Origin: Octopus vulgaris
Taxonomy: Eukaryota
Length of the DNA stretch: 64,000 nucleotides
Assembly (NCBI GenBank): GCA_951406725.2
Contig: OX597826.1
Location: 21,080,001-21,144,000 of the forward strand
Direction: 5' to 3'
A program made the position numbers and the translations under genes. Under the pieces are notes generated by a model that worked only from the letters and a program-made list of their open reading frames with translations, was not told the DNA's origin and did no database searches. Below, piece by piece: positions 1 through 64,000 of the stretch; the stretch's first letter is position 1, and each line of letters starts with the position of its first letter.

Positions 1-432
1 AATCCCAGCATGCTACACAATAGACATATATATTCAACTTCAGCTCAAAGTCCCTGGAAGTGGGGTGGAAGTCTTTGAGAGGGATCTTTCATGAGTCAAA
101 GCCTTAATCTGTTGCCTGATTCAGTAGTACCAGGTAACATTGGTGGAGTTCATCCTGTTGCAAGCAATCAGACCAGGTCTTCGGTCTGAGAATATCTTGA
201 TTCTTTATTCACTGTTAACTCGGTGACTCTGAAAGGGGCCAAAAATGGCGGCCGAAGTCATTCTAAAAAAAATCAATAGACGTCATAGCCATGTAAATTT
301 AAATATAGGAAGAGACTGAATTATTCCTGGTTTTGGTGGTGGGAGTCTTCGATATAAATTCTGATGAACGAGCAGCAGTTTCTAAATTGTTTTAAGTGCG
401 TGTGTGTGTGTGTATATATATATATAAATATA

Positions 433-877
<445 letters not shown>

Positions 878-895
878 ATATGTGTGTGTATGTAT

Positions 896-940
<45 letters not shown>

Positions 941-944
<4 letters not shown>

Positions 945-1209
945 ATAAAGGGCTTAGTAAAATAAATTACTTTGCCACATACTGAACTCATTAGAAATAG
1001 CAGCCCAAAAAAATTTTTTTAGCCATTTCTAATACTTAAAGAAAATTTCTCTCAGATAGTGTTTACTCAAAATAGCTATTTTGAGTAAACACTATCTGAG
1101 AGAAATTTTCTTTAAGTATTAGAAATGGCTAAAAAAATTTTTTTGGCTGCTATTTCTAATGAGTTCAGTATGTGGCAAAGTAATTTATTTTACTAAGCCC
1201 TTTATAAAA
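941..1209. repeat. Spacerless ~270-bp palindrome in (TA)n, with ~90-bp unpaired tail to ~1301
   Basis: 941-1075 is the reverse complement of 1076-1209 apart from a 1-bp indel; centre aatag|ctatt. Confidence 0.95.
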
Positions 1210-1300
1210 TGTAATATTTTGAATTCGCCTTAAATGGTCCCTTTACATACTGAATACTTGGTGAAATTGATTAATAATTAATTAATTTTACCCTCAATTG

Positions 1301-1470
<170 letters not shown>

Positions 1471-1471
1471 G

Positions 1472-1509
<38 letters not shown>

Positions 1510-1510
<1 letters not shown>

Positions 1511-2802
1511 GAGGGGCGTTCAATAAGTAATGCCCCTGACCCACTTCCCACAGCAGTAGAGCAACGAAACTTGGCACAGTTATTAGTCTTTTTCTACATA
1601 GAAACCACCCAGAGTTACGCATTTCTCCCATCGTTTGATGCAGCTCTGGAGACCTTTTTTTTTTTTAAAGACCCCAGCTTGGTCCTCCAACCACGACGTG
1701 ACTTCAGAAATCAAGGCTGCATCATCTGGGAAACGCTTTCCTTTCAAAAACAACATCATGGCTGGGAAGAGGTGAAAATCCGAGGGTGCAAGGTCAAGAG
1801 AGTAGGGGCATGGGGGAGGAGTTCATAGCCGCACGCTTGTGCTTCTGATCTGGCGACCATCGAGTTGTGGACCGGAGCGTTGTCCTGCAGGAGGAGGATG
1901 CCTTTGCTGATCTTGCCCCGCCTCTTGATTTTGATAGCTTCTCTTAATTTCATCAAAAGTGAAGCATAATAGGCTCCTGTAATTGTGGTACCCCTTGCCA
2001 GGAAATCTGTCATCACTACTCCGTCCTGGTCCCAGAAGACTGTGAGCATGACCTTGCTAGCGGAGGGCTGCACCCCTGCCTTCTTTGGAGGAGGTGAGTC
2101 ACGGTGCTTCCACTGCATTGACTGGGCTTTTGTCTCTGGATCATAGTGATGGACCCAGGTTTCATCCTGTGTAATCAGTCTTTTGAAAAATTTTGACTCA
2201 TCTTCTTGGCACATCTCCAAATTCATCCTCGAGCACTCGACGCGTTCTTGCTTCCAGAAAGGTGTGAGCAACCTGGGAATCCATCTGGCAGACACCGTTT
2301 GCATATGCAAATGGTCATGAATGATTGGTTTCCACAGACCCGGTACTAATCTTGACCTCATGGGCTATTTGGCGAATAGTTATGCGTCGATCTTCCAAAA
2401 TGGCAGCCTCAACTTGATGGACAGATGCCTCATCAATAGCAGTAGGAGGGCGACCAGATCTGGGAGCTGTTTCCATAGAGTTCCGACCATGTTTGAATTC
2501 ACAATGCCAGCGTTTTACAAGGTCATATGATGGGGCATCATCACCATAAGTTACTTTCATTTCATCAAAAGTCTCCCGTGGTGTGCGTCCTTTCAAATAT
2601 AAAAAGTGGATCACTGCCCGACACTCAACAGGCTCCATTTCACACTTGACTCAGTTCAAACACCTGTAAATCAGAAACCACAATTAGTTCAGAGCTGTAA
2701 TTTACCACTTAATCTATAGAGATATAAATAATTGCACATGCAATTTCAGCTAGATCAAACAACTGCAAGTGGGTCAGAGGCATTACTTATTGAACGCCCC
2801 TC

Positions 2803-2803
<1 letters not shown>
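1510..2803 (-). mobile_element. Near full-length mariner DNA transposon inserted in (TA)n
   Basis: TIRs cgaggggcgttcaataagtaatgcccctgacccactt / aagtgggtcagaggcattacttattgaacgcccctcg, TA flanks, 1294 bp, internal transposase. Confidence 0.97.
1583..2638 (-). pseudogene. Frameshifted mariner (DD34D-type) transposase
   Basis: ORFs 2315-2638 and 1756-2361 carry GRP, WIPRLL, TQDETW and LLQDNAPVH; [10 protein letters not shown] and the C-terminal RWEKCV..GG.YVEKD are in shifted frames. Confidence 0.93.
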
Positions 2804-2847
<44 letters not shown>

Positions 2848-2876
2848 AATATGTACATATTTACATAAAAGACTAA

Positions 2877-3140
2877 AGACTTCTTCGGTGGCGAATGACC
2901 ATACATTTGCAGCTAACAAGTTCCCCTCCGGTGCACAGGTCCGCGTAAGATTGTTTGTAGAAGACTAGCAGTCACCCATACATACTAGTCTCCCCTCTCC
3001 GTGGCACCAATATTGTCCAAGGGAAAGTTAAAGGACGATACAGCTTGGCACCAGTGACTTTGAAACTCATTTGCGACGTAAAATAAAGCACGGCTTCATG
3101 ATTGTAAGCCCGATGCTCTAACCATTGAGCCATACACCTT

Positions 3141-3141
<1 letters not shown>
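2877..3141 (-). mobile_element. Degenerate tRNA-derived SINE (family B)
   Basis: Aligns by eye with 6151-6490 (gaatgaccat, gatacagcttggcacc, tgagccat..accttc) with internal deletions. Confidence 0.75.
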
Positions 3142-3375
<234 letters not shown>

Positions 3376-3467
3376 CAGTGCATCCCTCTAGAATGTATAT
3401 CTGCGTGTTTTTTTATTCTGATTATGTTTTCGTGTTTGTATGTGTGTATTTATGTATATGTGCCTAC

Positions 3468-3498
<31 letters not shown>

Positions 3499-4273
3499 TA
3501 CTCGCAGACACATCGCATAGACGCAAATATACACACACATTGGCACACACGCGTCCTCACACACAAACACACACACACAAAAACACACACACACACACAC
3601 ACGCACATACACACATGTACAATTAGTTAAAATATACGAGGGTTTTGAAAAAGCTAGATTTATTTGTATTTGCTTAAATGTTTTGTTTTTAAAAACTTTA
3701 TTCGGACAATTAGGATAAATTCATGACGAAATACTAACGGAAATCATTAGCAGCGCGTTCAGTCATGCTTCACTGCTAACCACTGTCAGATATACTGTGC
3801 AGAAATGCCTGCTTATCTGGTAGTCATTAGAACGAGCGCAATCCTTGATAACCAGCACTTTCTACTATCAAACAAAGTATCTAATCCTGCCATAGACACG
3901 AGTAAAAGTGCCAGTATCTTATTGCAAGCCACATTCTCGTATCTAATTGTATAATTCTGGAACTTAAACAGAATTTAAATGTCTGTTATTTTCTAATTTA
4001 AAACAAATGTTTTTGTCAATTTGTTGGCAACGGCTTAAATTGCTCACAATGTATCTGTGTGGGTTTGAAAAAACGCATGTCAGGCGATAGATAATGAGCC
4101 ATATGAACGTGCGTTATTTAAACGAAATACACTCTTAATTATGAGGCAGATTTGACCCTAAAATGAAACCTGCCACAAGCAAATTTACTGTCTGTATTTA
4201 TTAGCAGCATTGATAATAAGTTAACATGCTTCTATAAAGTATGGAGATTGTTTGGAAATTCATAGAATTCTTC

Positions 4274-4394
<121 letters not shown>

Positions 4395-4692
4395 ACATTA
4401 TCGAAACACTTGCCCAGATATATTTTCCTGATTTATCTATCTAATTACGCTAAATTCAACCTTGCTATTTGCAATGTCCAATTTCTATTTAATTTTAGAT
4501 TCTCGCTATCATCATATTTCCTCGGTTGAAGGCCGTAAACATCACATGTTTCTTATTAAATACAAAACAGATCTGAATGTCTAATTTAATGGATATGATT
4601 ACTAAAATGTTCGCAAGTTTCCACCGAAATTACAGTAAAAATAGATTTTTGGCACAAAAAAGTTAAATTTTGAAAACCTCATCTGTGTGCGA

Positions 4693-4774
<82 letters not shown>

Positions 4775-5365
4775 TTACAATTTTGTGATTAATGTCCCAC
4801 AACTTTGACTAAAGAATGACTACTTCCATGCGTCCGCCTTATCATTCTCTCTCAATTTTTTATTGTTTTAATTTGTCTTCCAAACTAGAATCTTCTTTCT
4901 CTTTTTAAAGCTTTATTCGATTGTGAATATTTATCTCCTTTGGAAATAATTTGATACCCACTCGCTGAATACTTTTCTTAACTTATCTTTCAAAGTAGAA
5001 TTACCATTTTTAATGTGATTCAAGAACTTCATGTTAGTAAACAACTGGAATATATTTGGTAAATGCCAAAATCTTCTGGCAATGAAGTTGCATGTATTAT
5101 TTCAGGTGTTGCTCGTTTTATAGAACATCTCCACAACTGAATCCGTCACTGTAGATTTTAACCAACATTGGACGTGACACATGAGTGTAAACGTTTTGAC
5201 GTTCTTTGAAATAGCTTTATGGATAAATATCGTATATAAATACTGGGTGTATACAAGGTGTATACAGATGCCCACACATACAGGGTTGACTAAACTCAAT
5301 CGTATTTCTATATTTTATAGTACAGCGTCTAGCATTGAATTACACTTGTTTAAGAGAACTAAAAC

Positions 5366-5412
<47 letters not shown>

Positions 5413-5413
5413 T

Positions 5414-5488
<75 letters not shown>

Positions 5489-5492
<4 letters not shown>

Positions 5493-5690
5493 GGCGAATA
5501 CTCGTTATAAATATCACCACCAGTGGCCTAGCATGTATAAAAAGTCAATAGACAACATATTCGTATTTCAAAATAGAAAATTACCTGTTAAAGGGTAATT
5601 TTCTATTTTGAAATACGAATATGTTGTCTATTGACTTTTTATACATGCTAGGCCACTGGTGGTGATATTTATAACGAGTATTCGCCACCC
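5489..5690. repeat. Perfect inverted repeat, 97-bp arms, 8-bp spacer, in (TA)n
   Basis: 5489-5585 is the reverse complement of 5594-5690; spacer tgttaaag. Confidence 0.96.
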
Positions 5691-5705
5691 TATATATATA
5701 TATAT

Positions 5706-6113
5706 GTACCTTATGAATATGTTCTTAGCATTATCGAAGTTTCAGCTCGGCATTGTATCTATTGCTGACTGTAAATGCGCCTGCGCGCGATATTTGAAAA
5801 ATTATAGCATATAATGATGGGACACGTGTTATCTTGTCTCTGAATTATAAGTTAGTTGTTTAGGCCGGTTACTGACGAGAATTCGCCTGGTATATAATAT
5901 GGTCTTGCTAAATTATCTATTAAAAGATGGCAAGCGATATTATTCGCTCAAAAAATTCGAAACCATGGTATAACCGTTATATAACAAGGTAAAGGTTTTT
6001 ATTTTTCATTTACTTCGAAATTTGCTATAAAATTGTGGTTTTTGGTCGTGTTAGCTGCTATTTCTAGCATGTAAAAATTACCTGTTAAAGGGTAATTTTC
6101 TATTTTGAAATAC

Positions 6114-6114
<1 letters not shown>
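5706..6114 (+). mobile_element. Non-coding HHR-bearing element (Penelope-like pLTR or retrozyme) between (TA)n tracts
   Basis: Contains the hammerhead at 5866-5976; its last 41 bp (6074-6114) are identical to 5577-5617 of the adjacent palindrome. Confidence 0.7.
5866..5976 (+). ncRNA. Type I hammerhead ribozyme with a large stem-II insertion
   Basis: Stem I cggtta/taaccg; core CTGACGA 5872-5878; stem II gaatt/aattc around 70 nt; GAAAC-catg-GTA 5959-5970. Confidence 0.88.
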
Positions 6115-6150
<36 letters not shown>

Positions 6151-6152
<2 letters not shown>

Positions 6153-6490
6153 AGACCCCTTTTTGATCATGAATGACCATGGGATTGCCTTTAGAAAGTT
6201 CCCTTTCGAGGCACAAGTCCAGGCAAGGTTGTTTATGGAAGACCAACAGTCGCCCATGCATACCAGCCTCTCCTCTCCACACCACTGATGTTAACCAAGT
6301 GAAAGGCAAAGGGGCCGATACAGCTTGGCACCTGTGACGTCGCAACTCATTTCTACAGCTGAATGAACTGGAGCAACGAGAAATAAAGTGTTTTGTTCAA
6401 GAATACAACACGCAACCCGGTCCGGGAATCGAACTCACAACCTCATGATCGTAAGCTCCACTCTCTAACCGCTGAGCCATGCACCTTCAC
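6151..6490 (-). mobile_element. tRNA-derived SINE (family B)
   Basis: Minus-strand head gtgaaggtgcatggctcagcggttag...gagttcgattccc (A and B boxes); ends in (TA)n. Confidence 0.85.
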
Positions 6491-7749
6491 ATATATATGT
6501 ATATATGTGTGTGTGTATGTGTGTGTTTTATATTGAAACAAAATCCGATTAATTCACCAGTAATTTATTGATTATATCATTCAAATACGGTTTTAGTTGA
6601 ATAATATTAAGGCCGCAATTTACTCACACACAGCATCTTCAGAGCTTTGTCACAAATTCAATTATTAACTAAATTGAAAACTGTTACCATTTTTGAAGAG
6701 GAATGGTCCCTAGCTACATTTTGGCATTAAAAAAATTGAGATTTGGTCCAGTAGAAAAATATTTACATCAAAATTTGTAGCAACGTTATAGGAGAGTAAG
6801 TAACACCTCCAATCAAGTTTAGATATAGCTTTTATATTTTAAAAGCAAAATATATTTATCTTAGCTTCAATGATAGAAGAAAGCATGGGGAATTTCATAG
6901 TTTTGGTTTCATGCAACAAAAATTTGTATCAAAAAAGTTGTGAGGTAAAATACCATGCAAAAAAATATAATTAAGACAAAAAATTGGATTTAAGTATAAT
7001 TGACTTTTTTATTTTAAAAGCAAACTATTATTTAATTAAGCTTAAATGATAGAGCTCAATTCGAGGGATTTCGTGGCATCAATTTCACGCAATGAAGTTT
7101 TGAATGAAAAAAGTTATGAGTGTTTGTTTCTGAAATTTGAGGGCGACAATATAATTCTGTACTTTTTTACGAATATAGTTCTACAAGGGGACTTTTAATA
7201 TATGTCACCGGCATCATTAAAGTAAGGAAAAATTTCTCAACAACACCGCTAATTTGCAATTATTTTAGCTAATCTTGTTCTTATTTTTTAGATTAAAACT
7301 TTTTGTATTATTTTAATTCTGTAATAATAATAATCCAATCACAAAACTGAAAAAAATAAAACTGTTATTGAGAAATTTATTAAATTCATTATTCAATTTT
7401 CAATAAGATAAAATCTTAAATTGTTAATTGACACATTATTAATTAGCATAATAGCATAACCTGGAAAAGAATGGATTACATGGGAAAATGCGAGCAAGAG
7501 AAATAAGATTATAAACCTAGAAAAGTACAGGACAAATTATTACATCTGGTAAAGTACAGAACAAGAAAATTTCTACTTAAAATTAATTATGTGGAATTTT
7601 TCGAAATTCTTCGGATCAATTAATTATGTCTTAGCTGATAGAATAAGAAATTATTTTTAACGATTAAAATATAAAATTCAAAATAATTACAGATGTTTAT
7701 GATAATGAAATTGATTTTCTGAGAAACGACTTCGAAAAGTATTCGATTG

Positions 7750-7895
7750 CTCGGCAGAATCGCTAGAGGGGCCGACAAAATGATCTGCAGTGATGGTCCC
7801 GACTCTTTACGTTCTGAGTTCAATTCCTGCCCAGGTCAACGCTGCCCTTTATCATGCTGAGGTCGATACAATAATGTACTTGCGGGGTCGATTGC
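7750..7895 (+). mobile_element. Degenerate SINE (family C)
   Basis: ggcagaatcgctag...acgttctgagttcaa...ggtcgatacaataatgtac, matching the better copy at 45931-46166. Confidence 0.7.
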
Positions 7896-7919
7896 AACCA
7901 CGCACAGCAAGCAGCGCCG

Positions 7920-9110
7920 AATGATGGGAGTGAACGGTAACCCCGCGGAACCATTTCATACCATGTGCTCAATCTGTCAGGAGTGAAGTCTCTCACCTCT
8001 AAGTGCTGGGTCTCCAGCCACTTCTGTTGAAGATGGAACAGTTGAGAAGCGAAGTGATTAAATTGGTCGGAGTCTGGTTCGATCCGCACCGCCGGGTAGA
8101 CCGGTACTGAGACGAGGTAGAAATAAGCAAGATAGAAATAAGTCGAGAGAAAGCTTTCTCATAAGTGTCGAGCAGAGGTAAAGGATGCCAACATCACCTT
8201 CATCATTGATAAGATTGGAATGCTTGCTCTTCTGCTTCTTGTGAAAATAATGCGCTCCATCAGTCAAACCACGGCACTTCGAACCTTTTTGCAAGGCAAG
8301 CTTGGCATACTGTGGCTGCTGACGTACACACACGCTGAGGTTACACCGCTTGTAGAGATTCGTGGATGGTGAGCGGATGTGTCCTCCGTTTGTAGACACA
8401 TCTTTTCACAGCACATCTTTCGACGCAAAAGCGATTGCGGGGTTTGGCTCCTGGAATGCTGTTAGGCATTCAGTGAAGTTCAAATCGAGCAACATATAGA
8501 AAAGTGGAGGATGAAAAAAACAGTGATGTCCTGGAGAAGACCATAGGGTTCGACTATTATGGATAATTTCTAGAAACATTTCGCCACTTAGGGACAATCC
8601 CTGTTTGCGATAAAGTATGTAGGCATGCAAGTATGGTCATTGGAGCCTCTCCGTGAAGCGCGTACAGCGATGTGACCGTACCGCATGCATTCGTTCAGTA
8701 TCCGAGCATTATTGATTTATGGAATTATGTTGAACAGCTGTTGTTGTCTGTCGGATAGATCCGGTTATTTGCTAAGATCATTCCGAAACCATTCAGTCAC
8801 CTTCCTTTAACAGGACAGAGTAAGCAATGCCCTGGCGGCAGTGAAGAAGGTTCTGTAGTGGACGACGCTGAAAAGTTTAAGAATAGTCACCTTCCTCTTT
8901 GGTCAAGCCTCCATCGACATTTTAAGTTACACTTATAAAGTAAGGTGAGGGTGGAGAGGAAGGTGAGGGTGGAGAGGAAGGTGAGGGTGGAGAGGAAGGT
9001 GAGGGTGGAGAGGGAGGTGCTCTCCTTCAGCTGAATTTGTCGAAAAGAGGGAGACCGTGGGAAAACGGTTAAAATAGATGGATCTTATCTAACATGTGTC
9101 CGAAGACTGA
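7920..9110 (+). mobile_element. Old, degraded 3' portion of an L1/Tx1-like LINE
   Basis: IKLVGVWFDP and RKLSHKCRAEV parallel ELLGVWFGP and RKLSLKGRAEV of the 13934-18815 element; KVRVEREVLS near 8940-9020 parallels KVRVGRQVLS. Confidence 0.75.
8942..9013 (+). repeat. 18-bp tandem repeat x4 (aaggtgagggtggagagg)
   Basis: Four exact copies inside the old LINE. Confidence 0.95.
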
Positions 9111-9812
9111 AGAAAGTTAACTTGGGTCTGTGGTGTCCCTTGACTGACCCTAGTTCGAGATCCTCCTGTATCAGGCGGGCTGCCTCGTCCATATATTTAT
9201 ATATTCGTATATTATGTATATTTTAGACGCTTTTTCTTCCTCATCCAATGTAAACACTCACACCATATGTAACTTGGCTTTCTAAAACACTCTTCAACCG
9301 ACGCCTTTGCGACAAAAAAAATGTTGCTAATTGTCGTCGTCGTCGTCGTCGTCACCCGAACTATTTCTTTCATCTCTTTCACCAGCTGAGTGTTTACAAA
9401 CCAACAAGGGTCCTCAGCTTGGTCGGTCGATCTGCTAGGTATAACAACCAAATTTCTCTCAAACAACACCCTGCATATCGTTTTTAAAAAGGCAGGCACA
9501 CTGGATAATTTAGTCATATACATACATTATATCAAACTGAAAGATAAGAGGGATTCGGTTAGAATACTTTCAAACATTTAATCTGTTCGATTGTAGTTGG
9601 CCTAGGGTTAAATAACAACACATACATACGAATGCGAAACTTCCTCAATAAATTGAATGGTTTCACTGCATCATTATATTTCAGTCTTGATATCGATGAG
9701 TTTGATTTTTCACACAAAATGAACGAATAAATTTAAATCTGTGTTCATAAATGGAAATATTTCCCTTAGAAAATCATTTGAGTTTGAGAGAGACAGACAA
9801 AGAGCACGGAAC

Positions 9813-9947
9813 GAGAGAGACAGACATGCAGAGAGAGTGGAGTGAGAGAGACAGACATGCAGAGAGAGTGGGGTGAGAGAGACAGACATGCAGAGAGAGT
9901 GGGGTGAGAGAGACAGACATGCAGAGAGAGTGGGGTGAGAGAGACAG
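9813..9947 (+). repeat. 31-bp minisatellite, about 4 copies
   Basis: gagagagacagacatgcagagagagtgg(a/g)gt with period 31. Confidence 0.92.
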
Positions 9948-10699
9948 AGGTCAGAATGAACGAGATATCAACTAAAAGTATTATAAAATGTTTCTAGAAA
10001 TTCATTGCAGATTGTCAAAGGGAATTTATAATTTCTGTTGTTTTGTCAAGATGGACAATTAAATAGACTTTAGCCAAGCAAAAACTGCACTAAACTCTCC
10101 CTGTTATATTCCAGAAAGTCGTGAACCGTAAAATTGTAAATTAACTCCTTCCTTCGAGTGTCACGGCAGCAATAATGAGAATATATTCCCAGAAAATAAC
10201 TCACAGATTTTGACAGAATGTTCATTAACTTGTAGCTAGCTGGGGAGAGAAACAACGATCACAGTCTGCCAGGTCCATCTAATCCAGTCGTGAATCTAAT
10301 AAAAGAACGGCTTCTAAGGGCAGCCATCTTGATCAGAAGATCAGTAAATATTTAATGAGGAAAGATTGCTCGGACAATCTTGGCTGAGATATAGTTATGG
10401 CGGCAGCTTACAGAAGTTACGAGTTGTGTACAAATACACAACTTAAACTGTCATTATACGCACAACGCTAAAACTTTACTAATTCTATTGTAAACACACA
10501 CACACTGATGTAATGATGTAATTTCCCACAAAGTCTATCATTGCCTTTGTGTCAGTCATCATTTTCATCATCGTCGTCGTCGTCGTCCTCGTCGTCATCA
10601 TCATCATCATCGTCATCATCATCATCATCGTCATCATCATCATTATCGTCATCTCATAGCAAAGATAATCAATTGTGGTATTCCGACGACAAGCAGAAA

Positions 10700-10870
10700 T
10701 GACATGGCAGAAACGGTAGAGCGTCTGAGAATGAAACAGTTTGCAGATCATTATAGTCAGAGTTCAAATTTTATTGCGGACGATCTCACATTTTATCCTC
10801 TTGGGGTCGATAAAATAAATACCAGTGAAAAATTGGGGACGGTGGGGACAACGTCCTTGAATTAGAAATC
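10700..10870 (+). mobile_element. Degenerate SINE (family C)
   Basis: tggcagaaacggtagagcgtc...gagttcaaat...ggggtcgataaaataaataccag. Confidence 0.65.
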
Positions 10871-11069
10871 ACTGTTTTAGATCCACGCTGTATTCTAAAT
10901 ATCGTGGCGATGGTGGGTGTTATTGTAGTTTTTGGTGTTGTGGTGTAATATGGTGGGAGAAGTAGAAAACGAAAGCCAACCATAAGAAATATGTCCGTCA
11001 TTGATACATGATGGCAATTACAAAAGAAAAGAGCCGAGTTCTTTAGAGAATAAGAAATAAGTATGTGTG

Positions 11070-11111
<42 letters not shown>

Positions 11112-11666
11112 AGAGAGAGAGAGAGATTTAGTAAAACATCGTCATAGAATGTAAAAGTTCATAAACAAGGCAAGATATTCGATATAAATCACTTTCCGAG
11201 CAAATCACAATAAAGTAGACATTTCGAGGGCATCCATTTGTAATAGATCATCTGTCATAACAACTCGGTGATAGTGAGTTCAGTGTGCAGTAACAATATA
11301 CCACTCCTCATCAGCTTCACCTGAATTAACTCCTTCTTCATCTGCTTGCTTCCTTCTTTAGATCTTATTCCACTTCACACTTTATCACTGTCACCTTCCA
11401 ACGGACTCTTTCCAATCACTTTCTACACACAATTCCTTTGCTTTCTCCCCACCTCTCTCTCTCCCTTTCTCTTTCTCTCTCTCTCTCCCTCTATCTTTCT
11501 CTCTCTCTCCCTCTCTCTTTCTCTCTCTCTCTCTCATTTTCTTCTCTTGCTGTCTTCTTTCTATCATGTCCTTCTTTCTTTCCTTCCATCACTTTCATCT
11601 TTCCAAAACTAATCAACAAACGTTTCCAGTCAACTTTACGATGAACGAATTCATAAGGAGAATTAA

Positions 11667-11768
<102 letters not shown>

Positions 11769-11842
11769 AGTCACTCTACTCTGTCCTTCTCTCTTTGTTC
11801 TACACTTTACATACATACATACACATATGCATACATACAAAC

Positions 11843-11893
<51 letters not shown>

Positions 11894-12541
11894 CCCTCAC
11901 TTTGTGTATGCGTGTGTGTCTCTCTCTTTATCTCTCTTTTCTCTCTCTCTCCCTCTCTCTTTCCACTCTCATCTATCCATTTATCTCTCTTCCTCCTCAC
12001 TCCCCACCACCACATCCACCACCACCCACCATCATTCCCACCGCCATTTCCAATTGTCTTATCTCTCTATTTTGCTGTTATATTTCCTTCTAGCATTTTC
12101 AACAGATATGCGGCTTTATAAAAGCAAAATAAAATAACACTTGTGTCTATTACAGGCATCACTCTTGTCATTTTTACATGTTATTTGTAATCAATGGCGA
12201 AGAAACAAGGAGAAAATTTATTACAAATGTCATATCTATTGAAGCAGTCTCTACAGCAACGTAAATCATTCATGTCTTTATCCCAGAATTGTTTGGCTTT
12301 AAATTATGTTCCTGTATTTATTGGCCTGTTTTATAGATATCACATCTTATTCCACTTCCAGCCTCCTTTCTCTCCGCAATCAAAACCGTAAACATGCTCG
12401 CATTAAGAACGATTTAAAAGTTGATGCGCACGCTTAAGCATCGATACACACAAATAGACTCACTGATTATTGTATATAACACACACGTACATACATTCAT
12501 GGGCGTAGATATATATACACACATATATATGTACATGTATA

Positions 12542-12588
<47 letters not shown>

Positions 12589-12864
12589 CTACGTATACAT
12601 ATGTATATATGCATATATTACTGTATATGTGTTTGTGTGTTAATACACCTACATATGCACATGCATATATATACACAAGCATATATATATTCGTGTGTGT
12701 GTGTGTGTATTTACATATGAATATATATATATATATATTTACATATATATATATATATATAACACACACACACACACATGTATATATATATATATATGCA
12801 TGCATACATACACACATACACACATACATACGCACATACATACATACATACATACATACATACA

Positions 12865-12896
<32 letters not shown>

Positions 12897-13824
12897 CACA
12901 TACAACAGAAGAAATAATTGAATTGTGTGAGAGCAGTGGTGTGTTAGTTAAAAGGTAAAAACGAACATATGCCCCCATAAAAAATATATCTTTCATTTCC
13001 TTGTCTCCGTCGCCAAATAAAAAGGGGTTCTAAAAAGTGACAGTGGTGCCCTTAAATAGATGAGATTTAGGAGTGGAAACTTACCCCGAACATGATCGAG
13101 TGACACCTTCCTGACAAATCTAATTTCTTCAAAATGATTACACTAATATTAAGAATTGTTCTTTTATAATTTTATTTTGTTCGTTCAAATAAACAACAAT
13201 ATAACTGTCTTGATATTTTTTCCACTCAATGCCTGCTTTAATTAGATAGGAGTTCATCAATAACATCATTTAATGACGACGAAAATGGAGGAATATAAAC
13301 ATCTTATCGTGATTATGTATCTGTGATGACAATGTTGGACCAAAGCGAACGTGTATTTCTGTATTTATCACAATTATCAAACTGGACGTTGCCACGAGGT
13401 CATTACATTGGATAAGGCAATGAAACGGCTTGTAGGGGCCAACGGTAGGGGATCATTTTAACATCGAGGTTGGGAAATGAGGATTATAAGGATAGAAGAA
13501 CCAATGGAGATGAATGTGTTTGAGGAAAATATTTTATCCTTAATTTATAAAATCCTTATTCTGAAAGTAAAATTTTATTCCTGTTAAAACCTCAACAATT
13601 CTACCGTTTTACAGAATTCGTCGGTGGCTGAGTTTCAAATATGGAAACGCCGAATGAAATTTCTCCTGGAAGAACCCAGACAGGAAACGCCTTGTGATAA
13701 AGTAACAGAGTCATTTATTCGATCAGGACTATATGGAATGGTTTCAGCTCACGTAAATTCTTTTCCATCTTATTCACACACGCACACACGTTTGCACATA
13801 CATACATACACATAAACATACATT

Positions 13825-13934
<110 letters not shown>

Positions 13935-14286
13935 TGTTTCTTTATTAGCCACATAGGGCTGCACACAGACGGGACAGATTACAGAGTAGAGCTTTTCTTT
14001 TTGGGGGAAACAAAAAAAAGGTGGGGTAGGTTTTCGATCAAAAGGGATCGTAAAAGGGAAAGAAGAAAAAAAAAGAAAAAAAGAAAAAGAAACAAAAGAA
14101 AACAAAAACGATCAATAGGGATCGTGTATCACAGTGTCATGATGTAAAGTGTAAAGGGGGAAGCAGATAAGGTTTATCGGTGGGAAGAAAAGCCTACGGA
14201 AAAGACCACGGTAACCTCGGTCAATATTGTTACATGTTACCACATTTGTTTGCAAGTAGGTAACCCTCTGTTTTAAATTTCCGGGT

Positions 14287-17200
14287 TCATAGGATTATGC
14301 TCAAGATCGCTTCGTCATTCATACGTGCCATCCTTGCTACATTCACCCATCTTTTTTTAAAACATTCGCTAGACAAAACTTGCCTCCCTACTCTCACTTT
14401 CCTTTTCAAGTGATACTTGAAGTTGATGAGAGATTGACCAGAGAAGAAAGTGTTTGTCTCCAATCCTTTCAGACGCGTCCACCAGATACATTCTTTCGCC
14501 ATAGCCACAAGGATGATGAAAATAGCTCTTCGTTCCCGTTTGAAGGAAGGAGGCGTGACAATATTGACGATAGACACGGCTGATAAACCGACTCATCCTA
14601 CACGTGACAGCAGTTGTTCGACATAAGCTCACAGGTCGGAAATTGTTGGACACTGCACGAGTGCGTGCAGAACGGTTTCGTCGCTCTGACCGCATCTCAG
14701 GAAGGTCGGCCCCATGTTTCTCGAGCCGTGTCTGTAGAGCTTATCCCGAACGGGTAGCGCTTCTCGGTAGCACTGCCAGGCCAGGGATCTCTGGAAGTTG
14801 TCCATGGGCCCTGGCCCGAAAGTCGTCCTGAACAGGCGGGTCAGGTATTCTTCGTCGACGTTCAGGTTTGCCCCGAGCTCGTCGCCGTACCTCCCATCCA
14901 CTAATCCCCTATAGAATGCTTTGGTTGTGTTGAAGTCACTCAAGGTCGACCCGGGACGGCATAGTTGCTTGAGAGCAACGCGACACTCACAGTGTCATTC
15001 GCGCTTTCTCGGCCTCTTTTTCATCCACGACTGCAGTTCAGTCATGGAGACGAGTTGCGGGAAAGCGTGCCTCACAAACGGCGATGACACCTGTTCACCG
15101 TCGTCTACGAAGAGCCTGAGATGTCGCAGTCTCAGCGCGGGTCTGCGCATCATCAACCACGGCATGCCCAGTCCTCCTTTTAACGGGTGTTGACAACAAA
15201 TGGATCGCCTGACCATCGGGACGCATCCTTTCCAGAAGAAGCGAAAGGGAATGCGTTCTAGTTAGGTGATGGTAGGGTCGGGGCAAGGCACGACGGTCAG
15301 GCGGTAGTAGATGGCGGACGCGATGTACGAGTTCGCCACCTCCGCCCGACCTTTTAGGGACAGTTTCCTCTCGGCCCATTGCCGGGCGAGAGTGACCACC
15401 CTACTCGTTATTTCGTTCCAGTTCTTCTCCGTTTGGAGGTCTGGACCAAACCAGACCCCGAGCAACTCGACCGGACCGTCGGTCCAGCGTCCCACGACGG
15501 AGGCGCTGGTGGACGGCATGGGCTTGCTTCTCCAGATGCCGAGTCACAAGCCCACTGACTTTTCCCGGTTGATTTTCGCTCCTGTCACCGCTTCGTAGCT
15601 TTTCAGTGTCTCGATGTGCTCATGGCTAGACACTATGACGGTGACGTCGTCCGCGTATGCAGACACGCTCGTCCCGCATCCTAATTCTTGCGGGATGCCA
15701 CTCAGAGTTGCCAGCTTCCGCAATAATGGCTCGAGAGTCAATACGTACAGAAGCGACGAGAGGGGGCATCCCTGACGGACCGAACGTGCAATGTCGAAAG
15801 GTCTCGATAGATGTCCATTCACGCGAATTACCGAACGGATGCCTGTGTACAAAACGGCTATCCAGCTGCGGAAGACGGGACCGAAACCAGCCGCTCTGAG
15901 GACAGCCTCCAAGTAACGATGGTCTACCCTATCGAAAACTATCGATTGATCCAAATTGATCAGCGCCGCACCCATGCCAGGTTCCTTAACTACTCTGTCT
16001 ATGATGTAGCGCATCAGGTGGAGGTTGTCATGGATGCTCTGGCCCGGCACGGTGCACGTTTGCGCCTTGCCGACCAGTTTCTCGATGACAAGCGCCAACC
16101 TCTTGGCTAACACCTTTGCCAAAAATTTCAAGTCTGCATTAAGCAGAGTGATGGGCCTAAAGTTATCTATTACATTCCCCTTGTTTAGATCTTTCTTCAG
16201 CAGTGTTACGGCTCCTCGGCTCACAAAACCAGGAATGCTCCCGTTTTGCTGCCAGTGGCAGTACACCGCTGCCAAGACCTCTCCAAACAAGTCTGGCATA
16301 CAACTGTAAAGCTCGTGGGGTAGACCATCCAAACCCGGCGATTTGTTCTTCGAGTATTCTGCCATCGCGTCCTGCACTTCCGCCGCCGTGATGGCACCTT
16401 CGCAGCGCCCTGCCTCTCTTGTCGAGAGTCGTGGTAGGCTGTATAGGTAGGCACTGAAGTCCACCCTACGTTCTTGGCCGCCACTCGTCCCGAACAGTCG
16501 GGCAAAATTCTGTTGAAAGGCCTCAAACATTTTACTCGGCTCGAGCAATTCGCGCCCCTGTTCATCTGCCACCCGGGCCTCTCTCGCGCCTCCAACACCT
16601 TCGTTCCTTAGAGTACGCATCCTAGCTCTGACAACACACCCTTCGTGTTTGGTGTTGAAGTGTTGGTCGAGGGCCAACCTCGCCGCCAAAACGTCGGATG
16701 CGATGCCGCTTCTAATTGCCTCTTCTAGCTTCTAGCTCACCCTCTACTCTGTTTCTATCTATGGCTAGTGCTTTGCTGTACCTAATCGCTTCTGCGAGGC
16801 CAAACCACCATTTGTTGTTGATGATGGCTCCCGTCAAAGCCCTCTTTACTAGTGTGCTAATCGGTCTCTAAAAACCTGTCTCGATGGGAAAGACGCGTTT
16901 AGTTTCCAGTATCCGGGACCCTGCCAATGTCACAAGTTTGTGATCCGTGTAGCTGACTATGTGCAATTGTGGACATCCTACGCTATCTCTATCTACTGTA
17001 CTACACAGTATCCTATCTAGATACGGTCTCGACCTGATGCGGTTGCTCCATGTCCACGTTGGCGCATTCAGGTGGTCGAGTCGGTACCTGTCAGACAGTT
17101 GAAAGCGTCTGAGCAGGTTTCTGAGGCATTTGCATCCCCGTCTATTCCTATCTCTGCCCACGTAGTCTAAGGTAGCATTCCAATCCCCCACTAAGAGTAA

Positions 17201-17605
17201 AGGACGAGACGTTCCCAAGAATACTTCTATACGTTGAAAGAAATCCGCCCGACCTGTTAAAGGCGGTGCGTAGACTGATACGAGTCGAAAAGCGCACCCA
17301 TTGCTGCCGTCGACATCCAGGATGATCAGTCTACCCTTCGGGTCTACGAATATTGTCTTTACTTTGAGATCCAGACGCTTGCGAAAAAGTACCGCGGTGC
17401 CACTACCGCCCATTCTTGACAGACAGGGGGGAAAATAAATGTTAAACTGTCCGCCAAACATGGTCTTTAGGGTCCGCGGATTGTTGAGTCTGGTCTCACT
17501 TATGGCAATAATTTCTAACTTGTGTGACTTTATGTCATTTAAGAGGTACCCTTGTTTCCAAGGGGACCCCAAGCCACGCGCATTTACACAACCAATCTTG
17601 ATCAT
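14287..17605 (-). pseudogene. Disrupted LINE ORF2 (AP endonuclease, reverse transcriptase, zinc knuckle)
   Basis: NARGL, ISET, VGDWNA, YLDR, TDH (APE); SPGLDG, FRPITLLNADLK, RQGCPLS, YADD (RT); RCG..DETVLHALVQCP; broken by several stops and frameshifts. Confidence 0.95.
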
Positions 17606-17649
17606 AATCCTAGTGAATTAGAATACAAGCGAAAGGAACAGAGGGTTAC

Positions 17650-18779
17650 TTACTGCTCGGAAGTTTTTGCTTTCTCCTCCTTTGGTTTGTCCTCGAGGAG
17701 ATCCCAGTAAAGTTTCTTCGTGAGGTATTTTTGGCATTTACCAACCGCACTGGGGAAAATACCTTTTAGTGTCTGGTGCAGACTTCTGGAGATATGTAAT
17801 ATTTTGATGTGATCCGGTGGTGTTGTGTATGGGTGATTGTTTGTTTTTATGTCATCTTCTGTTATGTTTGTTTTTGATTTGATGTATTCCATCAAATTTG
17901 TGTTTTTGGTGTCTATAGTTGTGAGCATGTTTGCTGTATATATTTTTGTGGTGTTTGTGTGGCTGTTGTTTGTGGTGGGTTTCGAAATGTCTTCGGGAGA
18001 TGTATTTACCCCTGCTTTGTTTGTGTTTGCATTTGGTTTAGTTGTGTTTCTGCACTTTTTTTCCTTCCTTTTCTAGCTATTTGCCATTCCTCGCTGGTTT
18101 CGTCTTCCGACGGATTTTCTGAGGGATCAGGAATGGGTAGGGGTATGTTGTAGGCTTCTATGTATATCTGTGTAAGTAGTTGTGTTGTTGTTTTCGTTGC
18201 TGTTGGTTGTTGAGTGTTTGTGTGTGGTGAGTGCGGTATAGGGGATGGGAATCAGTTTTTGTATATTTTTTTTTGTTTTTCTGTTCCTTTGGTTCTTGCT
18301 GTTGTTGGTGGTGTTGGTATTTTCTCAGGTGTTTTCTCAGGTGTTGTATAATTTTTGGTTGTTGATGGATTAGCTTGGTGTGCTTCTTTTGTCGTCTTCT
18401 GAGTTGATGGCGGTGTGGGTAGTAGTGCTTTTTTCTCGGAGTGGTTGTTGTTGTTGCTGTGCAGTGGTTGGACACTTCTTTTTCAAATGTGTTTCGCTTC
18501 CGCACAAATAGCAACGTGGTCGCCTGCCCTCTACCACTACATAGAGTTTGTAGCCTTCTGACAGTTCTATAGTGGTGGGTATCTTTTCTCTTGTTTCATC
18601 CAGTCTTTTCGTTCTAGAACAGCGATTTCAAGAATGTTTGTCTCTGCCATTTCAAAGCAGATGGCAGAGACTAACCATTGTATTTCGACTTCAGGTGGTA
18701 CATTTTTTATTTGGACTTTCGTCACCCTCTGGCCTAAATAAGTTGGTATCATAACCAAGTCGTCTGAATGCAACTCCAA
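17650..18779 (-). pseudogene. Disrupted LINE ORF1 with T/Q/P/K-rich low-complexity region
   Basis: Same-strand ORF fragments immediately upstream of ORF2; an RPRCYLC-like knuckle is readable near 18505-18525. Confidence 0.65.
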
Positions 18780-18815
18780 TGTGGAAAATCGTTTTGCTAG
18801 ATTTTGCTAGATTTT

Positions 18816-19520
18816 CGCCATCACTAGTGATCACTCCAAGCACCATGGTGTTGACTAGATGCTTGATTTTTAACAACACGGCAAAGCAATGGTTGTTCTG
18901 TGTGTTCAGCATCTGATCCTGGCAGAAAATTTTCTCGTGCGCGAAAAACCAAAGCATGTTCGGTTGGAGGGGATGTTTGAGTTTGTTCAAAAGCTTCGTA
19001 AAGCGGTCTTTCGTCTTGTCCTTGATAGCTTGGGATAAAAATTGGTCCTTTCTCATCTTGTATGAGGAATACTGAATGTCTTCATGCACTACCTGTCTGA
19101 ACAGAAACTCAGACATTCCCATGTCCCTGGCGATGGCCATGATTTACTTGGAGGGATCGTTGTCAATTATGGTCTGATTTTCACCAACAAATTCAGGTGT
19201 TCTTTTCTTATCAGAACAATCAGGGTGAGTTTTCCGAGCTGCCGTACTCACCATTAGACTCATGCAACTCTTTCCGAATCCTCTGCACTCTCCTCAGATT
19301 GACACCCAAATACTCTGAAATGTTTGTATTGGAGCTTCCGGTGCGAATGCCAAGCAATACAGCATGTCGTTCCCAAGAATGAATTGCGTCATGGTGCCGT
19401 TTTTTCTCACAGACGGTGCTCAACTTACCCTACTATAATGTGTAGTCGACAAAATCAAAAACAGGCAATGCGCATGCGTGAAAGGAAAAATATAAAATGG
19501 CGGCAATAATACCCCGGCAA
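18816..19520 (-). mobile_element. 5' half of a Tc1/mariner-superfamily element, maT/DD37D-like
   Basis: HTH-like VNLRRVQRIRK, IARDMGMSE..RQVVHED, WFF.HEKIF.QDQM.NTQN, MVLGVITSDG; ends abruptly at the LINE junction. Confidence 0.8.
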
Positions 19521-19557
19521 TTTATAATATTATATTATATGCAATATGTATAAAATA

Positions 19558-19599
<42 letters not shown>

Positions 19600-19659
19600 T
19601 ATACATATATTATATCTACACGCGTGCGTGCATATTATATAACTTCTGTCTATACAGAT

Positions 19660-20010
19660 ATTGCATGCAACACTTCTGGAATGTCTTAGATATTTTCAGG
19701 GTTCCACTAATGACTTGTAATTTCCTAATTGATTGTATTCTTGAGGGTTTTCTGAGACCCGGGTTTTCCACATTGGTCTAGAGACAATTGATTGCATAAA
19801 CAAGTACCGCTATAATTATAGATCTAGTGCCACAGAAACAGCCTGTAGGCAGCAGGATATCCATAGATTTCTCATTAACTCGCTACACATGTGTTCTTTA
19901 TCTTTTATTTTTAACAGAATATAAACATCTGTTGGCAACCGAATTTCACCCCACCCGTATACACAATTTCTTCGCTGTGTACCAGATCATGTCTGGTCCC
20001 TTGTCCATAC
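19660..20010 (-). mobile_element. Degenerate restriction-like endonuclease / 3' end of an R4/Dong-like LINE
   Basis: Fragmentary PDMIWY..KKLC, EIRLPTDV and IRKLQVISGTLKISKTF. Confidence 0.55.
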
Positions 20011-20245
20011 ATTCCGTTAGTATGTATGTTACACCTTACGTCGGTACCTGTATGTAAGCAAGTGTGTACGTGCTCACTTATGTATGTAAGCAAAGATATC
20101 AATGCAGGAATGGATCCGTAAGCTTTTTTCTTATGTATGGGTACACGTATATATATGTATATCTGTCTACCCGTGTGTTTATGTGTTTCCCCAGGTTGTA
20201 TTTAATTGCTTGTGCATATTTATATGCATGTATGTTCTATGTAAG

Positions 20246-20277
<32 letters not shown>

Positions 20278-20359
20278 TGTATGTATGTGTGTGTAGGTAT
20301 GATCCGACATCTCAATAAGCAAATTGTATGGAAGTTCCAGTATGCTGACACTGGATTGA

Positions 20360-20575
20360 AATTTTGCCTCAATTTTGGCCAGCAATTTCGGTGGGGGAGA
20401 GTACAAATCGATTACATTGATCCCCCGGGACTCGATTGGTACAGATTTTATCGACCCCGAAAAGATGAAAGGCGAAGTCGACTCTGGCGACATTTGAACT
20501 CAAAAACATAAAGACGGACAAAATGTCGCTAAGTATTTTGTCCGGCATGCTAGCGATTCTGCTAGTTGCTGCTTT
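20360..20575 (-). mobile_element. SINE (family C)
   Basis: ttatcgaccccgaaaagatgaaaggcgaagtcgac...tttgaactc...ctgctag. Confidence 0.8.
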
Positions 20576-20596
20576 CCAATAAATATAATATAATAT

Positions 20597-20901
20597 CACG
20601 TGATCACGTGACCGACCAGACCATCAGATGTTTTTACACATCGCTGGTCACAATGCGTTCGCATTGTTTTAGCCTTCGAATGACGCCACCCCGCTGGCTA
20701 AGCGAGCAGGCCAACAGAAGAAAGAGTGGGAGAAAGAGTGGTGAAAGAGTACAGCAGGGATCACCACCCCCTGCCGGAGCGTCGTGGAGCTTTTAGGTGT
20801 TTTCGCTCAATAAACACTCACAACTCCCGGTCTAGGAATCGAAACCGCGATCCTGCGACCGCGAGTCCGCTGCCCTAACCACTAGGCCATTGCGCCTCCA
20901 C
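20597..20901 (-). mobile_element. tRNA-derived SINE (family D) with 12-bp target-site duplication
   Basis: Head tggcctagtggttagggcagcgg...ggtttcgattcc; ends cacgtgatcacgtg; ataatataatat at 20585-20596 and 20902-20913. Confidence 0.9.
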
Positions 20902-21800
20902 ATAATATAATATAGTAGAAGTAATTCAATCTGAATAATAGCGCAAATCATTTTGTCCGATGTTCCGCCGATTCTAGCAAACAGCAGCAACAACAAAATG
21001 TATGAAAATATTTTTTAGTCGATAAAGGTATTTAGAAATTTAATTTTAAAATTGTCCGAACCAGACGTGGATTTATATTCATTTAAATCCATCTTTACAA
21101 CAATGACTGTTCTCTCACTACTCAACACATTCACATCAAGCCTAAGATTCCCGTTATCAAATCAATTATACTTCCCCTCGTTGTACCTCTTATCTCTCCT
21201 TAACCTGATATCAGCCACAGCAAATCTTTTATAGCGTATCACTTCCAAATGTGATATTATCTTGACCACATTTCACACCATCTGCTCCTTCATATCTATG
21301 CAGACACGTGTCTTTTCATCAAAGCTAAAAACTATTCCTGAATGTTTGTGGTGATTTCTTTTAATTAGTTCGGATTAATTTAGCAAAACATATGTCAGGT
21401 GTTGTTCTCCTAGAATTATCTTGCCAAGATTATATACGAATATGGAAGACATTCCGCCTTTGTCGATGTAGTCGTTGTTGTTGTTGATAATGATAATGAT
21501 GGCGGCAGCGGCGGCGGCGGCGGTGGTGGTGGCGGTGGTCTAAAAAGATGTTCTATACCCACAGCCTTGGCTGACTCTCTGGTAGCATGTATGGGTGGTG
21601 GAGTGAGGTTGTATAAATGCAAGAGAAATACAGTCAGTAGGTGTTTCCAGGAAGATCGATATTCTGTGTCGGAAGGAACCTACGACAGATGCTAGGAAGA
21701 TCTCCAAGTACATACATTCATATATATATATATATATACATACAAGCATACATACATACATACATACATACATACATACATACATACATACATACATACA

Positions 21801-21831
<31 letters not shown>

Positions 21832-21864
21832 TTACATACACACATATATGCATTGAGAAGGACC

Positions 21865-22635
21865 GCAGCCCAGACATCAAAACTAGAAATGTACTGACCA
21901 CCACTAGCAACTTCCACATCAACAGCGACGTTAATAGGATCCACGTCAAGCGAAGTGATGGTGGTAGAGGCACACTACTGTCACGCCAAACAGCCTTAGA
22001 ATGTCGCATTGTATCGCACAGACAACATTTGCTGAAGAGTAAAGAAATGAATATATTCCATGCATACTCACAAGTTAGAACAATATCTTCAGAGTTGGTG
22101 AAGAACTATTGCGCAACTGTCACAGGCGACCCAAAGGAAGGTTGACTGATCTACCTAAACAGAAGCTTAGAGGAGAGGCAGGCATCACACCAGCACAAAG
22201 CAATGCATGGGTACACATCCCGTAAGCAAGAGGACAACAACAGCATTGACAGGAGGAGTAGCCTTTCCTGGACTTGCGATAGATACATTACATCCTACCT
22301 AGAAGGATATATCTTTGCTATCCAGGAGTAAGAGATTGCTACTAAATACCTGATAAACAAGAGGGACAAAGATACTATCAAACATCCACGCTGTGATAGA
22401 AAATGTCGACTTTCCTATATCAATGTGGAAGATATCGCCCACATCAATAGCAGCTGCCCAACATCTCTACGAGATTCTACCTGCCCCTGAGGCAGATATA
22501 GTTGCGAAGACTATTTACAACGCTATCCGCAGGAAGGACTGTCCGGATGCGTACATCAAAGTCATGTTAGAACCAGCATGTAGTGACACCTCTAAAAATA
22601 AGGAAAACTGGTGCGAGAAACCGATGCTTGACTAA
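21865..22635 (+). mobile_element. Degenerate R4/Dong-like LINE fragment (post-RT region to zinc knuckle)
   Basis: DIKTRNVLT..NFHINSDVNRIHVKRSDGGRG, KAMHG, EGYIFAIQE.EIATK, CRL..VEDIAHINSSCP. Confidence 0.8.
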
Positions 22636-23020
22636 AAGCCTGGCCAGTTTCAGAAGCATTTTTCTGTAATTTGAAATCATAAAGAAAAATCATAGGAAAA
22701 CTCTTAGGTCTCTGCTGTTGCTAGGGTTGGTTTATATAATCGGTAAAGAGAAGGAATGGAATCGTAAGGTCTTGAAAACTTTGAAATAAACAAATTCGCA
22801 ACATGAAATGCCTTGATATACTTGTGCCATGCAAATTGATTTATTTATTGACGAGTATTAACAATCGGAAAAACGCCATTGCTTTCTGGACAACCTAAGA
22901 TATTGTACACTTTATCCCCCACTTAAACGTGGATGCTCTATTAGAACAGATTATACTGCGGCAGATACCACGAGAAAAACTCTTATATTGACTTTTGGGA
23001 CAAAATGCACTCTTGTTTAT

Positions 23021-23419
23021 ATTCTTTTCTACTCTAGGCACAAGGCCCGGAATTTTGGGGGAGGGGCAGTTGATTAGATCGACCCCAGCACACAACTGGT
23101 ACTTAATTTATTGACGCCGAAAGGATGAAAGGCAAAGTCGACCTCTGCGGAATTTGAACTCAGAACATAAAGACAAAGGAAATACCTATTTCTTTACTAC
23201 CCACAAGGGGCTAAACACAAAGAGGACAAACACGGACAGACAAACGGATTAAGTCGATTATATCGGCCCCAGTGCGTAACTGGTCCTTAATTTATCGACC
23301 CCGAAAGGATGAAAGGCAAAGTCGACCTCGGCGGAATTTGAACTCGGAACGTAGCGGCAGACGAAATACCGCTAAGCATTCCGCCCGGCGTGCTAACGTT
23401 TCTGCCAGCTCGCCGCCTT
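23021..23419 (-). mobile_element. Dimeric SINE (family C) with two different tails
   Basis: Full unit 23419-23186 ending ccccttgtgggtagtaaagaaatagg, then a headless unit ending ccttgtgcctagagtagaaaagaat. Confidence 0.9.
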
Positions 23420-23500
23420 GTTTGTATTGCTAGATGGAGGTAAATCTCTGCTACCTCCAGTACCGAGACTACTAGATGAGACCACCACATGATTTCGACC

Positions 23501-23596
23501 AAATGGTCTTATGGTCTAATGGTCTAATGTTTAATGGACTAATGGTGTAATGTTTAATGATCTAATGGTCTGATGGTCTATGGTTAGTGGTCTAAC
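23501..23596 (+). repeat. Degenerate 8-bp tandem repeat (aatggtct)
   Basis: About a dozen imperfect units. Confidence 0.85.
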
Positions 23597-24435
23597 AACG
23601 TTATTAATGTTCGTTAGGGCGTCGGACGAAATGCTTTGCCGCATTCTCTTTCATACTTTCTGGTCGACAAAATAAAATACCTGTCAGGTACTAAGGTTAT
23701 CGTAATCGACTTATCCGCACCCTCTAAAATTGCTGGGCTTCTGTCTAATATTGAAACAATCGCAAATGTTTTGTTATCTAAAGCGATTGTTAACTCTACG
23801 ATAATTTCTCTGTGGATGTTTATATTTTATGACAAACTGGCTGAGTCGTTAGAGCGTTGAACAAAATGTTTTGCGTAGGTGTTCTGCCTCTGTACTTTAT
23901 AAGTTCAATTTTCACAAAGGTCAGTTTTATTTTCCGTATTTCCGGAGGTCAAGAAAATAGAGAAGAGTCCAGGGCGATGGATTGACGGAATTGTTAGAGT
24001 CTTGTAGAAAACACATCGAGGTATTCCCTGCAGCTCCTGACGACATAATGGTGCCGAACTTTAGCAGTCCTTTTCTTTCCACTGGATACTATTGGTATCA
24101 TGGAAATTGAAGACTTGCTCCATGGACAACTGCTTACTCAGGTCTGTATTCTGCAGATGAATTTCACCGTTGCAAATGAATAGACCAGTTGATGGTCAGC
24201 ACAGAATGAATGGAAGAGATTAAGGCTTTTAGGATGGACAATAAGAAGAGAAGACTTCTTGGATAGAATTATCAGAAAATGGTGTCTAAATGAGGAACCT
24301 CGACAACAGGAACTAGTTGATCGTTAGTTGAGTGAAAGAGGAAGATAGATTGGAAGTATGGGTGTCTTATGCAATATATCAGGGAAGAAGGAGAAATTAT
24401 CAGTTGTATCAAAGTCAAGCTTCTCTCTGAATCTT

Positions 24436-24449
24436 GCAGCAGCAGCAGT

Positions 24450-24547
<98 letters not shown>

Positions 24548-24559
24548 CGGTGGTAGTAG
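24436..24559. repeat. Compound (CAG)n(TAG)n microsatellite
   Basis: Direct inspection. Confidence 0.95.
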
Positions 24560-25046
24560 ATATTACTGTTTTTATTTTGTAGCCTCAGGTCAGGCTTAAT
24601 CCAGCAAAACGTAAGTTGAGAGGCGTTCCACTTATGACCATCACATCTCAGACACAGCAGATCTAGGACTACAATATTTCTTAAATGTTTTTTGTTTTTA
24701 TTTGGAGTGACGTATGTTTTTCTTCTTTTTTTTTCCTTGTCAAGATAATGGAATATGATTTGAAGGCTTTTATTTCCATCAGGTCTCACTCTCCCTTTCT
24801 TTCCCACTCCCTTTTTCCCTCTCCCCCTCTCTCCTCTCCCTCCTTCTCTCTCTTCCTTTCACTAACAACGCATACATAAATACATATACACATAAATATA
24901 GACACATAAAACACACGCAAACACAAACACCCACACACACAAACAAACAAACATATACATATCAAAAATCCAATAGAACATTACTGCCACAGCATAATGT
25001 TTTGGGAGAACAATTATGCGCGCGCATGTATGTCTATTTGTATGCT

Positions 25047-25081
<35 letters not shown>

Positions 25082-25762
25082 GTGTGTGTATTAAAAACAT
25101 CTCTGTTATTCATCTCACAAACACAGATCTTTCCCTCCTCCTCCTCCTCCTCCTCCTCCTCACATTCCCCCACCCCTTCTAATGGGCAATGATGTCAAAA
25201 GAGAAGCTTGGATCACACGACACACGTTAAACACAAAAACAAAAGATCGAAACAAAATAACAAAAAAAAGGGACAGAAATCCGCCACAAAACTCGCGTGT
25301 GAAGCTAAATCTAAATAAGATGTTTATTTATTGACACGTCTCAGGTGGAAGTGCCGAACCAGGGCCCGGCAATGAATTAGCAACAGGCACCACTTTCAGC
25401 AGATTAATTCTGCGATAAGTGAACAATGTATTTTATGATGGTCACTGCGATTCCTTTATTGCCGGTTCTGTGTTGTAATAACAACGTGGTTGGATCGAAC
25501 AACATCGGCTGGCGAAGACGTACATGATAGGCTGCTGTCGTAGCATTGGTTCGGACGATAACAACACTGCTCAAACATGTTTACGCTGATTATAATGATG
25601 ACGATGACGATGATGATGACGACGATCATCGTCATCATCATCATCATCATCAACATCAAAGCAGTGGCTCATATCAACAACAGCAAAGAGAAAAGGGGGA
25701 AAGAAAACTACCTATATAACTGAGGCAGCCATTACCATAAATGTTTATTTGCACATATACAT

Positions 25763-25821
<59 letters not shown>

Positions 25822-26092
25822 CGTGTATGTATGTATATTTACTTATGTCAGTGAGTGTGTATGTTTGTGTGATTCACATAAATATATATTATATGCTAAC
25901 ACCAAGCACTTATTGTTACACACATACACGTATTATATTTATAGGCATTTGCATATACATATATGAATGTATGTGTTTTATATATGTCATATATATAAAG
26001 CCATATACATATTCTATACTTATAAGTGCGCATAAATCTCTACACAGACATATAAATATATATATACATATATATACTTATATATGTATATA

Positions 26093-26166
<74 letters not shown>

Positions 26167-26804
26167 TAGATACACACACGCGCATAATAGATGTTAATAT
26201 ACATATTTGTAATGGCTGTTTTAGGCAGTCAATAACTCTGTCCAAACACAAAGGCTTTCCGAACAAAGTAACTCATTGTTGGCCGACTATTCTCTGTCAA
26301 CTATAAAGCTATATCGATTTAACTATATCTACCTGTATTGATATCAATTGCATTTATTTTCAATATTATCTAGCTTTACAATTTGCAAAATAATGACCAA
26401 AGCTTTCAACGGTTGTTTGTTTCTTGGGGAGTTTTTGTCTTGTTTTTTTTTTTTTGTTGTTTTTTCCATCGTATTTCTTTCTTTTGTTGTTATTTTTGTT
26501 TTGGCTTGGTTTTTTTTCCTCATATTTTTATGACATTAAATCTAATGGGCTGCAATTTCATTAACCTGAAATAACATTGCTTTGAAACAGTAATATTCTG
26601 TGCTGCAAGATGGCTGCTACACCTATTTATTGCAGTCTTATCCATGCAGCATCGCTGAACTCGCTAAAAACACTTTATTTGATATCATTACAGATAGTTG
26701 TTTATTTGGGCTGTTGTTGTTGTTGTTGTTGTTATTGCGTTTTATCACAGTTAAACTGTTATCAACTGACAATGGTCGATACAAAGTATTCATTAGTTTT
26801 GATT

Positions 26805-26845
<41 letters not shown>

Positions 26846-26958
26846 TATTATTATTATTATTATTAGAATGTCTAAATGAGATTGGTTTATAATTGAAAGA
26901 GAAGATGTTTCTTTTAAATTATTTAAATACAAACTTGCCTGTTTTAGATTTGTAAAGC

Positions 26959-27038
<80 letters not shown>

Positions 27039-28619
27039 TTTAATAAAAATAATACAATGTAGGAGGGTAGAGTATCGCTACCGTTTGATGTTGATGATTG
27101 AAGATTTTGTTGGTTCTTATCTCCAAGAGAATCGGTAAAATTCAACAAGCTGATTTATCATATTGTCACAGCTTGATGAGTTGGTAAGGTGCCGTCGCCT
27201 GAGTGACTGCAGAAGATTTCAGTTCATATCCTACTACCGGCGCTCTTCTCTGTGAATGACGAAGATATCGGATTGTCCATGATATCCCATGCATCGTTGT
27301 GTAAATGGGCATTATAGGAAGTCATTGTTCTCTGCTGCAAGCAGCGGAAGAACGATAATATTACCGAGACATTTTTCATCATCTTTCCAAGCAGATTTTT
27401 AAATATTTTCTGTCCATGAAACTTGACTCAGAGCAACAGTATTTGTGCAGACGCACCTCTGCATGATGGCGGTCAGATGAAAAACCAGTTGATGTCTCAT
27501 GTATCATTGGTTTATACAGTGCAGAACGTCAGTTGTGATTCCCCTGAGTTCTGACAATATCATCTCACTTCAGTGAAGAGTTCAAATAGTTTTATAAATC
27601 TAATAATTGTCGTAGATTTTGTCGACCCACCGTTCTATGTCACATCATACACTTGCGGTGATAACTTAACATAATTAATAGATTCATGACCGTGGGACGA
27701 AATGTATTTGAGGGAACACATTGTAGCGGCACAGCTCTACATAGAGATAAGTACCAGTAATATACTGAAATACGGATTAATATTTATATCTCGCTTCCCT
27801 ATAAAATTCGAATTTGTTCTTGATTAAAAAACAAAATCACTCTCCTGAAACGTATCATTAACTCATCTTGTCATAAGAAATGTGTAAACTGTAATAAGAA
27901 GTAAAATATAACAACCTTTTAATAATACAATAAAAATATTCTCAGAGGACAAGTAGCGCTCGGGGGCGGGCGCCAGGGGTAACTTTTCAATGGCCTTTGT
28001 AAACACTTCACCCCCGTCATTAACACACTTAGCAAATTCCAGAACATGGCATCTTGCATTTCCTGCTATTATAACACAGATATTTCGAGAGGTTATTTTG
28101 GCAGCGTTGGGTCAACTCGTTAAAGCATCAAACAGCAGAATATGTGGTATTGGTTCAAGATCTTTGAGCTGAAATTCTTCTGAGGCCAACTTTGCATTTC
28201 ATCGTTTCTAGTTCAATAAAGTCCCGGGTAGTGCATTGGCAGAATTGATAGAGGGACGTCCGAGATATCTTGTAGTAATTGTTCCAATACTTAATGTTTT
28301 GAGTTCAAATTCTGCCTTCTCTCATCAACTTCATAATGGCAGGAATTGAAACATTTGGAAGTTCGCTAACTGTGATTGGTGTTCAATATCAGACAGAGCG
28401 ATACGTCGATGTGCGTAACATTTTGGTCACATCAATAAAAGAACCAATCACAAAGCTGAATAAATATCCGGACAGAATTAATTAAGAGAAGGTTAGTGAT
28501 TGCTAGGTTTCATTTCTCCAAGACCGATAAAAATCGCAGAGTTGACTTTGGAAACATTAAAATCAGACATATTCTTCAATGGAGTCCAAAGGACCCACAG
28601 CATGGGGTCCATAACTAAT

Positions 28620-29058
28620 TCAATACGGAATTGCATGTTTCTAATAAGATCCCAAAGCTACAATTCTGCATCGACCCCACTACTTCACCGGTACTTTAGT
28701 TTATAGACCCTGAAATGGTGATAGGTAAAATTAACTTCAGTGGGATTTGAACCTAGAAAGGGGAGAGCCGGAACAAATAACGGAAGGCATTTAATCCGGT
28801 ACTCTAAAGATTTTGCCGACCCAACGTTCTATGTCACATAATTGATAATTATTATTTCAGCACAAGGTCTGCATCTTCGTGGGGGGGGGCAGTCGATGAT
28901 GTCGACTCAAGTACTCAACTGGTTACTTAATTAATCGAGCCCCGGAAGAGTGAAAGGCAAAATCAATTTCGCCGGAATTTGAACTCAGAATGTTAAGACG
29001 GATGATATGCCACCAACCATTTTGTCCGGAACGCTAGCGAGTCTATCAGCTCGCCGCT
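28620..29058 (-). mobile_element. Two adjacent degenerate SINEs (family C)
   Basis: Two successive tcgacccc/tcgactc...tttgaac units; the second ends cagctcgccgc. Confidence 0.7.
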
Positions 29059-30249
29059 AAATATGTTATATAATTGATAATCATTATTTTATATCAATAA
29101 AATTTTCCATATTAATGGAAATTATTTCCTTTCTTAAATATAAAACATCCTGCTTTTTTTTTTCTCGCAAACTTCCCATTCTCAATCAGTTTTTCTGTAT
29201 TTCTACAAATTTATCCGACTGCAGAATTCTTTTTCCAATGATTCTCATCCATTTTTACCATTTTAATCAAACCCAATTCAAAATCAGAAACATTCTGTAC
29301 GTCAAGAAGAACTTTAATGGAAATACAAATTCTACGGACATAAATTTGAAAAGATCTTAAAAATCTTACTTTCACATCAAGTTAATAATTAATGGCCTAT
29401 TGGCAAATTAATAATAGTATATTGACTAATTAGTATTGGAGGATAATTAGTAACTGTGGACCTTCTTAATCTTGTTGTCTCATAACAAGATTATAAACAT
29501 GGCTGCGGGCAGAGGGTCAAATCGAGACATTACTTACTCGAGATTTCTTCAGCTAATCTCTGTTTACTATCCTTGACTCTCTCGTAACATTTTTTGCTTT
29601 CAATCGGGGAATATTATATTATTGTTCATGTTGTTATTGCTGCTGCTACTGCTGCTGCGGCTGCTGGTTAACCCCAGGTTACTAGTGACCACCTTCTGTG
29701 GGACTATTTTATGCTGAGTATTATTTTTAAGGTGGCAAAGCTCGGTGGTGTGAAGGCTATTTGCTTGCTATTTCAAGCAAATCAAATGAACACCTAGAAG
29801 CACCCTCATTGATTCATGATATTGTTTCATCATATCTCATGTATGTATGCATGTGTGTGTGCAGACATTTATATTCGCACGCGCAAATACAGTCATTAAG
29901 CAAGACCGTTCCGTTTCGAATTTACATATAAGCTATAGATTCTGGTCCCCAAAACGACAAAATAAAAGTTTACTTCGGCAGCATTTGAACTCAGAGCACA
30001 ATGAATCGGATCGTCTACTACAAAGCACTCCATCCGACACCGCTCTAACGGCTCTGCCTGTTTACCATTCGCTAATTAGAATCTTCCGCAAAATACATTT
30101 TTATTTCTGTAGAACAGGTTTAAAATGAAGAATATATTCTCAATATAAAGTGCCAGTGTTATCGATTTATCAATTCTGATGATTTGAACATATTCCTGCT
30201 GATATGGAAACTCTTAATTACTACATTAGAAAATTTGTAGAACTCTAAA

Positions 30250-30460
30250 TTAAATAGGTATCTGTTGGAACTACACCTCCATCTGGTTGATAAAGATGAA
30301 GACATTTGCTGGCAAATTCTCAAAAAGGCAAAACCATTATCAGATGACACGTGGCACTGGAACGATCTATTTATCGGCAGAGAGTGCTGCAGCAGTTGGC
30401 CGAAGAAGAGCTGTTGTTTGGACGTGTATGTTTGCTTACAATCATAACTGGTGACATTTC
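30250..30460 (+). mobile_element. Possible relic of a Penelope-like GIY-YIG endonuclease C-terminus
   Basis: DICWQILKKAKP resembles the I.W.IL.KA.PY segment of PLE endonucleases; heavily decayed. Confidence 0.45.
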
Positions 30461-30846
30461 CCAGATGTTTAAGCTGGTTAATAAATAAACAGGTTATGTT
30501 AAATTATTTCTGAATGTTCCCGTTTTCTTTCAACTCTGCCATCAACATCAATAAAGCGACAGGCTAACCTAATTGGCGACTAAAAATCCTTGAAATCTTA
30601 GTATTTCACTTTTATTCAAGAGTTCTTCAAAAGTGCCGATCAATTTCGAAAGCTATTTAATTCGATAGAGATAAAGATTGGCATCGTTGTTATGTCCATG
30701 ATGTGATTACAGAAGACTAATTCAATCTTAGCACGGAAATTATGAAATATTACTGAACTTTTACAATAACGAAATAAATAAAATGAAATTGGAACAAAGT
30801 TAAGCAACGAGCGAATCGCCATTTTGTAATCAGCCGTCAGTAAAGT

Positions 30847-30886
<40 letters not shown>

Positions 30887-31841
30887 CTCCGTGTCTGTGC
30901 GTATCCTGTGTGTGTGTCTTTATACGTGCGTATATCTGTATATGTATGTGTGTTTTTATACGTATGTGTGCCTGCGTATGAGTTCTGTATATTGATGAGT
31001 CTTTATATAAGTTTATGTGTGTGTGCGTGTATCTGCGTTTGTGCCTGTGTGAGTTTTGTATATACATGAGTCTTTATACTTCATACGTGTGTGCGCGTGC
31101 GTACATGAGTGTGTGTCTGTGTGTTTGTGTGTGTGTATGCGTACGTGAACGTGTGTGTGTAAGTTGTGGTTATTGTAACCAATACAACAGAAATCGCGTT
31201 GATTTAATAATTCGAAAGTCACAACCTATATTTTCGAGAATATGAGTGAAAAAATATCTAAAATGCCAAAAAAATTTCGTCTGTATTTTACTAATTTTGG
31301 GCTTCTTAATGACTTTCTGAGTTCTTAAAAAATCATTCTTTCCCATCTGAAAACTGCTTCGACAAAGTATGACATCTAATAACCAGTTTACCCTTCTGCA
31401 ATCACTAACATTTCAACGATGCTGTCTGAAAATCTGAGAACATACTATTACTACAATAGATTAGATTAACCAATCTCAGCTCCTCTTTTAATCACATGAC
31501 CTTCTGACCACTGATGTTAAAACTTGGGAAATAATACAATATATCATTCATATAAAACGTTAGACAACTTTTAAAAATTAAATGTTTATATATACATACT
31601 TATATATGTGTGTTTGCATGCATACATGCCCGTGTCTATATGTTTGTATAGGTATATGTATGTGTGTGTGTGTGTATTATATATATATATATATATATAT
31701 TTATATAAATAGATATGTGTATGTATATATACATTACATATGCGTATATATATGTATTTATATGTATGTATATATATATATGTGTGTGTGTGTGCGTGTG
31801 TGTGTGTGTACATATATGTATATACATATACATATATGTAT

Positions 31842-31928
<87 letters not shown>

Positions 31929-31937
31929 GTTGTTTGT

Positions 31938-32010
31938 TATGGCCGGTCAGAGAGTGACCATTGGTTTCGCACCTATAAAGCTTTAACTGTATAGACGATT
32001 CGTTAAACCC
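31938..32010 (-). ncRNA. Decayed hammerhead motif, same family as 56280-56350
   Basis: Minus strand tttaacgaatcgtctatacagttaaagctttataggtgcGAAACcaatgGTCactctctgaccggcc aligns with 56279-56347; core mutated (TTAACGA). Confidence 0.65.
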
Positions 32011-32321
32011 AAACACACACACACACACACACACACATTAAGAGAGACAAGCGATAAAATGAGAGAATTGTGATCTGCTAATCATAGTGGTTCGCAAGTA
32101 AGAAAGAACTCAATCATAAGGGGGGAAAGGAGGATGAAGAGGGGGAAAAGATGGAGAAGAAGAGGAGAAAAGGAAAGGAAATAGAGACGTGCGAGAGCGA
32201 GGGGGAATAATGCCTATGTGTGTGTGGGGGGGGTATAGTTGCAATTTATAGAAAAACAAAAGACAAAGACAGGTGTATGAACAACAAGATGTATTAGTTT
32301 GACGCTCGGGAAGGTGAGAAA

Positions 32322-32361
32322 GTATTTTACGTTTCGAGCCTATGCTCTTCAACAGAAAGGA
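32322..32361 (-). ncRNA. Minimal PLE-type hammerhead variant (core CTGTTGA)
   Basis: Minus strand ttt-CTGTTGA-a-gagc-atag-gctc-GAAAC-GTA-aaa. Confidence 0.55.
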
Positions 32362-32775
32362 ACATGAATAAATAAACAGAGAGAAGATGGAAAAACTGTG
32401 GATTTAGCGATCGAGCATTGTGACTGGTTGGGAAAAAAAGATTTGACAGGAGAGGTAGAAAGAAGGGGAGATAATAAAGTATTGGTTATCCCAAAACGAA
32501 GGTGTGTGTACGTGTATGTGTATGTGAGAATGTGTGTGGATAGGGGCTAGTGATTCTGACGTGTGTGAATGTGTAAGTAAGTGTGCGCGTCTGTAATGTG
32601 TGTGTGGAGTGATGTGGGGTGGTGTAGTGTGGTGTGGTTGTGGTGTGGTGTGGGAGTGTGTAGTGGAGGTGTGGGCGTAGGAGTAGGGCATGTGGGGGTA
32701 TATATATATATGTATTACAACAAAGATTTTATATCTTGGACATAGAGTCACCCAAGGTTTATATATATATATATT

Positions 32776-32867
<92 letters not shown>

Positions 32868-33122
32868 AATAAATAAAAAATATATATAATGATAGTGGGG
32901 GGTTAGTAAGTTAGATAAAGACAAGTAGGCTTGAGACTTGTGTTTACAAGGTGCACAAGTGCAGATTACATAATGAAGAAAACAGGGAACAAAGTTGAGA
33001 AAATTTATATTAAGTTTTACCTCGACAGCTGTTTCAAGACAACCATAACCTACGTAATCATCATATTGATATGTAATATGTGCATGATGTCAATAGGTGT
33101 GTGTCCTGCGACAAGTCTCTTC

Positions 33123-33196
<74 letters not shown>

Positions 33197-33285
33197 TATA
33201 AACAGACAGACAGAGATAAATAGACGGGCGTACAAAAGGATAGATAGATAGACATGCAGACAGTCAGACAGATAGACAGTTAGGC

Positions 33286-33368
<83 letters not shown>

Positions 33369-33377
33369 CAAACAGAT

Positions 33378-33428
<51 letters not shown>

Positions 33429-33979
33429 ATTCTTAAGTTACATTTCATGGTTTTGAAATGTCAGGATAGAGAGTATAGTTGCTCTCTATTTAAAATCAAA
33501 TCCAGACTTTAAGGAAACTTGGGAAATTTAGCGTCAGTAAAATTTTTGCAAGTTTAATTGCAAGTAGGTATCCAAAATCTAATGTTTTGCACTTTTGGCT
33601 ATCTTTGAAATATTACTTGGCATTTGCTTCTCTACAACGTGACAACACTGTTTTCTTGTTTCATCTCAGACAGATGGAAGAAAGACTCGAAGACTCCAGG
33701 AGCCGGAGTTTAAATTTTTGGCGGGCATTAACACATAACACAGGTATCCTTCTTTTGTCTGTATAACCTACAACTCATCTAGCAGCATTTTGTTGAGTTA
33801 TATATGAGCGACATTTTACAAGAAACACAAGACGCTTTCCCTTTTGTTTTAGCTTAAAGTCAATACATTTGTCAATCTAGACCCTCCCGTGGTGTCTTGT
33901 TTTTGATGCTCATTAGCTTTACTCACATATATATACAGAACTCGCACACAGGCACACTCGCAGACACACGCACGCACAC

Positions 33980-34054
<75 letters not shown>

Positions 34055-34093
34055 TGTATAAAGACATCAATATATTCTTTAGCCGAACCGTCC

Positions 34094-34173
34094 GAGTGAT
34101 GGAACAGGCGCTGCTGACGAGTTTAGAAGTGATAGACGAAAAATAGTCTACAGGAGTGTTCCTAGCATCGCTC
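34094..34173 (+). ncRNA. Type I hammerhead candidate with extended, bulged stem I
   Basis: ctg/cag, ggaaca/tgttcc and gagtgat/atcgctc pairings; CTGACGA 34114-34120; stem II gttta/tagac; GAAA 34138-34141; one mismatch in stem III. Confidence 0.7.
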
Positions 34174-34219
34174 AATATGCAGTTATTACTCCAGTCAGCG
34201 CTTCATAGAACATTAAGGG

Positions 34220-34268
<49 letters not shown>

Positions 34269-34335
34269 CATAAGTCTATGTACTATGTATTTGAACATAT
34301 ATGTGAATGTATGCCTATGCATGTATATATGTATG

Positions 34336-34399
<64 letters not shown>

Positions 34400-35140
34400 C
34401 ATATATATATATCATATATTATATATACATATGTATATACACATATATGTATACACTGATATATATGTATATACAGATAAAATATACAAATACATATCTA
34501 TGTATGCGTAACGGCCATATATTTATAGTATACACAAACATGCACACATGTGCATACATAAATATGTGCGCGCGCGTGTGTGTGTGTGGGTGTGCGTGTG
34601 TGCGTGTGTGTGTATTCACGTCCATAACTATAAATGTGGCTCGAGAATATCAAAAGTAAATTAATGACTTTCGTTTCAGTAGTTAATGGATGTAATATTT
34701 AAAGTTGTTGAAAAGTTAATGAAACCAGTTACATGTGAAAGCCTTCTTCAAAACTCACTTAATCTTATTAGAAAGAAGAAATAAACTATGAACGATGACA
34801 AGCTTTTTTCTATTTCGTCTTCCTTCTGTTCTTTTATTCAGGTTTTATTTTTTTACATCTGTCCATTAGCAAATATGTTTCCGTTCTTTGGAAATATCTT
34901 TATTGTATTAGTATTCCAAGAACCGGTTTTTCTTCCTTTCATAATGACCATTCTTTTGAACAGACTAAATCTTGATAGCTTTAATTTACAGAGAAATAAC
35001 GAGACATAGACTCCTCACTAAATATTTCTCATTGAAACTTCATTTAATATTATTATTATCATCACCACCACCATCATCACCATCATCATATCGCTGTTGT
35101 TGTCAATCCGAGGCGTGGTTATTGCCTGTTAAAAGTATTA

Positions 35141-35220
<80 letters not shown>

Positions 35221-36507
35221 TTTATTTCATCCCACTCTTTTGGCAGCTTAGCATCAATCGAAGTGCAGTATTGAATTTGTTCCAACTTGTCTTTTGCTGC
35301 TGTTTTTTTTTTTTATTATTTTTATTTTTAGGAGATAGATATTTCTATAACAAACAAACTCGTATTAATTGCATTAAAATCCTGGATACTTTTAATGAAA
35401 CATTCACACCCTTTTCTTTTGATCGTTGCCAGAGCTGTGTCGCCATCGTTCATTCAAATGCATGCGCACTAGCCTCGGATTCTCAGAGAAAAGCTTTCAT
35501 TTGCAGGAGGCTGGTCACCGAAGCTACAAGACTTTGTTTCAAGTGCTTCTCTACCAGCCACTTCCAATCAAAACTGTGCCTTTAACAGTTAAGTCTGCTA
35601 CTGGCTCCATTTCTGAAGCAACTTTAATCTTTTAATAGAACCTTATACAAGACAAATCTTTTTGTCTATCTTTATAAGACATTTTAATTTCTGATTCCAA
35701 TCATCAAAGAGAAATAACGCATCCTACGTAATCCGATCGATCTCCTCCTATCACACTACATTTCGAATAAATATACCATCGTTATTCCTTTGTTGTTGCA
35801 GGTCAAATAAGATGGGGCCTTTTTTTTCTCTCTATTTTCAGATATTTTATTAATGTAATTCCAATATTTGCTCCGCTTCAGTTCCAACTATTTTATCTAT
35901 CTTCAGATATTTTTCTACTTAATTTATTCATGAATAATAGGATATGCAAATTCGAAATGTGCGAATATATTCCGTCGTTTTCTACTATTTTCTCGCTTTT
36001 TGTTAATATTTATAGCAAACCAACCGGTACCGCCGCCGTTGTTGTTGCTGCAATCTCTATTGCTTCGCTTTTAATAAATATGGATTTTGGTTGGTTTCAT
36101 GTTTTCTTCCTGCAAAGCCGCCTTCCATCTATAATAATTGCTTTCTTCTCTTTCATTCACCTCACATGCTTTTGTTGGTTTCTCTCTTTTGTTGGCTCCG
36201 CTTGTTGTTGCTGTTGTTGTCGTTGTTTATGTTCATTTACTTACCTTACATCAGATAGAATAATATTTTATTTATTGGTGCAGCAGCCAAACATACTTGC
36301 TGCTGCAACTGCTGCTATTGCTGTTGCTGTTGCAGTGAGACATCCTTGTCCACCGACGCTTTGCACCACCCCCAGCCATCCAACCACTGTTCACCGTTAC
36401 ATTGTTTACTAGTGCTTTATTCTTCCCAGTTCACTAATGGCCCTCGATTGTATGACATCTTTCAAGCGTCTGTATTGTAAAATGTAGTTTCTGTGTGTAT
36501 ATATACA

Positions 36508-36560
<53 letters not shown>

Positions 36561-36573
36561 ACATATATATATG

Positions 36574-36619
<46 letters not shown>

Positions 36620-36723
36620 ATAATATAATATAATATTATATATATATATGTACTTCAAATTAATATCCAGAAAATGGAGAAGTAGCATTAATATAATTCA
36701 TTAATCGCAATAATTCAACATGT

Positions 36724-36808
36724 TCTCTTACAGCTGTTTCGATTTTGCCCAAAAGAATTAAATTCCAGTAATTAAAACATTTTACTGCGCAAAATCTCGT
36801 CAGAGGAG
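36724..36808 (-). ncRNA. Type I hammerhead ribozyme with 8-bp stem II and enlarged loop II
   Basis: Minus strand ctcct-CTGACGA-gattttgc-[40 nt]-gcaaaatc-GAAAC-agct-GTA-agag; stem I imperfect. Confidence 0.8.
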
Positions 36809-36918
36809 TAAAAATGATATATCGTTAGGTTATTACATGTTATTCTTCCAAAACACGTCAATAGTCTGTGTGTGCATGTGTGTGTGTGTAATGCACTATA
36901 TATATATATATATTATAT

Positions 36919-37184
36919 GGCGCAGTGGTTAGGGCAGCGGACTCGCGGTCGCAGGATCGTGGTCTCGATTCCCAGACCGGGCGTTGTGAGTGTATATTGA
37001 GCTTCGGCATGGGGTGGTAATCCCTGCTGTACTCTTTCACCACTCTTTCTCCCACTCTTTCTTCTGTTGGCCTGCTCGCTTAGCCAGCGGGGTGGCGTCA
37101 TTCGAAGGCTAAAACAATGTGAACGCATTGTGACCAGCGATGTGTAACAACATCTGATGGTCTGGTCGGTCACGTGATCACGTG
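36919..37184 (+). mobile_element. tRNA-derived SINE (family D), internally deleted
   Basis: Near-identical to the reverse complement of 20597-20901; the ORF track shows matching translations. Confidence 0.9.
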
Positions 37185-38024
37185 ATATTATATTATATTA
37201 TATACTGTATATATGTGTGTGCACACTGCACATAGAAAGGGGGCCTGTTTTCTTTCAAACCTGTCATTAAAGATACAACATTTCTTTTTTATTAACCATT
37301 TTTCATATTTTCTTATTAGTCTTTTATGTTTGGTTCAGAACAGTTGCGTTCCTAAACCCAATAATGTTTAAAAAAAACCCTTGCTTTCATTATCAGGATT
37401 TAACCGACGAAAACTTTTATATTTTTGGTGTTGATAATTTTTTCACTTACAGCAAAATTTCCATGATCCTCTGTGACTCACTGCAAAGCGCGCGATCAAC
37501 TCGCTATTATCACTATCATTATCATACTGACATTGAGGAGGCGATACTGAATCCTTTATTCTTTCGTTGATCGAATTAATCCTCCCAGTTAAGACCTCAT
37601 CATCTCTGTAATCAAAATAAACAATTCCCCGAAATCATTATGTAGTGGTTATATATATATATTCAGTACAAGGTGTTCATGTCGCTGCGTGTATATTTTT
37701 ACAAGAGTTCATAAAGACATGAAGAATAAATTCAAGAACTATATATTTACTACATAAAAATATTTTTTATTTACTGGTCGATGATGATACATAATCAAAC
37801 TGTAGAATCTAGTTGAATGAAGTAATCTATGCAAGAAAATTCAGAGATAGAAAATATAGAAATAACAGCTAAATGATGGTTTTCAGTCACGTGGTGTAGA
37901 GAAATAGATGGACATAGCAATAATGTGAATGACGATCTTCTCATCGCTAGTTCTTTCGAGAAAGAATATGAGAAATTTCGACATCAGGAATGGGGCGATC
38001 TAACATAGAGACACGAGAAAGTTT

Positions 38025-38670
38025 TTATTTAACATCGTCAAAAGTTTGTATTTTAGCAGAAATTAAAGTTATCTTTTCTTTTCTCTTCTTGTGGTGTTGT
38101 AGAAATTTGTTGAGGGGGTATAAAATTTCAGCACAATGACGTATAAAACGTCGATAGAAATTAGCTAATCCGAGAAATTGTCTGAGCTTTCTTAATGAAA
38201 CAGGAACTGGAATTTTTACGATAGCCTTAACCTTTTCTGGCAAAGGCCTAATTCCATCCTTATCAATGGTGTGTCCAGGGAAAGCGAGAGAAGGCACACC
38301 GAAAATACATTTGGTGGCGTTGATACTAATTTTGTATTGAGAAAGCCTTTCGAAAAGTTGCTTCAAATGAACTACATGTTCTTTCTCGGAAGATCTAGCG
38401 ATGAGAAGATCGTCGATATAGGCGCAGACGAAATCTAATCCACGTATTACTTTTTCAATGAAACGTTGAAAAGTACTGGCGGCGTTCCTTAGTACAAAGG
38501 AAATTCAAATGACTCGAATGGAATTGCAATAGCCGTCTTCGGAATATCATTTGGGTTCACATGAATCTGATGGTATGCTCGTATCAAATCTATCTTTGAG
38601 AAAATAGTGCAACCGTGCAGAAAAGTTACAAAATCTTGATTATGTGGTATAGGATACCTATCTGAAATGG
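38025..38670 (-). mobile_element. Ty3/Gypsy reverse transcriptase fragment
   Basis: YPIP, FSKIDLIRAYHQI, IPKTA, NAASTFQRFI, AYIDDLLIA, KCIFG, LRQFLGLANFYRRFI. Confidence 0.93.
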
Positions 38671-39699
38671 TAATAATTTTACAAATTTTCGAAATCCCAG
38701 AAAACAGTTCATGTGTAGCAAATAAAACATTCGTCCTTCAAATGGCCATTCCTATCTTAAAAACAGGAATAGCCTTTGGGACTCAAACCTACATCATTTG
38801 TAGAACCTCTGTCATGTTTCCAACCCCATCGGCAGCCTTCCATTGACTTTTCGATTCAAAAGTGTGTTTTTTAACCTAATATTCACACGCTATTATATAT
38901 TGCTTTATCTGCTTCGAGTTTCACCGGTCTCAAAAGCAATTATTACACGTTATGTCCAAGTTTCTAAAATATTTAGACATCAACAACAAACAATTCTTGC
39001 TGGTAAGAATAAAATTTCGAAGATGCAAAGAGAAATTCGAAGGTTTGACTTTGGTGCAATGGTCGAACGTGTCATATGTGTTTAGATAACGTAACGTGGA
39101 CGCAATATTTCATTGCTTTTGATTCTGGGTTTAAGTTCAATTAATATTGATTATCTAACAGAAAAAGTCTTATTAATTTTAGGAGCAGTTATTAAGCCAT
39201 CTAAAATGGCTCTCCATTGGTTTCAGCGATGACCATTGAGTCGTTTTATCAACTGAACTTTCTCACACATTGGATTAACGTGTAAATGGCTGAGTATTCC
39301 ATAGACGGGTGTACCCTTAACGTAATTCTCAGACAGAAACAGCGTAACACAGTGTGACGAGACCGGACTATTATATTACAGATATAATTCAGATTCCAGA
39401 TTTCTACAGATGTTGTCTACCCGAGAAGACACTTCACCAATGTTCCATACAGTATTATCAAACCAGGGCGTTCGTGATTGCAAAGCAAACTTCTGAACCA
39501 CTTGACCATTCTGCGTCCATATTAAATCGGGATCTAGATTATGTAAGAGGGATGTCGCTGTATTGTTGTGAAGCTTAAATCAAGGTAATCGAGATTGCAT
39601 ATCTGCAATTCAATACGGAAGTTGTAATAATAAAAGAGTATTTTTTTTCTTTTCTTTTCATCAACCTAATCAATTCTGTTTCATTTGGTTTGATAAAGA

Positions 39700-39900
39700 C
39701 TTTATGGAAATAGTCTTAATCTTCAAAATATTCTTAGCTAATATGAAGACAGTCTTTAGACATTATGAAGACGCCCTTAATTTTCACGACCGTCTTCAGA
39801 CATTCTGGAAACGGTCTTAATCTTCAAGACACTCTATAAACATTCGAGACATTCTTAGTCTTGGAGACAGTTTTTAGATATAATCAAAATAATCTTAATT
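39700..39900 (+). repeat. Degenerate minisatellite, period about 39 bp
   Basis: Recurring gtcttaatcttcaagac and gtctttagacat motifs. Confidence 0.7.
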
Positions 39901-40582
39901 TAAAAACTAACGAAGTCAAAGCTAATCTCCAAGAATCCACTGACGATAACAACAGAGAGATTCTGTTTGAAATATTTGAGATTTTAATTTCCTGACTTCA
40001 ATTAAAAAGTTGGGCAGAATTTGCATAACTTTTTTAGGCAACAAACACTTTCAAGTTGCTCGCCAATAACCATTGCATACGAATAAATATAACTCTTTTC
40101 TTCACTTTATATACACACAGTTTCTAACTAAACGACAAAGCATCGTTTTTTTTTTACTTTTTCTTTATTCAGTGAAATTAAAGCCGCAAAGGTTAGCAGT
40201 CAAGAATGGCTGGAATCAAAGTTCCAAACAAGGAATACAGATGTCAAAGAAAATATGGTATGACAAAGGTCCTTTTGTTTTTGCAAATTTTCTCAATAAA
40301 CTTTCCAGTTTAACGAACCGAAAATATGAGTAGTTGTAATGTTTGTTGTAATGTTTGTTAACCCAGCAAAGTGTTTGCTTGGATAATTTGGAGAAATCCT
40401 TCATTTATGATCGGTTCCATTTCTCTTTTTATGTCTCAAAACGACCAAAATGATTGCAGTCTAATCAAAATTCTTCTGCGTTAATTACTCGAAACGTGAT
40501 CTCATCTATTATCGTCATTAAACAAAAACTATTATAATTGCTATTGTCATCATCATCACCCTCGTTATCCTCATCATCATCA

Positions 40583-40664
<82 letters not shown>

Positions 40665-41329
40665 CACCGTCATCAGTTTTTTAATTAATTTACTTTATTC
40701 CAAACTATATTCCATATTCAATAAACAAATTAGAATTTTAAAAATTCTTCAACGAGTTTGCTAAAAATGGAATAAATATAACCAAAGAGTTGAGTGGTGA
40801 AAATCATTTATAAATTCCACTTTACCATTGTCTCACGAGATACATTAGAGTGGATGACAATTCTAGGCTGTAAAATCTGAAATATCTCTTCTTCGGCACC
40901 GCAGCAGCAACAACAACAACATCAACAACCACAGCAGCAGCAGGGTAGCAGTAACCATTTATTCTAAGTTCAAACAGAGATATTGTTTTATCATAAAGTT
41001 TCCATAATTTTATGTTGTTAGAGCTGCTGGGTATAATTAGTTGAGGGCAAAATTAACCTTCCCAACATGCACCGTCTTTTATCTCTTTCAAGTAGATTTA
41101 TTCGGAAGAGATAATGATTGGTGCCAAACTATGATGCAACCAATCAATAATATAATAATAAATAATAAAAAGAAACTTATATTGTCCTCAGTTGAAATAA
41201 AACATTTAACTATAAAAGAGGAATTTTCGTTTTAACTTACGGTCGTCCATCAACGATTAAAATGGTTTCTATTTCACGAATGTTTTCTTTTCATTTAATA
41301 CTTGTCTATTTTATATAAACATTTCTTTT

Positions 41330-41330
41330 A

Positions 41331-41425
<95 letters not shown>

Positions 41426-41570
41426 TTAGTAGTAGTATCATCAGTATTATTATGATTATTATGATTATTATTCTTGTTATCATCATCATCATCGTTGTTA
41501 TTGCTTATATTGTTACTGCTATTATTATTATTGTTGTTGTTATTGTTATTATTATTATTATTATCATTAA
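41330..41570. repeat. Compound (ATT)/(ACT)/(ATC)/(GTT) microsatellite
   Basis: Direct inspection. Confidence 0.95.
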
Positions 41571-43738
41571 TCTCAGTAAACAATGGACAGTTGAAATCCA
41601 TTATTTGCTTTTATTACTTTCGCATCAAATAAAACAATAATCCGGGATAGACAAGAGAGGTTGTGACAAACTTAAACAGTCTTTCTATAAAAGTTTAATG
41701 TTATTTTTAACCTTTTTCTTCTGATTTTCGAAAATTTCTAAATCCAATAAAAAGAAAGAAATATTAGAATTTATAGATATAAACACTGGGAAAATAAATA
41801 AAAATAAATTAAAGAATGAGAGCAGCATTTGTCGACGCTGCCGACATAGCCATTAGCATGGATAGCTTCAAAGATTTTTCGGAACAATTCCTTAAAAAAC
41901 GATAAAACAACAGCCAGGTTGGGTTTTGTAATCAACGGTATTATAATGTGTCAGATCGATAGAAAAGCTATAAGATTATAGCAAATATATAATACATAAT
42001 CGATAATGGTTAATAGATTTCAATTAGCTTTGATAGTTTAGATATAAAAACATGTTTATGTTGAAATATTAAATATATCTAAAGCTTTCGTTTTATACGT
42101 AGATATGAAGAAAGAATGAATCTTTCAAACGTTTGTGAACAACCGACATATTGCAACAAGAGTGTGTCACCTTTCAAAATATGGAGTCGTCCACATTTTG
42201 AAGCATGTTGACGTTTGCATATCATTTCTGTTGAAATAACTGACTGACTGTCTTATTTCTTCATTCTTAGCAGATAAAATATATATGAAGCGGATATTAT
42301 AACGGCGAAGTGGAGGAGAAGAGGTTAGATTTCAGCCATGCTACGTTGAACATATTTCTTTAAATATGTCGTTCTCTATACATTATTATCTTGTATATTT
42401 ATATTCCATCTAATCTCTGTTTTTATGACAACATTGCTCTCTCTCTCTCCCTCTCTTACCGTCCCCCTCTTTCTTACGCACATACACATGTCCCACATGC
42501 TTCCCGTTTCTATATTTTATTATACATTCCTCACCCCCAGTACTATGTACTTTCTCTTACTCTCAATTTAATCTTCTTCTTTTTTTATGCCTCGTCTTCA
42601 TTCAAGTCGGGAAATTATGGCACTCAAGCGCATTTATGACTCGTGTAAATTAATATAAGTGGTTGATATAATTTATGGTAGGCAGATAGCATAAAGTCGT
42701 AAAAGATTCAGCCATTGTCCATGGCTCCACTGCAAAACTAGAAATCTTATTTAGAGAGCTGTTGACAGTCAATTGTGGTTGTAGTTCTATTTCACGCTGG
42801 TCACCTTATCGTCTGCTTACATATTACATATATCTGTTGTCAGATACAGTTTTATTACATTCAATCTCAAGTCTGGCAGACGACACTACACTAAGAGGCT
42901 GCTGGAAGTATTTCTGTCCACTTGATGCTTGGAATTACTAAACTTCTCAAAAGAATTTTTATTAATATTGACAAAGGAAATGGTCGTCTGCTTGCTGATT
43001 TGTTTGTTTCGTTGTTTTATTTTAGATCATTTTTTATTTCAGTTTATTTATGCTTTTACTTTTGTCTGGTTTTGAGTCCGAACTTAACTATATTGATTTA
43101 AACTATAATCCGCCCCCATCCCTCACCTTAATATAAATTTATTAAAGACTGTACTGTCGTCTTGGAAACATTCTGAGACATATTATGCGATATCAGTTCA
43201 TAATGAATCACGTTCCTCAATATCCAGCATCCAGCTATCAATCTCTAATACTTCTCCGATCACTTTTTACCTCCAGGCTGATCGCAACCATTCTTGTCAT
43301 ATTTAATAAAAAGATTTCTTTTCCTAATCCATCCCGTCCATGAAAAACTCTAAAATAATCTTAATTCTACAGAAAAACAAAAATTACCTGCTGCTACTTC
43401 TCTGGCCATTTATATTCACACCTCTCGATAGGTGAGAATTTTATTACATATGTGTGTATGTTTGGATTGGAATTCATACACCCATACGTATGAAGTGTGT
43501 GTGTGTGTGCTTGTACGTGTGTGTGTGTGTGTGTGTGTACGTGTGTGTGTCTGCGTGTGTGTGTGTGTGTGTGTGTCTGTGTGTGTGTGTGCGTCCGCGC
43601 TCGCGTGTACGTGCGTGTGCGCCGTCGTGTGTGAGGACAAGTATGTTTCTATATCTAAATACATGTGCATGCATGTGTGTGCAATATACATGTGTGAGTA
43701 TAGACGCGCGCGCACATACACACATACATTTACATATA

Positions 43739-43823
<85 letters not shown>

Positions 43824-43855
43824 ATATATACGTATACCTATATATATATAAATAG

Positions 43856-43905
<50 letters not shown>

Positions 43906-44204
43906 TAGTATAGTATAGTAAAGTCCGTGTATGCATTTAGTAGATCGATACTCATAATTTGAACATAGTGAAATAATCCAATCAATCATGAAGCAATTTA
44001 AAAGCAGAATCTCTTACGATTCCTCTCTAACTTTTATTAATTTACAGGAAACATGAATGGTTTCCAACGAAGCATCATAACGCTGAGGGGTTAATCACCT
44101 GCGCAGTCCCATTATACTCCCTTCACTGATATTGGGATTTTCCTTGTACTTCATAAATTGAAACAGAAAAGAGATTCAGTAAAAAGAAGAGGTTTTGAGA
44201 TTAT

Positions 44205-44264
<60 letters not shown>

Positions 44265-44445
44265 TTTATTTATCACGTCCTCGATTTCAGACAGTTCCTG
44301 TTGAAACATTTACTTAGGTAGAATTGGTTAACAGAGAAATTATTATTTGTTTATTAATGTTCTACATATAAAACCAAGATATGTTAAACATAACGTAAAA
44401 CATTATCTTTTCTTCTTCTTCTTCTTCTTTTTCTTATTCTTCTTC

Positions 44446-44527
<82 letters not shown>

Positions 44528-44784
44528 CCTTTTTCTTCTTCCCTACAAAGAATTTACAACGACCTCGAACCCACAAGAGTAAACAAGAGAGACAGAGACA
44601 GATGGAAACAAGGAAAATGTCCCTTGTATTTGAATACTACGCAAATATTCTTTTAAAAAACCTTTTTAATTTTTCCAAACTTTAATTGTTTTCCATACTT
44701 ACAGTTGAAAAAGTCTCAATGATTGAAATCGGTAATGAAATGTTTTTTAAAAAATTATTTTAGTATTTTCTACATATATGTATG

Positions 44785-44859
<75 letters not shown>

Positions 44860-45759
44860 CACATGCATAAATACATATAAATATATATACATACATACAC
44901 ATACAAACATACATACATACATACGTACACATGTACATATACATACATACACATACATACACATGCATATTTACATACATGTACATATATATGATATATA
45001 TACATGTGTTATATAGATAAATATTAGATCCAAGGATGTAGGAAGAAAGTTAGCTTCAACCCATCCATAGTAAATATAAAAATCAAATTTCATGGATAGT
45101 GGTTTATTGAGACGAACGTTGTGGAGTTTTTTCTTATCGAAGCACGATAAATTGAAAAAAAGGCCTTTCTATTTCACGGTAGGCAACCAGGGTGGCCGGG
45201 TGTGCGAATAAGAATTCTGATTGGATCTTCCATGCGTTAACATGTGCCTCCTTGCGACAATATAAACTTTCGTGTAATCAAGATGTTCTTTGCCCGAAGA
45301 GTAGCCTGCGCTTGGATATTTACCACTTTCGAGGTTCCGGTTGCTATGAAACATTGTAGCCCGGATCTTATCAGCTCCATTCCTTAACTCTTGTAGATAT
45401 ATATATCATATGTGTGTGTGTGTGTGTGTATAAATATATATATATATATGCTGTTTGTAGCGCGATAAGTATATCGAACTCTCATTGGATAGAGTACTCT
45501 TTTTATTGACTTTTGCGCAGTTAATTTCCTCTCTCTCCCTCTCTCTCTCTCACTCACTCTCTCTCCCTCTCTCTCTCTCTCCATATATATATATATATAT
45601 ATGCGCGCGCATATACATCTCTATATCTGTTGGCTTTGCGAGCAGTAAGCGTCTGCTTCCGATAAAATAGCAGCTGTAGATCTGGTGTTACAGCAGAGGA
45701 TTTCTGGCTCGGTGATAATTCAAGAATTGTTTCAAGAGTCTTAATTAACACCAGTACTT

Positions 45760-45850
<91 letters not shown>

Positions 45851-45930
45851 TGGTAGTAGTAGTAGTAGTATGTTTGAGAATTGTTATGAGGGAAGTCTAT
45901 GTATGTAACTGAAGCGGTATCTCACTGAGG

Positions 45931-46166
45931 AAGGCGGCGAGCTGGCAGAAACGTTAGCACGCCGGGCGAAATGCGTAGCCGTATTTCGTCTGCCGTTACG
46001 TTCTGAGTTCAAATCCTGCCGAGGTCGACTTTACCTTTCATATTTTCGTGGTCGATAAATTAAGTACCAGTTACGCAATGGGGTCGATGTAATCGACTTA
46101 ATCCGATTGTCTGTCCTTGTTTGTCCTCTCAGTGTTTAGCCCCTTGTGGGTAGTAAAGAAATAGGC
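45931..46166 (+). mobile_element. Full-length SINE (family C, tail type 1) with target-site duplication
   Basis: aaggcggcgagctggcagaaacgttag...gagttcaaatcc...ccccttgtgggtagtaaagaaatagg; atctcactgagg at 45919-45930 and 46167-46178. Confidence 0.93.
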
Positions 46167-46600
46167 ATCTCACTGAGGTTGTTCAGGATACAGGACAATG
46201 ATGGATAAAGAGTTGCCAATGTGTGTGTGTATGTGTACAGATATGTGTGTATGTTTGTGTATCTACACATATATATAATGTACATATACCTATATATGTA
46301 TATGCAAAGCTATATGCTCATAAAACATATATGTACATAAATAATTTTATAATTATATATAAATTTACTGTTAACAAAAGTTGGAATACGTGGCGCTCAG
46401 TCAAAAAATGAAAAATGCATTAAATAAACATCGACAGCTGAAAAACATACACGTAGGACAGACACAGAAGGGCCCTGGTTCTCCATCAGTTATCAACTGA
46501 ATGTTAATACTGTTTCATGCCTTTAATGATAATACTGAGGACTTCGCATGTCGGCGACACCCGCAAAATTTGCAGAGAATTAGGGCTCTCGAGCGAAATA

Positions 46601-47417
46601 CGAGGCGCGTTCAAAAAGTATCCGTTATTTTTCCGCCAAAAGTAATGTGGTGAAAGTTCTTTTGGGTAAGAGGTCACCTCATCCTTCTTGCACACGCGTG
46701 AATGTTTTCGCGCCGTTAGGCCGCGTTCGTTTCCAGATGTTACGCCTAGAGCACAGACGTGTACTGCGCGCTCGTCGGATTTTCATGTTCATGCGAGATG
46801 ACCGACCGCATCGAGCAGAGATATTGCATTAAGTCTTGCCATGCATTCTGGGTTGTAGTTTGCACTATCCGGGATGTCCGGAGCAATTTCCATGCCGAAT
46901 TGCTTCTGCTGCTTTGACAGCACCCTGGGGACGAATTTCGACGGCACTCACCGCTCGCACAAATCCTCCGTTAAAATGGAATGCACTTATCCTGTGCTTA
47001 TTCACATTCGTGATCAATTTCCACGACGGTGTTCCATGACGATTCGCCGAACCTCCTTGATCCTTTGGGCTTGTTGACGGTCTGTCGTTGCTCCCCACTG
47101 ACGTGCGGCCATGTTTGGAACGGTTGTACAACTACTTGATCTGAGTTTTGTACATGGTATCATTGCCAAAGGCCTGTTGAATCTTCTGGATGGTTTGAGC
47201 TTGAGTACCACCAAGCTTTTGGAAAAAATTATCTCTGCTCCATGCGTTCGGTCATCTTGCAGGAAAACGAAAATGCGACGAGCGTGTACTGTATGTCGCG
47301 GGAACTGAGGCATGCGCAGGAAGGGTGACGCCACCTCTCAACCCAAAAGATTTTGCCCACGCGGTATTAGTTTTGGTGGGAAAAAATAAACTCGGATACT
47401 TTTTGAACGCACCGTCC
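46601..47417 (-). mobile_element. Non-autonomous mariner derivative with two 5' ends in inverted orientation
   Basis: Termini gcgttcaaaaagtatccg / cggatactttttgaacgc; both ends read inward into MT(D/E)R(I/M)EQR; N-terminal remnants YNRSKHGRTSV and RPSTS. Confidence 0.85.
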
Positions 47418-47635
47418 TCTGTATGTGTGTGCGTGTGTGTGTGTGTGTGCTTGTGTGTGTGTGTGTATACATAAGCATTTGGACCCAAAAATATAATCGT
47501 TGACAATGTTATCAAAGGGTTATTCTTTTTAAAATGAATGGAACCAATTACTTTATGTTGAGTTAGAAAGTATTCACTTTCTAGAATCAATATTCCGGAT
47601 TTTGTTACATTCTCTGCTTAATATTATCAGAAGGT

Positions 47636-47752
47636 AAGGCGTCGAGCTGGCAGACTCGTTAGCACGCCAGCCGAAATGTTTAGCGGCATTTCGTCCGTCT
47701 TTACGTTCTGAGTTCAAATTCCACCGAGGTTGGCTTTGCTCTTGTCCTTTTG
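47636..47752 (+). mobile_element. 3'-truncated SINE (family C)
   Basis: aaggcgtcgagctggcagactcgttagcacgcc...gagttcaaattcc. Confidence 0.85.
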
Positions 47753-50196
47753 GTGGTGGTGGTGGTGGTGACTGATATTTCCAGCCAAAGTTATGTAGAC
47801 CAATGACATCACATCCAAATTTATGAAATATTTCATTTTTATTGCAACGTTTATATATTGTGCGTGGGATTGTGTGTGTGTGTGTGTGTATGTGTGTGTG
47901 TGCGCGTTATTGTCTGTGTATTTTGTACGCTTTAATGATATTGTTTATTATTACATGATATTTTGTGTATGTTTATGTACGTGATGCTAATGTACGCATG
48001 TTTGTATTATAATACGTGTATATGCTTCATGATATTGTATGTGTTCATGTGATATCGTGTTCATAAATTATGTATATGTATGTGTGTGTGTATGCCGTAA
48101 TGAGTATTTATATGTTATTTGATTGTGTGTATATGCTATCAAGAGTGTGTATACTATTATCTCCTTATATGGTACTAATGTTTGGATTTTAATGAAATTA
48201 AGTGTGTATGTTATTGTATCCTATTGTGTGTGAGCTAGTGTGTGTGTGTGTTTGCAGTTTATATGATTTTGGTGTGTATATGTGTATGTGTGTATGCCAT
48301 TCTAAGTATATGCTGGTGTCTGTTTATATGATATTGGTGTGTGAGTTTATGTTATAATATGCGTGTGTGTATGTGTGAGTGTATTATGTGTGTGTGTGCG
48401 TGTTTGTTCCATATATGAGTGCATATGTCATCAGGCATGTATGAATTTCACAAACACTTTATTTGGCTGCCTCTGGGAACAAATTGAAAAAGGTTATCAA
48501 ATCTTGCTCACAGCTAAATAGTCCAGAATCGTCGAAGAAATAAACACAGTTTTAAAACAAACAGAAAAGAAAAGAAATGTGTTCGATGAAAGTGTTATCG
48601 CTTTTTTCTTTATATTTTTGTCTTCCTTTTTGTTTATTTATTTCCTTTTCGTGTTTTTTTTTTATTTTCTATTTCCTCGGATAAATTGTATGCAGCGTAG
48701 TTAAAACCGTGTTGAGAAATTGAGACTCGAAGAGACAAATTAAAAGCGCTGTCCCCACTGCAACACCAGCCCCACCCCCCGCATCACCATCTGCTAATGA
48801 GTTGCAGCTACTGTAAAGAAATTTTAATGAAACAGTCAATGTTCAGTTGAAATAACAAATTAAAACAAAAACGCCTTGAATATGGTGGTGGGAGAAGATG
48901 TATTCGGCGATTGAATTAGCAAGATAAGTTCAGTTTGGAACAAGTAAAAACGACATCAAACTGGCAGTAAACAAAGCGACAGAGAATTAATATAATCCTG
49001 TAATGGAAACGAAGAAAAGTTGTTGATTAAGGAATGAAAAATAAACCGAAAATCGAACTATTAAATTGAAAAATAATATCGAGGAATGGAAACTTGCAAC
49101 GTAACAATAGACTTTAATTAGAAAGAACGATAAAGGTCTTTTTGGAGAAATTCCGGGAAGAATAAAGAAATGGATAAGACAACAATAGGAATAGCAAAGA
49201 AAATTGGAAAGAATAACAAAATTATTTCACTAATTATGAAAGGAAAACGAATAAAGAAGAGTTAATGATAACAAAGATAATAATAATAAAAAAAAACAAA
49301 ATGTCGGTTTAAATGATTGAGAAGACGATGCAAGGAGTTGAGTATTTTTAAAAATATAGATTAAAATAAAAGCTGATGAAAGGAAGCAAGCGCTGGACAT
49401 GTTTTGGTCGGCGAACGGTGGTGGGGGTGGATGTCGGCCCATTCTCTGTTGAATATTCTTTCAAATAATAAAACTAGCCTAAGTTAATCGATAGTATTCA
49501 ATATGAAGAGAACATTTCTGCTGTTTTCTATGGAAATGTTCTTCTCTTCATGTTTGATCTAAGCAACGAAATGAGATGAAATGAATATTCTTAGATATGA
49601 TGAAATAACGCAAATATTACGTTTAAAAAATGTTACCAATACAAAAAAAATGCTATTAATAATACTAATTTTGGAAATATTCTATAGACTTCCGATGCCT
49701 TGATTCCAGAACTCTCAAGAGAGAATATTTGACTGAAAATTCTTCATATAGTTATTATGAAAATATGACGTCATTTGCTTAGTAAGAATAACGTAAGAAA
49801 CATGTTTAATTATTCGAAATTAGTTACGACTAAAGCAGGAAGAAGACTCGTTATACTCCATACAATTAAACCCCACCACTACACACACACATACGTATTA
49901 ACATACGCGTACAAACGTATATATATACACACACAATATATACTGGCCGTTGACAATTCTGATGGTAAAGTATCCTGATTCGAACTGTTAGAAATGGCAG
50001 TAAATTCCCCTCAAATTATATTCTATCATGTTTTAAAAAGTAAGGACATAGATAATGTAGTCCAAGATACACTGAGTCAGAATGAAAAACAGGATTGTCA
50101 TAGCTGAAACATCTTCGCTACTGGATCAAAACCGAGATAGGACTTCCCAATAATTACAACAACAACTACAACTAGATTCAGTTTATAAACTAAATT

Positions 50197-51790
50197 CTGT
50201 ATTTTTCGGGGATAAGACGCGATTATTTATCAAGACTAAAATTTATGAGCAACTGCCTCTATTGTCACCGTATAGTTGATGGTAGACCGAACACGGCGGC
50301 TTCAAAGTGCCTCGTGGCAATAGTAGACCACTAAACGCTAGAATTTTGTAATGAAAAATATTACAAAAATGAATTACTTAAAATCAAGAATTACTTTTCA
50401 TGTTCGTTGAGTTTAGCATATCATTTTTAATTAGTCATTAATAAAATATCGATTCCTATGACAAACAAGATGACTGCAGCACAGTATCAAAAACGACATT
50501 CTTTTGTGGGCATCAAATAAACTAATAGCAGATATGGAAGTGGCATGTTATACTCAAAGATCGCCTTAATATGTCTACTAGAACAAAATTTCGGCAAAAA
50601 TGTCGAAAACCAGAATAATGATTTATAACACTTTGTTAACCACGGTGCTCACATCATTTCATTGTAGCGTCTTCTCCATTACTTATAACCCACATCAGAC
50701 ACATGTCTTCTTATTTAACGATGATGTTAGATTTTAAAAACATTTGTTTATTATTTACTAGCAAATGTAAAAATATTCCAAGAAAGATTGAAGGAATGTT
50801 TGACAACTTTAGTCTTCAGATGGTTGACAACAAAAACAACATTGATGGTACTACACTCTGGTGATAAAATTTTACTGTTAACAATACGAGTTTCACATTT
50901 AAAAATAATTCTGTTGACTAAATTATTAAGAAGCCATACTCACAGCTGCTCTAGAACTCGCGTATGGTATTTCTTTATCATTCATTTTTCATTTACGGTA
51001 ACTTTCAGACAACGTTCAACCATGGGACTCAAAAATAATAACGATATTTTTACATTAGCCTACACAAAACAACAGTTAGAGGGTAGCTACCAGGCACGTA
51101 CGCCCACAGCTAGCCAGTGACAAAAATTCTTAGAACTGAAGGGCTACGATAATATTAACGCCCATACCTTAACGAACGAGAGAAAATTTTGTTCCCCTTC
51201 ACGGGCGGTTGCTTTCTTACATCCCTTTTTCATGTCACAATTACCAACGAGTAAAATCGTAAGAATTTTGAGGAAAGACGATCGGGTGAACATTGCTAAA
51301 CTAAATAAACACTGTTTCTTTCGTAGAGGGACTGTCAAATAGTTAGAAGCAGAAAAATTAAATTCATGAAAACGAAGGACATTTTAACCTCCTAAAAAAT
51401 TGGTTCTTCATTATTCAAGACTAATAACAACGGACAAAAATATCGATAACAGCAGGTTGCTCTGGCTTTATGAACAAAAACGGCTTGTATATGAGAGCCA
51501 ATTCAAGAATAGCACCAAAAATGACCAGCAAAGACCAAAGTAAAATCGTTGAGTTTCACGGATGATTAATGACAGAAGAAAAAATAATTTCCAGCTTCTA
51601 GAAAAACTAAATATGAATGAAGACCGTCCGATGTTTGAAGAATCCTCGAACAAGACGGTAGAATCGGAAAATGGTAAATATATCACTGTAAAATCATGTG
51701 GTCATGGAAGGCAATTTTCCTATTTTTTAAAAGAAAGATATTAACCAAATAAATAATTTCCTACGTTGATATCCATCACAAACGTTGGAT
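50197..51790 (+). mobile_element. Degraded pogo-family DNA transposon
   Basis: GFMNKNGLYMRANSRIAPK and NMNEDRPMFE..NKTVE..GKYITVKSCGH resemble pogo CENP-B/DDE segments; ctgtatttttcggggataagacgc at 50197 resembles pogo-type termini. Boundaries approximate. Confidence 0.65.
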
Positions 51791-51895
51791 AAAGAGCAAA
51801 GGAAATTGTGGCTAGATAACTCTTAAGGACTCCTAGATAACTCTTAAGGAAACCTGCCTGATTACAGTTGCATAATGAAGATATATATTGAGCAC

Positions 51896-52110
51896 TTAAG
51901 GCGGCGAGCTGGCAGAATCGTTAGCACGCCGGGCGAAACGCTTAGCGGTATTTCGTCTGCCGCTACGTTCTTAGTTCAAATTCCGCCGAGGTCGACTTTG
52001 TCTTTCATCCTTTCGGGGTCGATAAATTAAGTACCAGTTGCGGACTAGGTTCGATCTAATCGACCGGCCCTTCCCCAAAACTTTTGGGCCTTGTGCCTAG
52101 AGTAGAAAAG
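51896..52110 (+). mobile_element. Full-length SINE (family C, tail type 2) with 16-bp target-site duplication
   Basis: gatatatattgagcac at 51880-51895 and 52111-52126; ends gggccttgtgcctagagtagaaaag. Confidence 0.95.
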
Positions 52111-52262
52111 GATATATATTGAGCACGTTACACCATTTTTTAATTTTTGCTAAACTCTGAAGAGATATATTCTTAAAAAGAGTGTATACTGTTTCAACAA
52201 GCAATCATGTAATTAATTTGCGAATACATATATACATTCACATATATCTACACACGTACATA

Positions 52263-52321
<59 letters not shown>

Positions 52322-52502
52322 CCATACACACACGCATGTAGGTTCAAGATTCAATGAAAGTTCCAGGTATGGCATTTGCATAAAATAAGACACAAATGGG
52401 TTAAAGGCTCACTACAGCTGTTTCAAACGCATTTTCATTGAAAAATCGTTCGATTAACTCACAAAAAACCCGTTTTCCTCGTTCGCAGAAAAAATACAAG
52501 AT

Positions 52503-52757
52503 ATGGTGGTTGGGGACAAACGTATACACACGCACGCGCCCACAGACACACACAAAAACACACACATACACACAAAAACACACACATATATATGAGACTT
52601 CTTACAGTTTCCGTTTACCATATCCACTGACAAGGGTTTGGTTGGTCCGAAGCTATACCAGAAGACACTTGCACCTTAGATGCCACGCAATGGGACTGAA
52701 CCCGGAACCATGTAGTTGGGAAACAGTGAAAATAAATCCACCGATGCTGCCTGCCAT
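52503..52757 (-). mobile_element. Partial SINE (family A)
   Basis: cttacagtttccgt...gaagacactt...gaacccggaaccatgt matches 433-877. Confidence 0.8.
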
Positions 52758-53011
52758 GATTAGTCTTTAGCACCAGTTTATTTTATTTACTCTATTTTTG
52801 TTTTTAATTTCATGTTTGTGTTTACTTTTGTTTTTTGTTTTGGTTTTGTTTTCTGTTTGTTTGTTTGGGGGGGGGGGCGTGTTTCTTTTTTTTGCTTTGA
52901 TTTTTATGTATAATTGTGTATATCTTATATTTATATACATTTATGAATAGTGAATGTTTTTTATATATTTCCATATCATTATCAATATTATGACGACTGT
53001 TGTTGTTGTTG

Positions 53012-53087
<76 letters not shown>

Positions 53088-53262
53088 TATTATTATCATC
53101 ATCATCATCATCATTATCATTATCATTCATTTTTAATGTAATTTATAGATGTCGCTGTGAAATATTCCCATCAACAACACAACTAAATTCAATTTCAGAC
53201 AAAATCCCAATATTTTCCGATTTTATGTCTCTCTCTTTCTCTTTCTTTCCTTCTCCCTCCCC

Positions 53263-53295
<33 letters not shown>

Positions 53296-53346
53296 ACTCT
53301 TTCTCTCCTTGACGGTCTGCCCTTCCCGCTCCCTCTATATCTGTTT

Positions 53347-53424
<78 letters not shown>

Positions 53425-53629
53425 TCCTTTTGACTCTCTATCTTCTCCTTTCTCCTGTAAATCGTTTTTTTCTTGCAAGCTCTCTCATTTTTCTTCCTCT
53501 CTTCTTTGTTTCTTTTATTTTTCTTTCCCTCTCTCCCTCTCTCTCTTTCTCTCTCTCCATCTCTCTCTCTCCCTCTCTCTCCCTCTCTCTCTCCCTCTCT
53601 CTCTCCCTCTCTCTCTCTCTCCCTCTCTC

Positions 53630-53714
<85 letters not shown>

Positions 53715-53846
53715 ATCTATCTAACTATTTATCCATCTCTCTATATCGGCGAAACTCTTCATTCTACTGTAACTAAATTATTTATAAATTAGAGACTGAA
53801 GAAAGATACAGCAAGAGGAAGGTGGAAAGAAAGAAAGAAAGAAATA

Positions 53847-53886
<40 letters not shown>

Positions 53887-54646
53887 ACAGTAACAAAAGC
53901 CGAAACAGAAGGAAAAGAATTGGAATTTCTGCGTTACAATTAATATGGAAATATATTTACAAACGAGAAGTATTGAATTAACAACAGCAACAACAACATT
54001 TTCAGATATTTATCATTGTTGAATTGTTTTTCGAAAATGAGAGAAAAAAAGAAAGCAAAAAGATAATTCTGAAGCAAAACAGATTGATATCAGATCAGTT
54101 GAGTAAAATAATTGTTGTGACAGAAAACAACGTTGCTTGGAACTAACTTATTGCCGTAGGATTGCTTGATAAATTTGAAAAACATATAAAAAAGCACACG
54201 AGAGGCGGGAGCAGGCCCTCCATCTATACACAGCGCCACCACCACGCTGACCACTGACTAAACTGTGATTAATTCAATTGGTTGCCTATTGCTAATTGTA
54301 GTCTAGTGGCGACATCTAGCCGACGGAGTCGACACAATTTGGTGTCAGACCAAAAACGGGATGTTTGGTGCAATGGAAGAAAAAAAATGTAAAATTTTTA
54401 AACTGTAAATATTTGCAGAAACAACAACAGCAACAAACAGCTTTGTGTTTGTTATTTTTATTTTTGACAATTTATGCATTTGTTTGTTATTTATTTATTT
54501 ATAATTCTAAAGACAAGTTGGCATCTGGAAGGTATCACCTTCTCGTTGATAATCTTTTCTCTGATAACAACCACCATAAAAGCCAGTTTATAAATGAGCC
54601 AAGCATTTAGTGTGCAAAATAAATTAAAATAAAATAAAGCTTTGAC

Positions 54647-54714
<68 letters not shown>

Positions 54715-54904
54715 TGCTTTAAATTTAGGCGCAAAACCAGCATTTCTCTAGGAGAGAGGAGGGATAATCGATTATATGGATACCAGTACGTTACTGGTAC
54801 TTTACTTTATTGACCCAGGAGGAATGAAAGGCAGAGTTAACCCCGACGGAACGCCGCTAAGCATTTTGTCCAAGATGCTAAAGGTTCTGGCCAGCTAGTC
54901 GCCT
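54715..54904 (-). mobile_element. Degenerate SINE (family C)
   Basis: tggtacttta...ttgaccc...atgaaaggc...gccagctagtcgcct. Confidence 0.7.
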
Positions 54905-54927
54905 CTGAAACAAAAATAAAGCAATTA

Positions 54928-54965
54928 AAGAAGAAGAAGAAGAAGAAGAAGAAGAAGAAGAAGAA

Positions 54966-55016
<51 letters not shown>

Positions 55017-55065
55017 GGTGGTGGTGGTGGTGGTGGTGGTGGTGGTGGTGATGAAGAACAACACC

Positions 55066-55108
<43 letters not shown>

Positions 55109-55160
55109 GTGGTGGTGGTGGTGGTGGTGGTGGTGGTGGTGGTGGTGGTGGTGGTGGTGG
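54928..55160. repeat. Compound trinucleotide array (AAG)(ATG)(GTG)(AAT)(GGT)
   Basis: Direct inspection. Confidence 0.97.
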
Positions 55161-55447
55161 CATCGATAATAATTATAATGATTCCAATCTATCGATTTAT
55201 CTATATTAGCCTAAGTGTCGTCTGTCTGGGCGAGTTTCAATGTTAAAATCGGCCGCCAGTTTAAGCATGATGAATGTTTAGCAGGATTTCTATTCCATGG
55301 AACCAGAAAAGGACTGAAGAACATGATAAATGGTGATGTGGAATTGAACATTTGAAATAAATTGAAGAATTTGCCAGAAATGGAAAAAAAAAACTTCATT
55401 TGACGTAAGGACTTTAACATTTGTAAACATATTTAGTATGTGCGCGC

Positions 55448-55488
<41 letters not shown>

Positions 55489-55829
55489 TACATACATACA
55501 TACATACATACATACATACATACATACATACATACATACATAGATGTGTGTGTGGAGGTGGGCAGGGGTGTACCGTCACAGGTATTCAAATACATATCTA
55601 CAGCTATACATGCATAGATACAATAGAATTGCATTAATACAATAGCTTGCAGAGGATACCAAGACCTCCACTAATGAAATAAACCAATGCAAATTGCATG
55701 AACCCCTGTCCATAAGTATAGTGGCAAAACTTCGGAGTCTGTCATTAAATATATATATATATGAATTATGTATATACATATGTATATATAATCATATGAC
55801 CGAGTAATTGCATGTGTACGTATACATAT

Positions 55830-56058
<229 letters not shown>

Positions 56059-56123
56059 TAATTTACTCTGCTATGTATTGAGTAACTTATTTACTGTGGT
56101 TAACCCCGACTCAACCCGGGACC

Positions 56124-56170
<47 letters not shown>

Positions 56171-56173
<3 letters not shown>

Positions 56174-56364
56174 GAAGTTAAATGTTATGGCTGGTTATAG
56201 TGTGACTCTTGATTTCATATCTATAATGCGACTCATCAGATTCAAACAGTCGAAATCGCATAACTTCGGCCATTTCAGTCTGACGAGTCGCCTATACTGC
56301 TAAGCACTTTATAAGTACGAAACCAATTGTTACTCTATGACCGGCCATGAAATTTAACTTCCTA
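56171..56364. repeat. Diverged inverted repeat carrying two outward-facing hammerhead motifs
   Basis: taggaagttaaat/atttaacttccta and gcgactcatcaga/tctgacgagtcgc; CTGACGA 56280-56286 with GAAAC 56319-56323; minus-strand CTGATGA at 56233-56239. Confidence 0.8.
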
Positions 56365-56386
56365 AAATATATTACTGCTCTAATGC

Positions 56387-56440
<54 letters not shown>

Positions 56441-56445
<5 letters not shown>

Positions 56446-56806
56446 TTGATGATGATGATGGCCATCCACTCATGACCGAGACCGAGGAAGACGATTGCTG
56501 ACCTTCAGGAACATTCTGCGACCTAGGACTAACTTATAATTTGCATTTGCAGCTGCGTTGGTGGCTAATGAGCCCCGCTCTTGACAAGCATACACGACTT
56601 CAAACATTGCAAACCAAGCTCTCCCCCATTCACTGCACTAGCAGTGCGCTTTCGAGCAGCACGGTTAAATTCTTTATGAAGAAGACTTGCTTTTTCAAAA
56701 GTGTCGACTCCCTCCTTAACCTGCTTCCTCCATCTTTGGCGATGACAGACATTGCTCTCCCAGTCTGTCTCCTGCATACCACAGTCCTTTAATGAGGACT
56801 TGACAC
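56441..56806 (-). mobile_element. 3' end of an RTE-clade LINE with (CAT)n tail
   Basis: KSSLKDCGM..DWE..HRQRWRKQVKEGVDTFE, then RVCLSRAGLISHQRSC in another frame; short tandem tail. Confidence 0.8.
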
Positions 56807-56855
56807 ACATATGTATACATACATACATACATACATACATACATACATACATACA

Positions 56856-56889
<34 letters not shown>

Positions 56890-56893
56890 ATGC

Positions 56894-56928
<35 letters not shown>

Positions 56929-57421
56929 TACATATATATAGGTTATGAGAAGTAATTATGTCAATAAGACCCAAAGGTGTCAGGTAATGCTGAGTAAGTG
57001 CTATGGATAGCTCCAGGTTCGATGAAAAAAGAAAAAAGAAAAACAAGGAGAGAGGTAATAAGGGAAAGTGGTCAGTCAAGATAATTTGAAAGTAGGAATG
57101 GGGAGATGAGGGTGATAGAGAGAGAAAGGTATTAGAGTGCAAAAAGATAGAGAGAGAGGTATAAAAAGTAAAGGAGTGTCAGTTATGTAGTGATAGAGTC
57201 TAAGTGATGGGGCAGAGAGAGAGGGTAGTAAAGGGGTGAGCAGCATATCGTTGCTTAAAATTTTGGGTTGATCCTATGTATATGGCTGTATAGTTGTGTA
57301 ATAGATTAAAGACAGTGCATTTGTAAATTACATTATATCTTCTGCAATGGGTTTGTAACGGGCAGATGGTTCCAGGCAGGCAATTACAATTAGGTGAATG
57401 TTGGGGACTGTGTTCAGGAAT

Positions 57422-57475
57422 AGAGGAGGTAATAACGTCAGAGGAGGTAATATCGTCAGAGGAGGTAATATCGTC
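57422..57475 (+). repeat. 18-bp tandem repeat x3 (agaggaggtaata(a/t)cgtc)
   Basis: Direct inspection. Confidence 0.93.
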
Positions 57476-57815
57476 CAGGACAAATTAAACGTTAACCTAT
57501 AGTCCTACACTGGTGAAGTTATTACATGGTTCCACCTTCTAAAAACCACGGAACACGTGTCGACAGTTATCGTGAATAAACTAACTGTAAATAAACGTAA
57601 AGTTTGAATTTTCAAATTCGTCATTCTCTTTACCATCACTATTGTACTTTACACTCTAGGTAGCCATAAAAAAACTGTAACATCGAATGGGAGTTGAAAG
57701 ATATTTACCATAAAACGCACTATCTGAAGGAACAACCTTTGGCATTTTAGATAGAGAAATTCGGTATCTGCCTGGATGTCATATTCCTCTTCTTAGTCTG
57801 TGTGTATGTGTGTGT

Positions 57816-57854
<39 letters not shown>

Positions 57855-58704
57855 AGCGCGTGTGTATGTGTGTGTGTGCGTGTGTTTTATTTTGGCATTA
57901 ACAATGCTACCAATGGTTTCCTGGAAAAAATCCACACAAAGCTCTTGCTAGCATTGTTAATTCAAAAAGATAACGAATATACTTAGCCACCAAATGAGGC
58001 ATTCGGCACCCATTCTTAATGTTTGTTACTATTTTATTCACACACACACACATATGCATATGTATATAGATATATGAATGGACAATATTAACACTACCAT
58101 CCACTAGCAAATAAAAGACTCACGATATAAAAATCGGGGGCATTAAATATTTATTTCATTTATAAATTAGTTAATTAGTGACAAACTATCTGTTGTTTCG
58201 ATCGTGTGTGTGTGTGAGTGATTTATTTTCGCTGATTTTGTAGTGTAACACTCGAGATTTTCTCCGACGTCTAACCTGTTCCTAAGATTTGAAACATGGA
58301 TGAAGGAGGACTACTCACTGTAACGATGACTAAACGGTTGGATATGATTGAGTAGTTGATCTTTGAGAAGATGGCAGATTACAATTAGCAGATCGCTCAT
58401 TGAATAGACACACCTGCATTCAGACGCACAAGCCTTTATTTCAAAATCAGGAAAACAATACGGAATGTTTAAAAGGGTGATAAATGGATGGTGAAGCGAT
58501 AACATTACCATTTCATTTCATGAAGACTACCGCCAACCTGATGCTGTCACCTCCTCTCAATATCCCGATAACCCAAGTTCAACGAAGTTATATACTTGGA
58601 TTATTTAATTACTATATTTAATCTTTTTTTTATATCCCAGATTATCGATGCTACGAAGGCTAAGCTTTTATATACTGATCTCTGGTCATTAGTATGTACA
58701 CTCT

Positions 58705-58870
58705 TACCAGCATTTCATCCGTCTTTTCGTTCTGAGTTGAAATTCCGCCAAGGTCGATTTCGCTTTTCATCCTTTGATAAAATAAGTACCAGTTGAACAC
58801 CAGGGTCGAAGTAATAGACTTACTCCCTCCTCCAAAATTGCTGCCCTTGTAGCAAACATTTGAAACCATT
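58705..58870 (+). mobile_element. 5'-truncated SINE (family C)
   Basis: gttctgagttgaaattccgccaaggtcga...gataaaataagtaccag. Confidence 0.75.
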
Positions 58871-59985
58871 ATTACATTGTATCACAGCGCGGCCATATTG
58901 ATTTTGTCAAAACTTAAAAGGTGGCGTTTCGGTCTTCCGTAGTTTGTGTATACGTCATCATCCCTAGTAAGCGACTATTGGACAGGAAAACCGCTTTGGG
59001 CAACTCTGTGACGTCACTGCGGTAGATCGGTGTGAAGAGTCAGCGCGCAACCTGTGCAGTGACTATTTATGTCCGCGAGAGGACTTCCTGTTTCACACTA
59101 CCACTTGGGCCTTAGGTGTCTTTGAGTCCACCCTAGACTGGTCAGGTTTCTAACCTGGGAACAACAGTCTTCCCTTTCTTTAAGTTAAGAAACCCAGAAA
59201 AAAAGTTACGACTGCAACTCCGACTAAACAGTAACAAATGTTTGTCTTTTTGCTTTTTGCTTTTTGCTTTTTTTTTTGTCATTTAATATAAATTTTATTA
59301 ATTGAAATTGTCAACCGTTTGAGCAAGACTTCAGAATGGAATCTTGCCAAAAAGTTGCTGCCTTGAAATTCTTTCTGTTTTGGTTTCTTGGCGATGGAAT
59401 TAAAAATTGTTTCATCTCCATTATTTCTTTGTTTTGTTTAACAATCAATAAACTAGAATTTAATGAGGAATATATATTATTAGTCATCAAATGATGAATG
59501 TAGATTAATGGTTTAAACAGTGTCTTTCAGTGTTCATATATATATGTGTGTGTGTGTGTATGTATGTATGTATATATATACACACATACATACATATCTA
59601 TATACACACACGCACATATATGTGTGTGTATATCTATCTATATGTATATATACATATACACACACACATATATATATATACACACACGCACACACACCCC
59701 CACACACATACGTATTTCACACACACACATTACTAACACGAAGGAACCAAAAATATGAGACTCAAGTTTATCGTTTCTTCTCTTCCACAAAACTTCAGTT
59801 AAAAGTTTTGTCATTTGTCCGTCGCGCTGACGTTTGTTTCTAATAACCTTGATGTTTTCGTGTCCGATACCAACGGAAGGACAACTCTTATATGTAGTCA
59901 TATATGCCTAAATGAAAGACGGGATGGTCACGACTTGAACGTCTATGATCATAGTAACCTACAGCTAAACTACAAGTCTCTACTG

Positions 59986-60024
<39 letters not shown>

Positions 60025-60561
60025 TTCTCTCTCTTTCTCTCTCTCTATCCTTTCTCTCTCTCCCTTCTCTCTCTCCCTCTCTCCCTCTATTCTTCTCTTT
60101 CCCCTCTCTGGCCCTCTCTCTCTCACTCTCTCACTCTATTCCTTTCTTTCCCCTGCGCCCCTCTCTCTCTTCCACACTTCCTGTCTTTTTCTCTCTCTAT
60201 TTAATTTATTTACTTCACTAATTACATTTGTCATCTCTAATTAGTGTTGACTCATTACTAAATCACCACAAATTTATACACTCTCTCCTTCTCCTCCTCC
60301 TCCTCCTCCCCTACTCCTCGTCTTTCTGTGTCCTTCTCTTTCTTTCTCGTCTTCTTTTTCCTTCTCTTTTCCTTTGTTCCCCCTCTTCATCCCCCCTCCC
60401 CCCTATACAAATCAACATCTCAGATGAATGACGTCATACATTCTTGAACTCGCATATTTTTTTTTTTTTGTCAGTTGTCTTTCGCATGTGTGTGTGCGCA
60501 CGCAGGCATATATCTCTCTCCCCTTCTCTCTCTCTCTCTTTCTCTACCCCTCTCTCTCTCC

Positions 60562-60598
<37 letters not shown>

Positions 60599-61164
60599 CA
60601 TACATATAATATATAATATATATATATATATATACATGCATATAACATATATATATATATATATATAAAGTTCGTGTACGAAAAGGTATACCGTTTTGCT
60701 TCAGTAGAGAAGAAGATTGTCGCCATCGTTGGGATGTGAGTGGAATACCCGAGAGAACTGTCTTGTTACTAATCATTTTCTACACAGGAAAAAGTAATGG
60801 GAGATTAGATTGTCTGGTTTCTCTTCAGTGACACTGCACTCACCTTTGTATGTCTGCAGGGAGATATATCTTAAAGCTATTTGCTTAGCCACTACGAATA
60901 AAAGGCTTCACTAAGACTAAAATTCTGATTTGCATAAACAGAGGTTTGTCAGCAGTTGCGCCAATTAATCTTATAATAATCCTACTTATTACTCCGTTGC
61001 TTAGCCCGTCCGTAACTCTTTTGCGTGATTGGTTGAGGGGTGAGGGATGAGAGGGATGGGAGAGATATGGGAGTGAGAGAGTGCGAAGGTAGGCGGGAAA
61101 GGAGGTGGTGGTGAGTGAAATGCGTAATTTTTTAACTAGTTCTTTTCCTCTGTTACTTAGCTCG

Positions 61165-62318
61165 TCTGAGACAAAATGAGGTTTATTCCTCAACATAGTT
61201 CTTCTTGCGGTCTACGCACGTCTTTCCTTTATGTTGCAGTGCTTGAACCCCACTGGTGAAGAAGCTTTCATCCTGTTGGTCAAAAAAATCATCAACATCC
61301 GATTTAATGTCATCATCACTGTGATACTGGTTCCCGACCAAGTGGCTTTCCATAATGGGGAACAGATGATTGTCAGACGGGGCCAAACCAGAATAGGGAG
61401 GATGATCAACCAATTCAAAACTACAACCACGCACTGAAACCATTGAAAGCAACCACATGTGTACTGGAGCACTGTCCTGGTGAAACAAGACCCCTTTCTT
61501 GTGCGTTTAGTCTTGATAATTTTTCGTAATTGCCTCGGCAGTCTGGCACAGTACTCGTCATTGATAGTCAATAAGCAATGCCTTTTGCATCCCAAAACAC
61601 GGGAGCCACCCCCTTCTCTGGCCTTCTTCGGAGCAAGTGAGGAGAAATGTTTCCACTGCATGGATTGTCGTTTTGTTCCTGGCTTAGGACAAGTTCAAGG
61701 TAACTAGCAAGATCTTCCGCAGAAAATGTCAGATTTTCCCATGACGCAATCAACCTGGTGCGCTTTTGATCGGGTGTCAGAAAACTTGTCACCCACCGAG
61801 CAGAAACCTTCTTCATACTGAGTTCATTGTGCAGAATATTCTCAACTTGCTCACAAGGTATGCTAAGAGCATTGGCTATTTGATTTATAGTCAGTCACCT
61901 GTCATCCATCACCATGCAGTGAACACGATCAATGTTTTCCTCGGTGGTGGCAGTTGCAGGTCGTCCAGACCTTGGGTCATCTTCAAGACTCTCCCTCCTA
62001 CCGCCCCATCACTAAATTCAGCTGCCAACTTTTGATGAAGCTGGAGCGTCACCCGCGAATGTAGCAATCATGTCAGCACGAATGTCCTTCGCAATATTGA
62101 ACCCTTTTTTTTCTACTTCAAAACAGCACGATGCCAACTTTTGTCGATTTTCAAGACAAGTCACTGCTAATTACATTCGAAGTGTTCTTTGTGTCAGTTT
62201 ACCTGGAATGAAACAATGCAGTTATTAATAAGAAGAACAGAAATTCATGCATGCAAGATTTCACAGCTCTACCATCACTCCTTCATAGTCAGCCAATGAA
62301 CTTTTCAGTTCACCCTCG
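61165..62318 (-). mobile_element. Degenerate mariner element, one TIR visible
   Basis: MKKVSARWV..LTPDQK, MQWKH..APKKA, FHQDSAPVH, HPPYS.LAPSDNHLF; terminus cgagggtgaactgaaaagttc at 62318. Confidence 0.9.
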
Positions 62319-62374
62319 TTGACAGACAACCAGACAGACAGACACACAGGCAGACACACAGACAGACAGACAGA

Positions 62375-62540
<166 letters not shown>

Positions 62541-62983
62541 GACAGACAGACAGACGGATAGAAATGTATAAGAAACTAAATATGTGTACTTGTATGTGTG
62601 CATGTGTGTGTGTACGTGTGCATGTGTGTGTGTGTGCGTGCATGTATATATAAAGAGAGAAAAAACCCGGGCTTGAACGCGGTATTCCTTTATTTCATAT
62701 GTTACATGTTTCAGTATTTAGTAACACATGATGTCTCACTGGAGAGGCAATCAGTTGATGCATTTCATAAGGGCAGCAGACACAACCAGTCACCTCTCGA
62801 GACTGCGCAGGACCCTGCGTGGAGACGCAACAGTGAGACTTTCAGACGATTAACAATAAGAGCCGCGAAATCTGAATGGCAAAAACGGTTGCGCGATGAG
62901 TTCAACCAATCATACTTGTGTATATGTGTGTGTGCGTGTGTGTGCGTGTGTGTGTGTGTGTGTGTGTCTGCCTGTGTAATGTA

Positions 62984-63039
<56 letters not shown>

Positions 63040-63040
63040 G

Positions 63041-63145
<105 letters not shown>

Positions 63146-63241
63146 CATAGTCACTCCTTCACTGTCTTGTTGCTTTATATCACCTCCATTTCCATCTCGT
63201 CATACTTTACCACCACCCATGACAGTTCACTACACCAACAC

Positions 63242-63298
<57 letters not shown>

Positions 63299-63721
63299 TA
63301 CACACACTTTCTAAAGGCCTCTCTAACACACATCTCCCCCTCTTCTTCCGTCTCTTCCATCTCTGCCACTAGAACCCCCACCCCACAATTCCCCCCCCAC
63401 CGCCACCCCTGTCACTAAAACGCCAAATCGTTCATTCCACTGTTTAATTGTTTAAGTATTCTTGTGTTTACGAGATGCCGGCAGAATTGTGTGATGTTTC
63501 TTAAAGACTGGCAAGAGAAGCCATCTGTAAACGTAACTAATAAATTTTACACTAATTGTCCGTGAAATCAGAGCCGTATGACTTTCAATACAATTACATA
63601 AACAAAAAAACTGGCTTTTGTACTTTCTCTACAAAGTACGTTAATGGCGAGGAAGAAGTCATACGTAGACATTTTTGGTACACAGAGTGTCTATTTGCGT
63701 GCGTGTGTGTGTGTGTTTGTT

Positions 63722-63863
<142 letters not shown>

Positions 63864-64000
63864 TATATAGATATATATGAATATATGTCTATGTATACAT
63901 ATATATTATATATCATATATATACATACACACACATATAAATTTACATATATACATACATATACATATATTCAAATATAATACTTATATTCATATATATA

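What the first reader, a model, noticed from the sequence alone, without database searches (positions are those of the whole stretch)
5489..6114. Palindrome pivots on a hairpin native to the neighbouring HHR element: a snap-back synthesis footprint
Seen: the centre of the 97-bp-arm palindrome (5577-5617) is identical over 41 bp to 6074-6114, where the same hairpin (aaaattacc-tgttaaag-ggtaatttt) sits in a non-palindromic context. The right arm continues past the point where the HHR element stops. Inferred: a truncated cDNA folded back at this hairpin and primed its own second strand before joining to (TA)n, which would explain inverted pLTRs.
Basis: partly seen in the sequence, partly recalled or inferred. 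Interest (0 to 1): 0.8.

Follow-up and report, generated by a model that had tools for sequence, protein, structure and literature searches.

The report
Ribozyme retroelement insertion with snap-back arm
A perfect 97-base DNA palindrome turns on a small hairpin that belongs to a high-copy repeat carrying a predicted hammerhead ribozyme, and it likely records one reverse-transcribed insertion whose new DNA strand folded back on itself, a clean example of a mechanism already proposed for Penelope-type elements rather than a new one.

Summary
Arms 5489-5585 and 5594-5690 are perfectly complementary, 5577-5617 equals 6074-6114, and the pivot is the longest perfect hairpin (9 bp; next 6) in the 497-nt unit. 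Contigs from four public runs revise the anatomy. Other copies run from the 6114 end on into the right arm, and (weaker support) from the arm across the short (TA)n into 5706. So 5577-6114 is most likely one ORF-less insertion of 1.08 units of a retrozyme-like, Penelope-derived repeat, with a 97-nt inverted arm at its 5' end. Best model: target-primed reverse transcription, cDNA snap-back at the hairpin, then re-annealing of the unit's internal TA run to the target (TA)n. Self-priming at palindromic junctions was proposed for Penelope elements in 2013, and cDNA snap-back is reported for R2. The general claim fails where I could test it: six other head-to-head junctions of the family lie elsewhere, and the four readable ones have 0-3 bp of native stem. 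Same-hairpin pivots could not show in that table. This exact copy was not seen in the laid runs, so an artefact is not excluded. Leads: one lap round a circular RNA, and many copies apparently starting at the ribozyme cut site.

The parts
5369..5488 (.). left (TA)n tract with a CA patch; inferred target half to which the snap-back arm was joined
   Evidence: TRF; sequence
5489..5585 (-). inverted arm, 97 of 97 bases complementary to 5594-5690; inferred snap-back product
5577..5602 (+). pivot hairpin: 9-bp stem 5577-5585/5594-5602 with 8-nt loop 5586-5593; longest perfect hairpin in the unit
5577..6114 (+). direct part of the insertion, 538 nt = one 497-nt unit plus a 41-nt terminal repeat; longest stop-free frame of the circularised unit is 59 aa
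   Evidence: (joints and pieces)
5594..5690 (+). right arm; in other family copies it is the native continuation of the 6114 end, often with about 20 extra nt near 5603-5617
   Evidence: tables 5, 5c, 7: 6099>5603, 6091>5624 (X5); 6086>5621, 6101>5617 (X6)
5642..5651 (+). 10-nt inverted repeat partner of 6064-6073; closes the unit next to the hairpin in the predicted RNA fold
   Evidence: sequence; folds
5691..5705 (+). inner TA run, likely internal to the element (TATA-like) and the microhomology used to join the inverted arm to the target
   Evidence: pieces 2, 10, 11 cross it with 12-15 non-TA letters on the short side (below the tool's 31-letter bridging rule); row '5691 left out 4' in 3 of 4 runs
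5866..5976 (+). predicted type I hammerhead: stem I 6 bp, core at 5872-5878 and 5959-5963, stem II 5 bp with 70-nt loop, palindromic helix III, predicted cut after 5970
   Evidence: not found by Rfam
6074..6099 (+). native copy of the hairpin, 15 nt upstream of the 3' junction
   Evidence: variants with G-U pairs seen in family contigs, tables 3, 7
6115..6150 (.). right (TA)18 tract; inferred primer for reverse transcription; other copies also end at about 6114 followed by TA
   Evidence: (piece 8; X6 loose end behind 6121 with another flank; X3 loose end behind 5614)

Best explanation
5489-6114 is most likely one young insertion of an ORF-less, high-copy repeat with a predicted hammerhead ribozyme (a retrozyme-like relative of Penelope pseudo-LTRs), whose perfect 97-bp inverted arm was probably made when the cDNA 3' end folded back at the element's own 9-bp hairpin. 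Steps: (1, inferred) a Penelope-type RT/GIY-YIG protein acting in trans nicks (TA)n and primes reverse transcription at 6114, 15 nt 3' of the hairpin, an end point shared with other copies. (2, inferred) RT copies 538 nt of a circular or multimeric RNA, through an uncut or re-ligated ribozyme site, and stops at the second pass of the hairpin, somewhere in 5577-5585. (3, geometry shown, chemistry inferred) The cDNA end pairs in the stem and is extended, by RT or a host repair polymerase, along the cDNA for 97 nt into the unit's internal TA run. (4, inferred) That self-complementary TA end anneals to the left (TA)n, and fill-in fixes the palindrome. A strong hairpin is one route to such arms in this family, not a requirement.
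For: Exact arms, exact 41-nt repeat at offset 497, and the switch point at the stem foot. The pivot is the longest perfect hairpin of the unit; 28 of 497 positions offer a terminal stem of 5 bp or more, and the five ends 5577-5581 rank 6-15 of 497 for pairing of the cDNA's last base. 600-1438 contigs laid per DNA run and 88 in the putative RNA run show a large family. Four 'go back' joints in 2 of 4 runs tie the 6114 side to the right arm. Three shown pieces plus an indel row in 3 of 4 runs cross the inner TA into 5706, with 1-10 differences from the window. Recurrent 3' end at about 6114+TA and scattered 5' joins fit priming at the 3' end of the ribozyme-sense strand. The minor allele C5616 is shared by both arms and 6113. 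The window's other two long palindromes have the same layout: (TA)n, short inverted arm, longer direct copy, (TA)n. The layout matches published PLE structure (PMC8557442, PMC3846280), and cDNA snap-back before 5' joining is reported for R2 (PMC11371274).
Against: No RT/GIY-YIG partner was found: 17 of 100 window ORFs were scanned, and none had a GIY-YIG hit. No listed piece spans the stretch, and no laid contig in any of the 4 runs carries the window's C5949, so this copy is unconfirmed. None of the shown pieces meets the tool's 31-letter rule for bridging the inner TA; only 32 of 3375 pieces were shown. Six other head-to-head junctions among the 15 of 18 joints shown do not use this hairpin; four readable ones have 0-3 bp of native stem. 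Other subfamilies continue differently after the arm end and between 6023 and 6054 (table 7), so a closed 497-nt circle is not shown for the whole family. The ribozyme fold is not the predicted minimum (5.4 kcal/mol above it). A DNA-break fold-back after insertion would leave the same sequence.
Confidence: 0.58

Rival explanations
1. DNA-level fold-back after insertion: a break in or near the left (TA)n was resected, the 3' overhang folded at the hairpin, was extended by a repair polymerase and was rejoined through TA microhomology.
For: It gives the same final sequence. Fold-back inverted duplications at breaks through short microhomology are documented in yeast (PMC11724301, abstract) and beside L1 integration sites (10.1101/2024.12.14.628481, passages). 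Other family junctions have only 0-3 bp of homology.
Against: The window has 45 merged (TA)6+ tracts but only 3 long perfect palindromes. All 3 have the inverted-plus-longer-direct layout; 2 hold hammerhead-like cores, and none was seen in the mariner or the SINE-like repeats. The yeast inversions are mostly 5-34 bp.
Confidence: 0.15
2. Self-priming or template switching on an antisense RNA, or a second priming event, made the inverted arm before or during integration (Arkhipova 2013 model; twin-priming type).
For: Arkhipova 2013 infers self-priming on an antisense template from palindromes at head-to-head junctions. Four of six other junctions have long spacers (about 50-310 nt, from the joint coordinates), which a second priming event or template switch could also give.
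Against: The fixed 3' end and variable 5' ends lie on the ribozyme-sense strand, so the first-strand cDNA already supplies the antisense molecule. L1-type twin priming (recalled) inverts without duplicating, whereas here the arm duplicates the direct copy base for base.
Confidence: 0.1
3. The palindrome is an assembly or library artefact (fold-back chimera, or arms homogenised by polishing).
For: Arms are 100% identical. No laid contig spans the stretch, and the window's private bases (C5949; T5893 in 3 of 4 runs) were not seen.
Against: The arm is short and flanked by non-inverted sequence on both sides. Tight fold-backs and long-spacer inversions of the same family, some with diverged arms, are in contigs of other studies; one junction is in 3 of 4 runs. 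The palindrome at 942-1209 has a 1-base indel between its arms.
Confidence: 0.07
4. Two separate events: a snap-back palindrome landed in the (TA)n beside an older HHR copy; or the palindrome is a TA-flanked MITE and 6064-6114 a deleted relative.
For: TA runs flank the palindrome on both sides; some copies do end at the arm's TA (piece 9); bridging of the inner TA is below the tool's strict rule.
Against: The same 5706 start follows the arm and TA in several diverged contigs, with varying TA length, in all four runs taken together. The arm is joined to the 6114 side in other copies. Both 41-nt copies share a minor allele.
Confidence: 0.07
5. A rolling-circle DNA element (Helitron/Helentron-like) that overran its terminal hairpin gave the 1.08 units.
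For: A hairpin 15 nt from the 3' end, a 10-nt inverted repeat and an internal microsatellite resemble such elements (recalled features).
Against: A type I hammerhead motif (2 hits in the window against 0 in 20 block shuffles), (TA)n flanks and head-to-head arms point to PLE/retrozyme biology. The 3' end is not CTRR (motif recalled).
Confidence: 0.03

Closest known systems
Metazoan non-LTR retrozymes (Cervera and de la Pena 2020, PMC7229834; Li et al. 2026, 10.64898/2026.07.22.740005)
   Same: ORF-less, AT-rich repeat unit with a type I hammerhead, more than one unit long, structured RNA; proposed to be copied from circular RNA by PLE machinery.
   Different: The unit is 497 nt against about 220-390 nt in the examples I read (that paper allows 150 to over 1000 nt). 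There is only one ribozyme at this locus, and its loop II is 70 nt. The inverted 5' arm and (TA)n flanks are not discussed there: 'inverted' and 'microsatellite' have 0 hits in PMC7229834.
EN+ Penelope-like elements with inverted pLTRs (Penelope/Neptune/Naiad; PMC3846280, PMC8557442, PMC4209133)
   Same: Inverted 5'-truncated copy abutting the direct copy; inverted and direct pLTR overlapping by a short palindrome (15 bp in Pen2a_Av); hammerhead with palindromic helix III; (TA)n preference; TATA-like run in the pLTR; self-priming proposed as the cause.
   Different: No ORF here, and the autonomous partner is unknown. Naiads lack canonical hammerheads. The native hairpin is visible twice in one insertion, which pins the pivot to the base.
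R2 'snap-back' 5' junctions in PRINT (Zhang et al. 2024, PMC11371274; PMC11331408)
   Same: The cDNA 3' end primes synthesis on the cDNA before joining the upstream target, so target DNA is fused to antisense element sequence.
   Different: That is an engineered R2 system in human cells and a minor junction class; not a PLE, and no TA re-annealing.
Anolis Poseidon in vitro (Frangieh et al. 2024, PMC11167929)
   Same: AT-rich target cleavage; RT starts at fixed internal sites in a stem-loop downstream of the hammerhead; two 3' ends.
   Different: Its tail is 30-40 nt, while the two end points here are about 73 nt apart. In the parts I read, second-strand steps are left unvalidated, and ribozyme cleavage was dispensable in vitro.

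Membership tests
Non-LTR retrozyme | Type I hammerhead motif in the unit | tested here: met
   Motif with stems I, II and III at 5866-5976; own scan with a recalled core consensus; Rfam negative
Non-LTR retrozyme | Non-coding, low-GC short repeat unit | tested here: met
   497-nt period; longest stop-free frame 59 aa; GC 0.31 for 5001-6000
Non-LTR retrozyme | Tandem units with two or more ribozymes at some locus | tested here: inconclusive
   Only 1.08 units here; head-to-tail adjacencies seen in contigs, but no dimer spanned
Non-LTR retrozyme | Self-cleavage and circular RNA in vivo | not testable with these tools
   Only contigs were available; the RNA label of X14 is a guess
Autonomous EN+ Penelope-like element | ORF with telomerase-like RT and GIY-YIG endonuclease | tested here: not met
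   No ORF in the unit; 17 of 100 window ORFs scanned, none GIY-YIG
PLE-mobilised insertion | Direct partial tandem plus inverted 5'-truncated copy | tested here: met
   definition from PMC8557442
PLE-mobilised insertion | Insertion into (TA)n | tested here: met
   other copies also abut TA (table 7)
PLE-mobilised insertion | Optional 30-40 nt tail between two RT start sites | tested here: inconclusive
   Ends at about 6114 and at the arm's TA, 73 nt apart; the second is confounded with inverted-arm ends
PLE-mobilised insertion | Unit homologous to the pLTR of an identified autonomous PLE | not testable with these tools
   No genome held; no hits in prokaryotic or viral collections
Tc1/mariner-type MITE | Inverted repeats form the fixed termini of a discrete element | tested here: not met
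   The arm is an internal part of a longer unit, and inverted arms vary in extent between copies
Helitron/Helentron | 3' CTRR end after a subterminal hairpin (recalled) | tested here: not met
   The 3' end at 6114 is not CTRR

The most novel reading that the evidence does not exclude
The locus is a frozen record of one lap of reverse transcription round a 497-nt circular ribozyme RNA. RT starts 15 nt past the hairpin, returns to its own start, overruns by at most 41 nt, stalls at that hairpin, snaps back, and re-enters the target through the element's internal TA run. The far more numerous short copies would come from the self-cleaved linear RNA and begin just after the ribozyme cut: depth rises about 20-30-fold across 5970 in all four runs, and 5 of 15 shown joints land at 5981-5991. 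If so, this family gives thousands of natural records that separate circular from cleaved templates and show in vivo ribozyme cleavage shaping PLE-type insertions.
Probability: 0.22. Interest if true: 0.65.

Novelty: new member of a known kind. Interest (0 to 1): 0.38.

Why it matters
How Penelope-type elements make their tandem and inverted ends is stated as open in Craig et al. 2021, and second-strand steps are unvalidated in the one in vitro study. This locus shows the pivot hairpin in both native and folded-back context within one insertion, and offers a simple way to finish integration at (TA)n. The family is large enough for a genome-wide test of pivots, start points and template form. 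It does not establish a new mechanism: self-priming was already proposed, and my partial census says strong hairpins are not generally needed. Practical point: such palindromes look like TA-flanked MITEs or microRNA hairpins to annotation tools.

Tried and rejected
Own-genome search: no genome held, so the genome-wide pivot census could not be run. Exact-pattern scans of metagenome, viral and prokaryotic genome contigs: 0 hits each. Rfam: no match at gathering level in the window; only sub-threshold microRNA-like matches to the palindromes and no hammerhead family. Earlier scan findings: none by place, sequence or words. Run search: no RNA holder listed on record, which says nothing on expression; I laid 4 of 24 listed runs, not the two top holders. 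Piece 9 (978 nt, ending exactly at 5594) was considered as a second same-hairpin palindrome and set aside, because a contig end there has other explanations. Depth was not used as copy number. A partial likeness of 5669-5701 to the hammerhead 5' half is too weak to call a second ribozyme. The RT fragments at 14.6-17.6 kb and 38.0-38.5 kb show no link to the element; I did not class them beyond Pfam. The host is probably a cephalopod, judged from recalled SINE and microsatellite features; no call established this. Literature: 9 searches showed no paper mapping PLE or retrozyme pivots onto native hairpins, or describing the one-lap model. Subscription papers such as Evgen'ev and Arkhipova 2005 and Arkhipova 2006, and all supplements, were not seen and may hold such models.

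Full report
OBSERVATION. The sequence and an exact check confirm the finding. Arms 5489-5585 and 5594-5690 are complementary at 97 of 97 positions (112 with the adjoining TA) around an 8-nt loop. 5577-5617 equals 6074-6114 over exactly 41 nt, at offset 497. In the 6074 copy the stem is 9 bp and stops there (A6073 faces C6100). In the palindrome, pairing goes on (G5576 with C5603), so the change from native to copied sequence is at the foot of the stem. Any cDNA end in 5577-5585 would regenerate the same product. In the 497-nt unit taken as a circle, this stem is the longest of 22 perfect hairpins of 5 bp or more (next longest 6 bp). One of 497 positions offers a 9-bp terminal stem and 28 of 497 offer 5 bp or more. 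This is one locus, tested after the fact.

THE RIBOZYME. A type I hammerhead motif lies on the + strand at 5866-5976: stem I 6 bp, stem II 5 bp with a 70-nt loop, a palindromic helix III, and a predicted cut after 5970. My scan, built on a recalled core consensus and loosened after seeing the sequence, gave 2 hits in the window and 0 in each of 20 block shuffles. Rfam found no hammerhead. The unit folds well as RNA (-125.4 kcal/mol, z -3.8, 0 of 100 shuffles as good). The ribozyme is not formed in the best fold, and forcing it costs 5.4 kcal/mol. Cervera and de la Pena 2014 (PMC4209133; first quarter of the text read) describe such short palindromic helix III motifs, working as dimers, in metazoan repeats and PLE pseudo-LTRs.

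RELATED COPIES. No genome is held. Twenty of 24 listed runs hold part of the region. I laid contigs of four runs from four studies on 5481-6122: 1164, 1438, 600 and 88 records, mostly 90-99% alike, so the family is large. Four results matter. First, joints 6099>5603 and 6091>5624 (X5) and 6086>5621 and 6101>5617 (X6) show that the HHR part natively runs on into the right arm, usually with about 20 extra bases. Second, pieces 2, 10 and 11 and the indel row at 5691 (3 of 4 runs) cross the inner TA run, with different TA lengths, into the same 5706 start. They carry 12-15 non-TA letters on the short side, so none meets the tool's 31-letter rule, and only 32 of 3375 pieces were shown. The two adjacencies together close a unit of 497 nt with no frame over 59 codons. 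So 5577-6114 is best read as one direct insertion of 1.08 units, and the inner TA as part of the element. Other subfamilies continue differently after the arm and between 6023 and 6054, so the circle is not shown for all members. Third, other copies also end at about 6114 plus TA (piece 8; a different flank in X6; depth in the last bin in all four runs), while 5' joins are scattered. That fits priming at the 3' end of the ribozyme-sense strand. Fourth, the hairpin is native in the family, often with G-U pairs (tables 3, 7); in the window's form it is fully Watson-Crick and so can fold as cDNA.

Of 15 joints shown (18 found), six are head-to-head junctions: 5523|5841 (in 3 of 4 runs), 5524|about 5661, 5526|about 6038, about 5557|5622, 5562|5983 and 5576|6040. 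Two are tight fold-backs and four have long spacers. Two have unknown letters between the sides and cannot be read. For the other four, native complementarity in the window's sequence is 0-3 bp (and my reading of table 5c), a level that 44% of positions reach. So fold-backs are common in this family and do not need a strong hairpin. Pivots at the window's own hairpin would align straight to the reference and cannot appear as joints, so clustering there is neither shown nor excluded.

IS THE LOCUS REAL? Not confirmed. No listed piece spans it, and no laid contig carries C5949 in any run, or T5893 in three. The copy is polymorphic, belongs to another individual or species, or has base errors. 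Against an artefact: the arm is short with ordinary flanks on both sides, the family shows such inversions in other studies, and the window holds two more long palindromes of the same layout (942-1209 with direct copy to 1301; 55928-56058 with direct copy to 56127), the first with a one-base indel between arms. Two or three private bases in about 400 nt are compatible with 97-bp arms that are still identical.

MECHANISM. Most likely (0.58): a Penelope-type protein in trans primes at the right (TA)n and copies 538 nt of a circular or multimeric RNA. It stops at the second pass of the hairpin, the cDNA snaps back, synthesis runs 97 nt into the internal TA run, and that self-complementary end anneals to the left (TA)n. 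Shown: the geometry, the native hairpin, the family adjacencies (second one weakly). Inferred: the enzyme, the template form, the order of events and which polymerase extends. Rivals: DNA-break fold-back after insertion (0.15), antisense-RNA self-priming or second priming (0.10), artefact (0.07), two separate insertions or a MITE (0.07), rolling-circle DNA element (0.03).

WHAT IS KNOWN. Craig et al. 2021 (PMC8557442; passages) describe the inverted 5'-truncated copy at the 5' end, (TA)n bias and Octopus PLE families, and call the origin of these structures undefined. Arkhipova et al. 2013 (PMC3846280; passages, abstract and Discussion) report an inverted pLTR overlapping the direct one by 15 bp, and 18- and 38-bp palindromes at pLTR 5' ends. 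They infer self-priming from palindromes at inverted junctions, on an antisense template. Zhang et al. 2024 (PMC11371274; passages) and PMC11331408 (passages) define cDNA snap-back junctions for R2. Frangieh et al. 2024 (PMC11167929; first half read) show internal RT starts in a stem-loop and find ribozyme cleavage dispensable in vitro. Cervera and de la Pena 2020 (PMC7229834; passages and Discussion) define non-LTR retrozymes and propose circular RNA as the RT template giving tandem cDNA. Li et al. 2026 (bioRxiv; first fifth and passages) link retrozymes to pLTRs. DNA fold-back at breaks: PMC11724301 (abstract) and 10.1101/2024.12.14.628481 (passages). An Octopus vulgaris repeat paper lists active Penelope families and has no hit for 'ribozyme' (PMC13282606; passages). 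In nine searches I saw no paper that maps such pivots on a consensus; older subscription papers and supplements were not seen.

VERDICT. The locus works like a PLE-mobilised insertion with a snap-back 5' junction. It is not an autonomous PLE, and it is probably a new retrozyme-like family, with tandem-ribozyme and circular-RNA criteria untested. Interest 0.38. The bolder reading (0.22) is a one-lap copy of a circular RNA beside many short copies that start at the ribozyme cut. Depth goes from 1373 to 45133 (X5), 4762 to 130244 (X3), 452 to 9287 (X6) and 40 to 988 (X14) between bins 5943-5964 and 5987-6008; 5 of 15 joints land at 5981-5991; 4 contigs have TA directly before 5978. The tool warns that depth is not copy number, and the window's copy is divergent just upstream, so this is a lead only.

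Noticed in passing
window 942-1301: Second long palindrome: about 134-bp arms, zero loop centred on AG|CT, one-base indel between arms, direct copy continuing about 90 nt to (TA)n; the left arm joins (TA)n at an AT-rich internal site. Shares a 16-nt stretch (15 of 16) with 6051-6066; no hammerhead core found.
   Followed up: partly
window 55928-56127: Third palindrome: 62-bp arms, 7-nt centre that is itself nearly self-complementary, longer direct copy, (TA)n both sides; the pivot sits just before a hammerhead-like core with an imperfect stem I and II.
   Followed up: partly
window 56171-56386: TA-flanked element with two hammerhead-like cores on opposite strands inside a diverged inverted repeat (66% over the region with flanks); may be an old snap-back product or a unit that spread as such.
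   Followed up: partly
window 36650-36890, minus strand: Another hammerhead-like motif (core at 36803, 8-bp stem II, palindromic helix III, weak stem I) between (TA)n tracts; no clear homology to the 497-nt unit.
   Followed up: partly
window 5965-6008: Contig depth rises 20-30-fold just 3' of the predicted ribozyme cut in all four runs, and many joints land there; could mean most copies come from self-cleaved RNA, or only that a high-copy subfamily differs upstream.
   Followed up: partly
window 6023-6054 and 5674-5690: Loose ends show subfamilies with other sequence between 6023 and 6054 (at least 110 nt in X14) and other continuations after the arm end; a possible route to the autonomous partner (table 7).
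   Followed up: no
window 5669-5701: Weak likeness to the hammerhead 5' half at 5869-5900 (13 of 16 in the core), beside a G-U-rich RNA hairpin at about 5657-5689; three of six inverted arms begin at 5653-5656, at its foot.
   Followed up: partly
window about 1510-2803: Degenerate mariner element on the minus strand (Transposase_1, HTH_48) with terminal inverted repeats, inserted in (TA)n.
   Followed up: no
window about 14300-17650 (minus) and 38028-38504 (minus): A broken LINE-like ORF set (APE endonuclease, RVT_1, zf-RVT) and a separate RVT_1 fragment with an internal 40-bp inverted repeat at 37931-37970/38375-38414.
   Followed up: no
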